A stretch of 64,000 bases of DNA from positions 372,001 to 436,000 of the forward strand of contig CAUYUJ010000270.1 of the NCBI GenBank assembly GCA_963575745.1. The letters are read 5' to 3'. Below, one piece after another: positions 1 through 64,000 of this stretch (position 1 is its first letter; every line of letters begins with the position of its first letter). The notes under the pieces are model-generated. The model searched no databases, was not told where the DNA came from, and saw only the letters and a program-made list of their open reading frames with translations. This DNA comes from Prorocentrum cordatum. Lineage: Eukaryota. The position numbers and the translations under genes were made by a program.

Positions 1-1330
1 GGGTTAGCTGCGTGGCTGAGCCGCCCACTGTCCTGTAGAGTGGGGGGCCTCGTCCAAGAGGTGGCACAAAAATCGCCGCAACTGTCTGGCAATGTGCATG
101 GCGGTGTTGGAGCATGCTCTGTAACCATTTGATTCGGCGCACCGCCAGTTCCCCACGGCAGGGAAGAATACGCCACCTATAAAGCAATCCCGAATTCCGA
201 AGAGAGCGAGTGTGAGGACCATCGTGGGTCGTGGCAGCACCTCTCATTAGGGCGCATGAATACTTGACGATACACGAATCGATCTTCTGATGCTCCGTCG
301 GAGACAGATCAAAAGCTTCTAGACCTGTGATGCCACTCTCCACGACTTTGCCCAAGAACAGCTCACGCTTCAAACGGCGTCAACCTCGCTCGTGCCAAAA
401 TAACCCAATGACTGACCAGCCTGCGTGTATTGCTCTAGTACGAAACTCCAGCTCAGTGGCGTTGGATCCGCGCATATGATGGCGTGAACCTAAGTGTCTC
501 GCGCATGTGCGCACCGTGCCATAGCTACTGGGGCATCTCTCTTGGAGACCTTTGTTTGATTTATGTGGTCCCAAACAGGGTATGATGTTTTTCTGTTTGC
601 ATGTTTTGGCGAAAATGCCATCGCTCCATAATGTCGTTCATGCTATTGCCCCCAAGTCGAATGGCCTCCAGAGCTCCTGAAACCGAAGAGTCTTCTAAAA
701 GCCGACGGCGAAATAGATCATCAGCAAAACCTACCATGGAACAATCCAGAGCAGGGGTCCCGAAAGCGCTGTAGATGTAGATGGGGTCCCGTTGGCCTCG
801 TGGAGCTCAGTGTAGCATGCGTCGAAGACGCCCACGAACTGCCCCGGTGCCTCACATGAGCCTTGGGGCCCCCCATTCTTACAGATAAATGCCTCGAACA
901 TGTTGTCAACTGGTAGTTTTTTACGACACTGCTGAGCAAGCGCTGATGTGAATAATCCTTCAGATCCTCGCGTACCATACCCCCGGACTGAATGAGGAGG
1001 TCATCAGCAAGTGGGCACATGGAAGCGTTTGTCATGTCGTGAAATTCACATATGTTCGGGGCCTTGGAGTTCCTCAGGGACCACCCTACACGTAGCTGTA
1101 CGAGAACTGCTCCTTCCCTCCTCCGATATCGCAGAAAACCGTGCCAGTGGCCAGGAAAATGCCGATCAAATTGTTCATATTTATCCCCGTAGCTGCACAA
1201 GACTGCATACCAAGATGTGCAGAAAGCGTCTGATAATTGTACGATGCGTTGACTCGACATCTGGGCCTTGCCGTTCGATTTGTCCAGTAGAACCCCTTCT
1301 GTAATACTTGACATAGTTGGAAGTTGACTG
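1..1330 (-). pseudogene. Reverse transcriptase domain of the LINE
   Basis: C-terminal part of ORF 721-2340; after a frameshift, TTT GCT GAT GAT (FADD) at ~716-727; RHLG downstream. Confidence 0.8.
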
Positions 1331-1869
1331 ATTTGAAAAGATCTGATCGCGATGTTTTCAAACTCCTTCGGGGCACATGTACGCTTCGAGGTGGGCTTCA
1401 AGCGGCTGTCTCTTCCATCTCCTTCGCGCGTCTTGTCTTCGGCCAACATGCGTGGTACAGAAAATGGAATCGATGGGGGTGGGTCCAGACATGCAACCGA
1501 CGGCGGTCCGTCTTCGAGCTCCACGTTGAAGTCAGGAGCCTCATCAGTCAGGTCGTCGAAGGGGTCTCTGTCAGCAGCGCCCCATTGATGTAGTGCAGGT
1601 GTAGGTAGTTGTGGCTCTCCAGGCCCAGAGACATTATTTGGTGGGGGCTCGAGGTTGGCGGGGCGTGGGCCCTGGCCTGGTGTCCAGAATCTTTTGCCCC
1701 GGGCCTTGGGTTCAGAATTCCAGCAAAAGGGCGTGGCGACTGTCGGAGGCGAAGCCTCATCCAGATGAAAGCCCAAGCCTGGGCGCTCCTCGGGCTCGTC
1801 ATGGGAGGGAATCGTGCCCGCGCCGTCGTAGCCGATGCCAAACTTCATGTTCTTTTGACGAGAAAGATG

Positions 1870-3091
1870 GCTTGGCTTCAAAACTGTGAGTGCGAGTTCG
1901 GCAGGAACGCTCCAGGAGGGTCCACGTCGTCGTCCACGTGCTTTCCGAAGTTCCCAGGTCATGTTATTCATCATAATCTCAGTAGTCCTCCCCATGCTGT
2001 GAGATCCCATACTGATGGTCGCCTCTTCAGTAAGACAGTAAGAAATCATGTGATCCACGTTTGGAATACACGTCGCCCCCATGTCTCCGCCCGCGCCTTT
2101 CTTAGATAAGTGTGTGGTCAGCTCAGACAGGGTAGGTCGATATGGGGCGATTGTATTGTGGCGCCCATTCTTCGCACCAGTTGATCGCCCAGATAAGAGG
2201 CGAGCCAGCTTGTGCACTTCAGCCTGTTGGCCAGCAGCCCGAGCTTGACGAAGTTCCTGGCGTGGCCTTTCGCGATGCGGTGCGCGACGCCGCCTCGCCC
2301 ATCTGCGAAGTTGATTAGATATCTGTCGACTATGTTGCAAACAATCTAAATGATTGTCATATAACTATGGTGGTGACAGTAGATCGGGACGAATTCAGCC
2401 GCTTCAAATCTATGCGTGCGGCGTCCGCGTACGAGACGGAGTCGTTCGTGTTGGGGCCTCCTCTCGGCTGTGTCCACGGGGCTTGGCTTCAAAACTGTGA
2501 GTGCGAGTTCGGCAGGAACGCTCCAGGAGGGTCCACGTCGTCGTCCACGTGCTTTCCGAAGTTCCCAGGTCATGTTATTCATCATAATCTCAGTAGTCCT
2601 CCCCATGCTGTGAGATCCCATACTGATGGTCGCCTCTTCAGTAAGACAGTTAGAAATCATGTGATCCACGTTTGGAATACACGTCGCCCCCATGTCTCCG
2701 CCCGCGCCTTTCTTAGATAAGTGTGTGGTCAGCTCAGACAGGGTAGGTCGATATGGGGCGATTGTATTGTTGCGCCCATTCTTCGCACCAGTTGATCGCC
2801 CAGATAAGAGGCGAGCCAGCTTGTGCACTTCAGCCTGTTGGCCAGCAGCCCGAGCTTGACGAAGTTCCTGGCGTGGCCTTTCGCGACGCGGTGCGCGACG
2901 CCGCCTCGCCCATCTGCGAAGTTGATTAGATATCTGTCGACTACGTTGCAAACAATCTAAATGATTGTCATATAACTATGGTGGTGACAGTAGATCGGGA
3001 CGAATTCAGCCGCTTCAAATCTATGCGTGCGGCGTCCGCGTACGAGACGGAGTCGTTCGTGTTGGGGCCTCCTCTCGGCTGTGTCCACGGG
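1870..3091. repeat. 611-bp tandem duplication inside the LINE (1870-2480 / 2481-3091)
   Basis: Near-identical copies at offset 611 with about 4 substitutions seen. Confidence 0.95.
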
Positions 3092-3299
3092 TCGATCAGG
3101 CATAGCAAAATGTGTCAAGCCAATCCGTTGCACAACCTTAGCCCATCTGTCATAGTAGTGGTCGGTGTGTTGGTCGTGCTCAGCGCAGCCGGCGAAAAAT
3201 AGCTTGGGCCAGCATTTCTTTGTCAAGTTCCAAGTGAAACGCTTCTCGATGTGCACCAGTTTGAAGAGCTTCAGCCAGTTTGTTATGGCCCCATTGGGG

Positions 3300-4165
3300 T
3301 CGAGGGTTCTTCGGGAGCGTCACGGGGGTCTCATACTGCATTGTGAGAACGACGGGCACGTGATCTCTCGGGGCACTCCGTGGGATCAAATGAAGGATAC
3401 GGCCAGCCCTCCAGGCGACGCGGCAATGTTTCACTCCAGGGCCCAACCCCATGGGGGTCGCGAGGATGTCCAGAGTCGATTTATCGCCCTGAGGGCCGTA
3501 GTTAGTGGGTCCCGACTGTTCAGAGTAGGCACCAGGGGCCATGAGGTTAAGGTCGGGCAACCTATTCGAAAACAATCTCGCCAGAGGGGCCGTTCTTCTT
3601 GAGGTGGTGGGGGCCTATAGATGGTTCTGCTCGGGGTCAATCAGGGTGCCGTCTGCCCATGGCCCAAAACCAGAATTAATGTCCACGCCTATGATCGGGG
3701 TGGTACGAGCTCGACACCTCTCGACACGATCTCGAACATGCTTCATAACTGATGTAGCGGCCGCCGCTTGGGCCTTTCTCTTTTTTTCCGTCGGCATAGA
3801 TAGGCGGGGGATGCGCGCAGATGACAGTTATATCCAAGAGCCCAGTGTTGATACGAAGTTCCCCATATCTTCCAGGTAGACTCGGAGGGCCATAAACGAT
3901 CGAATACATGATTTCAGCTTTGAATCGGCGACCAAGTGTTATACATACGCCTGCACTTGAGCTTCTGTATGGTGCACGTCGCCATCCGAAATGTACTGCA
4001 GTAGACGTCCCTCCCAAATCTTCGGTGTGGTGATATGTCTTCCCCTCCCATTCTCGAATACACGTGCCAAGCATCATCAGGACGTCGCAATCTAACTCCG
4101 CGGCAATCTCCATCGTTCGGCCTGCCGTGCACAGATACAGAGGGTTATAAAGAGCGGTGCGTCAG
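3300..4165 (-). pseudogene. APE-type (exo-endo-phos) endonuclease domain of the LINE
   Basis: Split over ORFs 3676-4113, 3615-3797 and 3180-3575, with GxDxN, T..S.LD and DH.PV motifs in the expected order. Confidence 0.75.
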
Positions 4166-6569
4166 AGACTACACATTGAGATGATCCCATCGGCCCCTCG
4201 TACAGCTCGCCGCATGCATTAGTGGCCGAACATGTCTGGAACGCGAGAGGGACGGACGCTGGGTGAGGGCTGAGATTGGGGTCGCCGCTGCTGCCCTATT
4301 CCTTGGGAGGGGAGATGGCGGCTAGAGGCAAGAGGGGGAGGAGGAGGAGGAAAGGAAGAGAAGAAGGAGGAGAAGGAAGAGGAGGAGGGAAAGGGACGAG
4401 GACGAACAGCAACAGCGGGAACTGTAATGGAAGAAGGCGGAGGACGGTAAAAGAGGGGACAACGATTCTCAAGGAGTCGGATCCAGAAAAATTGCCAGCG
4501 CTGGGGCAAGAGCGACACTATCCACGACGGGAACAACGCGCCGATCCTAGGATGAGGCCAGCGCTGCCACGGGAACACCACTTTGAGACATCGAACATGT
4601 TCGGGTTGGAAGAAAACGATACGCAGAGAGGGCGGGCCATTCCCCAGCCGCCTTCGGAGGAGAGAGGAGGGTAGGTAGCATTCATATTGGATAGCTGATG
4701 AAGAGGAGGACGAGCAGCGAGCATATGGGAAGACGCGTCAAGGTCGGACTCGGGAAAGAGACAGGCCAATGGGAGCAGGATGGTGGCACAATCTATCACA
4801 GAACAGGGACGACGCCAACGCCGAGACAATTAGAGCCGTCGAGCGAGGGGGATGCCACATCGCCGACGCCACCCTCGAGGACCGACACGGCCACGATGAG
4901 ACGGTAAAGCCAAACACGTTGTCACAGAAACTAAGTCATGGATATGAGGCCGAGCCAGCGCACATCATCATCTGTTACCTCGAGCATTCGGGGAACAGGG
5001 GGTGGAGGTAGGCAAGGAGGGAGGCTCCACCGAGGACGAGCTGGGAGGACTGTCGGTGTCCTGGCCAGGGTGCCGACGATGCGGCGATTCGGGAACCATC
5101 GAGCTGGGCGAGGGAGGGAGCCAGGAGGGAGGCTCACAAGAGGACGGGCAAGGAGGAGCGGGGTCCAGAGGGGGTCTCTTACCCGCGACTCTCCTGCACA
5201 ACTCGGCCAAACTCCCCCGTCGAGGCGCTCTCGAGTCCTCTTGTGGCCAGGTCGTGGTTCGCTCACCAAAGGGGCAACCTGGGCGGTGACACGGCACGGC
5301 TGCACGCTGACCCTTTCACAACGACAGGCGGTGGGGATGTGTCAGTTCGCTCGTGAGCGCTCCCACATTTTTGCGCGGCCGCTCGCGCGCGAGGCCACCC
5401 TGAGCGGGCAGCCGCTCCGCGCGCCCCGCGCTGGCCACTAGCTCTAGCGCGCACTTGGCTGCCAGCCGCCCTGCTTCCAGAACCTCCCCGCCCGCCGTTC
5501 TGCCAGCGGGGCCACAAGCGGCAAGCGGCGGCAGCGGCAGCAGGGGCGGAGTGCGAGGGTGGGAAGGGGGTGATGGAGAGGAAGCGGGCGAGGGGGGATG
5601 GAGGGAGAGGGCGAGAGGCGATTCTGGGGGGTCAGCAAAGAGAGAGATAGAGAGAGAGAGGAGGGAAAGAGAAGTGCTTTAAGCGGAGAGAACAAGCGAA
5701 GTAGAAGGGAAAGCGGGTAGGGAAGTGGAAGGCGAAGTCAAAAAGGGTCGGGGAGGTGGGTGGATAGAGAAGACCCCAACATTCGGCGTATTGTGCAACA
5801 TACCCAACGTCGTGAACCAGAGCTCCTACCTTGATGTAAGGCTTCCCTGGCTGCATCGATTCGCGAGGGCCCGCTGGGAGACAGAGGGCGACGGCAAGGG
5901 GACCACACCAACGGAGCGCCTTCGTGGATGGTTGGACTCGGAGTCCTCGAAGCCACCTTCAGCAAAGCAGATCCAACAGTATCCGACACTTCGAGACGAA
6001 TTGACCGCCCTCTAAGCCTCGAACGAATTGATGCCGGTAGCGGCCAGGCTCGCTTGGCACTGGATAGCGAGACCCACTCTTCAGAGAGGACGGCAGGACC
6101 CCCGCGTAAGGCACAGATTCTGCAATCGCGCCTGGGTGACTGGGCGAACGCAGGTGAACCTCTGATGTCGCTCGAAGTTCTGACAACCGAATGCCTTCTA
6201 TTCTTCGGGCCAGAGGCCAACGTGGGAGTGGGCCCAGCGCCCTGGGCGACCCAAGAGAGGCGCTCCTGGAATCCCATAGAGACAAATGTGACGCAGGCCC
6301 AAGGGAGCACAGGGTCCAGACGGGGCCCGCGTATATGAATATATCAGAGAGAGGCTCTGCTGTTTTGGCAAACGACTGGGAAAACGAAGCCGCGAGAAGC
6401 TCCGAGAAAATACAGAGACCTAGGCAAATATTCAAGGCCGAGGGAAACCAAGCTCATGAAATCGCCCTGCTTGACCGTGCCTCGCGTTAGTATTCTCTCT
6501 TCCTGTGCATCGCTGAGGGCAAGCTGGACAAAAGAGTTGCTGGCATAGAACGCCGGAAACCACAGAAGC

Positions 6570-7810
6570 AATCCGCACCACTAAGAAATCGCCACAGAAG
6601 ACCACGACAGGAAACCCCAGAAGCACACCGCATCTGTAAACCACAAGAGGAGACCACAGGAGGAAACCACGGCAGGGGACAACAGCAAGAGAGACTACAG
6701 GAGAAGACCAAAGCAAGAAACCACAAAATGAGACCCCGGAAGAAGACCGCACGTAAATACCACAGTGGGAGACGACCGCAACAGGAGACCACAGCAGGAG
6801 ACGACCGCGGCAGGAGACCGTGGCAGGGGACAATTGGAGGAGACCGCAGCAGGAGACCACAGGAGTAGACCGCACCAGGATATGTCCTACAGCAGTTGAC
6901 CACAGGAGGATAGCATCACGACAGGAAACCATACAATGAGACCGCAGGACGAGACGGCAGCAGGAGACTGCAGAAGAGCACAGCGAGATAGCACAGCATG
7001 AGACCCCGACCCCGACAGGAAACCACAGGAGACAGTAAGAGATCAAACGAAGAGACCACAGGAGGAGCCCACAGCAAGAGAACACAGGAGTCGGGAGGAA
7101 GCCACAGCAATGTATCGTAGCAGGAAGCCGCTATTGAAAACTGCAAGAGGAAGCCCGAGAAGAAAACCGCTGGATATCACATGAGGAGACCGAAGCAAGA
7201 GACCGCAGGAAGATACCGCAGCAGGAAACCAATGCAGGATACTGCGGCAGTAAACCACAAGAGGAGGCCGCAGGAGAGCCAGCAAAAAAGAGAGACCACA
7301 AGAGGAAAACACAATTGGACATCACAACAAGACACCGCAAAATAAACCGCCGGATGAGACCTGAGAAAACCACGTGAGATCACAAGCGGAAACAGTAGCA
7401 ACAGACCACAGGATAATACCGCAGAAAGACAGCAGGTGGATGTCGCAGCAATGAACCACAGGTAGAGACAAACGCAGGAGACCACAGCAGGAGACCGCTG
7501 GGCATCATGAACATACCACAGCAGCAGGAGACGAGAGGATGTGACCTCAGGAGGAAACCAAAGGTGAGGACAACAGCAGGAGACCACTAGAGGAGACCAC
7601 AGGAGGAGACCACGGGTGAGGACCACAGTGGGCACCCACGGGAGGAGACCGCAGGAGGGGGTCATTGGAGGAGACCACTGGCGAAGACCACGGGTACGAA
7701 CGACAGCAAGGGACGCTGGAGGAGACCACGGGAGGAGACCGCGGATGAGGACTGCAGGAAAGGACCATGGGAGGAGACCAAGCACGGGAAACACAGGAGA
7801 GGGTCACAGG
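6570..7810. repeat. Degenerate minisatellite, core GGAGACCAC(A/G)G(C/G)A, ~15-bp period
   Basis: Dozens of GAGACCAC/GAAACCAC/GAGACCGC cores; strongly T-poor on the plus strand. Confidence 0.85.
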
Positions 7811-8874
7811 ATGCCGAGTATTACAATAGTTCTGGGTCCCCGTCCCCCTCCGCCGACTACAAGTCACACCGCTGACTGTCAAGTTCCGTTGGTCTCCGCC
7901 CTGGCTCCGCGGTTGGGAGAATTAACGGACCAGCTTGGTCCCAAGAGTGCCCCAAGAGACCATCGATAGGCCTCTTCCTCGTCCTCCTCCTCCTCCTCCT
8001 CCTCCTGTCCCCTCCTCCTTATCCTCCTCCTCATCCACCGGCCCATTCCTTCCGGTGGGGCGCTCCGCGGGTCTCGCAGCTGAAGGCTCGCCCCTGGCCT
8101 CCTTGCCGCCTCCTCCGGGCCATCTGGAAGGTATCGTGTAACATCGGCTCCTGGGGGCGCCCCCTTGGCTGCGTGCCCGAGTGAGGGTTTGCCCCTGCAA
8201 GGGCGGTGTGGCCCCGTCCGGGACTTGGGGCCACCTACGAGGTTGGCGGCCAATCGAACTCTGCCTTCAGAGTTCGCGCGAGGCCCTGTTCATTCTCGCT
8301 CGACACGGGCACACCGACAAATAGCAACAGTGATGCACATTGGGCTAACGGAATGAGCGAAGCGATCGAATTCTCGGGGGCTACTCCGTGGGCGAGGGCC
8401 GGTTCTGCGCACGCACGCGCCGCTGCTCCCACCTTGACTGATTCTGTCGTTGTTTCCGCCCTGTCGCCCTGGGCGAATTACTTTGGCGGCGCCAAGAAAG
8501 GGGCGGCGCGAGGGACGATGAGAGGGGCGGCCTTTCTGAGAAGGCCAGGGGGGGTTCTGGGAAGGCAGGGGGTGTCTTAGAAGAGCGCCCGACTTCTAAG
8601 AAGCCCTCCTAGAAGCCGCCGGGCCTTTCAAAGAAGAAGGTACCTGCCTTCTAAGAGGCCCCCCGACTTTCTTAGAAAGATCGGAGATGGGGGGGAGTTC
8701 GAAATGAAACGGGGACCCCACACTGGGACATTGGTTTCGGTTTCGGTTTCGTGTACGTGTCGTACGTGCGGGCGAAGCGAAGCTGCGTGGGCGGGCGAGA
8801 GGGATGAACCCGCCGTTGCCAAGGCGAAACTGAATCCAATGATTAAATACCCCCGTTTGGCCGGCGGTGGCCGG

Positions 8875-9462
8875 AGGGTGTCCCGCCGGTGTCCAATGGT
8901 GTCCCGCGGTGTCCCGAGGTGTCTGCTGGCTCGGTGTCCCGTGGTGTCCAGTGGTGTCCCGTGAAGTCAAGTGCGAGATCAATAATGAGATCGATAGTGG
9001 CATCGATAGACCAGTCGGATTACAATCGATAGTGAGATCGATCATGAGGCCGACTGTGAAACCGAAAGATAATGGGAGATCGGTAGTGAGATCGATATGT
9101 AGATTAGGAATTAGTTCGGTCGTGGGATCAGTAGAGCGGGGTATCGACAGATTGAAGCAGAGCGATGGAAAGATGTATCGTGGGATCGTGAGTTCGATTG
9201 GTCGTGAGATCGATAGTGAGATCGATTGTGAGGCCGACTGTGAGATCGATAGATAGTGAGGTCGATAGATGGAGAGAGAGATCGGTAGATATATCGTGAG
9301 ATCGATAGGTATATTGAGAGTGAGATTGAGGGCGAGGGAGATGAGGGAGATCGATCGTGAGAACGATCGCGGAATCGATAGTGATATCGATAGATAACGA
9401 GATCGATAATGAGATCGATACTGGTGTCCCGTCGTGTCCCGTGGTGTCTCGCGTCCCGTGGT
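8875..9462. repeat. GAGATCGATAGT-type (~12 bp) array bracketed by GGTGTCCC arrays
   Basis: GTGTCC units at 8875-8962 and 9421-9462; GATCGAT-rich array at ~8975-9420. Confidence 0.8.
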
Positions 9463-9979
9463 CTTGTATGTCCTCAGCTTGTCCTTCTGAAAGAAGGAGC
9501 ACATAGGCAAATACATACCGCCTGGCTCCGCTGTGTGCCCCGATGTGTTTCATTTACAACCCAGTATACAGATAGATGGGTAAGCATATTGCTCTGCAAG
9601 CTCGCACTACGTCCCAACGCAAAGAAGGGAGCGGGCAAATACATGTCACCTAGTTCCGTTGGCTGCAGCGATGAATCCTGTTGGATACCCTTGTAGATAA
9701 ATATATGGACACACATATTGCCATGTATGTTCGCAATGAACTCTAAAAGAAAGAGGGCGCGGGCAAATAAATGCATCCCGTTTCCGCCGGCTGACCCGGT
9801 GATTCCCGATGGATATCAAGGACGCCATCGGGACGCCGTCGGTGGTGCTCCGTGGTGCCTAACTGGTGTCCACCGAATCTTTCCGACCCCAATCGCACAC
9901 TCCAAGCTCAACTCCCCCACACATAACCTCCTTTCACTCGATAGGTGGTAGTACAAGTGCCGTTTTCTTCTTACATCTC

Positions 9980-10210
9980 TCAGGTAACGGTCATTACCCG
10001 AGATGGGGGTGGGGGTGGTGGGGGATCCGGGTAAGGGTAACGCTTGGGCGGGGTGGGGCGCGTTGGGAGGGCGTGCGCTGCGATCGCCACAGTATGCGCG
10101 CGAGCACCAGCATGTGGGGGAAAGGTCCATCCCCCCCTGCGTACGATCGCTACCGTTACCCTCGGGGGGGGGGGCTGGGGTAACGACCGTTACGCGCCAG
10201 AGGATACGAA
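9980..10210. repeat. Dispersed GTAACG/CGTTAC repeat, copy 1
   Basis: CAGCATGT..GGGGG..CCCCCCC..ACGATCG...CGTTA..GGGGGGG..GGGTAACGAnCGTTACGC, colinear with 44900-44998. Confidence 0.75.
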
Positions 10211-10554
10211 TCAAACATTCAAACCCACCCCCCTCGCGCCACCCCCTTTATGGGCGCCGCCAACTACCTCAGAATCCAAACTGCGGGCGAGTGGCGGCTG
10301 CACGCGCGCCGCCGCGCGCCGAAGCTTTACCCTGTAAGCAAAGCGGAATTGATGTCAACTTCTGGGTGGATTACTGGGAATGCAAATTATGGGAAACAAC
10401 ATCTGGGACCAAGAGTCTGCCACCGTGCCTGCACTGAGCGGGTATGTTTGAATGCTCGTCTGGTCTGGGAGGTTCTGCAAAAGTTTTACAGCCCCGCCCC
10501 CTTCTACGCACGCGCCCCTCGAAAGCTGCCCCTTCTGAAATTGCTTTCTAACGG

Positions 10555-11700
10555 TCTCTTCGGCCTCCAGACGGCCAAGATGGCCTTGAAGACGGCTTCC
10601 AAGGCAACCAAGACGACAACGAAACAGCTCCCTTGAGCTCTCAAAAGAGCCTCCAGACGGCTCGAAATAGCCAAGATGGCCTCAAAACGGCCCAAGAGGG
10701 CCCGAACACGGCTCGAGAGAGCTCCAAGAGGCCCTCCTGGAGAGCCCGAGGGGGGCCAAAACACGTGGTGATGTTCTCGGCTGTTCGGGTTCCCGACCAC
10801 CCAGGACGGCCCAAGAGGCTTCCAAGAGGCCTCCAAGATAGCTCCTATGACAACCCAAGAGGCCCCCAAGATGATCCCTTGTCGGCCTAAGAGGACACAC
10901 ATATCGCCCAAGGGGCTCCCAAGAGGGCCCCAAGACGGCCTTGAAACGCTCCAAGAGTTGTGCCGCCTTTGGCGGTCGGAAACCCAAACATGCAAGAACC
11001 TCAGAATCCTTCAAAACCCTTGGGCAGATCAATGGTTCTGGCCACCTCGGGCTCTACTGAAGGCCTCTTTGGAGACCTCTGAGGCCGTCTTGTGGGCCTC
11101 TTGATCTGTCACGAAGCCCTCTTGGGGGGCGCATGGCCTCCAGGACGGTTTTCAAGACAGCCGAGACAACGCCAAGATGGCCCAAGACTGCTCAACAGGC
11201 GCACAAGCCAGCCTCAAGACAGGCCAAGAGGCCCCAAAGACGGCCCATGAGGTCTCCAAGAGGCCCTCCTGCAGAGCCCGAGGAAACCAAAACCATTGAT
11301 TGTCCGTAGGCTTTTGGCAAACCTGATGTTCTCACCTGCACGGGCTTCCGACCGCCCAAGACGGCCCAAGAGGCCTCCAACATAGCCCCAAGAGGGCTAA
11401 ACGTCGGCCTAAAAAACCCAAAGATCATCCGCGGGGCTTCCACGAGGGCCCCAAGGCGACAGTGAACAGCTCCAAGAGGGCACCCACGCGCCCTAGGGAG
11501 CCCCCCAAGGCGGCCCCCATAGGCGTCAGACGGGCCAAGAATCCTTTAAGACGGTCCAAGACACCCCAAGAGGCCTCAAGAGGCCCAGGCGGCCCCATGA
11601 GGCCCCCAAGAGGCCCCCAGGTAGCTGTCAGGAAGCTTCCACCAGGAGGCACCCAGGAAGCCACAAGGCGGCCCCAAGAAGTCCCCAAGAAGCCTTCTCT
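10555..11700. repeat. Degenerate CCAAGA(G/C)GGC-rich interspersed repeat
   Basis: Recurrent GGCCCAAGAGG/CCAAGACGG units; similar tracts at ~30790-30920 and ~48900-49320. Confidence 0.75.
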
Positions 11701-11840
11701 CCTCTTCCTCACTTTCTCCCTATCCTCCTCCCTCCTCCTCCTCCTCCTCCTCCTCCTCCTCCTCCTGCATGTTGTTTTTCTCTTCTTCTTCTTCGTTTTC
11801 TTCCTCCTCCTCCTCCTCCTCCTTCTCCTCCTCCTCCCTA
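11695..11840. repeat. (CCT)n/(CTT)n microsatellite
   Basis: Direct inspection; similar tracts at 7970-8035, 12366-12450, 46197-46305 and 50022-50185. Confidence 0.9.
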
Positions 11841-13844
11841 CCGCGCGGACGAAGACGAGGTCGGAATCACGACCCTCCCCAATGCAAGCTACTCGTCGGA
11901 ATTGCGATGTTCATACACTCGGCCTCCTTCCTGCTGCGCTGTTGCACAGGCAGGGTGGCGGGATCTGCCGCAGACAGCTGGACGCCGGAACCGCGTCTCG
12001 ACATCACGCGACTCATAGCAGGCAGCAGCAACTGAAACGCCGGCCTGGGGTCACACTACAGAGGGGGAGTACTCATCCTTCTTTCGCCGCCAGGAACGCT
12101 GTTACCGCCCACCTCTTAGAGAGAACGGGAAGGGGTCCTCCATTCATAATCGGGGGATTCCATTAACTGACAAGGAAAGTCACCAGCAAGGCAGAACTGG
12201 CACCGCCACTTGGGCGAATTAGCTCCCAGGTGGCATCGTGTACGGAAGCAGGCGCTGGAATCCACAGAAAAATAGGTTGACCAACTCCACAATCAAATCG
12301 TTGGGAGCCCGTGTTGAAAACCACTTCGAAAAATATCAACTCGAGGGTCCATATTTTGACAAGTTGGAGGAAGAGGAGGAGGGAGGAAGAGGAGAAGGAG
12401 GAGGAGGACGAAGAGGAGGAGACGGAGGACGACGACGAGGGGGAGCAGGAGGGGAAAGAGAAACCCCAACATCCAGCGGCCCGATTGTTTCATAGCTGGG
12501 CACCCAGACCTCTCGGACCCATCCACAGCGCCGGTTTTGATTACCACAAACTGTTTCTGACTGGTCCCGGCCCGAAGCTGGTCCCCAGATGCTCAACACG
12601 GCGAAAACGGGCCGCCCCGATTGTGTACGAGCCGCCGCATGCCTCCCCGCGCATCACTCGTCGACCGCAGCCCACTGGCAGCCGCCCCGATGGCCGCCGA
12701 AGGCCGCCGAGGGCCGCTGGCTGCAGTTCCCTAGGGCCTAGGGCCGCTCGCTCGCTGGCCGCCGAGGGCCGCCAAGGTTCGGAGACAACTGCTGGGAGGT
12801 CTTCGCGAAAACGAAAGAGCCAAGATCTACTAAGCCTAAGGCCGAAGGCCCATTTCAAGGGCCCGCGATTAGGCCAGACTGAACTGGGATGTGGCCGGAC
12901 AGAGCCAAACAAAGCGGGACTCTGCCGCATTAGGCCTGGCCTGAACCACGCATGTACCCGCGCCGCAACCGAATCAAACCTCCCAAGAAGCGCATGTCAA
13001 CTCCTGGCCCCCCCTCAGCCTCTGCAGGCCCCCACGCGGCGTGCCGCGGTCGCCGCCACCGCCGGGGACGCCGACGCCTCCGGGCTCGTGGGGGATTCGC
13101 TGGCCGCTGCCGCTGTGTCGTCGTCGTCGTCATCGTCCGCGCCGGCGCCGCTGGTGTCGCCACCGTTGTCGCCGTCGTGCTCGGCCTCAGCCTCGTCATC
13201 GTCGCCGTCGTCGTTGTCATCGCGGGCAAGGCACTCGAAGACGCCAGGTGTCTAGAACCTACCCCCTCGTTCCTCGTCTCCTCTTCCTCCTCCTGCACGA
13301 TTGCACAATAGAAATACTACTCTCCTCTCCCCTGATGACGTCCGGAAGATGTCTGGCCCCCTCTCCGCGTACTGTTTTTTTGCACACATGATTCGAGGGA
13401 AATGGGTCTTCGCTTGGGCTCGTTTTCAAAAAATGGTTCCCGCTGAAGCGCTGGCCCCATCTCTGCGCCTCTGGTTGTTCCATATCGTGTTCCCGCTGCA
13501 GCGCCGGCGTTTTCGGTCCTTCCAGATAGGCCCCAAAATCTAGAAGATGCACCCCGAAAAAAACCATCGGATGTGAATGCACAGTCGGTTTCGATTCGTT
13601 GATTTCTTGGGCCGCGAAAGCCCCTCGGCGTCATCGCTTTCAAGAAATATCAAGCGAGAGCCCCATTTCTGCTTTGAGAAGGCGATGTTGGAAGCAGAGC
13701 CAGCATGTACTCTCCATCAACCCCGCCTTGTGTGAAACTTTCCGGGGGGCCCAATGAGCTAAACATGGATCAACGGTTCGAGACCAGCCCAGACCTCTCG
13801 AAGACGATCGACTTACCCTCCAAGGTACCTGGCGCAATGCCAGG

Positions 13845-14102
13845 TGTAAATAATGATCCAAATCTCTCCACCCACAACCTCTTGATGCAAGAAGAAGACA
13901 GGCAGGTGATAGGATATCTTATACCGAATGAAACTCTGCGTTCGATAGGTGCGTCCACCCTCCCGCCTCAGTTGGGCGGGTTCACGAGCCACAAATGGCA
14001 ATAGTAAACAAGAGAGCGCAAGCATGATCGAGCGAAAGCAAGAACATATATAATTCTAAACATCATCATATAACTCACATCCTTGCTAAAATAACTTTCA
14101 CA
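13845..14102 (-). repeat. 3' LTR (~258 bp)
   Basis: Direct repeat of 22717-22972; about 18 substitutions and one 2-bp indel by manual count; the right end could extend to 14104. Confidence 0.95.
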
Positions 14103-14164
14103 CAGGAAAAGGAAACGTTGCTAAATAATGCCTTGGCAAATTCTGCAGCAATCCTCCAGAATAT

Positions 14165-14555
14165 TGAATAATAGTATTGGCTCGAACGATCAAACTATCG
14201 TCCGTGCAACAAGCAACAGATGACAAATAAAAGAAATCCAATACTCTCTGCTCGAACGGTCAAACTACCGTCCGTGTATCAAACAAAAGATACCAAGATA
14301 AAAGAAATCAGTACACCGAGCAACAGATACTAAGATGCCAGAAACCCACGCACTGAGCAACATATAATCAAATCTTTACCTGGCCTGCGCACCGAGCAAC
14401 ATATATTAAGCTATGAAATCTTTACCTGAGCTCTTGAGGGGGGGGGCCTTCACTCCTCATCTGCAGATGGTGACCAAACATCACTCATCATCTGAAATGG
14501 TAACCCAAATCGCTCATCATCTGAGAATGATAACTCAAATCACTGATCATCCTCA
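14165..14555. repeat. Short tandem repeats in the element's 3' UTR
   Basis: CTCGAACG(A/G)TCAAACTA(T/C)CGTCCGTG x2 (14181, 14252); GAGCAACA x3; ~30-bp CTCATCATCTGAAATGGTAACCCAAATC x3-4 (14450-14553). Confidence 0.8.
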
Positions 14556-16080
14556 GCGCACACGTACTGCTGACTTGATGATGCTGTATGCAATGTAAAC
14601 CTTGATGATCGGGTCGAGACTATAACTCCTGCTTTCGTCTGCGTCCAGCTTGAGACACCGTCCTAGGCAATTTGCGTAGTGCCTGTCCTTCGTATAGATC
14701 GTCTCATAGCTGTCGCCCTCGTACCTGAAACTCCTGATTATCGTCGGTCCCATGGTCTCCAGCCACTGTCTCAGTAGAGCACTATCTCCCAGCATGATTG
14801 GTCCATCTCCCATGATATCGTCGTCATAGGTCGCTGGATCGGCTCGTACTGCGAGTGTTGTCGTTGTAGTTTTCGGCGAAACCTTCGCCGTCCTGGATTT
14901 GACCTTGACCTGCTTCTCGGGCAACTCCGGCTTGAACAGGTTGTCGCTGCTTGAACGATCCACCTCCATCGGGTCAAACATGTCCTCGTCGTCGTCCTGC
15001 TTAGGCTTCATTACGTAAATAAATATGATGATACCCGCGATGATAGAGACTACGGTCACCACCGCAGGAGACATCGAACGACAAACTCCATGCACTGCAA
15101 GTGCACAAAGTTGAAGCATAACTACAGCTTGGTCAGGTATCTGGATGGTTCTCTGTGCGCCACTCCTCTCCATCAGGTAGTCGTCCGTTAGCTCTTCCGC
15201 GTAGAATGCCTCGACGTAGTCCTCGTCTTGAACCTCGTCCTTATTGTCGTAGAAGCACTCGTCCACGTAGTTGTACGTCTCCACCGGCCACGTAGAGATC
15301 TCTTCGTCGCCCTTCCCAGTGTAGTCGCACAGCTCCTTCTTGACGTACTTGGCAATCTTCGCGTTCAGCTCGTCTACCTCCTTGTTGGCTGCTACCTTCT
15401 CTGGTCCAACAAGCTTTCGTCCACGTATAGATGGTGCCCTGTCATCATGCCCAAGAGTCCACAGGTTCGATGCAACTATCTTCCTCGCGTAGCCTCCTGG
15501 AAGTACTTTCGTCAAACAGTCCGCTAGCATCTGCTCGCTCTTGACCCACTTGATGCCGACCTCTTTGAGTGACTGCCGCAATATAGCCGCTTCCAAAGAA
15601 AGCCTCCTGTCCGTCATAGAAAACTTTTCCTTTGCGATCGCGTCGCATAGGCTCTTGCAGTCGGTCACCGAAATGCATTTCACCGGGCAGGTGTCGTGCA
15701 CAATCTCGGCCATGTCCATCTCCGGGTACAGGATCTCCGCCAGGGTCGATCTTGTCCATATTAACATGTCCACATAATCCGCACATGAGTAGGCCTCCGC
15801 CGATAGAGTAGATCGCACCACTCGTTGAATCTTGGAAGACAGCCACCCAACGCAGTGTACCTTGTACTTGTTACTGTGGTCCTCGTTGATCTCCTGGTCG
15901 CCCAGCATGATGAAGTGTCCGCGTTGTGATCTGTGCTTCGGCAGATTGTCGAAAGCACTGTCGGTGACATTGATCACCATGGTCTCCCACAGGTTCAGGC
16001 CTGCTGAGAACCTGATCAGCAAGTCGTTCCGCTTCTGTATCCGCCTGATGGCCGCTCGCCTGCCCTTTCCTCGCGTGCTT
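14553..16080 (-). CDS. Copia RNase H with in-frame ~315 aa C-terminal extension containing a transmembrane helix
   Basis: VTDSAF, SQRG, RVVRSTLSAE, TDCKSL, DRRL, QMLADCLTK; the frame stays open to 14553; VVTVVSIIAGIIIFIYVM at 15009-15062. Confidence 0.85.
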
Positions 16081-16084
16081 GACC

Positions 16085-16830
16085 TCGCCAAAGTCGATCT
16101 CCTTCTGCAGGTCCTTCATGATCTTGGCGCCCTCCGGGTCGTCCTGCTTGATGCCCATGAGGAAGTCATCCACGCGCAGGCACATGATCCCAATGATCGT
16201 GCCCTCCGCATTGCGCTTGATGAAGGTCGCGGGCTCGAAGCTCAGGCCTTCCCATCCAAGCTTCACGAGCGTCTCGCGTAGTGCCACCTACCACGCGCGA
16301 GCTGCATCGTTGGTCCCGTAGATGCTCTTGTTTAACTTCAGCAGGTCGCCTGCCTTCACTCCTGGGATGTTGCACTTCCCGAGGTTCGTCGGGATGCGAA
16401 GGTAGAGCTCGCGTGCGATGGCTTCGCCTTGCAGAAAGGCTCCCTTCACATCCGCGATGACTAGGTCTAAGTTGAGGCTTGATACGACGCTGCACAAGAG
16501 TAACGTCATCTGCGCTGAGACTGTAGGTGAGTCCCTTCGTAGCTCGTCGCCAAACTCCTCCTCGTAGCCCCTCCCACATATCCTGGCCTTCGGCTCGAAG
16601 GTCGTGGGGCCCTTATCGGTCCAGACCACCTTGGAGCTTAGGATCTTGTCCGGGTCGACCTTGTCGACTGCTGCCCCTGATATGTGGGTTGCTGCATCGC
16701 ACTTGCACCACGTGCCCCATTCCTTCTCCACCGCCTGCTGCATCTTCTTCCACTTGAGCTTGTCATCGCCCAGCGTCTTCAAGTTGATCTCCCGATGCTC
16801 GTTGGCTCTCGTCGGTTGGCTGCACATCCG
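16085..16830 (-). pseudogene. pol: Copia-type reverse transcriptase, interrupted and C-terminally deleted
   Basis: KARICGRGY, DSPT, ADVKGAFLQG, LNKSIYGTNDAARAW*, RVDDF; ends abruptly after DFGEVK. Confidence 0.92.
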
Positions 16831-18029
16831 CTCGGCCGCGAACGCCTCGACGACCAGCGGTGTATCTGCCAGCTGCTTGACTGGCCCAGTTTGTGCTCGG
16901 GCTCGTTTGATGCTGATCGGCACCTCGTCCAGCAAGAACTCCTTGATCGTGACTGGGTGTTCCTGGCGCTTGCCCTGTGCAGGCTGTCGCGTACTTGACG
17001 ATGATGTAGCCGGCTGATCTTGCGGTACCTCTGCTGGTGCTGCTGCCGTTTCCTCCGCCTTCTGGCGTTCCTCCGTGCGCCTCTGGATCCTGGCAGGTAC
17101 TCGAAGCTGAGCTCGACCGTCCTGAGCGTCGTCCCGCTTGGTCTGCTTGAGCTTCAGGCCCTTCTTGGCGTGCTTCTTGCCTCCGCGCTTCACCTCCTTA
17201 GGTTCCTCCATGGTCTCGTCCGCGTTGGTGGACTCCTGCGGGGCTGCTGCAGGCTGTTGGCCACCTCCTGGTCCATCTCCAGCTTCCTCTTCCTTTCCCA
17301 GAGTGATCTCCTCGATGGGCGTGATGGGGTCTTGTGATACCACACCGTCGATGATCTGAGGATTGGCTATCCAGTCCACTCTCGAGATATCTTGAACCAG
17401 GTCGCGCGTGTCCAAGTTGAAAAGCCGCCGCCTCTCGATCTTGTACCCAGGCGTTGGATCAGGTAGAAGAGGGGCGTTCCTGACGTTATCCAGCTGCCTC
17501 AGGTCGGTCTTGCCCTGGCTGCTGGCCGCCACTGCTCCCGAGATGGTGTCCCAAGCTTGGTGCGCTCGAACAAGTCGTGCTCGTAGATCTTCCTCCGCTT
17601 GATCTTGATCAGCCGGTGCTGTCTCGTACTCGTCGTCCAGCCTCTGACGCATTGGCATCACGTCGTTATCGCGTACCACTTCCGATCGTCGCTTCCTGCT
17701 GTCCGCTGGCTTCGTCAGCTCCACGTTGCCTTGAGCAGGTGCTGCTGGTGCCGTCGTCGGTGCACTCGAGGGCGAATCACCTTGTCCTCCTGCTGGCTGT
17801 GGTGGAACATCGCCCTGTCCAGGATGCTGCTGATGTCCTGGATCTCGGTGATCTTGATGTTGATCTGGCTGCTGATATGGCCGTTGATCGGGCTGCTGGT
17901 CTGGTTGTTGATCATCTCGTGCTGGGTTATACTGTTGACCTCGAAGATCCAGAAAACCACGCTGACCAACTCTTCCACGTGCAGGTCCGCCATCTGAAAA
18001 CAGGTCGGTAAACTGCATGGTGCTCACCT

Positions 18030-19060
18030 CGTGCTCAGTCGCCCTTCGAAGGAGACTGGGTGAACTCAGGATCGGGATCCGGTTATGGATCAGCCAATAA
18101 CCGTGCTCATCTTTGCCCAGGCACCGGGCAGGTCCATGCCACCGTGCATGCAGGTTGCGCTTTAGGTTATCAGATCGCCAAAACATCAGTAAAGCACCTT
18201 GCTGAAATGGCCCTGGTTGGGGCCTCGTCCTCGCCAGAACTGTCCGTCTCAATGCTGATGAGTTTGCTGCCTTGAAAGAAGATTCCAAACAGATCTGTTG
18301 AAGGTGTAGTCGGTTCAGAATGATGTATTCTCGGCCACTCGTGAAACCACTGCTGGGTCGTTGTCGGGATTCGCCAAACTTGCAGGCAGTCGGTGTCCAG
18401 CCCCAAGTGCCCATTGCAGTGGTGAGAAGCCTGCCGTGCTGACAAGTTGATTGCACGCGCTGGCCATGCCACGTACTGCTGCTGCAACCGAATCTTGACC
18501 ACGAGCGCCCCCAGCGTTGAAGACACTCGTCGCCATCTCCTTCAGGTATCGCATCTTCCTCTCGACTTTGCCCATTTTCCAGCGAGCCTCTGGAGCCGCA
18601 TTGTTGATCACAATGCCCAGGTCGTTGCATGGCGTCTCGAACTCGCCCATAAAGGTAGAGTCCTGGTCCTGCTCCACGATGCGCGGTGGCCCGGCCCAGG
18701 TAAGCCATCCGAGTTCGAAAGCCTTCTTTGCTAACTCTGCCGTAGGTCTCGATCCGGGACACGCGCGGATCGCCACGGTGAAGTCCGACGCCACGTCCAC
18801 GATCACAAGCACCACGTGCATGTTCTTGTCCAGGTCGGGTATGATCATAAAGTCCATGCTGATGGCTTCGTTAAAGTCCTTAACCATAGGCTGAGCTGCC
18901 GTAGGTCTCGCTGCCGTCCGAGCCTGTTCTTCGCATGTCGTGCATCTGAAGAGACGTGCTGCTTGCACCGCTCGTCGGCTAGCTCCACCATGCTGTAGAT
19001 ACCGTACCAGTGACTCCTTGTAGGGTCCATGTGAATGGCTCTCGTGTGTCTCCTTGATAG
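18030..19060 (-). pseudogene. Integrase (HHCC + DDE + C-terminal W.GP module)
   Basis: HESHSH...RCTTC; ISMDF, EQDQD, GKVERK; frameshift near 18320; WHGPARCLG downstream. Confidence 0.9.
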
Positions 19061-19269
19061 CTGCTCGCATGAGTGGTGGCACCGCCATCCATCCCGACAT
19101 CTCGATGTTCTCGCCATGCTTGCTGAAGATCGTCGCCACGCTAGCGTGCATCGGCGCCTCCGTCTCCGCAGGGTTGGCCTCGAACTCGTCACAGTTGATG
19201 TCGTCGAAGTTGTTGGCGTACCGGGCGCAGCCACCATGCTGCTTCTCGAGGCCCCGCTGATCCTCGACG

Positions 19270-19890
19270 CCGTCCAAGGTCGTCTTGGCCAGCTCCTTGG
19301 TCCAGTTCCCAAGGCTCGATGCTGTTCCCTTCGGCCTGTTGATCACGCTCGTGTGCACGTGCTGCTCGTCACACCTGATGTTGTTGGGCTTCTTGCCGAG
19401 CATGGTGGCCGTCGTCAGGCACCTCGTCGGCTTCTTGACCGGGATCGCCTATGAAGTCCACCAGGTTGCTGCCCTCGGCGCACTGGTGCATCATCGCGCT
19501 TACGAACTCTGAGCCCAGCCATGGCATAAGCTGCCAGGCTCTTGACGTCAATGGGTTCTCCAGTAGCACATGAGCTCCTCGGCGCTTGCAGTTGAGCCAG
19601 ATTTTCTTCACAAGCTGCAGGTGCTTCATGCCGATCGCCAACTTGTGCATCTTCGCGCCCCTTGGGAACATGTGGGACATGTTCGTGAACGGGTCGCCGG
19701 GGAAACCCACAATGGTCACGTAGGGGTCATCCTCGTTCAGCTGCTTCAGGACGGTCTTCTGCGACTTTGCGCCCAGAGAGTCGTCCCCGATCAGGGTGCC
19801 CCTCGGCCTCGTCACTGGATGCCGCCGCTGCTGAGCTTCTGATGTGGCTGTCATGCCACCTGCGTAGAGCTCGAAGATGATGGGCCGCTT
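19270..19890 (-). pseudogene. Compact C5 cytosine DNA methyltransferase-like domain inside pol
   Basis: IFELYAG (motif I-like, ~19858-19880), VGFPGDPF (motif IV-like, Cys to Gly at 19696-19698), LLENP (motif VI-like, 19552-19566), HQC, VKKPT and SLGNWTKELA (motif X-like, ~19290-19316). Confidence 0.75.
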
Positions 19891-20079
19891 CTCCTCTGGG
19901 TCCGCCTTCAGTGTGTCCACGATGTGCTGGGACTGGTCCAGCTTGTCCTGAATCTCCTTCTCCCACGTCTCGATCTGCTCCCTCTGCTTCCGCCGTAGGA
20001 TGCCCCTATCGATCTCCTGGGCCTCCGCATTCCAGATGTCGATCTCGTCGGACGTTACTGATGGCTCGATCTTTGTCGT

Positions 20080-20480
20080 CTCTTTCTTCGGCCACTCCTT
20101 GAGCGAGATCGTCAGGTGTCCCTTCTCCGTCTTGTTGAGAGGCACTCCGTACTTGTTGATCGCCTTGAAGTCCGCCTTCAGATCCTTGATGTATATCGCT
20201 GTGTCGAGCTCCTCCAGCTGGTGGATGCTCAGCAGTATTGGCGTCTTCGACTTCGGCAACCTCTGGAAGCGTAGGTTCACGTCAGCTCCAGCAAGTCCAG
20301 CCGTCACCTCTTGTTCTCCTTCTGCCATGACCGGGGCGCTATCGTTCACGCCTCGGAAGCGCATGGATGATCCTCTCATCCGCGTGGTGACTCTGCCGTC
20401 CTCCGTGCAGCCGTCCAGTGATATTGAACCTCCTCATCCACGTAGGCACGCAGTGTCCAGTGCAGCATGTCGATCTGGAA
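20080..20480 (-). pseudogene. Retropepsin-like aspartic protease
   Basis: AALDTAC (Asp at 20455-20457); after a frameshift, FRGVN, TPILLS and GHL.I.L. Confidence 0.7.
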
Positions 20481-21228
20481 TAGGTCCTTTTCGCACTGCG
20501 TAGGCTTCGATTTCTTCCAGCTCCTCGCCAGGCTGCTGCCGCCCAACTCCCTCTGGAGCGTAGTTGGTTCCAGCTCGGCGTTGCGTCCACAACCATGTCG
20601 GTCGTACTCCAATCGGTAGGCGCTCGCAAGTACTCCTTACGACGCCACGAAGCTCCGAGGTCCTGTCCCAGGCAGCTTGGCATAGATCGTAGGCCATATC
20701 CCTGAGACCGATCGGTTCCATCTCCATGGCGATGTGCATTAGCTGCTGGAAACGATGTAGGGCCCAGTCCAAACATGAATCCATATAGTCCCTGTAGGCG
20801 GCTTCCATGTTCTCGCAGCTTACCCACAATGCTGCGATCTGCTCTGCACGTTCTCGTATCTTTTGTAGGTCGGTCTCTGTGTTGTCATCTTCTAGGTAGT
20901 CTGTACTTGGTCTGCTGGGATCCGTCCTCGACCACGTCCCTGGTGTAGGTAGGTCTGCTCGCTGAGCTCACTGGAGTGCTCAGGGGTTCGCCAGACTCTT
21001 GTGTTTGATGCTCTCCAGGTACCGGGTATGGTTCGCGTGCCTGGTCGATCCTCTCTTGGAAGTTCGGCTGGTCTCCTGCTGCTGATACCGCGTAGGTGTT
21101 CACGATCTGCTCCTCGGCGTCGATTCTCACCTTCGTCAGACTCGTGATCTCCTCCATCGCCACGTCTATGCTTGCCAGCTGGTCGCTGACAATCTGCATG
21201 GCGGTCACGTCCATCGAGCTGTCCGCCA

Positions 21229-22668
21229 TCAGCAGCTTGACCGCGGTCGCCATTGCGAATCCAGCTCGTCGTAGAAAACCTCCAGGTCGTCCGTGACAGC
21301 TTCGTCCTCCACGTCCGCCTCCTCGTCCTCCACGCTGTAGCGCACTGGATCCACTCGCTGGTGACCTTGTCTTTTCGCAACGGGGTCACCCTTCCAGCGG
21401 CCCTTCTTGCGGCACGCGTTGCACTTCGTGCGCGCCTTGATTTGCTTCAGCTTATCCTCGGCCTCTTTGCTGTCCATCTTGATGGAGCCCTGCTTGTTGA
21501 TGTTGGCCTTCCAAGCTCTATTCGACTTGCTCTGAGCAAGCCGCTCCCGGGCCCGCTTGTAGTTGGGCTTGTGGTTGCGCCGTCCAGCTTTCCAGCCAAG
21601 ACGTTGAGCCTCCGTCGCCAGGGTGTCGCACTCCTCCTGGCTGATGTCGTCCGGGTCTACGTCATCAATCACTCCCTCGAACTCGTCGATGTCCGCTGCA
21701 AGTGCGTCGTAGTCCTCATCACTCGGGAAAACGTCTTCATCGCGCGGTGAACGTTCATCTCCGAGTAGAGCTTCATCCTCTTCGTCGTCGTAGTCCACCG
21801 GGTAGGCTCCGCATCGTCCATGTCCACGATCATCTCGGCCTGTGCTGTCCAGCTGCATCAGCACGGCTGCCGTCACGTCGTCCCAGATGCATTCGTTGTT
21901 GCATTGGCCAAGGATTGCCTTATGCTCTTGCATGCTGGTGTTCGCTAATTTCAATAGAAAGTATGTCCGTAGGTCCTCGCTGGCTGTCGTGTTCGTTGAG
22001 AGTGACTTGAGCCGCTCGTACTCCGTCTCTCGTCTCGATATGTAGTCCTGCACAGACTCCGTTCGATTGCGAAAACCTCGGAAGAAATACTCCTCGAACG
22101 CTTGCTGCTGCTGTAGTGGTGCGATCCTTTCGCACGCGTGTCGTACTGTAGTTACCACTAGTTTGACTGCAGCAAGTGGGTCATTACCTGCTTCGTCCAA
22201 AACTGCTTGCGCACTGATCTCAGACTTCTTTCGCGCGAGCGTCCACGCCCGTCCATTCAGAGAATTCTTGAGCTTGATCGCATAGAGTTTCTTGATATTC
22301 TCCTCGCTCGCGCGGTAGCCGAGTATCGCACGCTCCTCGAACTCCTCTCCGTAGGATGGTTCGCCGTTGTAGTGCACCACGCCCTCTTTGTCCACGAAGA
22401 GGGGGCCGTCATTGAACTGCTGCTGCTGCCTGGACGTCATCTTAATGACAGTGATGCTACTGAGCTTGTTACCGATGTAGTAGCTGTCTAGATTGTTGCT
22501 GTAGTTCTGCTGCTCGCCCGGGATGTTGTTGATATCTCGATCTCCGTCCAAATTGTTGTAGGTAATGGTTTTGAGCGTTTTGTCGATCACCGTGATCTGT
22601 TGATGCGCGCGGTGGTTAAGCACCGCGAAGATGCAATTGAGCGCCAGCATATATGTCTGCAAGGCCAC
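21229..22668 (-). CDS. gag: Gag-like protein with degenerate CCHC zinc knuckle
   Basis: 479-aa ORF just after the PBS; R..ESVQDYI motif; CNACRKKGRWKGDP at ~21383-21424 (His to Arg, frameshift before the last Cys); true start may be MTSRQQ at ~22440. Confidence 0.8.
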   Translation of the reverse strand: MALQTYMLALNCIFAVLNHRAHQQITVIDKTLKTITYNNLDGDRDINNIPGEQQNYSNNLDSYYIGNKLSSITVIKMTSRQQQQFNDGPLFVDKEGVVHYNGEPSYGEEFEERAILGYRASEENIKKLYAIKLKNSLNGRAWTLARKKSEISAQAVLDEAGNDPLAAVKLVVTTVRHACERIAPLQQQQAFEEYFFRGFRNRTESVQDYISRRETEYERLKSLSTNTTASEDLRTYFLLKLANTSMQEHKAILGQCNNECIWDDVTAAVLMQLDSTGRDDRGHGRCGAYPVDYDDEEDEALLGDERSPRDEDVFPSDEDYDALAADIDEFEGVIDDVDPDDISQEECDTLATEAQRLGWKAGRRNHKPNYKRARERLAQSKSNRAWKANINKQGSIKMDSKEAEDKLKQIKARTKCNACRKKGRWKGDPVAKRQGHQRVDPVRYSVEDEEADVEDEAVTDDLEVFYDELDSQWRPRSSC

Positions 22669-22702
22669 TCTGTATGTAATCCTCGTACCGTGGACTGATT
22701 CA

Positions 22703-22715
22703 GCTCACGCTACCA
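22703..22715 (-). promoter_or_regulatory. Primer binding site, probably tRNA-iMet
   Basis: TGGTAGCGTGAGC starts 1 nt inside the 5' LTR; TGGTAGC matches the start of known iMet-type PBS; tRNA identity is inferred. Confidence 0.7.
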
Positions 22716-22716
22716 G

Positions 22717-22972
22717 TGTAAATAATGATCCAAATCTCCCCGCCCACAACCTCTTGATGCAAGAAGAAGACCGGCATATGATAGGATATCTTATACCGAA
22801 TCAAACCCTGCGTTCGATAGGCGCGCCCACCCTCCCGCCTCAGCTGGGCGGGTTCAAGCCACAAATGGCAATAGTAAACAAGAGAGTGCAAGCATGAGCG
22901 AGCGAGAGCAATGACATATATAATTCTAAACATCATCCTATAACTCACATCCTTGCTAATATAACTTTAACA
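22717..22972 (-). repeat. 5' LTR (~256 bp)
   Basis: Reads TGTTAAAG...TTTACA on the minus strand and is followed by the PBS; the right end could extend to 22974. Confidence 0.95.
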
Positions 22973-23269
22973 CATGGCATGCTGTGCAGTGTTGCGTTCT
23001 GCGTCGCTGTGCGATGCCACGCTTTGGCTTGCAATGCTTTGAGATGAAATGCTTCACTGCGCAATGCCACGCCATGCTATGACATGCTACGCTTTGCCGT
23101 GCTCTTCTACGCCATGCCATGTTGTGCTCTACCATGCATCGCGTACCTTCTCGCGATCATTGCCCTGCTCGACATCCGACTGTGCCACGCGGGAGGGAAT
23201 CTACGCCATGATAAGCGATGGGAGGGAGGGGTAGGACGTAAGATATGACGCGAGCGCACCTAGTTTGGC

Positions 23270-23470
23270 ATCCCCCCCTTCCCCCTCCTCCTCCTCCTCC
23301 TCATCATCATCATCATCATCATCCTCATCACCATCAGCATCAGGATCAGGATCAGCATCAACATCAGCATCAGCATCAGCATCAACATCATCATCATCAT
23401 CATCATGATCCTCATCCTCATCCTCCTCCTCCTCCTCCCCCCCACCCTCATCCTCCCCTTCCTCTTCCTC
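23270..23470. repeat. Compound (CCT)n/(CAT)n/(CAGCAT)n microsatellite
   Basis: Direct inspection. Confidence 0.9.
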
Positions 23471-24249
23471 TAGCCATTCTTAGGTTGTGGAGGTCTGATA
23501 GTGTTGCGAACGTTGAAACATTTAGATTGAGCAGCGGCAGAGCTAGGATTGCTCCTTGGACAATTGCGGGCCTGCATGTTGGTTCAAATCGGCATGTTCG
23601 AATTGTGCCCCATCTCCAGGCCGAGAAATCCAAAATCCGCTCCCTTCTCTTGTTCCTCGTCCTCCTCCTCCTCCTCCATTTCACTCCTTCTCCTCCCCCT
23701 CCTCCCCCGCCTGCTGTTCCTCCTCCTCCTCCTCATGCTCATCCTCCTCCTCCCTCCTCTTCCTCCTGCGCAGTCATCAAAGGAAGAGGGAGGGAGGTCC
23801 CGCAGCCCTTGAAAGGGTGGCCAACGGAGAGGACCTGTGTCACCTCACCTCGGCCGCGATCCACCCAAGCGAGGGCCAGCGACAAGGTCCCCCCTCCCAC
23901 TACAAAGGACGCTGGCCACAACCTATGAACTGCTGTGGCCCCCACCGCCCTGCCAGCGTGATCCACGACTTACCGTGGAGATACCTGCCCTGCGCAAGTG
24001 CATTGAACGTACGTGGCCCCTGAACGGAAGGACGGCGACTGCAAGCACTCTAGGAACAGACCCCCCCTGCTCCACAGACTGCGCAACTCATGAATTCGGT
24101 GCCCGTGGATAGGGAGATGGGAAACGCCTGGCGCGACACGTGCCCGCCACGGCGGAGGATGGTGGGAACCGCGCCAGCACGAACTAGCACGGGCGAGAAC
24201 AGCGACAGGCGGCGGCTTCACGGCAAAAGAGGGAATGGGCTCTGCGTTT

Positions 24250-26950
24250 GCCCGCTGCATTCGGACGTGCACCCAGTCAAGGTCGGCCAGATTCGATCCT
24301 GTGCGCCTGGCCCGAGACATGACAGACGAAACCACCTCGGCCTGGGAGCGGCGACCGCTGCGAAAACGCAACGAAGCACGGGCATAGCAGGCGGCTTCAT
24401 TGGCCGCCTTACCAACAAACAAATTGCCCGCGCACTGCCTCGCAATTTTCCGCCCCCGCCCAAGGTCAACAACAATGGCGTGACCTTGACCGTGTACAGG
24501 GGGAGGGCCTCGCCACCCCCGCGGTCTTCGATGGCGGCCCACACAATCATGCAAACGTCAGCCCACACATCTTTGGACAAGAGACAGCGCACCTTGCCAG
24601 GCTTGCGCACTCTGCCGAACACAAACTGCGACTGAGAAAGGCCCAGAATTCAACAGCGTCGCTATCGCACAAGCCTGACAGGAGGCCGCCAGTAAGCACC
24701 GCGGCCGACGCAGACCGATCTTCCGGAAGGGCAACGATGGCCCAGCCCAAAACTCTGGACCACGGGAGGGGGGGCCCAGTCCAGAAGACGAATTACCGCC
24801 CAGAAAAAAAAATCCCCGCCCAGGAACCCAATATGGCATTTAAGCCAGAGTTCGTGGGAAAGGGGGGGGGGGAACGGGAGGAAGGGCAAGCGTCGGCAGC
24901 AGCGCGCGCTCCACGAGAAGACGGGCGAGCGGGCGGGGATAATTTTCAGCATGGCGCTTGCCGCTGCGGGAGTCTCGGACTGGAGCACACCCTCGTGCCC
25001 CGCGCAAGCAACATGCCTGTGGGCGAGAGTTTCAAGGGCATCGATACACACCTGATACTCGACAGCATATGACCGTGGCGCGCTGCATGTCTCGATTGAG
25101 GCCACTGGCCCCCCGACGCAACAGAAACAAAACAATCCTTCTCGAGAAGCACGGGCTGTGTCGAGCATGGGCCATCGACTGCAATCTGGCTGTCCGAATT
25201 GCGCGGCAGCGCGCTGTCGACGCCAGGTGCCCGCAATCCTCTCGAGCGATCGGGCAGCGGTCCCAGGGCATAACTCTACTGGCGAGAAGCTGCCGTCAAT
25301 GAGGTGGGACCAGTTGAGCCCATCACGGGCAGCGTCGAGCCTGCGGACCGAAGCAAAAAAACTGGAACGAGGGGCCATGTGGCATTCCACGGCGAAGCGC
25401 GCCCTTCAAGAGCCCGGCAAGCCCGGTGGAGACAGGCGACGACGACGCCTCCTCGCACCCAAGACTCCCGAACAGCAGAAGAGAGGTGCAGGAGAGGCGC
25501 CGAGCGCAGGGCGCAGGCGGGATCTACCTTTCACGCCCGTCACGCGCAGCATAAATGCGACGTCTCGCTCAGGAGATGTTTGAGACTGGACGCGGGCCTG
25601 CACGAAACGCGCCCTGCGCCACTCTGTCTCCGACGTGCCCAGCACCCCGCGCCCGTGAGAGGTGGGGGATTGCGCGGCAGCGCGAGCCATATTGTGCAAT
25701 TGACACATGTGGACTTGAGTTGCACTTCCGGCAGCGTAGCTCACCCCCGCGCACCCCTCAGACTGGACCGCGAAAGCTCGGCGAGCTGAGAGCGGCGGCA
25801 AGCCTCCAACGCGCGAGAGGGGGCGGGCGCAAGCACTTGCTTCCGGGGCGGCTAACTGACAAAATGCACACTCTCAAGCTCGCCGCGCCAGAGAAAGGCG
25901 ACCTCGGCGGGGCACTGCCGAACTCGCTCCTCAGAGCCTGCCATGCGAACGACACAGCCGCACTACAACTCCGAGCGGCGCCTCCCGCGCCGCGCGCGCA
26001 GGGGGCGCGGCCCGCGCCGCGTCTAGAGGACCCAGAACAACTATCTGCACGGAAAGCACGGCACGCTGACAACCTGCGAGCACGGCACACGGGGCGGACG
26101 CAGGGGGCGAACTGACGCCGGCGCTCTCGGGCGCGCAAGGCCGCCGACGCAGGGCAATGATCAGCCGAAGCTGACGCGACGGAAAGCCCGACCTTCGAGC
26201 TGCCCCCAGCAAGATCCCGCGACGGATGCCCCCGAAAGCTTCGCGCGAATCGAGCAGGGCCGCGCCGCCGGCAGGATTGCGACTGACGGCCCGCTCGGCG
26301 GAGGCAGCCTGCGCCCGCGCCAGACGCTCCGAACCTCCCCGACGTCGACCACGGGGGCCCAGAAGGTCATCTTGCTGATAACACCTGAGCAGGGCGCGGC
26401 GAAGGCGCCCTTTGACACGGGGCCGCGCGAGGAGCAACGCAATGGGTCGAAGGCCCCCAGTGCGCTCGACGGGAGAAACAATCAATCAATCAAGACCATC
26501 GTCGCAGAGCCCTGAGGGCTCGCGAGGGCTGCCCCAGTAGAAACCCTCGTCGCAAAACTCTGAGAGCTGACGAGGGCTGCTCTGGCCGAAGCCCGACCCG
26601 CTGGTGGGCTTGATAGAAGTGAGACATTCGAGCAAATCTGATATGCTGAAATCGGGCAACGGCGGGCCCATCTGGCGGGCAAGTCGAGACAATCCTTCGG
26701 CTCCCCGACCTACCAGCGCCGACTCCGAGCCATTTCAGAAGCTGCGTCCTCTGCGCGCGAGACGCAGGCACTGGCCTTGAAACTCCCGCATCCGAGAAGG
26801 TCGAGCTGAACTGCCGCGGCGCAACTGGCATTGCGTTGGAATAGAGAGCCCCGCCGCCAGCGCTGCTGCGGCTGCGGGCCCACTCGCGCCACTTTCGATC
26901 ACTGCGCCGCTCGGCGCGGTGCTGGTGAGACCGGGCAGCAGCGCAAACCT
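24250..26950 (-). mobile_element. Highly degenerate LINE relic: RT + RNase H
   Basis: RT: TGGLRPIALL, ALLDSREAF..I, A..SGFP. Then ETLAHRHVAC. RNase H-like: GWAIV..G.L.G..VEFWA, WADVCMIVW, VKV, GNLFVGKAANEAA. Confidence 0.65.
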
Positions 26951-27479
26951 CAGTGATGTCATTCTACTGGCGAAGCTTTTGACGACAAAACGTAATTCAA
27001 AAAAATAAACGCTTAAACGGCAATTGATCGGTACAGCGTTGGACGAATCGCGGCTGACCGAACGCGAGCGCGCGAGCGCCCGCGCGACGCTCCTTGCTGC
27101 AAGCTGATGCCCCGATTAGGACCACGATAACAGCGTTTGGCGCGCAAGGGCGCGGACCGAATTGCCTACCAATCGCGACGTTGCGATCAGGAACCGCCGC
27201 GCCAATGACAGCGGCAGCGGTGATAATCGAATAAACACCTGGGAGCAAGTGGCACTGCCACAGCGACATCAAAGGCGCCCTTGCGTTCAATAACACATTG
27301 AAGGTCGCGCAACCACGCGCGAGCCCCATGCGACACTACAGCGCGCAACAGCATGATGAGCGGAGAAGTAGACAAGCAAAACGCGATGTGCGTGCCGGCG
27401 CGCGCTAACCTACAACCGCGGGCTCGCACGTGCGCGCGCGCATGTTCGAGGGCGGTGGCATCGCCAGAAGTCGCGGCGC

Positions 27480-27925
27480 GATGGCAACTGGTTGTGCAAA
27501 TTTGCAGGTCGCCAGGCGCACTTCTGAAAGTTCTCGGGGACGCAAAACCATAATGAAAACCTCGCTGCGCATCCAAAGCGACGCGATCACGCGAGACGTA
27601 CTTTCGCGTGAGACACCAGGGAGGCGTCGGCAACGTGGCGGCGGGCAGGAACGCATTAAATTGCGTTGCCGTGTTTGCGCACCCGGGCCCCCCTGTGAAT
27701 TTTTGCGACCAGTGCGGGTTCGCGAAACAGGAGAGCATCCACTACACCAGGTATGGTGGAATGGCCCCTGCTAATAGTGTGGCGCGCGAGTGGGCCAGGC
27801 AGGGCAATTATTTTTGCGCCGCGTGGGCCGACCATGATTGCCAGGAAGATTATGCATTCACGCAGGAGGATATCGACGGGCTCGGACAGGACCCGAAATT
27901 ATTGGATACCTTTATGCTTTCGCCA
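27480..27925 (+). pseudogene. Fragment of an uncharacterised protein-coding sequence
   Basis: Protein-like stretch FCDQCGFAKQESIHYTRYGGMAPANSVAREWARQGNYFCAAW...FTQEDIDGL; no complete ORF; truncated by a repeat array. Confidence 0.4.
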
Positions 27926-27944
27926 GGCCCGCCGATCTGCAAGG

Positions 27945-28290
27945 ACCCATGCTGGATCGTGGTCCACGTGGCGGCGCCGCCTCATGTTGGCGCACCCCCC
28001 CCCGTTTCGCGGCCCCACATGGAGGTCCACCGAAGGCCCCAATGGCATGGCTCCATGGCGGCGCCGCCCATGCGGGCGCACCCCTCGCACGGTCGTGGCC
28101 CCGCATGGAGCTCCACTGACGGCCCTGCTGGCAGGGTCTACATGGCGGCTGCGCCCCATTCGGGCGCACCCCTCGCTCGGTTCGCGGCCCCGCATGGAGT
28201 CCCACCGGAGGCCCTAGTGGCGTGGTCCACATGGCGGCGCCGCCCCATCTTGGCGCGCCCCCCACGCATCCGCGGCCCCACGCGGTACCC
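27945..28290. repeat. ~87-bp degenerate tandem repeat x4 (CATGGA...CCACATGGCGGCGCC...GGCGCACCCC)
   Basis: Units start near 28015, 28100 and 28190; a solitary copy lies at ~30150-30220. Confidence 0.75.
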
Positions 28291-28789
28291 GCAGCTGCAT
28301 ATGGTTGGGTATTTCGCCAGGCTTATTGAGTCCAAATCATAATCGGCCTTTGCGAGGCCCCGTGGGCGACCGCGAGGGACACTTCGAGTTTCTTGACATG
28401 CGCGGCCGCCCGCCTCTCGGCGCGAAGGAATTGAGTTACGTCGCCTGCGTGCTGCGTCACGCGCGGGGCGGACTTCATGAGCACTGTGCCCGCGGAGCAT
28501 CCCGCGTACGCTTGCGACGCTGGCATCGAGGCTACAGATTGGAGACCAAAGGCGCCGCGATCACTCCGGCGCCCGCTGTGCGTGGATCCGTCGGGACACG
28601 TACTCTACAAGCAAATGCCTTTCTCATGTCGTCATCATCTGCTCTTGCCGCCCCCCTCGCATCCCCCCCGCGCTGTTCTTGCCGCGCCCTGGTTCGCGTT
28701 CCTTTTTGTTCTCCTTCTGCGTTGCGTGCGTGCGCCCTTGCTGCCATTCGACCCGTCTGCCCCCCTGCGTCCATGCGCTGCGGGCGGCG

Positions 28790-28922
28790 CCCAGCCGACA
28801 GAAAAAAACGATTGCCCCGACAAAATTGACCGACAAAAAACCGAACCGCCCGACAAAAACAACAATCCCGACAAACAATCGGCCCGACAAAATGGGCCGA
28901 CAAAAAAAAAAAAGTGGCCCGG

Positions 28923-29016
<94 letters not shown>

Positions 29017-29230
29017 AAAAAAAAAAAAAAACGACGGCCGCGACAAAAGATCTGACCGACCCAAGAAAGTGTCGCGACAAAATCGTTCCTGGCTTTCGCT
29101 GCGGGGCGGATTCATTGAAATTTCACAGTTAGGATGCGCCCCCGCTGGACCCCGCGGCAATTTTGTCCGACGGTCCGGGTGGAGATTCTGTCGGTCTGTT
29201 TGGTTGGGCGGTTTGTCGAAGCAGTCTGGT
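28790..29230. repeat. CCGACAAAA motif cluster with ~110-nt poly(A)
   Basis: About 9 CGACAAA motifs around an A-run at 28923-29031; reverse TGTCG/TTTTGTCC motifs at 29160-29220. Confidence 0.8.
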
Positions 29231-31699
29231 GCGCCCACGAGGTCGCGCCGCGTTCGCCGGGCGATTCGCGGCCCTAACGGGAGCGCAGTAGCATCGCGCG
29301 GCGACGGGGGGGGGGACATGGCGGCGCGGTGGGGGGGGATGAGGAGGAGGAGAGAGATTGGCAGGAGGAGAAAGAAAACGATGAGGAGGAGGAAGAGGGC
29401 GAGGGGACATGGCGGCGGGCATCCCCGACATCAGCTTGCCTGGCCCAACCCTTCGGGGGGGGGGGGGGCGTCGGTCGGCCAGGGCGAACGCTGCGTGGAG
29501 CTCGCCCCAGGAAGTTCCCAGGGGAGATTCGGGGGTGCGCGAAGGCTTTGGTATTCCGATGCCTGTGGCAAACCCCGCCGCTATGCCTGCGCTGTGGGTC
29601 GCAAGCCTTTTGGGCGTTGGTGCAGGTTTCGCTTTTTTTGTGCGAGGGGATTTCCAAGATGCCTTGGGGGCTTTCGTGCAAAACTTGCAAGGCATTGTGG
29701 ACGTTCTCGGCGGCGTCATGGGCCTTCAGGCGGCACTCGTGGGAGCCTCGCAGGGGCGTCGCGGAGAAATTTGGGCCCTGCTGCGGACAAGTTGGGGCTG
29801 CTGGTTGACGCTATGTCTCACGGTTTTCCCTCATATTCCAACCCTCTCCCTTTATCACCCTTCCTTCCTCCTCCCTACTAACTCGCCCACCCCCCCCCTG
29901 CCCCATCCCTCCCCTTTTCCCTGGCTTTCCCCCTCCCTGGCCCTCCTTCCCCCTTTCCCACATCTTCCCCTCCCCCTCCCACCTCGCCCTACTAACTCGC
30001 CCCCCCCTTCTTCCTGCCCCGTCGTTTCTCTTCCCCTCTCCCTTCCTCGTCGTCGCCCTCCTCCCCCCCCCCTCTTCTCCCTTTTTTCTGTTCCTGCCCC
30101 TCCCTGTATAATTTCTCTGTTTCGGCACGCCCAACACATCGCTCCGCGGCCCCATGGGGTGCACCGGAGGCGCCAGTGGCAGGGTCCACATGGCGACGCC
30201 GCTCCATTTGAGCGCACACCATCACGCGGCTTGCAGCCCCAGAGGGATCTCCACCGCAGGCCTCAGCGGCAGGGTCCGCCATCTGGACAGCAGAGGGGAA
30301 CTCGAACGCGGCGCGCCGCGGCGCGCTTCGAAACGATGTTGGGCACAATGGCATGTTTACCGCAACGCCGCGAATTTGTTAGCCGCCCCGCGCGGGTGAT
30401 GCCGAACGCGCGCGTGTGCTACCGCATGTGCGCCGCCGGAGCTAAGTTTCCGACTTCGGTCGTGAATTGTAGCGCGGGCGCGTGTCAGGCGCCCTCGACG
30501 TGTCACGTAGGCCCGCGCGCTGGGCGCCCACGCAAACATGTCATCCTACTACTCTCGCGTAGTGCAGCGCTTTCGTTGCAGCGCGGTTCGCCGAGGGCGC
30601 TGGTGCGTCGCCGAAAGCGACAGCCAGGTTCCTTTGACAGGAGGACTGGTAGGGAGGGGTGGAATGGGAGGTGCGCGCGAACGAGGGGGGGAGGGGCAAT
30701 GCGGCGAGGAGGAGGAGGGCGAGGCGGAAGGCGTGGATGAAACGGGGAAGGGGAGGGTGGGGAAATTGAAGGCGGTTCAGGGGGGCCGGGGGCGCTCAGG
30801 GCCCCTCTTGGGGCCCTCTCGGAGCCGCCCCGGGGCTCTCTACGAGCCTCGGAAGGCACCGAAATGGCCCCAAGATAACCCCGAGAGAGCCCCAAGAGAG
30901 CCCTAAGAGAGGCCCTGAGGCGCGTGGACTGCGGCCTGCATGCGGTCCGCGCACTAGCACGAGCGATTGAATCTGAAAGGGCAAGGCGTGGCACGTGCGT
31001 CATGAAAACGCGGCACGCGGCAGAAATAATTATGAGAAGGACACTCGCGCGCTTCGCGTGCGTCCGTCGACCGAAATTGCTAAATCAGGGCAATGGCGCG
31101 GCGACGACCGCGTTTGTCTCCACCAATCAATAATTCAAAAAAATGCAAAACAAATTTGTCGAGGCCCTGGTTTTGTTTCCTGGTGGAGGAGGGACCCGAC
31201 AAACCTCCGACGCACTGACGCGGCGACCCCCCGACCCAAGCCAGCCGCCGCACGCTTGGAGACCCATCCAGGCCCCAGAAGCGCTAGGGGCAAGAACCCA
31301 GCGCAACGAAGCAGCTGCTGACAAGCATTGGAGGTATCACCCCGATCACTGCGTTTGGAGAACCTGGGAAGCTCGCCCGGGGCCTGGCAGAGAAAGGGAA
31401 ACCACGCGGCACCGCTGGAGGTCTTGGGTCGCAAAAACTAGCGGGCAGCGTGCTCTGCGACGGCGTGCTCGCAGGGGACAAGCGCGTCCGACGTGCATGC
31501 TGCGCTCATCGCCGAAGATATGGTAGATCTCGGGAAACTCTTGCTCCGTCTCAGTGACGGAGCCATGCCGGACCTCCGCGACATCGGAGGACCGCTCAGC
31601 GAATGCACGCGCCTGCTGCCAGCGCGCCGCAGGAACGCAGCACCTGCGAGGGCTCAGCAGCGGGGGCGGAAGCGACGGACAAAATCTGACATTCGGAAG

Positions 31700-32370
31700 C
31701 GCGATTCGAGACTTGCTGCCGCGCGCAACCTGCGCCGGTCTGCGCGGTCTGGCCCCCGCGGCCGCCGGCGCTTTCGCGACGGCGCGATAGCGCAGACTGT
31801 GCGATGCTGCAAACCAATCCAGCGCGCGCGCCGCACCCTGTGAACATGTAGCGATGGTGGGCACCTGCGGCGCAGTTCCCGGGGTGTCGGGCCATCCCGA
31901 TCCCTGCACTTCCTTCGGCGCGTGTTCCACTTCCCCCGCGATGGCGAAGGGTCGTCCGCACCTGTGAAGACCGCCTCCAGGGCCGCCAGCAGCTGCCAAT
32001 TCTGCGAATGCAAAACCTTGGGACCCATGGCGATGCACGTTGGCCCAGCGCACGCCTCCAGGAACAAGGGCCAGCATATGCAGCAACCGCACTCGAGCCG
32101 CTGCAATCCTGGAACTCTGCTGCAGTAGCTCGGAGAGGCCGAACCTGCGCTGCACCCTCTGGAAGAGCCTTCCAACGGCGCCTCCTGACGCGGTGGAGCT
32201 CGCGGCCAAGTCCTGGTTGACCACCCCAAATTTCGAAGACGGGTTCCCCTGCCCTCAACATGACGCGCGCGATGCTCCTGCACTGAGACCGCGCAACTGT
32301 CAAGCACCTCGTGGCACTCGAGAAGACGCCCTAAGCCGGTGCGACTTGTGGCGTTAAACGAGATGAGCAC
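31700..32370 (-). mobile_element. Degenerate LINE APE endonuclease fragment
   Basis: VSVQEH, PFAIAGEVEHAP (GDWN-like) and ATC...RALDWFAAS in order. Confidence 0.55.
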
Positions 32371-33399
32371 GTGCTGACGGTTAGGAACTCAGCTGGCCGG
32401 CGCGAACACGATTGGCACGATGCCCCTGCATGGGCGCGGCCAGGCCCACGCAGGGCCCGCGAAACATCTGCGTGGACGGTCGTTGCAACACCTCCTTGCC
32501 CCTCGGGGACGCCTTTCTCGTCGACGGAGCAGCGTCGCCGCCGCCATGGCCGCCGCTGCCACCCGCCGGGGCGGCGGCGTCGCTCGGCGGGGCGGCTGCG
32601 GGCGGGGCCGCCTGCTGACTCGCCTCCTCCTCCTCTTCCCCCCCCCCCCCCCCCGCCCCCCCCTCATTCCCCTGCGCCGCCCCGCCCATCCCCCCCGCCC
32701 CCCCCCGGGCCCCCTCCCCGAGGCGCGCGCCATAGCGCGCGGGTCAGCGCCCTGCCCTGCGAAACTTGAAAGCAACTCGCGGCCGGCGCGCCTGCGAGCT
32801 CGACGGTCCGGGAGATTCAGAAGGCCGAATCTCGGCGCGAAACCGCATGCCCCGAAAATGAATACTGCCATAAATAATCCAGCCCCGCGAGCACCCCCCC
32901 AAGTCAAAGGCCAGGAGCGCGCGCGACAATTTACCAGATTGGCCCCCGGTCGCGGCGCCGGATTTGGCAAGGGAGACGCCGTCGACAGCGCTGTCGACCG
33001 ACACCCGCCTCCCCAGCCCACGCCCCCCATCCACCTCCAGCGCCCGCCCCGCGCGCCCCGCCCGCGCCGGCCAGGGCGGCGAGGGCGGGGGCGGGGTAGG
33101 CGAGGCAGCGGCCGCGGCCCCCGACCACCGCCGAACGAACGTAGGCCCTCTCGTCAGTCGCGAGAGGAGGCCGCCTAGAGAGCAAAGGTCAGAGAGGACG
33201 GGCTCGATCAAACATTCCATGTCGAACCCAGGGCAGTCAAGGCTCTCGGCCACGCACCTCCGCTGCCAGGGGTCGCGCGCCCGATCGACTAGCGCGCGCA
33301 GGCCGCGCAAGCAGCTGGCCGCAAGGTCACAGACCCCCCCCCCCCCCCCCCTCCCCGCGGCAAAGGACAGGCTCGGAAATCCTCGACGCCAATCCCGAG

Positions 33400-35950
33400 G
33401 CGGCCACGAGCGGCCAGAAAAGCAACGCACGAACATCTCGAGACACCCTGCCACAAGCTGGATCTCTATTGCTGGGCCTTGGCTCGCGCACACTGGAGGG
33501 CCCGCGGGGCGACGCGCCGGGGCCGCCGCGCTTGCTGCCGCGCCGCGAGCGCGGCGCAGAGAGGCTCCGCATTGGCTTTGTAAATGCGACCCACGCGCCT
33601 GCCAGGGGCCAGGAGGAGGCGAGAGCGAGATTATGCAAGGTCTTTCCGGAGGCTAGCCGCGCCACCTAGGAAGCGGGCCTTGTCTCAAGCAGCGAGTGGG
33701 TCATGCCTCAGAATTTGCGAATGCAGCCCAGCCCCAGCAGCCACTAGCCTTCTTTTCTTCTCTCGCACGGGGCTCTCCACCGAAACGCTGGAGGCCGACG
33801 TCATCCACCACCTTCGACAGGGCAACTGACGGGGCCACAGCACGCACTGCATCCATGGGCCCCAGCATGACCAATTGGAGCATCGAAATGGCAAGGAGAC
33901 ACAACCAGGGACCACGCTGCGCGCCGACGCAATGGGCCCAGACGCATAGGCGCCCACGTCTAACATAGGGGGCACGCGATGCAAACTTACAACAAACAAA
34001 CTAATAGGGGAAACCTGCGCTCTGCACGGTAACCATGACATGGCGGCGCCGGATGAGCTGCCGTGCTTTCCGAGGGCCATCAACACCGTCCCCGACGCCG
34101 CCCCACGGCCATGAGCCCACTCGGCCCACGCTGCCTGCGCCCAGACGCACTTATCACAGGCCTTGCCTTTGGCTCACCACTCGAAATTTGCATTCTGCCA
34201 TCCATGGATCCGATGCTTGCGCAATCGACACAATACCCTATCAAGGATGCGCAAGAGCGCAAAGGGTCAAAAAAACCAAGCCTGTCGGCCAGGGAAAAAC
34301 TCTGTTTCGAATGACTGGTCACTCGCGTCGCAACTCAATAAGGCGCACGGCTTCGGTCCTAGAAGCAAATAGCAAACGGAGAGGGTTCGCACAATCGCGC
34401 CCCCCGCCCGCGGAGGGCCAGGGGGATCTCAAAACACGCGCTAGCTGCGCGGCAGAGGGCATAGGAGGCGCCTCGAGAATGCAGGCCACGAGCGGGGTGG
34501 GGGGAAGCTTTCGAGACGCACCACCAGGCCTCCCACCCCTGACGTGGCTGCCGAGCCTGCTCCACCGAAACCATGGGGCGAGTGACCTACCGCGACCTCA
34601 GCTGGGGTCCAACCTGCATAAAAAAGGCGCACCTGTGCAACGCTGAGGCCCCTTGCTCATTCGAGTGCCCCTCCACAAGCCTCAGAAAGTCTCTCTTTCT
34701 TGCGCCGGCTGGTTTGCGCAGCCCCGTCGTCCTCGCACTGGGCAAAGGCCTTCTAGAGGTCGGTCTCGGCTGGTCCGAGATCGGGATATTGCGGGAGCTT
34801 GGCGCGAGAATCTGCAACCTGACGACGTCGCGTCAGCGCCGCGGTGTCACGGGGCCGGCCAAGACGCCGCCGTCGCGAAACATCGACCCAGCCTCCGCGG
34901 GAGACGAGCCTGTCCAAGAGCGACTGCGCCCTCCCTCTCCAGCAGGCGGCCCCGCGGAACACGGCTGGCGCGGCACGGCAAACATGGCCGCGGGAGGCGA
35001 CCCGGGGCCAACGCGCTTCTCGCGGCCGACAAGGCAGACATCGAAGATGTCGATCCACATCCGTTCGGTCGCGCGCCTGCCCCCGTGCGTCCTGGATGCT
35101 GGCGTTAGGCGCCCGCGCGCTCTCTGCGATGGCATCCCGGGAGGGCACCTGGAACTCGCGACGGCAGCCAATAGGCGCTGCTCGGGGGAACTCCCGCGAC
35201 CGCGCTACGACGCGAGGCGCGGCCATCCGCAGACCCGCGGGTCGACGAAGACTACTCTCAACATCTCTTAGAATCTGAACCGGCACCCCCTCGGCAAGGA
35301 AACTGCTGGCCACGAGATAATCCACGGCCCTCCCAGACGACCTGACCGCACCCCTCTCGGGGGCAAGGATCGTCGCTCCAACGCCTGCGGCCCTGCCCGC
35401 CTCGCCCAGCCCCTCTGGCGCGACCTGCCAGTCCGCGCCGAGCGCGAAGGGCGGCCCGGCCTGCTTCCACTCGCGCCCGGCCTCGCAGATGATGCCGCAG
35501 CCGCGCTGGCCGAAGTCCTCGGAACGACGTGGGCACAACGCGCCGACGATCGCCCCACCTCTGGGCATATGGCCCGGGCGCAGGAGCAGCGCGCGCCCCG
35601 CGCAGATTGCGGAACGCACGCGCGGCGGTTGATTGAGCCCGCGGCGCGCGGGCGCGGCGGATATCGCGCCGCCCGCGAGCCCCGCCGGGGAGCTACTTCC
35701 ACCCAGTGCCTCGCGCGGAGCTGGCTCCGTGCGCGCCCCCCAGCCTGCCCTTCTCATGGCCCGCCGCGGAGACGCAGGGCCCTCGCCTTCCACTCTGAGT
35801 CGGCGATTGCGCTCCCCGGCCAGAACTCCGGCCCCCGCGCGCAAACGCACCCCGCATAGAACGCGCCGGATCTCGGGCCAGCGGGCCAGACAGCGGCGCG
35901 CGGGACGGGCCGTCGTGAACGACAGGGACCCCCGGGCGCATCCGCTGCGT
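33400..35950 (-). mobile_element. Degenerate LINE relic (APE + very decayed RT)
   Basis: PFALGADWQ, GRAVDYLVAS (APE); weak RT traces downstream (EPK, MLDVGAY, WPRQL). Confidence 0.45.
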
Positions 35951-36124
35951 CAGCTGGGAGCGCGCGGGGCACCCCCGCCCGCGGGGCCTGCGGCCCCACC
36001 CGCCTGGACCTAGCGAGACGCCGCGACGCTCGTCGTCCGCAGTGACCTCCAGCGTGGGGGGGGCTCAGAATACCCTGGGCCTCCACCTTCCGTGCTATCC
36101 GCGTGGCTGGTGCGGTTGGTAAAT

Positions 36125-36212
36125 CATGTCCGTGTTTGTCCGTTTATGTCCTCGAATGTCCTTAGATGTCCTCGGATGTCCTTAGATGTCCCTGGTGCCC
36201 CTGTTTGTCCCT
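36125..36212 (-). repeat. GATGTCC(C/T) 10-bp array, inverted relative to 38130-38480
   Basis: TGTCC units, reverse complement of GGACA. Confidence 0.75.
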
Positions 36213-38129
36213 GGAGCAGTTGCCGATGGTTGGACATGGTTGAAGGCGACGATGGGCAAGGAGAAAATCAGGAACATGTTCGATCTTCAAGAAGAGGAAA
36301 GGAAGGGAAGGATACAACATATGGCCAGGGATCAATCTAACGCTGCCTTCTCCTGGTCCCCATAATATTTCTAAAATGTATTCTCCAGGTGTTCCTCCAC
36401 TTCCTTCCCCGCAATCATCCTCATTATCCTCGGCGTCCGTCGCCTCCTCCTGTTCGTCGGTTTTCGCTTCCTTCTTTATTATCCTCTTGCTCCCTCTCCT
36501 ACCCTTCTATTTCCCATTCTTACTTTTCCTTTTCCTCGGGTGGCCATCGTTTCAGACGCAGGCGCCGCGCGCGACAGAGCGCGGCGGACAGGCGGCTGAC
36601 AGAACGGAAAGGCCCACGACGTTGACGACGACGACGATGACGACGACTATGATGACAGACGACGCGCATAGGGGCAGAATTCGAATTGGGGTCTGGTCTG
36701 GAATGCGGCGGCCTGACGCTGTTCGAGAAAACGCAGCATATGGCACGAGATGTTGCAGGGTGCATCGGGCAGAAACCATTAAAGGATAAATGAAAACGCA
36801 TCGAATATGCAATGCATTAGCCACCGGACACAACACAGGAAAGCTCTCTTAGCTAGATATGTACCAACAGTAGGCGGCTCATGCCGAAGGCCAATTCAGT
36901 GCATAGAGATAGTTCATGTGCATGTTTGTGCTCTCCGTCTCAAACCAAATGCGACACAGCATTCGCCACAAAATGCTCCCGCACTAAATTGGGAGGAAGC
37001 CAGCATGGAACCTACAATATTCATCTGGTTAGACGCATGAACTACTTGATACCCTGCACGCTGGTATAGCAAGGGAAACCTTAGTGCTGCTGAACATGCG
37101 TGTCTTCATTGCTGCGAAGCACACATCAACGCAACATGCCGCTCCAGAGAAGCAAGGCATGGCGCGCGCACGCGTCAGCACCAACACGTGCGTTGCGGCA
37201 TGCGCTTGTGCAAAACACCGCATATCGATAATCTTAGGCTGCGGGGCTGCACCGTTTTAAATGCATCCACGAGAAGTCAGATAATGCACGTACAAAGAGA
37301 CTTGCTTTGGAATTCATGAATGTGCTTGGGAGTCAATGAGAAAGCACAATTGTTTCGTTTATACATGGCTGGTCAAGAAATACTGCCATGATACCACGTG
37401 AATATCAGGGCTACCGAAGGGAATTCCGTGTTATTGGCTGGTGAATGAGGAATTCCAGAAGGAGGTATATTCAATGTATCCGAAGATATCATGGAATTCA
37501 AAGAAATAAATGGAATGCCATTTTGAAGGTCGAAGAAAACAAGAGAATCCAGTAGGGAACGCCTCAGTGGTATCCATGGTATCCTCGTGGCCGGCGTGGA
37601 AGGTTCAGGATCGCGGAGCGCGTTTTTGGATTCCGGCGCGGCGATGCGCGACGTCCGCGTTCTGGCGCCTCAACGGGGCACGGCGCCCGCACTTTCGGGT
37701 TCCAAAGTATGTCTGATGTCCACGCTTTTGGCCCCGACAGCAAAAATTCCTTTTTCAAAAACGAGGAGTGAATTCTTTGAGTGTTCATGGGTTGTTCTTG
37801 CAAACACAAGCAGATGTCCGCGGTCGTGGGCCCTGCCGGGCCTGATGTCCGCGAATTTCTGGCTGAGCGTGAAGCGATGTCCGCCAATTTGGGGCGCGCA
37901 AGCTTTCAAATGTCCTCAATGTGGGGCCATGTTGGGCCGCCCATGTCGGCGGGTGTTGCCCCTGATGGCTAAATCTTGCACGCCGACAAGGTGGCGTTCC
38001 TTAGGGGCCACTTAACACGACCAGACGACGGGTCTGTCAACCAATTGCAGAAAACAAGCGCACCAACAAAAAAGGACATGAAGGAGAACAGGAAATGAAC
38101 ATATCCGGGAACAAATTTGGGGGCAGATC

Positions 38130-38480
38130 CAGGGACAAACAAGGAACATCGCGGACAACGACGACACACAGGGACATGGTATCACCAGGCGAAACAGACA
38201 AACAGGGACAAACAGGGACGTCCAGGGACATCCAGGGACACCCCGGGACATCCAGGGACATCCAGGGACATCCAGGGACATCTAGGGACATCTAGGGACA
38301 TCTAGGGATATCCAGGGACATCCAGTGACATCCAGGGACATCCAGGGACATCCAAGGACATCCAGGGACATCTAGGGACAGCCAGGGACATCAAATGCGG
38401 ACATCCAGGGACATCTAGGGACATCCAGGGACATCTAGGGACACCCAGGGACATCCAAGACATCGAAGGACAAGTAAGGA
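38130..38480 (+). repeat. (GGGACATCCA)n 10-bp minisatellite
   Basis: More than 20 near-perfect units at 38215-38460. Confidence 0.95.
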
Positions 38481-39429
38481 CACGTACGGACAACATCACG
38501 CTCTGTGCAAACTTGTGGAAACTCAGCGAAACGAATTGCAACTCATGGAACCCTATTGAACACATCAGAAACCTTAGAAAACATGAACAAAACAACGCGT
38601 GGCTAGTTCCAAATGGAGACAGACCACCATGATAACTCATGCAAACCCCACGAACCCCATAGGAAACTGACACACATGTGCAGCAACATCAGAAACAGCT
38701 GCTCAAACAAAAGCTAAGATGGATAATGGCTCCAAGAATTTTAGTGCGCAGTAACAGTTGCGCTGCGGATTTGTCGTGCTGTTTTGTTTGTTGCATGGGC
38801 GCGAGCAAGAATTTCGAGTTTGGTATCGAATCGTATCGACCGTCGCGTCGAGCTTCGAAATGTACATTAACTGAACGATGCATCGATCGACTTCTGTCTA
38901 CGCCCCGTCGTTTGTAGAGTCGAGAACCCGCCCCGATGCCCCGCCCCCCCAAAAAACTTATCACCATGGCGTCCGGCATCACAATCTACCACCAGGCTTC
39001 CGCGCGCGGCGTGATGACCTGCTTTCTGGACGGGCCAGCGGGGGCTTTGCATGGCAAAGGGTTTGAGCGATCGGCACTCTGAAGGGGGGGGGGGGGGGAT
39101 ATTCAAGAGGAGGAGATGGAACAGCAGCAGCAGTAGCAGCAGCAGAAGCGCATTTTCAGAAGAGGAGGAGTGGCATGAGTTTCTCTTGCTGCAAGGTGAA
39201 CAACCCATATGACTGGGCAAGCGACGAGGAGATCAGCGAAGCCCAGACCAGAATATTTAGCCATCGCATGGAGCAGTCGATCGAACAGGGTAGGAATCAG
39301 GAAAAGTTGTGCACGCGCATTGTATTTGCATTTGCTTTCAAATAAGATCCCCCACAGCTTGACCGCGCGAACCTTCGATTTCGAACGGGCCCGAGGAATT
39401 TCACCGGCGGCATGTCCGAGACGCGCATC

Positions 39430-39760
39430 CAGAGGGCATCCCGGGACAAATCGGGACATCAAAGGACATCCAAGGACAACTAGGGACATCGAAGGACATC
39501 CAGGGACATCCAGGGACATCTAGGGGCATCTAGGGACACCCAGGGACATCCAGGGACACACAGGGGCACATTGGGACATCCAGGGGCACCTGAGGACATC
39601 CAAGGACACATAGGGACAGCCACGGACATGCACAGACAAATGGATATCCAGGGACACTGAAAGACATCCAGGGGCACATGGGGATACCTAAGGGCACCGC
39701 GGATCCCTAAAGATATGTAACGGCATCTACGGAGACCTCGGGACACTTAGGGACATCCAC
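39430..39760 (+). repeat. (GGGACATCCA)n 10-bp minisatellite, more degenerate copy
   Basis: Same unit and orientation as 38130-38480. Confidence 0.9.
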
Positions 39761-40899
39761 GCGCACAGGCAAACATGCAGAACACGTGGTGGCATACGGG
39801 CGTAGATGAGTTGACCGATCCAGGGGCGCCGAAATCAGAGGACGCCTGAAGACAACCAGAGGCAACCACGAGCCCCGAAAACCAACCATGGACATCGGAT
39901 CATAGTTCCCGAGGATAGATATGTGTAAGTATTGCACCAGGAACGTATCGTCATATAAGCCAGGCCACGCAACTATAAATATTTGCATGGAACCATTGTT
40001 TTACCGCGTCGCCCACGGCGCAGGTAAGCCGCGACTTGGATCATAAGCGTCAATGCGCACGTGAACATTGGTGCGGACGACGCGCCGCCGCGCCGCAATG
40101 TATGCGCGAGCTTCAGAGTAATGGCGTCTTCAATTGTTACCTCCAACCATCTCGCGCAACGGCAGGGGGTCGCGAAACCTAGATGTTGAATTCTTCAGCG
40201 TCGGCCCTGGCTGCCCACGTGATCAAAGAGCCTTCGATTCTTAGATGGTCTGAAGGGCCCCGCAAGTGTTGTCGGCGTACTGTTCTTGCTCGCTGAGCGA
40301 ACCTCTCAGCTTCGCGTTCTCCTATGATTTGTCTTGCAGCGCTTGCCAACCGTCGTCGCCTTCTTGCTATGGCCCAGGCCTGCGCCCCCGCGACCCCCCT
40401 CGCCGCCCTCCCCAGCATGCGGGTGTTAGGTCACAGCTGAAGGCGCTGAACGGTGTGTGTGTGGGGGGGGGGGGGGGCTTTCGCGATTGAGTATGGCGCG
40501 GTGTTGCGGTTTGGGTCCAGGATGTGTTGCGCGGTAGGCTGATTGGGATTAGGGCTGCGACTTGTTTACGACGAAGGTTTCGTCGCGGTTGGGTCCGTGA
40601 GGTAAGCGATGTTAACGCTAGGGCGCGTTGAAGCGTCAATTGAAAAGGTTGGTTCGTGCTCGTTCGGGCACTTCCTAGTTGGATTAACAGTGCGCATATA
40701 ACTACGCCGGGCTTGGTGTGTCAGGTTCGGTTTGCGTGGGTGGTGGGCGTTTAAGTTGAGACATAGTGGATCGCACCATTCGCCGGATGTACCAAAACTC
40801 ATGGAACTCCAAGAAACTTTGTGTAATTCCACACTACTTATGAAAAACCCTGAATAACTTATGATTTCAAGTAATTCACATGAAAAATGCAACCTTCCT

Positions 40900-43140
40900 C
40901 ACCATGCACGCGGATAGTACGGAAGGTGGAGGCCCAGGGCAATCGCAGTTCTCATGCCCGCGGTCTCTGCCGGCATCAGTTTCTGAACGCCCCGAGCGGC
41001 GCGCGTCAGCCGCCGCGCCCGCGCAAGGCGAGCGCGCCAGCGCGCGTCGCGCCGCCTGGCGGGAGGTCGACACGGCGCAGATCGCCCCTGAAACAGAGCA
41101 TCCCGGGAGGGCGCCGCCCTCGATCAAGACGGCGCGGCCGAGTTCACTGACGGCGAAAATGGCGCGCATCACTACGCGGCGCGGGCGCGCCCAGAAGCGA
41201 GGAAGCGGCGACGGGGCGCGCAGGCGCAACATGCGCGTCGGAGGCCATTCGCGCGCAATCGACAGGGGGGCCCGGCCGCAGTCGAAACTGACATGAACGG
41301 GCTTGCGAATCTGCTGTCTGCGCGCTCTAGACGCTGGAGCGCGCGCCCCACTCGTGCGCGTTCCTGCCGAAGTTGCGGCCCCCTGCGAAGCCGCGCTGAC
41401 TGGGGAATCCAACGCTTTACGTGGCTAGCGGCAAACCAGAATGTCAGGATTTCGCTCGCAGCGCGTTTCAAGCCCAGGGGGCGAGTTTGGGCAGGGTCTG
41501 CACGGATCTCCACGTCGCAAGAAGCTTCCGGGCTATTGGGGGCGAGCACCTCGCGGAAGTCATTGGAGGGCGCCGCTGAAAGGCCCCCGTTGAGGGATGC
41601 ACCAGCCCGCCCGGGCGCCCTCGCCGCGCCGCGCAAGGAGGCCCGCCCGGGCCTGGAGCGGAGCGATCGAGCCCCAGGAGTTTCGGGGGCGCGCCAAACT
41701 GCTCGAAGCGCCCCTGGGCGCCCGCGGAACGCATCTGCTTCGCCTGGAAGACGGGGGGCCACTGCTCGGGGGGGATCTGCAATATTTTGCCCGGGCCCGC
41801 GCAGACCCCATCTGCCGCGCCCCCGAGGCTCGGCCCTGATCTCAGCATGTTCGCGCTCAGCAATGCGCCGGGGGAACTCTGGCGAGTCTCGCGTGAATTC
41901 AAAAACCAGGACTCGGATGTCCAGGTAGTGCCATGCCAAGAAATACAAAACTCTGAGCCGATGCGCAAGAATCACTTCCTGTCTCCAAGCCGCTCTGCAA
42001 GTGCTCTTGATTATCACGAACCTGGCGTCTAGGGACGCGGGGCGCTTCGCAAACGTGGCGCTCCTGGCAACGCTCGCGGCCCCCTCGCGATCCCCGTCTG
42101 ATACTGGAGCAAGAGCGGGCGGGGCGTGTCCGACGTGTCGCCCAAGACTTCAACTATTTCCAGAACTTGGCTGTATTCGGATGGTCGGCAAACGCGTTTC
42201 GGGATCGGTATTTTTCCGAGCGGGGTCGGAGGACCACCGGCGATGCCTTTTTCCCAACCAAGCAAAATTAAATCATTGGTCCGTGCGCGCCAGATCACAA
42301 AATAATGTGCTCCCGAACAGCGTTGCGCAAGGAGAGCTGGATGGTCCGCGAACGCGGCTGCTGGCTGGCTGGAACGTCTACGCAAATCGTGACATTGACA
42401 CCAGCGATGCTGACCACGAGCGGCGCAGAGGCTGAGGGGCCCTTCGTATGGAAGACCTCGGGGCACTTGCGGACATGGCCGCAAACGAACAGATGGTTGC
42501 AGACCCAACCAGGGGAGCTCAATCAGATTCTACGAAGTTGCTCGGGGTCCCCGGGGCTTTGTGGTTACGAGTCGGGTCGGGGATCTCGATTTAGGTCATG
42601 GAAGAGAAGACAAGGCTCGCAATCGGATCCTTCGAGGCTCTCCAACGACGAAACATGTACAAGGGGTCCACCGAAAGGGCTTGCGCCCAGCATCCCAGGG
42701 GCCTGGCCCGCTAGGTTCAGTTCACCAGCCACAACCACCAGGCGCGAGGAGGTAGAGAAGGAAAACAACAACGAGACGACAACGAACTGCTTCGGCGATA
42801 TTCCGTCGTTTTCCCACAGACAACCCGCGAAGGTAAACGTTAAAGTGAAATATCAAACTACCCTCCGAAAGCAGTGTGGGTAGCTCCAAGACTCCTCCAA
42901 GAACGAAAGCGTTTCGTTGAACGCCTCTTGTTTCATTGTTAATTGGTCGAAGTTCGGGAAGACGGCGACGACGCCGCAAGCGCGGGAGTTCGGGCAGAGC
43001 GAGGAGGCGAGGGAGAAGGCAGAATTGGCGAAGTACGCGAAATCCTTCTGCTCAGGGGGGGTCCCATGAAACTCCTGGGTCGCGATGACCGAACGAGGCT
43101 GCCACAGGGACTTCAGCATGCTAAGCTTCTGGGGGGAAGC
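40900..43140 (-). mobile_element. Degenerate LINE ORF2 (APE + RT)
   Basis: APE: IATQEFH, FNVY, HDLN, SRI. RT: LPK..QTRPLGLK..EI, QRGF (~41385-41398), SFDCGRAP.SIAREW, GALPGCSVSG, AADA. Confidence 0.7.
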
Positions 43141-43339
43141 GCGGGTCTTATAATTGAGCAGCGCTTGGGCGCTCCACGTCGCCAGCTTCGCAACATGACC
43201 ATGTTGTTAGTTTCCCGGGTACCGGCCAATACCCGGCGGGGGGGTTCGGGCGGGAATGTAACGGTAATGGCGGCGGCGTGCGCCCGTCAGGGTGCATCCA
43301 GGACACCGGCGCCTCAATCGCCTGTGTGGATCGCGCTCC

Positions 43340-43900
43340 CTGTGCACACGACAATGCCCAATGCCTGCGGCCAACACAGCGCCACCTGTGTAAAAACCAT
43401 AGTGCTTTCGTACACCACACCAGCCGCGTGCACTGCAGCACCACGTCGCTTTTGCACACCGCAGTGTTTGTGTATACTGCAGCAGTCCTGTGCGCAATAG
43501 TGCCCATGTGCACCGCATTGCTTGCGCGCACCAGAATGCCAGCACCGTGAAACTGGATCACCTCAGGATTCCTCATACAACAAATGATTGGTACAAAATT
43601 ACGCCCTGGATTCTGCAGACAACCATTGTTTACAATAGGATTCTCAAAATAAGCCCAATGGAAAATGGAGCGCACGCGTGCACCACAACGCCTGCATACA
43701 CCACAACAATTGTGTACACCACAGCATCCGCGTGTAACGCAACGTCGGTGTACACCACAATGCCCACGTGCACCACAGCGGTTGCGTACGCCACAGCGCC
43801 TGTGTACACCGCAGCAGCCGTGTGCAATGCACCGCCGGTGTGCACCACGCTGCGCGCTTGAACAAAAGCGCCCGCGCACACCACAGCGCCTGCGGGAGAA
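43340..43900. repeat. Degenerate ~18-bp (TG/TA)CACCACAGCG array with an AT-rich insert at ~43545-43665
   Basis: Repeated CACCAC(A/G) cores. Confidence 0.7.
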
Positions 43901-44269
43901 GACGCGGGCAGCCCAGTCTTTAGTTTCTCCATGGCGCTGGGTCTACAATCGTGGCGCTGGCTGGGGGGGGTGAGGAGGGGATGGGAATAAGCGGGAAAAA
44001 AGGTAGGATGAAGTGAGAAGACTCGGGAAGACGTTGCAAGGGAATCAAGGAGGCGGGGAGCCGCCTAGTCCTCGTCTCCTCCATTGCGTTGGGTACGGTA
44101 GGCTCGTGTCGCGATGACGTCGGCGTTGGTTTCGAACTCTGCGTGGATCGTTCAATCTTGGATCTTGGACGATCTCCGCTCGCTCCCAGAGGACCCTGCA
44201 GACCGCCGACCCCATCTCCGATGTGGATTTCGCGCCGCGAGCTCGTTTCTGCAGGTCCCGCGGCCCGAA

Positions 44270-44525
44270 ACGACCCTCTGGGTCGCGATCATCGGGGATC
44301 TTCTGACCCGGGTCAATCCAGACCCGGGTCAGCAGGAAACCAAAAACTGCAATGCAGGAACAAAAAACTGCAACGCAGATCTTCGCAAACCCGGGTCAGC
44401 CAATATGTGCGGCCGCCTCGCGGCCACGAGCGGCTCGCTAACCCGGGTCAGCCAGAGGGGGTCTCTGCAGGATCCTGCAGGATCTGGCGCCCTGGCTGAC
44501 CCCCGTCTGCATTGACCCCCGTCTC
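44270..44525. repeat. Cluster of ACCCGGGT(C) palindromes
   Basis: TGACCCGGGTCA, GACCCGGGTC, ACCCGGGT x2, CAGGATCCTG. Confidence 0.7.
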
Positions 44526-44899
44526 TTGGCTCCCGAGATCAACCTTGAACGCATGTGCCGGCGTTGCCGCCGCTTCAACGCGGCGCGGCCGCAAACACCT
44601 GGCCAGTGGGAAGAGTGCCCAAACATTCTGCAGCTGCCGCCCAACCGACTTGCCGCCCTCCGAGCGGGCACCTTGGCAGTGAGTCCACCTGACCTACGCG
44701 CGCCGCAATAGCCTGCAAGCGCCACGACGCGCATGTGAGTACCCAATCATGCCCTTCAGCACCACGACATGCCTGCGAGCTCGGCGCCGCAACAGGTGGC
44801 GAGCCTGCGAGCGCCACAGCACGCCTGTGAGCGCCAAGGCGTGCAGTTCAGACCACGCTATGCCTGTGAGCACAGCGCCATGATTGCGGGGCGGCCGCT

Positions 44900-44998
44900 C
44901 CCAGCATGTATGGGGGGACCCCCCCCCCCCCAGCACGATCGTTAGCGTTATCCGGGGGGGAATCGGGTAACGAGCGTTACGCTGGGGAGGAATAAAAC
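44900..44998. repeat. Dispersed GTAACG/CGTTAC repeat, copy 2
   Basis: Colinear with 10105-10210. Confidence 0.75.
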
Positions 44999-44999
44999 G

Positions 45000-46020
45000 C
45001 TCACAGAAGTCAGCGCTCCCGTGGTATCTGCATAAACGAGGGAGCATGCTAGATGCTCCACGCGGTCTCAGCTGGCATCCGGTAGCCAATCGTGACACCA
45101 TTGTATATGGTCTGCTAGTCGATGTCGGGGATGCAGTGGTTCTCGAGGCAGAAGGAAGGATGGCTTCGGAGGGGCCTCTCCCGCCTGCGGTTCCACGTGC
45201 ACTAGCGGCTTCCCCGGTCACGAGATCTCACCCTTGTCGTTGTAGCTGTAAAAGCGGAGGTTGGGATGACGAACCTCGCGTTCGCGACGAAGTCGTTTGG
45301 GGCCCAGTTCGCGTTTGGCCTGGGCCATGTGCTTGTCGGCGGAAATGGAAATCTCTTGCGTGCGTTTGTCTCGGGCCTGACACTCGAATCGTCCCCATGT
45401 ATTGTCATACTTGCGCAGGGCCTGGACTGCGTACGGGATCGATCCGTTGATGCGCTAGCACGCACTTGGAGACCACAAGCCCCCCCTCGACAAGGCAGTC
45501 CGAGTCAGTGATCAGCGCGCGGCCTGGCCAATCGCCGAGGGCAGCGATGACACCGGCGTTGGCGCAGGAGAGCTTGGTGCGAATGAGCAAGATGGTTGGG
45601 TCCGTGGCCCGAATGAAGCCAGGAGCAGCGACAGGAGGAGGCCTGGCGCTCTTTATGTCGCCCAGCACGGTCTGCAGCGAGCGGATCCGCCCTTCATGTG
45701 CGGACTGCTTGTTCTCGTTGAGGTTGATACGGTGCTCGACGCGAGCGTCGGGGTCGTCCCAGCTTTTCGTAAAGGTGCTCCAGAGCAAAGTCATGGAGAT
45801 CCGGACATTGGCGAGAGCCGCGAGCATGGTCTTCTTGGAGACACCCACGTATTCGCGAAGGCTAGCAGCGTCTCCAGCGGAGATGTTGGCAACCACTCTT
45901 TGCCGCTTGTTCGCTTCGTCGATGGCGGCGATCTCGGTGGCCTCCGACGGGAAGGTCGGAGCCGGAGCTGCATCCAGCTGAGCAAGAAGTGCAGCGTTAT
46001 GGGACAAGGCTGAGAGGCAC
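45000..46020 (-). pseudogene. Degenerate coding region downstream of the spliced leader, probably LINE ORF1-like
   Basis: Protein-like part of ORF 45405-46424 with a coiled-coil-like stretch (VEHRINLNENKQSAHEGRIRSLQ) and RATDPTILLIRT; lies 5' of the LINE ORF2 relic on the same strand. Confidence 0.45.
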
Positions 46021-46159
46021 TGCGAGTGAGAACAAAGGAGGCCAGCTGCGGCCGGGACAGACACACAGCAAGAACGAGAAATAAATACGAGCGTCCCCGA
46101 ATGGTTGTCGCACAGCGGCGGGAACCTCGGTTCGAAATCCCGCGACAAGGATTTCGAGC

Positions 46160-46196
46160 CTCGAACCAAAATGGCTTGAGCCAAGATGGCAACGGA
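46160..46196 (-). other. Genomic dinoflagellate spliced leader followed directly by a relic leader
   Basis: TCCGTTGCCATCTTGGCTCAAG (46196-46175; 20/22 to DCCGTAGCCATTTTGGCTCAAG), then CCATTTTGGTTCGAG (46174-46160; 13/15 to relic CCATTTTGGCTCAAG). Confidence 0.9.
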
Positions 46197-47627
46197 CCTC
46201 CTCCTCCTCCTCCTCCTCCTCCTCCTGCTCCTCCTCCTCCTCCTGCTCCTTCTCATCCTGCTCCTGCTCCTCCTCCTGCTCCTCCTACTCCTCCTCCTCC
46301 TCCTCGCGCGCACCCTTGGACACCTGGAAGCCTGAAGGCTGCCTTGGGATCTCGGAGGGCCAAGCGTGGCGGCACGGGCCAGCCCTAGAGGTCCCCGTTG
46401 AGGCCTCAAGGCGGACTTACTCAAGCCCCACCAGACCTGCTGGAAAAGCCTGGGGGATCAGGGAGGACGGTTTTCGAGGAGGACCGATGATCGAGGGAGA
46501 TCGATGATCGAGAGCCGAGATTCGAGGATCAACGCTGCGGGACTCTTTTAAGCCGTTCTGGGCATCATGCAGCGCCCTCGTCGTCACGACTGGGTCCGTG
46601 TGGAATTTGTGGCCGGGACGCTCCCCAGGGCAGGTCCAGGGGTTGATTTTGACACCCGAGTCCAGCATGAGCGCTGGCAAAGATCCCAGCCAATCCCCCG
46701 TGACAGTAAAACATCGCGATAGAACCTCGGCGGGAGGCGTTCGTGCTCCATCTACGGACAGATGCTGCTCGAAAGATGCGTAAAGGCGGTACGGTTCGGG
46801 AGCACTGGTCGCCAATATTCACGAAGTTGTGCTGCACGAGGCCCGACGCCAAGATCCAGAGAGGCGCGCGACGTCGTCGTGCCGCGAGGCGCTCTGGGCG
46901 CAACGGCGACGTGGCCGCCGCGGGATGATCCACGGCTCCTCTCCACAGCGTTATCATGTCCTGGGGTCGGAAGGATCAGGAGATGGAGCAGGAGGAGAGG
47001 CGATGTGCAGGACAACGGAAACAGGCCCGCCTGCCATGCGCAGCTTTCGCTCAGGGCGCATCTTCCAGTTGACTGGGTACCACCTCGGAAGCACCCCCAC
47101 GGTCTGCGCAGATCCGCGGCCTGGTCTTGGGGAACGCTAGCTATGCACCAAAACCAATGCTGGCCAGGCCCATCCCTGGCCCAGGGGCCCACAGTTGGCC
47201 TGGCCAACATGTGCGTCTTGCCAACCACTGGAGAAAAGAGTCCTGAGGGAAACAGGCCCTCAACCTTTCGCCCAGGGCCGTTTTCTGATGGTCTTCTTCA
47301 TGGCGAGGTGCACATGTCTGGCTGGTGTAAACAAGGCTAGGATCGGGATAAATCGCTCCAGAGCGTTCCGGAGCGCTCTCAGAGCGTTCTGGAACGCTCT
47401 GGAGCGGCCGCGGCGCCCAGTACATCCTCCAAACCCGCCGACTCTCAGAGATTTCGAGTTATCCCGATCCGATTTTGTCTCGATCTTCGCGTCGTTTTGT
47501 GGTGCCCCCCGGAGCGCGGACCCGCCCCGTGCAGCCGTGTCCACGAGGGCTCCTTGGGAGGCCCAAGCACACCAGGAGAAACGCCGACATCCTGGAGGCC
47601 CGACCTCTGCCCCTCGTCGCGCCGCCA

Positions 47628-47793
47628 CTCGTCGCGCCGCCAGTGATCCACGGCTTGATCCCGATCCCGATCTTGGCCGGCCTGGGCCGTCCCTTCAAAG
47701 TGGGGGCTGAAAGCTCGTCGCGCCGCCAATGATCCACGGCTTGATCCCGATCCCGATCTTGGCCGGCCTGGGCCGTCCCTTCAAAGTGGGGGC
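47628..47793. repeat. 86-bp tandem duplication
   Basis: CTCGTCGCGCCGCC...CCCTTCAAAGTGGGGG at 47628 and 47714. Confidence 0.9.
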
Positions 47794-48224
47794 CGAAAGG
47801 GGTTGGGGGATGATCGGGTCGGGCGAAAGGGGGGGATAGGGGGGGGTTGAGAATCAGCTCACGTAGCTGATTTTCCCGGCGCCTCCCGGCGCCGGAGGCG
47901 GCCATGTATCGAGGAATGGGCCCCTCGGTCAGGCCGAAACCAGCTGCATGCAGCAAATTTCGTACCCCCCCCCTTTCCCAATCCCCCCCTTTCGCCCGAC
48001 CCGAGATGAGACCGACATGAAACGTGAAGTGCCCCTGTATAGCTAGAGAATCGATGTCGGCGTTGGTTCGCGTCGTACGTAATGTGCGTGCGGGCGGGGC
48101 GAGACGAAGCTGCGCGGGTTCGTCATCGAGTAGAGGCCAAGTCAAACAAAAATAAGTCGCCCCCCCGGCGGCCGTGGCGCGGGGTTGCCCCGATAGGCTG
48201 CCCTGACGTTTGTACCGACGGATT

Positions 48225-48550
48225 TCTCGATGGTTGTTCGCATAATTGTCCTAATGCTTGACCTGATGGTTGTCCCAATGGTTGGCCCGATGGTTTTCCT
48301 GGTGGCTGTCCCGATGGTTGTCCCGATGGTTGTCCCAATAGTTGTCCGGATCGTAGACCCGATGGTTGTCCCGATGACTGCCCCGATGGATAAACAGATA
48401 GTTATATCAACAGGTAATCGGATAATGGTATCTAGATTATGGTAGCCAGCCCGACAGATAGTGAGAACGATACATGCGATGGAAATCTGGACCGACACGT
48501 GGATGAACAAGGTTGTTGTCCCTCTGGTTGTTCTGATGGTTGTCATTAAC
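48225..48550. repeat. (CCGATGGTTGTC)n 12-bp degenerate array
   Basis: Direct inspection. Confidence 0.8.
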
Positions 48551-49327
48551 AGATTGATACACAGATCGGGATATCTACATCCATGTCAAGACAACTCTGA
48601 CTGTGTAGAGCGGTAGTGGGTCAAGGTACCATGTAGACCTGTACGTCAATATGGCATCCGTAGTGATGATTCGAGGTGTCTCGCCTGAGTTGAATAGTTG
48701 ACGCGTGCGCGGTATGCAGCTCAGAGATGGTACCATTCCCACCAAAATGTCCCTATCACCCAAATGCGGGCACCTCTCTCTCTCTCTCTCTCTCCCTATG
48801 AATGTATCTGTATATATATATATATAGACATGCGTGTGTATATATATATGTATATACACACTAGCATGGTCCAAGAAAGCTGCGAGTCGACGAGAGATCG
48901 TTCCAAAACGCCGAAGATTGCATGCAGACGGCCCCGTCAGCCCCCAAGGCTCTTAAACAAATACTGCGAGGCGCCCCACGAAGGCCCTCCAGAAGCAAAA
49001 ATCGTCCCATTCCCCATGGGAAACGTAGATTTGCTCATTCGCCGTTTGGGCTTCCACGCGGCCCACACCGGCCCAAGACGTTTCCAAAATCAACCCTCCG
49101 CAGCCCAAAAGGCTCCCAAAAAGGCTCCACGACGGTTTCCAAGCGATCCACGAATGCTCCTGAAACCATAACAACGGCCCGGGAGAGCCGCAGGACGGTC
49201 CCAAGAGGGCTCCAAAACGGGCAAACGGGGTCCCCAAAGGCTGCCCAGACGGCCCACGCGGGGGACGATTCGGTCCAACCCGCCCAGGATTGCGTCCAGA
49301 CGGATCCATAGGCTCCCAAGACGTTTG

Positions 49328-49473
49328 ATTATCCCGGCAAAGCAACCTAACAGCGATGTGTATAAGCATATCTGGAAGCATTCCCCTTAAGATTCAAGTG
49401 AAAATGCAGTTGTAGAATTTTGCTGTTCTCGCAGTCGCAGTCGCATTCGCAATGACAGTCGCAGTGGCAACGG
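49328..49473 (+). repeat. ~146-bp module, copy 1
   Basis: ATTATCCCGGCAAAGCAACCTAACAGCG...GGCAACGGC, repeated at 54965-55110. Confidence 0.92.
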
Positions 49474-49750
49474 CCTTAGGATCAAATGGAATCCTAAAGA
49501 TTCCTAGGGATTCCTAAGGCATCCTTAGGCATCCTTAGGAATCCAAAGGAATCCTTAGGAATCCAAAGGAATCCTTAGGAATCCTGATTCCTAGGGATTC
49601 CGATGGATTCCTAAGGATTCCTGAAGAATCCGAAGGATTCCTCAGGATTCCTGAGGATGCTTAACTATGCTACGGATTCCTAAGAATCCCTACGGATTCC
49701 TAAGAATATTCCTAGGGATTCCTAAGGATTCCTATGGATTCCTACGGATG
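49474..49750. repeat. GGATTCCTAA / TTAGGAATCC 10-bp array with orientation switches
   Basis: Both orientations of the same unit are present. Confidence 0.85.
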
Positions 49751-50184
49751 CCTCAGCCTGCATCAGTTTCAGCCTCAGCCTCAGCCTGCCTCGGCTTGCC
49801 TCAGCCTCAGCCTCAGCCCGCCTCGGCCTCAGCCTCAGCCTGCCTCAGCCTCAGCGTCTGTCCTGCCTCGGCCTCAGCCTGCGTCAGCCTCAGCCTCAGC
49901 CTGCCTCAGCCTCAACCTGCCTCAATCACTGTTCCTTACTAGCCGGCCGCTCTGCGGTTGATCGGGAGTTTCTGTATATAGAAGAAGGTGCGTGCGCTTG
50001 TTGGCGAGGGTGAGGATGAGGTCCTCCTCCTCCTCCTCCTCCTCCTCCTCCTCCTCCTCCTCCATCCTTCTCTTGCCTCCGTCTGTCCTCCTCCACCCCA
50101 CAGCTCCATCATCTTCTCCTCCTCCTCCTCCTCCTCCTCCTCCTCCTCCTCCTCCTCCTCCTCCTCCTCCTCCTCCTCATTCCT

Positions 50185-53053
50185 CCTCTGGGCACCTCCC
50201 CCGGGGCGCGGATCCACCGGATCTGTCCGGATCTGTCCGGAAACGGTGCCGGAGGCCGCTCTGGGCTCCTCTGGGCACCTCCCCCGGGGCCGGTTTTGTG
50301 AGGATGTCTCAAGCGAGGGCGCCGGTTTGGGATTCGTCGGCGGATCAACCGGATCCAGCGGATCTGTCCGGAAACGGTGCCGGAGGCCGCTCTGGGCTCC
50401 ATGGGCACCTCCCCCGGGGCCAGTTTGGGATTCGTCGGCGGATCCACCGGATCCAGCGGATCTGTCCGGAAACGGTGCCGGAGGCCGCTCTGGGCTCCTC
50501 TGGGCACCTCCCCCGGGGCCGGTTTTGTGAGGATGTCTCAAGCGAGGGCGCCGGTTTGGGATTCGTCACCGGATCCCGGATCCACCGGATCTGTCCGGAA
50601 ACGGTGCCGGAGGCCGCTCTGGGCTCCTCTGGGCACCTCCCCCGGGGCCGGTTTTGTGAGGATGTCTCAAGCGAGGGCGCCGGTTTGGGATTCGTCACCG
50701 GATCCACCGGATCTGTCCGGAAACGGTGCCGGAGGCCGCTCTGGGCTCCTCTGGGCACCTCCCCCGGGGCCGGTTTTGTTGTCTCAAGCGAGGGCGCCGG
50801 TTTGGGATTCGTCGGCGGATCCACCGGATCTGTCCGGAAACGGTGCCGGACTCTGGGCTCCTCTGGGCACCTCCCCCGGGGCCGGTTTTGTGAGGATGTC
50901 TCAAGCGAGGGCGCCGGTTTGGGATTCGTCCGGATCCAGCGGATCTGTCCGGAAACGGTGCCGGAGGCCGCTCTGGGCTCCTCTGGGCACCTCCCCCGGG
51001 GCCGGTTTTGTGAGGATGTCTCAAGCGAGGGCGCCGGTTTGGGATTCGTCACCGGATCCACCGGATCTGTCCGGAAACGGTGCCGGAGGCCGCTCTGGGC
51101 TCCTCTGGGCACCTCCCCCGGGGCCGGTTTTGTGAGGATGTCTCAAGCGAGGGCGCCGGTTTGGGATTCGTCACCGGATCCACCGGATCTGTCCGGAAAC
51201 GGTGCCGGAGGCCGCTCTGGGCTCCTCTGGGCACCTCCCCCGGGGCCGGTTTTGTGAGGATGTCTCAAGCGAGGGCGCCGGTTTGGGATTCGTCACCGGA
51301 TCCAGCGGATCCAGCGGATCTGTCCGGAAACGGTGCCGGAGGCCGCTCTGGGCTCCTCTGGGCACCTCCCCCGGGGCCGGTTTTGTGAGGATGTCTCAAG
51401 CGAGGGCGCCGGTTTGGGATTCGTCGGATCACCGGATCCACCGGATCTGTCCGGAAACGGTGCCGGAGGCCGCTCTGGGCTCCTCTGGGCACCTCCCCCG
51501 GGGCCGGTTTTGTGAGGATGTCTCAAGCGAGGGCGCCGGTTTGGGATTCGTCGGCGGATCCACCGGATCTGTCCGGAAACGGTGCCGGAGGCCGCTCTGG
51601 GCTCCTCTGGGCACCTCCCCCGGGGCCGGTTTGTGAGGATGTCTCAAGCGAGGGCGCCGGTTTGGGATTCGTCGGCGGATCCACCGGATCCACCGGATCT
51701 GTCCGGAAACGGTGCCGGAGGCCGCTCTGGGCTCCTCTGGGCACCTCCCCCGGGGCCGGTTTTGTGAGGATGTCTCAAGCGAGGGCGCCGGTTTGGGATT
51801 CGTCGGCGGATCCACCGGACCGGATCTGTCCGGAAACGGTGCCGGAAGCCGCTCTGGGCTCCTCTGGGCACCTCCCCCGGGGCCGGTTTTGTGAGGATGT
51901 CTCAAGCGAGGGCGCCGGTTTGGGATTCGTCGGCGGATCCACCGGAGCCAGCGGATCTGTCCGGAAACGGTGCCGGAGGCCGCTCTGGGCTCCTCTGGGC
52001 ACCTCCCCCGGGGCCGGTTTTGTGAGGATGTCTCAAGCGAGGGCGCCGGTTTGGGATTCGTCACCGGATCCACCGGATCTGTCCCGGAACGGTGCCGGAG
52101 GCCGCTCTGGGCTCCTCTGGGCACCTCCCCCGGGGCCGGTTTTGTGAGGATGTCTCAAGCGAGGGCGCCGGTTTGGGATTCGTCACCGGATCCACCGGAT
52201 CTGTCCGGAAACGGTGCCGGAGGCCGCTCTGGGCTCCTCTGGGCACCTCCCCCGGGGCCGGTTTTGTGAGGATGTCTCAAGCGAGGGCGCCGGTTTGGGA
52301 TTCGTCGGCGGATCCACCGGATCCAGCGGATCTGTCCGGAAACGGTGCCGGAGGCCGCTCTGGGCTCCTCTGGGCACCTCCCCCGGGGCCGGTTTTGTGA
52401 GGATGTCTCAAGCGAGGGCGCCGGTTTGGGATTCGTCACCGGATCCAGCGGATCCAGCGGATCCACCGGATCTGTCCGGAAACGGTGCCGGAGGCCGCTC
52501 TGGGCTCCTCTGGGCACCTCCCCCGGGGCCGGTTTTGTGAGGATGTCTCAAGCGAGGGCGCCGGTTTGGGATTCGTCACCGGATCCAGCGGATCCACCGG
52601 ATCTGTCCGGAAACGGTGCCGGAGGCCGCTCTGGGCTCGAGCCCAGAGCGGCCTCTGGGGGAGGTGCCCAGAGGATCCTCTGGGCACCTCCCCCGGGGCC
52701 GGTTTTGTGAGGATGTCTCAAGCGAGGGCGCCGGTTTGGGATTCGTCGGCGGATCCACCGGATCTGTCCGGAAACGGTGCCGGAGGCCGCTCTGGGCTCC
52801 TCTGGGCACCTCCCCCGGGGCCGGTTTTGTGAGGATGTCTCAAGCGAGGGCGCCGGTTTGGGATTCGTCGGCGGATCCACCGGATCCACCGGATCTGTCC
52901 GGAAACGGTGCCGGAGGCCGCTCTGGGCTCCTCTGGGCACCTCCCCCGGGGCCGGTTTTGTGAGGATGTCTCAAGCGAGGGCGCCGGTTTGGGATTCGTC
53001 GGCGGATCCACCGGATGTCCGGAAACGGTGCCGGAGGCCGCTCTGGGCTCCTC
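50185..53053 (+). repeat. 122-bp satellite, ~21 full units plus partial units, with variable 9-bp GGATCCA(C/G)C subrepeat
   Basis: GTCTCAAGCGAGGG marker recurs at spacings mostly of 122, 131 and 140 bp. Confidence 0.97.
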
Positions 53054-53286
53054 TGCTCCCCGCGCCGGGGGTGAGGATGACGGTAGTTCCACAGAAACTC
53101 CCTCAAATTAATAAACACCCCGTCCCCCAGGCGAGTGGGGGCCAACCCGAGTCCATGACGACCCCCCCACCATCCCTTGTAAAAAACAATACAAAACACA
53201 CTGTGCCTCCAAATTCGGAACATGCGCAGCCAACCCGATGCGGCCCCCCCCCACCATCCCTTTCAAAAAACCGTGCAAGTACACTT

Positions 53287-53448
53287 GGCGGCGGCGGCGG
53301 CTGCGGCGGCTGCAGCGGCGGTGGCGGCGGCTGCGGCGGCTGCGGCGGCGGCGGCGGCGGCGGCGGTAGCGGTGGCGGCACCGGCGGCTGCGGCGGCGGC
53401 GGTTTGGCAGCGGGGGGCAGCGGCGGCAGCGGCGGGGGCGGCGGCGGC

Positions 53449-53503
<55 letters not shown>

Positions 53504-53556
53504 GCGGCGGGCGGCGGCGGCGGCGGCGGCTGGCGGCGGCGGCGGGCGGCGGGGCG

Positions 53557-53591
<35 letters not shown>

Positions 53592-53610
53592 AGGCGGCGG
53601 CGGCGGCGGA
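53287..53610. repeat. (GGC)n microsatellite
   Basis: Direct inspection. Confidence 0.95.
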
Positions 53611-53744
53611 TTGGCCCCCAGTAGCTGCCCATCCAAAGACGACTGCTGAATATGCTGAGGCTCGGGCCAGACTCGGGTGCTACGTATGTGTTGGGAGGGC
53701 GGGTGGGAGTGAGCGAGACGGCTTGCAGGCGGGGAGGGGGTCTT

Positions 53745-54800
53745 GGCCTCAACCTCAGCCTCAGCCTGCCTCGGCTTGCCTCAGCGCCGGCCTCAGCCTG
53801 CCTCGGCCTCAGCCTGCCTCGGCCTCAGCCTGCCTCAGCCTCCCCTCCCCTCCCCCCCCCTCCCCCCCCCCATTCAGCCTCACCTTGTCTCAGCTTCGGC
53901 CTGCCTCGGCCTCATCCTCAGCCTCAGACTCAGTCTCAGCCTCAGCCTGTCTCGGCCTGAGCCTTCCTCGGCCTCAGCCTCAGCCTGCCTCAGCCTCAGC
54001 CTGCTCAGCCTCAGCGTCAGCCTGTCTCAGCCTCAGCCTGCCTCAGCATCAGCCTCAGCCTCAGCCTCAGCCTCAGCCTCAGCCTCAGCCTGCCTCGCCT
54101 TGCCTCGGCCTCAACCTCAGCCTGCCTCGGCCTCAGCCTCAGCCTCAGCCTGCCTCAGCCTCAGCCTCAGCCCGCCTCAGCCTCAGCCTGCATCAGCCCC
54201 GGCGTCAGCCTGCCTCAGCCGCAGCTTGCCTCAGCCTCAGCCACAGCCTCAGCCTCAGCCTCAGCCTGCCTCAGCTTCAGCCTCAGCCTCAGCCTGCCTC
54301 GGCTTGCCTCAGCCTCAGCCTGCCTCGGCCTCGGCCTCAGCCTCACCCTGCCTCAGCCTCAGTGTCAGCCTCTAAGCCTCAGCCTGCATCAGCCTCAGCC
54401 TCAGCCTCAGCCTGCCTCAGCCTCAGCCTGCCTCAGCCTCAGCCTCAGACTGCCTCGGCCTCAGCCTGCCTCAGCCTCAGCCTCAGCCTGCCTCAGCCTC
54501 AGCCTGCGTCAGCCTCAGCCTCAGACTGCCTCGGCCTCAGCCTGCCTCAGCCTCAGCCTCAGCCTGCCTCAGCCTCAGCCTGCGTCAGCCTCAGCCTGCC
54601 TCAGCATCAGCCTCAGCCTCAGCCTCAGCCTCAGACTGCCTCGGCCTCAGCGTGCCTCAGCCTCAGCCTCAGCCTGCCTCAGCCTCAGCCTGCCTCGGCC
54701 TCAGCCTGCGTCAGCCTCAGCCTCAGCCTGCCTCGCCGTGCCCCAGCCTCAGCCTCAGCCTGCCTCGGTCTCAGCCTGCCTCGGCCTCGGCCTGCCTCAG
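53745..54800. repeat. (GCCTCA)n satellite with GCCT interruptions
   Basis: Direct inspection; sister arrays at 49750-49925 and 55123-55441. Confidence 0.95.
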
Positions 54801-54964
54801 CTCGGGCATTCAAAATATGGCAATACTCTGATGTTCTGGGAACACGAAGATCACGAAATGGCCCACAGTTGGCTCTGGGCAGTCAAAATATGGCCGTGAA
54901 GTTCCTGAACAATTACAGGAGAGGTTTTACTAAAGTGGTCTATGGTCGTCCATGCGGTCGCCAA

Positions 54965-55110
54965 TTATCCCGGCAAAGCAACCTAACAGCGATGTGTAGA
55001 AGCATAATTGAAAGCATTCCCCTTAAGATTCAAATGAAAATCCAGTTGTAGAATTCTGCTGTTCTCGCAGTCGTAGTCGCATTCGCGATGACAGTCGCAG
55101 CGGCAACGGC
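54965..55110 (+). repeat. ~146-bp module, copy 2
   Basis: Direct repeat of 49328-49473 at offset 5637. Confidence 0.92.
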
Positions 55111-55440
55111 AGTCGCAGTCACAGCCTCAGCCTCAGCCTGCCTCAGCCTCAGCCTCAGCCTGCTCAGCCTCAGCCTCAGCCTTCAGCCTCGCCTCAGCCT
55201 CAGCCTGCCTCAGCCTCAGCCTCAGCCTCAGCCTCAGCCTCAGCCTCAGCCTCAGCCTCAGCCTGCCTCAGCATCAGCCTGCCTCAGCCTCAGCCTCAGC
55301 CTGCCTCAGCCTCAGCCTCAGCCTGCTTCAGCCTCAGCCTCAGTGCCTCAGCCTTCAGCCTCGCCTCAGCCTCAGCCTCAGCCTGCCTCAGCCTCAGCCT
55401 GCCTCGCCTCAGCCGCCTCAGCAGCCTCAGCCTGCCTCAG

Positions 55441-55765
55441 CATTCAAAATGTGGCCCAGGATGGAGTTCTGGGAAATAGAAGAACACGAAGTGGCCTACA
55501 GTTGGCTCCGGGCATTCAAAATGTGGCCCGGGAGTGGAGTTCTGGGAACTTTGAAGAGCACGAAGTGGCCTACAGTTGGCTCCGGGCATCCAAAATGTGG
55601 CCCGGGAATGGAGTTCTGGGAAGTCGAAGAGCACGAAGTGGCCTACAGTTGGCTCCGGGCATCCAAAATGTGGCCCGGGAATGGAGTTCTGGGAAGTCGA
55701 AGAGCACGAAGTGGGGCAAAATGTGGCCCGGGAATGGAGTTCTGGGAGGTCGAAGAGCACGAAGT
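55441..55765 (+). repeat. ~73-bp tandem repeat x~4.5
   Basis: CAT(T/C)CAAAATGTGGCCC...GGAGTTCTGGGAA...CACGAAGTGGCCTACAGTTGGCTCCGGG at 55441, 55513, 55587 and 55660; diverged copy at 54805-54905. Confidence 0.92.
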
Positions 55766-56732
55766 GTGTGACTGTTTGCAAAAACGAGTGCGGCGGCAGC
55801 CGCGGCGGCAGCCTGTCCGGGTCCCGCCCAGACCCCCCCGAGGAGTCATGATGCTCTCTTTTGAGACCACTAGAAACCTATCAGCAAGAGCTGCTAGGTA
55901 AAAATCAAACAGGTAACCCATGTGGTCGCCCACATGGTCACCCCAAATCAATCTACTAGTTCATATGGTCGCCAAAATGGCAGCCACGGAATTAACCACC
56001 ATCTTATGTGGTCACCACGATGGTCGCCGAAAATACCATTGCACGCCGCGCGGTGGCAACGGAGGTCGCACAGCATAAAGGGCGGCTGAGCGAGCAGTCG
56101 CCCGAGTGTTAGCCCCAGCGGGCTGCAAGACCCGCGCGCCGCTCGTTGATGTCGCCGCCAGCGCGGCTCGGGAAATTAGCGCAGCTGGCGACGAAATCTC
56201 GCGTTCAGCGTCATGCGCTGGCGTTGCCGCGCTGGGCGCGCGCTGCCATCTTCTGCGCTGGGTTCTGACCTCTGTCGAGCCGAGCCCCGCGCGGAGACAT
56301 GGCGCTGGCCGCGCTAGCGGCATGGACGGTTCAATGGGGACCGACAGGCGCGCCGACAATGAAATGCGGCGGCGGCCGCGTTAAGTCGCAGTGGCGGGCG
56401 CTGCTGTCTCAGCAGAGGCGGCAACGGTGATCGCGCGCGGCCCCTGCAGAAGCATCTGTGCGCGGCTGCGGTCGCGATCGCGGTCGCTGCCGTGACAACG
56501 GTAGAAGTTTCAGCGCACCTAGGCCAACAGACGCGAACCTGTGGCAATGACAACTGGTGCATTTATTGTTGTGGCCTTGCTGCTCGTCGCGGCACCTGCC
56601 GATGTGCATGAGGTTTCCCGCAGTCGCCAGTCGCGGTGGCGACCAGGGAGGCGACGTTGCGCTCTCAAGCGCAATGCCGCTACACAGCTCGCAGGACACA
56701 GCCACGCGACTACGTCGGATTTTTGGTTTTCG

Positions 56733-56734
<2 letters not shown>

Positions 56735-56772
<38 letters not shown>
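56735..56772. repeat. (TA)n microsatellite
   Basis: Direct inspection; also (TC)n/(TA)n at 48774-48858. Confidence 0.9.
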
Positions 56773-56774
<2 letters not shown>

Positions 56775-57349
56775 AACTCGGAGGAGCGAGGGCGATGAGG
56801 GAGAAGAAAGGAGGACCCGCCCACGCCCCCCTCCGTCCAAGTCGCCTTCCCCGTCTCCTTCGAGCTATTAGCCATCGCCCTCCCCCCCTCCCCCATTGCC
56901 CCAGCCTCCTCCGCCTACCCTCGTGCTCTTCCTGACCCACCCGCCTTCGCCTTCCTCTGTGGCGGTAGCGAGCAGGGGCGGCAGCAACCACCCAATTCAT
57001 TTCCTTTCCATGGAGGGTTCACCGTCGCCTCTGGCAGAGGCTGGTCACAAACAGCCGTGCGACGTGCGCCGCGCAGCATGCAGCGTGATCACGTACCGTT
57101 GTTTTCAAGGGTCTCATATTTGTACTGTTAGCATACATACACACACGCTTTCCATCTGCTGCGGCCTGCTGCGCAGTCCACCTGCTTCGGCCTGGAGCGG
57201 CACGGCTTGGCATCGCCAGGTCGCGCGGGGCCAGCGCGTGCAGGCCTGCGGCGCGACCGCGCCAAGTAGAGAAACGTTGGCCCACCCTGATCTGCGCTGC
57301 AAGCAACGCCCCAGGCGCGTGCCAGCGCGGACCGACTATACTTGTATAT

Positions 57350-60300
57350 TCACTGCTTGCGCTTCACCTCGGCCCTGTCCTCGAACAGGCGCATCAGCGC
57401 GGGAGGAATGAGGCTGCACTGCTCATCGCTGAGGAGCGACAGGTGGTGCTTGAGGTTCCTCTTCAACTTCAGCGGCGTCGACTCGAAGTCCCTGCAGCAC
57501 ACCATCATCAGGCATGTTCCGTAGGTTGCGTTCGCCTGGTTCAGCGTCTTGCTGATCAGTTGCATCTGCTGAGAGCGGTCCGCGTCCTGGTCGCCGAAGA
57601 GGTCCCGAGCCTGCTTGGCCGCCGCATGCTTCGACGAAACCACCTCGATAGCACCCTTGATCTGAGAAGGCCAAACGTTCTTGAATAGCGTGGTCGTGGC
57701 TCTCTCGAGCCACGGGTTCATCTCTGTCCAATTCTCGCCGCCGTCGAAACACATGCCAGTCTCGCTGCCACTTACCATGGCAAACGCGAACAGCTTCTGA
57801 GCCGCCGCCATGGCGGCGGCCACCTTGGAGGAGCAGTCGCGGCCAGACAGCGCGCCGAGCAACTCGTTCAGCTGGCTGCGCCAGCGGCCCGAGAAGTCCA
57901 TGCCGATCTTATGTTGCACCTGAAAGGGCTCTGCAATCCCGCTGCCCCGACGCCGTCGCGCGCGACTTCACCTACGTACCCTTCCGCGGAGGCTGACATC
58001 AGAATGGGCCGCTGAAAGAGCAAGTGTCGGGGCACGGGTCAGAGGGGGGGTCTGAGGGCTGCAGGCCGGGGCGGCAGAGTGACGACGGTGGAAGGCGGGG
58101 GGGGGCAAGAAGAGAGGAGCTCTCGAGAGGGGGAGGGGGGGGGGGCGGTGCGCGCGGGGGCCTGGAAGGCAAGGCTTGGCCGCGCGCGTCGGCATTGAGG
58201 CAGCCAGGATGTTAAAGCCGCCGCGCCTCAGAGAAAGTCGCCACCGCGGCAACGAACTGGCGCGCCTGCGCCGAGCCGTCACTGTACCCGAGGATCTCCT
58301 CAGCAGTGGTGCCGATCCTGCGGTGCGCGATCATCGTCTGGAAGTCCCACTCGGGCTTCGCCAACTCAGTGAATGCCACTTTGATCGTCGTCATCTCATC
58401 GTTCAGCTCAGCCTTGAGACCCAGGAGGGCGATGCCGAGAACGGACGCCTTCACGATGTAGCGGCGCGCGCCTTCTGTCATGTTGACGTCCTCGCCCGTG
58501 CCCATGCGCCGATGCAGAGCGAGGACGAAGAAATCGATAATCTGCTCCAGAGGCGGGGGGGGGGGGGGGCCACGGCCAAGCCGAAGTCGCAGAAGACCTT
58601 CACCTGGGCAGTGAGGCTGGCGATGTCCTTGCGGCGGTTCCCACGCTCGCCATCGAACGCAAACTCGCCCAAGCCCTTGATCATCGTGGCGACGTGGTCG
58701 TCGATGCTGCTCTCCTTCTGGGTCCGAGCGATGAAGCTGCTGAAGTAGTCAGCCCGTGGCAGGCCGAAGCACACGTCATACGTGATCGCCAACAGCTCCT
58801 TCAGATCCACGACCTTGTCCTTCGCGAGTGCGTCCTGCTCGATCTGCTCCGCGAGGCCGTCCACGACCTGCAGCGTCGCTCGCTCGACGAGGGGCCTCCG
58901 CTTCACGCCCTGGCCCTGCCGAAGCTTACCATGAGCATCCTTCAAGAGCGCCCAACCCCGCATGACCATGGCCGCATCGTTCTTGAAAGTGAACTCGCCC
59001 CTGTTGGGCAACTGCTTCTCGAGGTTCTCAATGCGAGGCGCGTGCGTATCGCAATCCTTGCGCGTGCGAAGGAACTCAGACAGGAGCGCCTTGTAGTGAC
59101 TGTTCTGTTTAATGGCCGTCAAGATGGGGAACGGCATGCTACCTCCAGCCTCAGCAGCTTGCAAGCGGTCGAAGTCCTTCGACGATGCCTCGTGGGGCAT
59201 TGGCACGTCGGTGTCCGCCAGCATCACCACCATGACACCGCGGAAAACAGAGCACAGCTGGTCGGCTCGTTCCTCGCGCGGCTCGAAGCCAAGCTGCCCG
59301 TCATCAGAGGCAGTGGTGATCATCTCGAGGACCATTGCGATGACGCGCAGCAGCGCGTCGTGGCTCTTCTCGCCGTGCTTGATCATGGGCGCGAGGATCT
59401 TTGCCAGCAGGGTGTCTCTCAACCTGTCCATCTTCTCGGCAGGGCTGCCCTCGATGTGCCGAGCAAGGGGCTGACTAGCGTCGAAGGTGCCCGAATCCTC
59501 TGACACTGGCCACGGGCTGATCAAGTTCAGGAGCGCCTTGGTTTTTGCTTGGCCTTCGTGGGGTTGACCTTCGCTAGCTGCGACATCCACGTTGCCTTGA
59601 TGGGGTCCGTTTTCAGCAACTCCGATACGTCTGGAAAATCGTGGACGGAATCTCTGGGTCCTCCTCCCGCCCTGGATTTCGCCGCTGATGATGCCAAGCC
59701 GATCCTGATGCCGTCGACGCTCTTCTCGGGGGTCGCGGCGGCGCCAGCGGCAGAAGCCGCGTCGCCCTGAGTGTGGCACCTCCACCCACGACGCTCTCGC
59801 CCCCCAGACCGTCAACCTTCTCCGATGCCGAAGGCTCCTCGAGCATCGCCGCAAGGTCAGCGTCGCAGCCGCCCTCCTGAAGCCTCTTCTGTCGCTCAGC
59901 CTCCTCCTGGTCAGTTCGCTTCTTCACTGCGCGGGCCAGCAACGTGGAAAGGGAAATGACTGCACAGCCTGTGGGGTCGAGCTCACCCTGGAAAGTATTC
60001 TTCGCATGGTCGTGCACGAAGTCGCCCTGGGACTCGTGGGCGGTCAGGTCTGGGCGGGCCAACAGGTTCGATAAGGACACGCTCTCGGAGAACTCGAAGG
60101 TGAGCGTCTGAGGAGCACCCTCCAGATCACTCGTGAGAACGCCCAGGGTCGCCGCGCCCATCTCGTCCCAAAGCTTGAAGCATTTATACCCGAGCTGCTC
60201 TGGCATGTGCTTGAACTTGTTGAAGATCTCTGGGCGGGCCCAGAAACCGAGGACGCGCTGGCAGGATGCCTTCTGTTCGGAGACCTGCTCGACCTCCTGG

Positions 60301-60756
60301 GGAGAGAAGTGGTCCAGCGACGCGCCGTGATCGATCATGTGCGTCGAAGCGTCGTCAAACGTCTTCTTGAATGCCTGGTCATCGCCGTGCTTCTGCCCTG
60401 CATCCTCCTCTGTCATGCACGAGAACCCAATGAACCATGGTGCATAATGGGTTTGGCAACATATGTTGTTATCCTTCTTGTCCGCTGCAGCCGGTCTCTT
60501 ATCGCAGGTGTCGAAGCAGCAAACAGTCCTACTCTGGCGAGCGAGCTTGGGCTGCACGTGCCTCAGCATCCTTCACCTTCTGCTGCTGCGTCCTTCTCTT
60601 CCTCGGAGCAGCGCCAGCTGCGCCTGAAGCAAACGTGCTGGCGGCGAGGCTCAAGACCGTTCCAGTGCCGTCATCGTCTGGCGCGTCGGCGGAACCTCGG
60701 GCGCCGCTGAGCTGCTTCTCGACAACCTTGCGAGCAAGCCTCTCCCTGTTCGCCAT
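57350..60756 (-). pseudogene. ~1000-aa uncharacterised protein gene, frameshifted, probable retrocopy with one intron
   Basis: ATG at 60756 (MANRERLARK); overlapping protein-like ORFs 60529-60864, 59613-60569, 58478-59854, 58212-58505 and 57350-57919; about 4 frameshifts, one in a G-run at ~58555-58568; Cys/His cluster CCFDTC..CCQTH. Confidence 0.7.
57920..58226 (-). other. Putative 307-nt GC-AG intron
   Basis: TCT GAG|GCGCGG ... CTTTCAG|GTG CAA joins the two ORFs in phase 0 (..TFSE-VQHKIG..). Confidence 0.6.
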
Positions 60757-60822
60757 CACTGCGGGTGAGGGGCGTTGGTCTAGCCGACTGTCGGCGTGCG
60801 AATCGCACCTGTCACAGCGACA

Positions 60823-60838
60823 TTCGAGCCAAAATGGC
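60823..60838 (-). other. Relic spliced leader in the 5' UTR
   Basis: GCCATTTTGGCTCGAA has a 13-nt exact match to the leader and lies ~66 nt upstream of the ATG at 60756 on the same strand. Confidence 0.7.
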
Positions 60839-62862
60839 ACTGCATACGTCAACTTGGGGGCCATTTGGGGTTTGCATGTGAAGCTAGGCCACTCCGGAAG
60901 CTAGCACATGTCTGGGGCCTCTCTGAAGCAGAAGTTGAGTTCTTCATTTTGCGTAATGCTGAGCCTTTAGAGGGCCTCGTTGGCACGGGTTTGAGTCTTG
61001 GTTGGTCTTACCTTGGAGCATCAAGGGGAACGCTCATCATAGTGGCACAACTTGCTCGGGGCTCTTTGGGGAGCTAGTGGGCCATTCTCCCATGCTCGAA
61101 AGGCACTTTTTTTGGCGCGGGTGGGCACGTGGTAGGCACATGAATGCATAATGACCTGCTTTGCTTGAGATATCCCTGAGCGGGCGTCGTTTGGGGAGCG
61201 CTGCTATTAGTTTGGGGCTGCCTTTTGTTGAACGGGGAGGTGCGCGCTGTGGTCGCAACAGGGACGAAACGCTAGCGTAAACAAAACGTGCGTGCGACGT
61301 GCTTCATGCTTGTGCTCTTTGCATATGCAGCTACCGCGTTTAGAACTCAAGGCTTGACTAATGGGGAACTTGTTTGAGGCCTCCTGGGGGCTGGCTTGGG
61401 CCTCTTTGGGAACTAGTTTGAGGGCCTCTCGGCGGCTGACTGACAACGCTATGACACTTCCAGCTTGTGTGTTTGAAACGCGTTGGCATAAGGGCTGAGG
61501 CATGTGACACCTTCTCTCTTGTCTAGCACCTCGCCCCAAGCGCCCTCCGAACCCACTGCAGGATCTCTCGCTTCGCTCCCTCGGCCCTTCCAGACCCCCC
61601 TCGGCGCGCCGCGCCGAAGACGCAGGGCAGGGCGGCAAGGGGCGGAGCGTCGCAGAGAAGCGTAGCAGCAGAAGGTTACAACAAACAACTGCATGCTGCT
61701 TTCCAGTGCTGCACGGCAGGCGGACGGTGGGAAGAGCGAGGCTGGCAAGGAGGGCATGGAGAGAACCAAGGTAGAGGGTGCAAGGTGAGGTGCGCCAGAC
61801 GAAGGAGCGCCCCGAGACTCCTACAGAAACCCAGGATCCCCGACCGAACAGGAGGCCGACCCTGGAACGCTCGCGAGGCAGCAAAGTCAGTCGATCCCGA
61901 GACTACTGGAACTGGAGACCCCGAACCCCCCAAGGCGAACGTCATCGCATGACGGCGGATGTCGCCACGATGGTAGCGGCAACATTTTGACGACGATGGT
62001 GCTCATGCTCGTGGTGCTGCTCTTGGTGGCCCGATGGCGGCGATGCGATGGTCACGATGATAATGGTTAGGAGGGTGCGAGTGGTGAAAGTGATAGCAAT
62101 GCTCCTGAAAGTAATGCCGATGACGGCTGTGCGAATGATACTGACATTGGTGGTGACGGTGCTGCACATGCGCACGGCGACCCTCGCGATGGCAATGCAA
62201 GCAATGCTGCCGCTATTGGGGCCCACGGTGTAGCGACAATCTGCAGGGCGATGATGGTGACGACGGTGAAAATGGCAGCCTCAGGCACAGAGAAGCTCTA
62301 GCCAACGCGAAACCCTAGGGGAACCGATGCAGTCCTGAGAGGCCAGGCATGGCTAGAGGGGGCCATCCGACCCTCCGCATCTTGAGCTCAGAGGAGCCAC
62401 TGCAGACAAGAAGCCCTCCAGAAACTTAGACCCTGACGAGGCCCGGGACTTGGCAAATCGGAGCCCTCGAAGGATCTAAGCCTCGTGGGCCCTGAAGGCC
62501 CTGGCTCGCGTGGAGCCCTTGGCGCGCCCCTGGGGCCGCAAGGGGCGCCGAGGTGGTGGTCGCGATGATGAGCATGATGGCGATTCCGGTGATGATGGCA
62601 CTGTCCCTGCTCGGCTTCAGCCAGAGGCTGCGTGCGCAGCAGAAGCGCCTGCGATCGCAAAAGAGTCGAACGCTGAGCACGCGCCCCAGCTGCTCTCTGC
62701 TGAAGGGCAAGGCGTGCGCGGACGGCGCAAAGCAGTGCGCAGAGCGAAGCGCTGCAGCAAACTACAACGCGTTGCAATGCTAGGGCAGAAGCTGCTGACG
62801 CGGCGCCGTGCAAACACGAAGCCCCACCACCCACTGCCTGCTCACACGGGCACGGCAAAAGA

Positions 62863-63168
62863 TCACCTGCGGTTGCCCCCATCGCCCTCGACATCCGCGA
62901 CGAGTTCGCCCTGCATCTCACGCGAGAACTCTGGTGCGCCGTCGGCGAAAAGGCCCCAGCGATCGAACGCATCTCTGGTGACCTTCTGAACGTTGGCCAA
63001 GGAGGCCCTGAAGCCCCTGATGGCGCGAGCCTGGCGCATAATGATCAGATGCTGGATCCTGGGCTTCTTCAAAAGCTTCTTGACCATTTTCTTGTTCCCA
63101 AGGTTGAGAGTCCGAAACCATTTGCCAGGAGGCTGCGGCCCCGCCAGAGGATCAACAGACTTGGCCAC
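62863..63168 (-). CDS. Possible exon(s) of an unidentified host gene
   Basis: Protein-like KKLLKKPRIQHLIIMRQ...KVTRDAFDRWGLF...; AG|GC and AG|GT donor-like sites; no recognisable family. Confidence 0.25.
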   Translation of the reverse strand: MAKSVDPLAGPQPPGKWFRTLNLGNKKMVKKLLKKPRIQHLIIMRQARAIRGFRASLANVQKVTRDAFDRWGLFADGAPEFSREMQGELVADVEGDGGNRR

Positions 63169-64000
63169 GAGCTCGGGGGCCGTACTCTTCCCTGGTGCGC
63201 AACGGGAAACACTTGAACCTCAAAAGCTGACCGTGGGTGCTTGATTCGCAAACCGCTACGGAACCGCTGCGTTCGACGTCAGAACGCAATGGGGTATCGC
63301 AATGGGATGCCCAACGCCCCCCCCGCGCCTCCACCGCGCATTGCACAAACCTGCGATGTCGTGAAAGAGCCGCGCTGCGGCGCCCCTGGGGTTTCGTGAA
63401 GACGCGCGCGCGGGGGGAGAGGGGGGCAAAACACGACGGGGCGATTAAGGGGGCCTAACCTCTGGACGCACGCCCACCACACGAACATAACTCGGGATAA
63501 GGCATTCGCATGCAATGTCTGTCCTGGCGACTCAGAGTCTGGCACCAAGCTTACTGGTTGGCGCACTGGCGCCAGCGTGCGACATCCCCCAATAGTAGCG
63601 CACCCTCCCTGCCAGAGGTTTTCCATGACGGCGACATAGCGGCCAACCCCCGTGCACCGCGTCCCATGGTGGGTGGAATGGGGGTGAAACATCGGTGGGC
63701 GATCGTGCGTTCTGGAACACAAGGACATGAAGACCCTTTTATGTAAACGCCAGGGGGCCCGTACACTGCGCCTGTGAGCATTCGTTAGTTTGTTCTGCCA
63801 GTCTCACCGAATACCTTCAAGACCCCATTTCCCATCTCCAAAACTTCTGGAACTGAATGTACACGTCATGTTAATATTGGGGACCGATCCTGTCTAATTC
63901 AGGGCTCCACGAAACCCCTTCCTGATATTCTCAAACGGGGGCAATGAGCATTCTAGGTGGCATCGGCATGGCCCCTGGTAACTAGATCACTAACACTAGC

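Follow-up and report, generated by a model that had tools for sequence, protein, structure and literature searches.

A predicted membrane module in frame with RNase H at the Pol C-terminus of a copia-type retrotransposon family

In a copia-type LTR element of Prorocentrum cordatum, the Pol reading frame continues past RNase H into a long C-terminal module, hereafter the tail, which, judged from its codon composition and its relatives, is genuine coding sequence that lies within the element and is kept across a family. Copia elements are the textbook env-less, intracellular retroelements, with Pol ending in RNase H; canonical copia pol stops some 20 residues beyond the ADxLTK motif. If true, a conserved membrane module on Pol would shift where in the cell a copia element replicates. 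The whole stretch of DNA analysed, here called the window, comprises 64,000 nt (P. cordatum assembly GCA_963575745.1, contig CAUYUJ010000270.1, positions 372,001-436,000, forward strand). The tail is located on the minus strand within an LTR element of 9.1 kb whose genes follow the copia order, and the parts of this element are as follows.

13845..14104, minus strand: 3' LTR, 260 bp, direct repeat of 22717-22974, TG...CA ends
14105..14552, minus strand: 3' untranslated region, GC 0.41-0.43 at all three codon positions
14553-16091, minus strand: ORF of RNase H and tail (P0001, 512 aa)
15507..15974, minus strand: RNase H core ending in LADCLTK, copia-type motifs read from the sequence; 62% mean identity, 11 relatives
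16055..16056, minus strand: site of a 275-bp RT deletion private to the window copy, from contig comparison
16288..16290, minus strand: in-frame TAG in RT, between …AARAW and VALRETL…, read from the sequence
16291..18870, minus strand: ORF with a long low-complexity linker and the N-terminal half of RT, RVT_2 match
18318..19448, minus strand: integrase ORF, in a frame different from its neighbours; sub-threshold Pfam rve match, E 5.5e-4, 20.6 bits against a cut-off of 32.6
21232..22704, minus strand: gag with zinc-knuckle-like CNACRKKGRW
22704..22715, minus strand: primer-binding-site-like TGGTAGCGTGAG, one base past the 5' LTR
22717..22974, minus strand: 5' LTR, direct repeat of 13845-14104

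The two LTRs are identical at 244 of 262 aligned positions (93%), with minus-strand ends TGTGTG...TTTACA. We take TGGTAGCGTGAG to resemble a tRNA 3' end, and the junction of the 5' LTR with this site is seen as contig loose ends in runs X2 and X6. The 5 bases flanking the LTRs are unlike (CCAGG versus TGGCA), so that no target-site duplication was recognised there; the flanks may have mutated. Integrase precedes RT on the minus strand (rve before RVT_2), both matches lying below the Pfam gathering scores in this broken copy. The RVT_2 match (E 9.6e-7, 29.1 bits, cut-off 31.6) spans residues 742-860 and covers only profile positions 14-130 of 244, because RT is interrupted by the TAG and the 275-bp deletion. 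A Pfam scan of P0001 matched no family, the RNase H model included, and an Rfam scan of 13700-23200 gave 0 matches. Between the stop codon of the tail and the 3' LTR there are 448 nt, which contain a 30-nt tandem repeat (14450-14551, 3.4 copies) and two 8-bp hairpins.

The copy in the window is dead and has drifted away from the consensus of its family. Besides the TAG and the 275-bp deletion, it contains other breaks. A contig of run X2 (2,532 nt) carries 275 extra letters at 16055-16056, a place at which loose ends occur in contigs of X1, X5 and X6; by frame arithmetic, restoring 275 bases would link the RT frame (16287 down to 16056) with the RNase H/tail frame. Among the best-supported 40 of 393 variant places between window and contigs, 9 of the 10 that fall in the tail are non-synonymous, as are 5 of the 8 in RNase H. 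The window copy is not under selection, and its private differences reflect decay of this copy rather than selection on the family. The best-supported 12 of 33 indels fall 11 times in the LTR/UTR and once in the tail. The RNase H/tail junction is crossed without gaps by contigs from 4 runs. In run X1, 3 contigs cease to match exactly at 14553. Contig cover is missing in parts of 14304-14555 (X2, X5) and 14556-14723 (X5), which carries no weight as evidence.

An earlier note, made from the letters of the window, had described a frame open for about 315 codons past LADCLTK, and the count bears this out. LADCLTK occupies residues 189-195 of P0001 (15507-15527, minus strand) and is followed by 317 open codons (14556-15506, minus strand) up to a TGA. 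None of 20,000 base shuffles stayed open over the 951 nt of the tail, for which the analytic probability is 1.5e-7. In our reading, the first 19 or so residues past LTK (residues 196-214, VLPGGYARKIVASNLWTLG) resemble usual copia/Tnt1 pol ends; because of them, the real extension would amount to about 298 residues. Composition points to coding sequence as well: in three of the four tail segments GC3 is 0.65-0.71 versus a GC2 of 0.31-0.42, a pattern like that of gag, IN, RT and RNase H (GC3 0.68-0.87). The segment with the two hydrophobic helices, H1 and H2, departs from this pattern (GC3 0.44). In the 3' UTR and LTR, GC is flat across codon positions (0.37-0.47). The following segments were distinguished in the tail.

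15450..15506, minus strand: probable ordinary copia pol end, residues 196-214; 60% mean identity, 17 relatives
15336..15449, minus strand: junction motif and linker, residues 215-252; 54% mean identity, 19 relatives including the most distant
15132..15335, minus strand: acidic Tyr-rich spacer, residues 253-320; 49% mean identity, 16 relatives
15075..15131, minus strand: hydrophobic helix H1, residues 321-339; Kyte-Doolittle 1.58; AlphaFold2 helix, model residues 26-44; conserved in alignment A8
15009..15068, minus strand: hydrophobic helix H2, residues 342-361; Kyte-Doolittle 2.79; AlphaFold2 helix, model residues 47-66
14796..15008, minus strand: post-membrane spacer, residues 362-432, with KPK, an acidic run, PMEVDSSSSDN and a K/T-rich stretch; 59% mean identity, 15 relatives
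14556..14795, minus strand: end domain, residues 433-512, helical in the AlphaFold2 model; 65% mean identity, 8 relatives
14553..14555, minus strand: TGA stop codon ending pol and tail, at the same position in 6 of the 9 relatives that reach the last helix

Other origins of the open frame were considered and rejected. The other five frames hold 5-23 stops across the same stretch, which rules out a plus-strand gene at this place. Run-on of the tail into host DNA is likewise rejected, because the 3' LTR sits beyond its stop codon.

Conservation across family members, which the earlier note had named among the checks to make, was found along the whole tail. Searches of public data with the tail yielded 38 protein fragments at E<=1e-3, of which 17 reached <=1e-10, with identities of 30-89%, and a profile search gave 17 matches; combined, the matches tile residues 196-512, i.e., the entire tail. 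The relatives are fragments of 54-367 aa and, having been retrieved with the tail as the query, form a set biased towards tail-bearing copies. None of the outcomes that the earlier note had set against its own proposal was seen, copies stopping right after RNase H among them: within this biased set, each of the 16 relatives covering the end of RNase H continues for at least 48 residues. Mean identity over H1-H2 is 52% and, taken with the values listed above, the conservation of the tail appears about equal to that of the RNase H core. Length variation among relatives preserves the frame, as in a 9-residue gap shared by four of them. As far as these sequences tell, the tail is a feature of the family and not the read-through of a single copy. 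No full-length tail-bearing polyprotein was found, the tail search among large proteins (281-896 and 897-2560 aa) giving no match. Nor was there a tail locus in the JGI metagenome contigs and IMG/VR, or a usable match in the ESM Atlas.

The best-conserved piece among the distant relatives is the junction motif, with the family consensus (WTL)GPDDRAPSxRGRKL...EKV..NKEVD.LN, in which H replaces P in the window copy. It is followed by the stretch that had been noted as an acidic, Tyr-rich linker, and the composition agrees with this description: residues 253-312 are low in complexity and contain 20 D/E and 7 Y among 60. The moderately hydrophobic stretch noted behind it corresponds to AVVMLQLCALAVHGVCRSM, with a 19-residue Kyte-Doolittle mean of 1.58. 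The strong hydrophobic helix said to precede KPK is likewise recovered as AVVTVVSIIAGIIIFIYVM (residues 343-361), with a mean of 2.79 that was reached once when the tail residues were shuffled 5,000 times; KPK comes next. Only S-P (15069-15074) separates H1 from H2. Since the full fragment set aligned by MAFFT (A1, A7) was misaligned in places, two sub-regions rather than the whole tail were folded. AlphaFold2, run on alignment A8, predicted helices at 321-339 and 342-361, with block pLDDT of 69-92 and the highest values, up to 92, in H2.

A hydrophobic peak of at least 1.55 is found in 8 of the 9 relatives aligned over part of 322-361. The peak is lacking in P0022 and absent within the fragments of P0023, P0029, P0036 and P0039. 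Among the distant relatives, P0026, P0028 and P0034 each have a pair of hydrophobic segments unrelated in sequence, and a single long segment is present in P0027. By hydropathy, hydrophobic segments are kept as a property in near and distant relatives even where the sequence has changed completely. The test of replacement patterns was unconvincing and showed a weak excess only, apolar residues making up 20 of 31 distinct replacements in H2 (68 of 125 expected from single-base neighbours) and 14 of 29 in H1 (42 of 103 expected).

The positive-inside rule allows topology to be read from flanking charges. In every lineage, 1-4 basic residues stand straight after the last hydrophobic segment (KPK, RMQPK, RCALGCIRTPKR, RQR, KK, SRDK). 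The inter-helix loop of the family consensus, LSMSP, is uncharged, and 4 of the 5 lineages have an even count of hydrophobic segments. Two hydrophobic segments with basic residues just past the last one suggest that both flanks of the hydrophobic pair stay cytosolic. The charge rule is blurred by the acidic DDDED directly past KPK: the flank behind H2 reads KPKQDDDEDMFD in the window, where two Lys are followed by ten residues of which 7 are acidic, and RMQPKQxDDED in relatives. In addition, H1 is only moderately hydrophobic and the 2-residue turn is very tight, so that H1 could lie on the membrane surface, which would place the end domain on the far side. The post-membrane spacer is disordered in the AlphaFold2 model and holds, behind H2, the conserved PMEVDSSSSDN patch.

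A small terminal domain had also been proposed, and the end domain answers to it. It includes RSFRYEGDSYETIYTKDRHYA (residues 453-473) and the motif S-G-K-Y-E-G...Y...D..YA..LGRC (GKxxG), which reads SFRYEG in the window copy. The AlphaFold2 model is all-helical, with a mean pLDDT of 59 and block means of 62-80 in the helices. Pfam family PF20600 (ExoX-like_C) matches at the same place in 3 of 12 sequences, namely, P0032 (E 0.0027), P0015 (E 0.061) and P0006 (E 6). None of the 12 (11 relatives and the window end piece) reaches the gathering score of 26.5 bits, the best being 17.5 for P0032, and the window piece is unmatched. What the PF20600 model recognises in the relatives is the core G-K-H/Y-x-G-x-S/T-F/Y...D-P-x-Y. 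Compared with ExoX-like_C, a short C-terminal domain of exodeoxyribonuclease X-like proteins, the end domain is longer, all-helical as modelled and has no nuclease attached. Foldseek of the end-domain model against the PDB gave no match at E<=0.001, and the best Z of a wide VIA-align search, 4.2, is in the noise range for helical models. PDB sequence searches returned only designed helical repeat proteins with profile A4, which were taken as chance, and nothing meaningful with P0001 alone.

The explanation that we favour, with moderate confidence and on the strength of sequence and modelled structure, is that H1 and H2 form a hairpin, re-entrant or crossing twice, in an endomembrane, of which the ER and the nuclear envelope are the probable candidates. 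RT-RNase H on one flank and the end domain on the other would both remain cytosolic. The tail would then tether Gag-Pol, or a tail fragment released by the protease would be held, at the membrane of particle assembly, and the end domain may serve as an adaptor for a putative partner. In yeast Ty1, a link to ER-based assembly is reported (PMC3945221). The earlier note had suggested a membrane anchor or env-like cargo. The anchor fits the conserved hydrophobic pair and the two helices of the AlphaFold2 model; the env-like part is not supported, as the tail has no sequons and only 6 Cys, lacks a separate start and signal peptide, and carries no large domain before the membrane segment.

The rather unlikely alternative that the tail is an accessory membrane protein working with Gag and not with RT draws on one relative in particular. 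Such a protein would be made apart from Pol, by cleavage at GPDDRAPS or from a spliced or internally deleted gag-tail RNA, and would be equivalent to env position in function, not in kind. P0034, which is 367 aa long and derives from a 1,676-nt NCBI record, begins with a gag zinc-knuckle region similar to residues 402-447 of the window Gag (37% identity, E 4e-9) and resumes at the equivalent of LPGxYAR, just past LTK, to continue through the junction motif, two hydrophobic segments and a GKHxG end domain. Protease, IN, RT and the RNase H core are absent between its gag and tail parts. The top rank of the junction motif in conservation among distant relatives fits the same alternative. However, P0034 is a single sequence of a distant lineage, which may be a transcript or genomic DNA, and its join may have arisen by splicing or by deletion; in the window family the tail shares the frame of RNase H and lacks a separate start, and the cleavage site is only putative. 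By its place 3' of pol, which is that of env, and by a strong membrane helix adjoined by a second hydrophobic patch, the tail also recalls an env-like protein or a small fusogen of the FAST or sORF2 type. H2 would then be a single span and H1 a fusion-type patch, and particles would pass between cells. In the MDG1 group of insect retrotransposons, the sORF2 membrane protein is FAST-like and moves capsids from cell to cell, according to a preprint (bioRxiv 10.1101/2025.03.14.642691). We regard this as highly improbable for the tail, which is in frame with pol and lacks a start, a signal peptide and a myristoylation site of its own, has 0 N-x-S/T sequons and 6 Cys in 317 residues, and carries two Lys followed by 7 of 10 acidic residues behind the membrane helix instead of a polybasic patch. 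The hydrophobic pair has about 145 residues ahead of it and 151 behind, versus a total of 100-200 residues in FAST/sORF2 proteins. Moreover, the host is a unicellular alga, and PDB searches gave no match to viral or solved fusion proteins.

We give hardly any credence to a tail that is a functionless passenger, i.e., a captured host fragment or a fossil read-through left open by luck. The dead window copy with its mostly non-synonymous private changes and the weak result of the helix replacement test would agree with it. Against it stand a tail whose frame stays open and whose sequence remains conserved in relatives as distant as about 30-35% identity, much like RNase H, a kept stop position, frame-keeping indels, codon-position GC bias, and hydrophobic segments retained despite total sequence change. 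Returning to the membrane hairpin with cytosolic flanks, it raises the question of whether membrane-tethered Gag-Pol aids particle assembly or nuclear entry where the nuclear envelope never breaks down. A bolder version, which we consider very doubtful, is that a dinoflagellate copia lineage evolved its own env-position membrane module, a hairpin with an adaptor unrelated to any env, either as the end of Pol or as a P0034-like Gag-tail fusion, together with membrane-bound assembly. If this were true, budding into or transfer across membranes would be possible (the nuclear envelope in closed mitosis, fusing gametes), and the module would represent an independent step from retrotransposon to virus.

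A tail-anchored protein has a single membrane helix within about 30-40 residues of its C-terminus; in the tail, 151 residues lie behind H2. Features expected of Sirevirus or retroviral env, namely, a separate ORF, start and signal peptide, are absent from the tail, no hydrophobic N-terminal segment follows the junction, and in place of a sizeable glycosylated, Cys-rich ectodomain the stretch before the helices is acidic and of low complexity. Plant elements such as the Sirevirus SIRE1, Athila and Bagy2 carry additional env-like ORFs 3' of pol (PMC7264820). Like these, the tail adds coding sequence in the space ahead of the 3' LTR, and predicted membrane segments form part of it. The plant ORFs described there are separate and some are spliced, whereas the tail is in frame with RNase H, lacks a signal peptide, sequons and a large ectodomain, and probably has both flanks in the cytosol. 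The likeness to sORF2/FAST-like proteins of the MDG1 group, as portrayed in the preprint, consists in a membrane-inserted module of an env-less retrotransposon with a hydrophobic patch next to the helix. There, sORF2, a separate small ORF of Ty3/gypsy elements, encodes a protein that has a single membrane helix backed by a polybasic patch and is often N-myristoylated. The tail, by contrast, has two helices, an acidic rear flank, a fusion to copia Pol and a unicellular host; instead of a single central helix in about 100-200 residues with a polybasic patch, there are two helices in 317 residues.

For the SmTCL copia elements of Symbiodinium, the accessible text of PMC5776459 describes only IN, RT, RNase H and LTRs; in it, 'transmembrane' occurs 0 times and 'envelope' once, in a legend as the abbreviation for retroviral env. 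Within the non-subscription literature covered, no account of such a copia Pol tail was found. The window family matches canonical Ty1/copia in its LTRs with TG...CA, its PBS-like site, the order gag-protease-integrase-RT-RNase H and a sub-threshold match to RVT_2; what it adds to them is about 298 conserved residues with a predicted hydrophobic hairpin and an end domain.

The open reading frame that carries copia-type RNase H does not close after this domain. Its main landmarks are:

14553-16091, minus strand: P0001, an ORF of 512 aa, copia-type RNase H followed by the tail
15507-15527, minus strand: LADCLTK, the end of RNase H (residues 189-195)
14553-14555, minus strand: TGA closing the tail

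As the earlier note had proposed, the frame stays open beyond RNase H, for 317 codons from LADCLTK to the TGA. Shuffling the bases of the 951-nt tail 20,000 times never left the frame open, the analytic probability of such a stretch remaining open is 1.5e-7, and the other five frames contain 5-23 stops each. The ~19 residues following LTK, VLPGGYARKIVASNLWTLG, presumably correspond to the normal copia pol end, as in copia and Tnt1; thus, the true extension is ~298 residues rather than 317. The layout described in that note was also recovered, namely, an acidic Tyr-rich stretch (residues 253-312, 20 D/E and 7 Y), a moderately hydrophobic stretch (Kyte-Doolittle 19-residue mean of 1.58), a strong hydrophobic helix followed by KPK (AVVTVVSIIAGIIIFIYVM, residues 343-361, mean 2.79, attained in one of 5,000 residue shuffles) and an end region with RSFRYEGDSYETIYTKDRHYA.

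The tail ORF closes the coding sequence of a 9.1-kb LTR element, which has the following components:

13845-14104 and 22717-22974, minus strand: LTRs, 244/262 positions identical, TG...CA ends
21232-22704, minus strand: gag
between gag and the extra ORF, minus strand: protease-like LDTAC
19372-20433, minus strand: extra ORF, between LDTAC and integrase
18318-19448, minus strand: integrase (rve, E 5.5e-4)
within 16291-18870, minus strand: RT (RVT_2, E 9.6e-7)

The order on the minus strand is gag, protease-like LDTAC, extra ORF, integrase, RT, RNase H and tail; integrase ahead of RT is the copia order. TGGTAGCGTGAG lies one base past the 5' LTR. No 5-bp target-site duplication was found outside the two LTRs. 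The tail ends 448 nt short of the 3' LTR, so it is part of the element, and a run-on into host DNA is ruled out. GC3 in the tail is 0.65-0.71 versus GC2 of 0.31-0.42, apart from the H1-H2 piece encoding the two hydrophobic helices (GC3 0.44). The pattern is similar in gag, integrase, RT and RNase H (GC3 0.68-0.87), and codon-position GC is flat in the 3' UTR and LTR (0.37-0.47).

Several other features of this region were recorded. The extra ORF contains ELYAGGM, FPGDPF and LLENP, which by eye we take to resemble motifs I, IV and VI of cytosine-C5 methyltransferases, without the catalytic Cys. Its only Pfam hit is the sub-threshold Thymidylat_synt (E 7.7e-5, 22.4 bits versus a cut-off of 24.3), and a sequence search against PDB gave no match. 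Between integrase and RT, ~650 codons (16900-18870, minus strand) are open, of low complexity and rich in Q/P/D/E, with an unusual codon-position pattern (GC1 0.68, GC3 0.54). A tandem repeat (14450-14551; 30-nt unit, 3.4 copies, 83% matches) begins immediately past the pol stop. The 3' UTR carries two 8-bp hairpins (14178-14282, minus strand) with an identical AGUUUG loop, spaced by 70 nt, each with a folding energy near -11.6 kcal/mol and a z near -2.9; one base pair is changed on both sides (G-C versus A-U). Contigs of sequencing runs X1, X5 and X6 track the left flank to 13842 and then switch to sequence beginning TGACATGCTGTGCGG, similar to that past the opposite LTR, TGGCATGCTGTGCAG (flanks 13800-13844 and 22975-22990), which looks like an empty site of the insertion or of a repeated flank. 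Farther away, at 46175-46195 (minus strand), CCGTTGCCATCTTGGCTCAAG resembles a relic of the dinoflagellate spliced leader (two mismatches to the 21-mer; chance expectation 0.01 matches) and may mark a retroposed gene. A dinoflagellate host is thus probable.

HMMER, run with only the tail as query against all of 1.84 billion representative proteins, matched 38 of them at E<=1e-3; of these, 17 reach E<=1e-10 and 5 reach E<=1e-30. Every match is a short fragment (54-367 aa). A profile built from the end region found 17 matches, 11 of them new relative to the tail scan; 13 of the 17 are labelled in EukProt as belonging to a Pyramimonas data set. BLAST mapping shows that the matches tile residues 196-512 with overlaps, and the tail is a feature of the family. 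Mean identity to the window is 62% in the RNase H core (n=11 relatives), 60% in the canonical end (n=17), 54% in the junction and linker (n=19), 49% in the acidic spacer (n=16), 52% in H1-H2 (n=9), 59% in the post-membrane spacer (n=15) and 65% in the end domain (n=8), suggesting a level of constraint on the tail close to that on the neighboring RNase H. The frame is preserved through length differences among relatives. Copies stopping just past RNase H, envisaged in the earlier note, were not seen: all 16 relatives spanning K195 continue in frame for at least 48 residues, in a set that was gathered with the tail as query and in which, therefore, tail-less copies could not appear. Six of the nine relatives reaching the last helix share the stop position of the window copy; of the other three, one is shorter by 5 residues, one is longer by 3 and one continues beyond it. 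No gap interrupts the contigs of four runs where they cross from RNase H into the tail (records 2, 13, 20, 27), three X1 contigs lose similarity exactly at 14553, and 11 of the 12 best-supported indels (of 33) are located in the LTR or UTR.

The window copy itself is dead. RT is broken by a TAG (16288-16290, minus strand), integrase lies in a frame different from those of the flanking ORFs, and main-frame stops occur at 21229, 20434 and 19369. A 2,532-nt contig of run X2 has 275 extra letters between 16055 and 16056, where X1, X5 and X6 contigs have loose ends; by frame arithmetic, these bases would bring the RT piece at 16287 to 16056 into the reading frame shared by RNase H and the tail. Among the best-supported 40 of 393 variant places, differences between the window and all four runs are protein-changing in 9/10 cases in the tail and 5/8 in RNase H. 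Several window-private changes hit residues conserved in relatives (H215 for P, SFRYEG for SGKYEG, R338 for L).

The family consensus of the membrane region (alignment A8) reads PMERSGAQRTIQIPDQ - xVVMxQxCALAxHGVC - LSMSP and continues TxVTxVSIIAGIIMFIY - RMQPKQxDDED - PMEVDSSSSDN. AlphaFold2 predicts helices at residues 321-339 (H1) and 342-361 (H2) with S-P as a 2-residue break (pLDDT 69-92 in the helix blocks, whole-model mean 60.8). A hydropathy peak of at least 1.55 is present in eight of nine relatives aligned over part of 322-361, P0022 being without it. Distant relatives retain hydrophobicity without retaining sequence: P0026, P0028 and P0034 have two hydrophobic segments apiece (peaks 1.44-2.66) and P0027 one long segment; none was found within the examined fragments of P0023, P0029, P0036 and P0039. 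Replacements are apolar in 20/31 cases in H2 (68/125 expected) and 14/29 in H1 (42/103 expected), a weak test.

Judging from sequence and model, the tail most likely forms a hairpin whose two ends both face the cytosol: the two helices, of 19-20 residues each, adjoin, the turn is tight and without charge, the number of hydrophobic segments is even in four of five lineages, and 1-4 basic residues directly follow the last segment in every lineage. The moderate hydrophobicity of H1 and the acidic run after KPK weaken this reading. Such a hairpin would suit a polyprotein with an estimated ~1,900 upstream residues made in the cytosol, the tail serving as a tether of Gag-Pol, or of a freed tail fragment, to the membrane. 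Particle assembly of yeast Ty1 has been linked to the ER (PMC3945221). The end domain (residues 433-512) might act as an adaptor. In the end-region model (A5, 11 sequences, mean pLDDT 59), residues 372-426 are disordered and helices occupy model residues 63-140 (block pLDDT 62-80). The motif G-K-(H/Y)-x-G-x-(S/T)-(F/Y)...D..Y...L is preserved even in P0026, P0032 and P0034; of 12 sequences compared with Pfam ExoX-like_C, three match at this motif, all below threshold (E 0.0027, 0.061 and 6; best score 17.5 bits versus a cut-off of 26.5). PDB sequence and structure searches gave no meaningful match to the tail or end domain.

A rival reading makes the tail a partner of Gag. P0034, the protein of a 1,676-nt NCBI record, passes from a zinc-knuckle region of gag, 37% identical to Gag residues 402-447 of the window (E 4e-9), straight into the pol end and tail, and it lacks the protease, the integrase, RT and the core of RNase H. 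However, this is a single sequence, and either splicing or a deletion could have produced it. The env-like cargo suggested in the earlier note, or a FAST/sORF2-like fusogen, would also account for hydrophobic helices in this position, but these readings are unlikely: the tail has no sequons and no start of its own, and it lacks the polybasic patch, single helix and size of such fusogens (bioRxiv 10.1101/2025.03.14.642691). Conservation among relatives argues against a functionless passenger.

Searches of the literature on copia and dinoflagellate retrotransposons, Pol C-terminal extensions, Sirevirus env-like genes and PF20600/DUF3820 turned up no paper in which a copia Pol closes with a conserved membrane hairpin. 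For Symbiodinium copia elements, the sections of PMC5776459 considered here report integrase, RT, RNase H and LTRs alone, whereas Pol of the window family has a conserved tail past RNase H.
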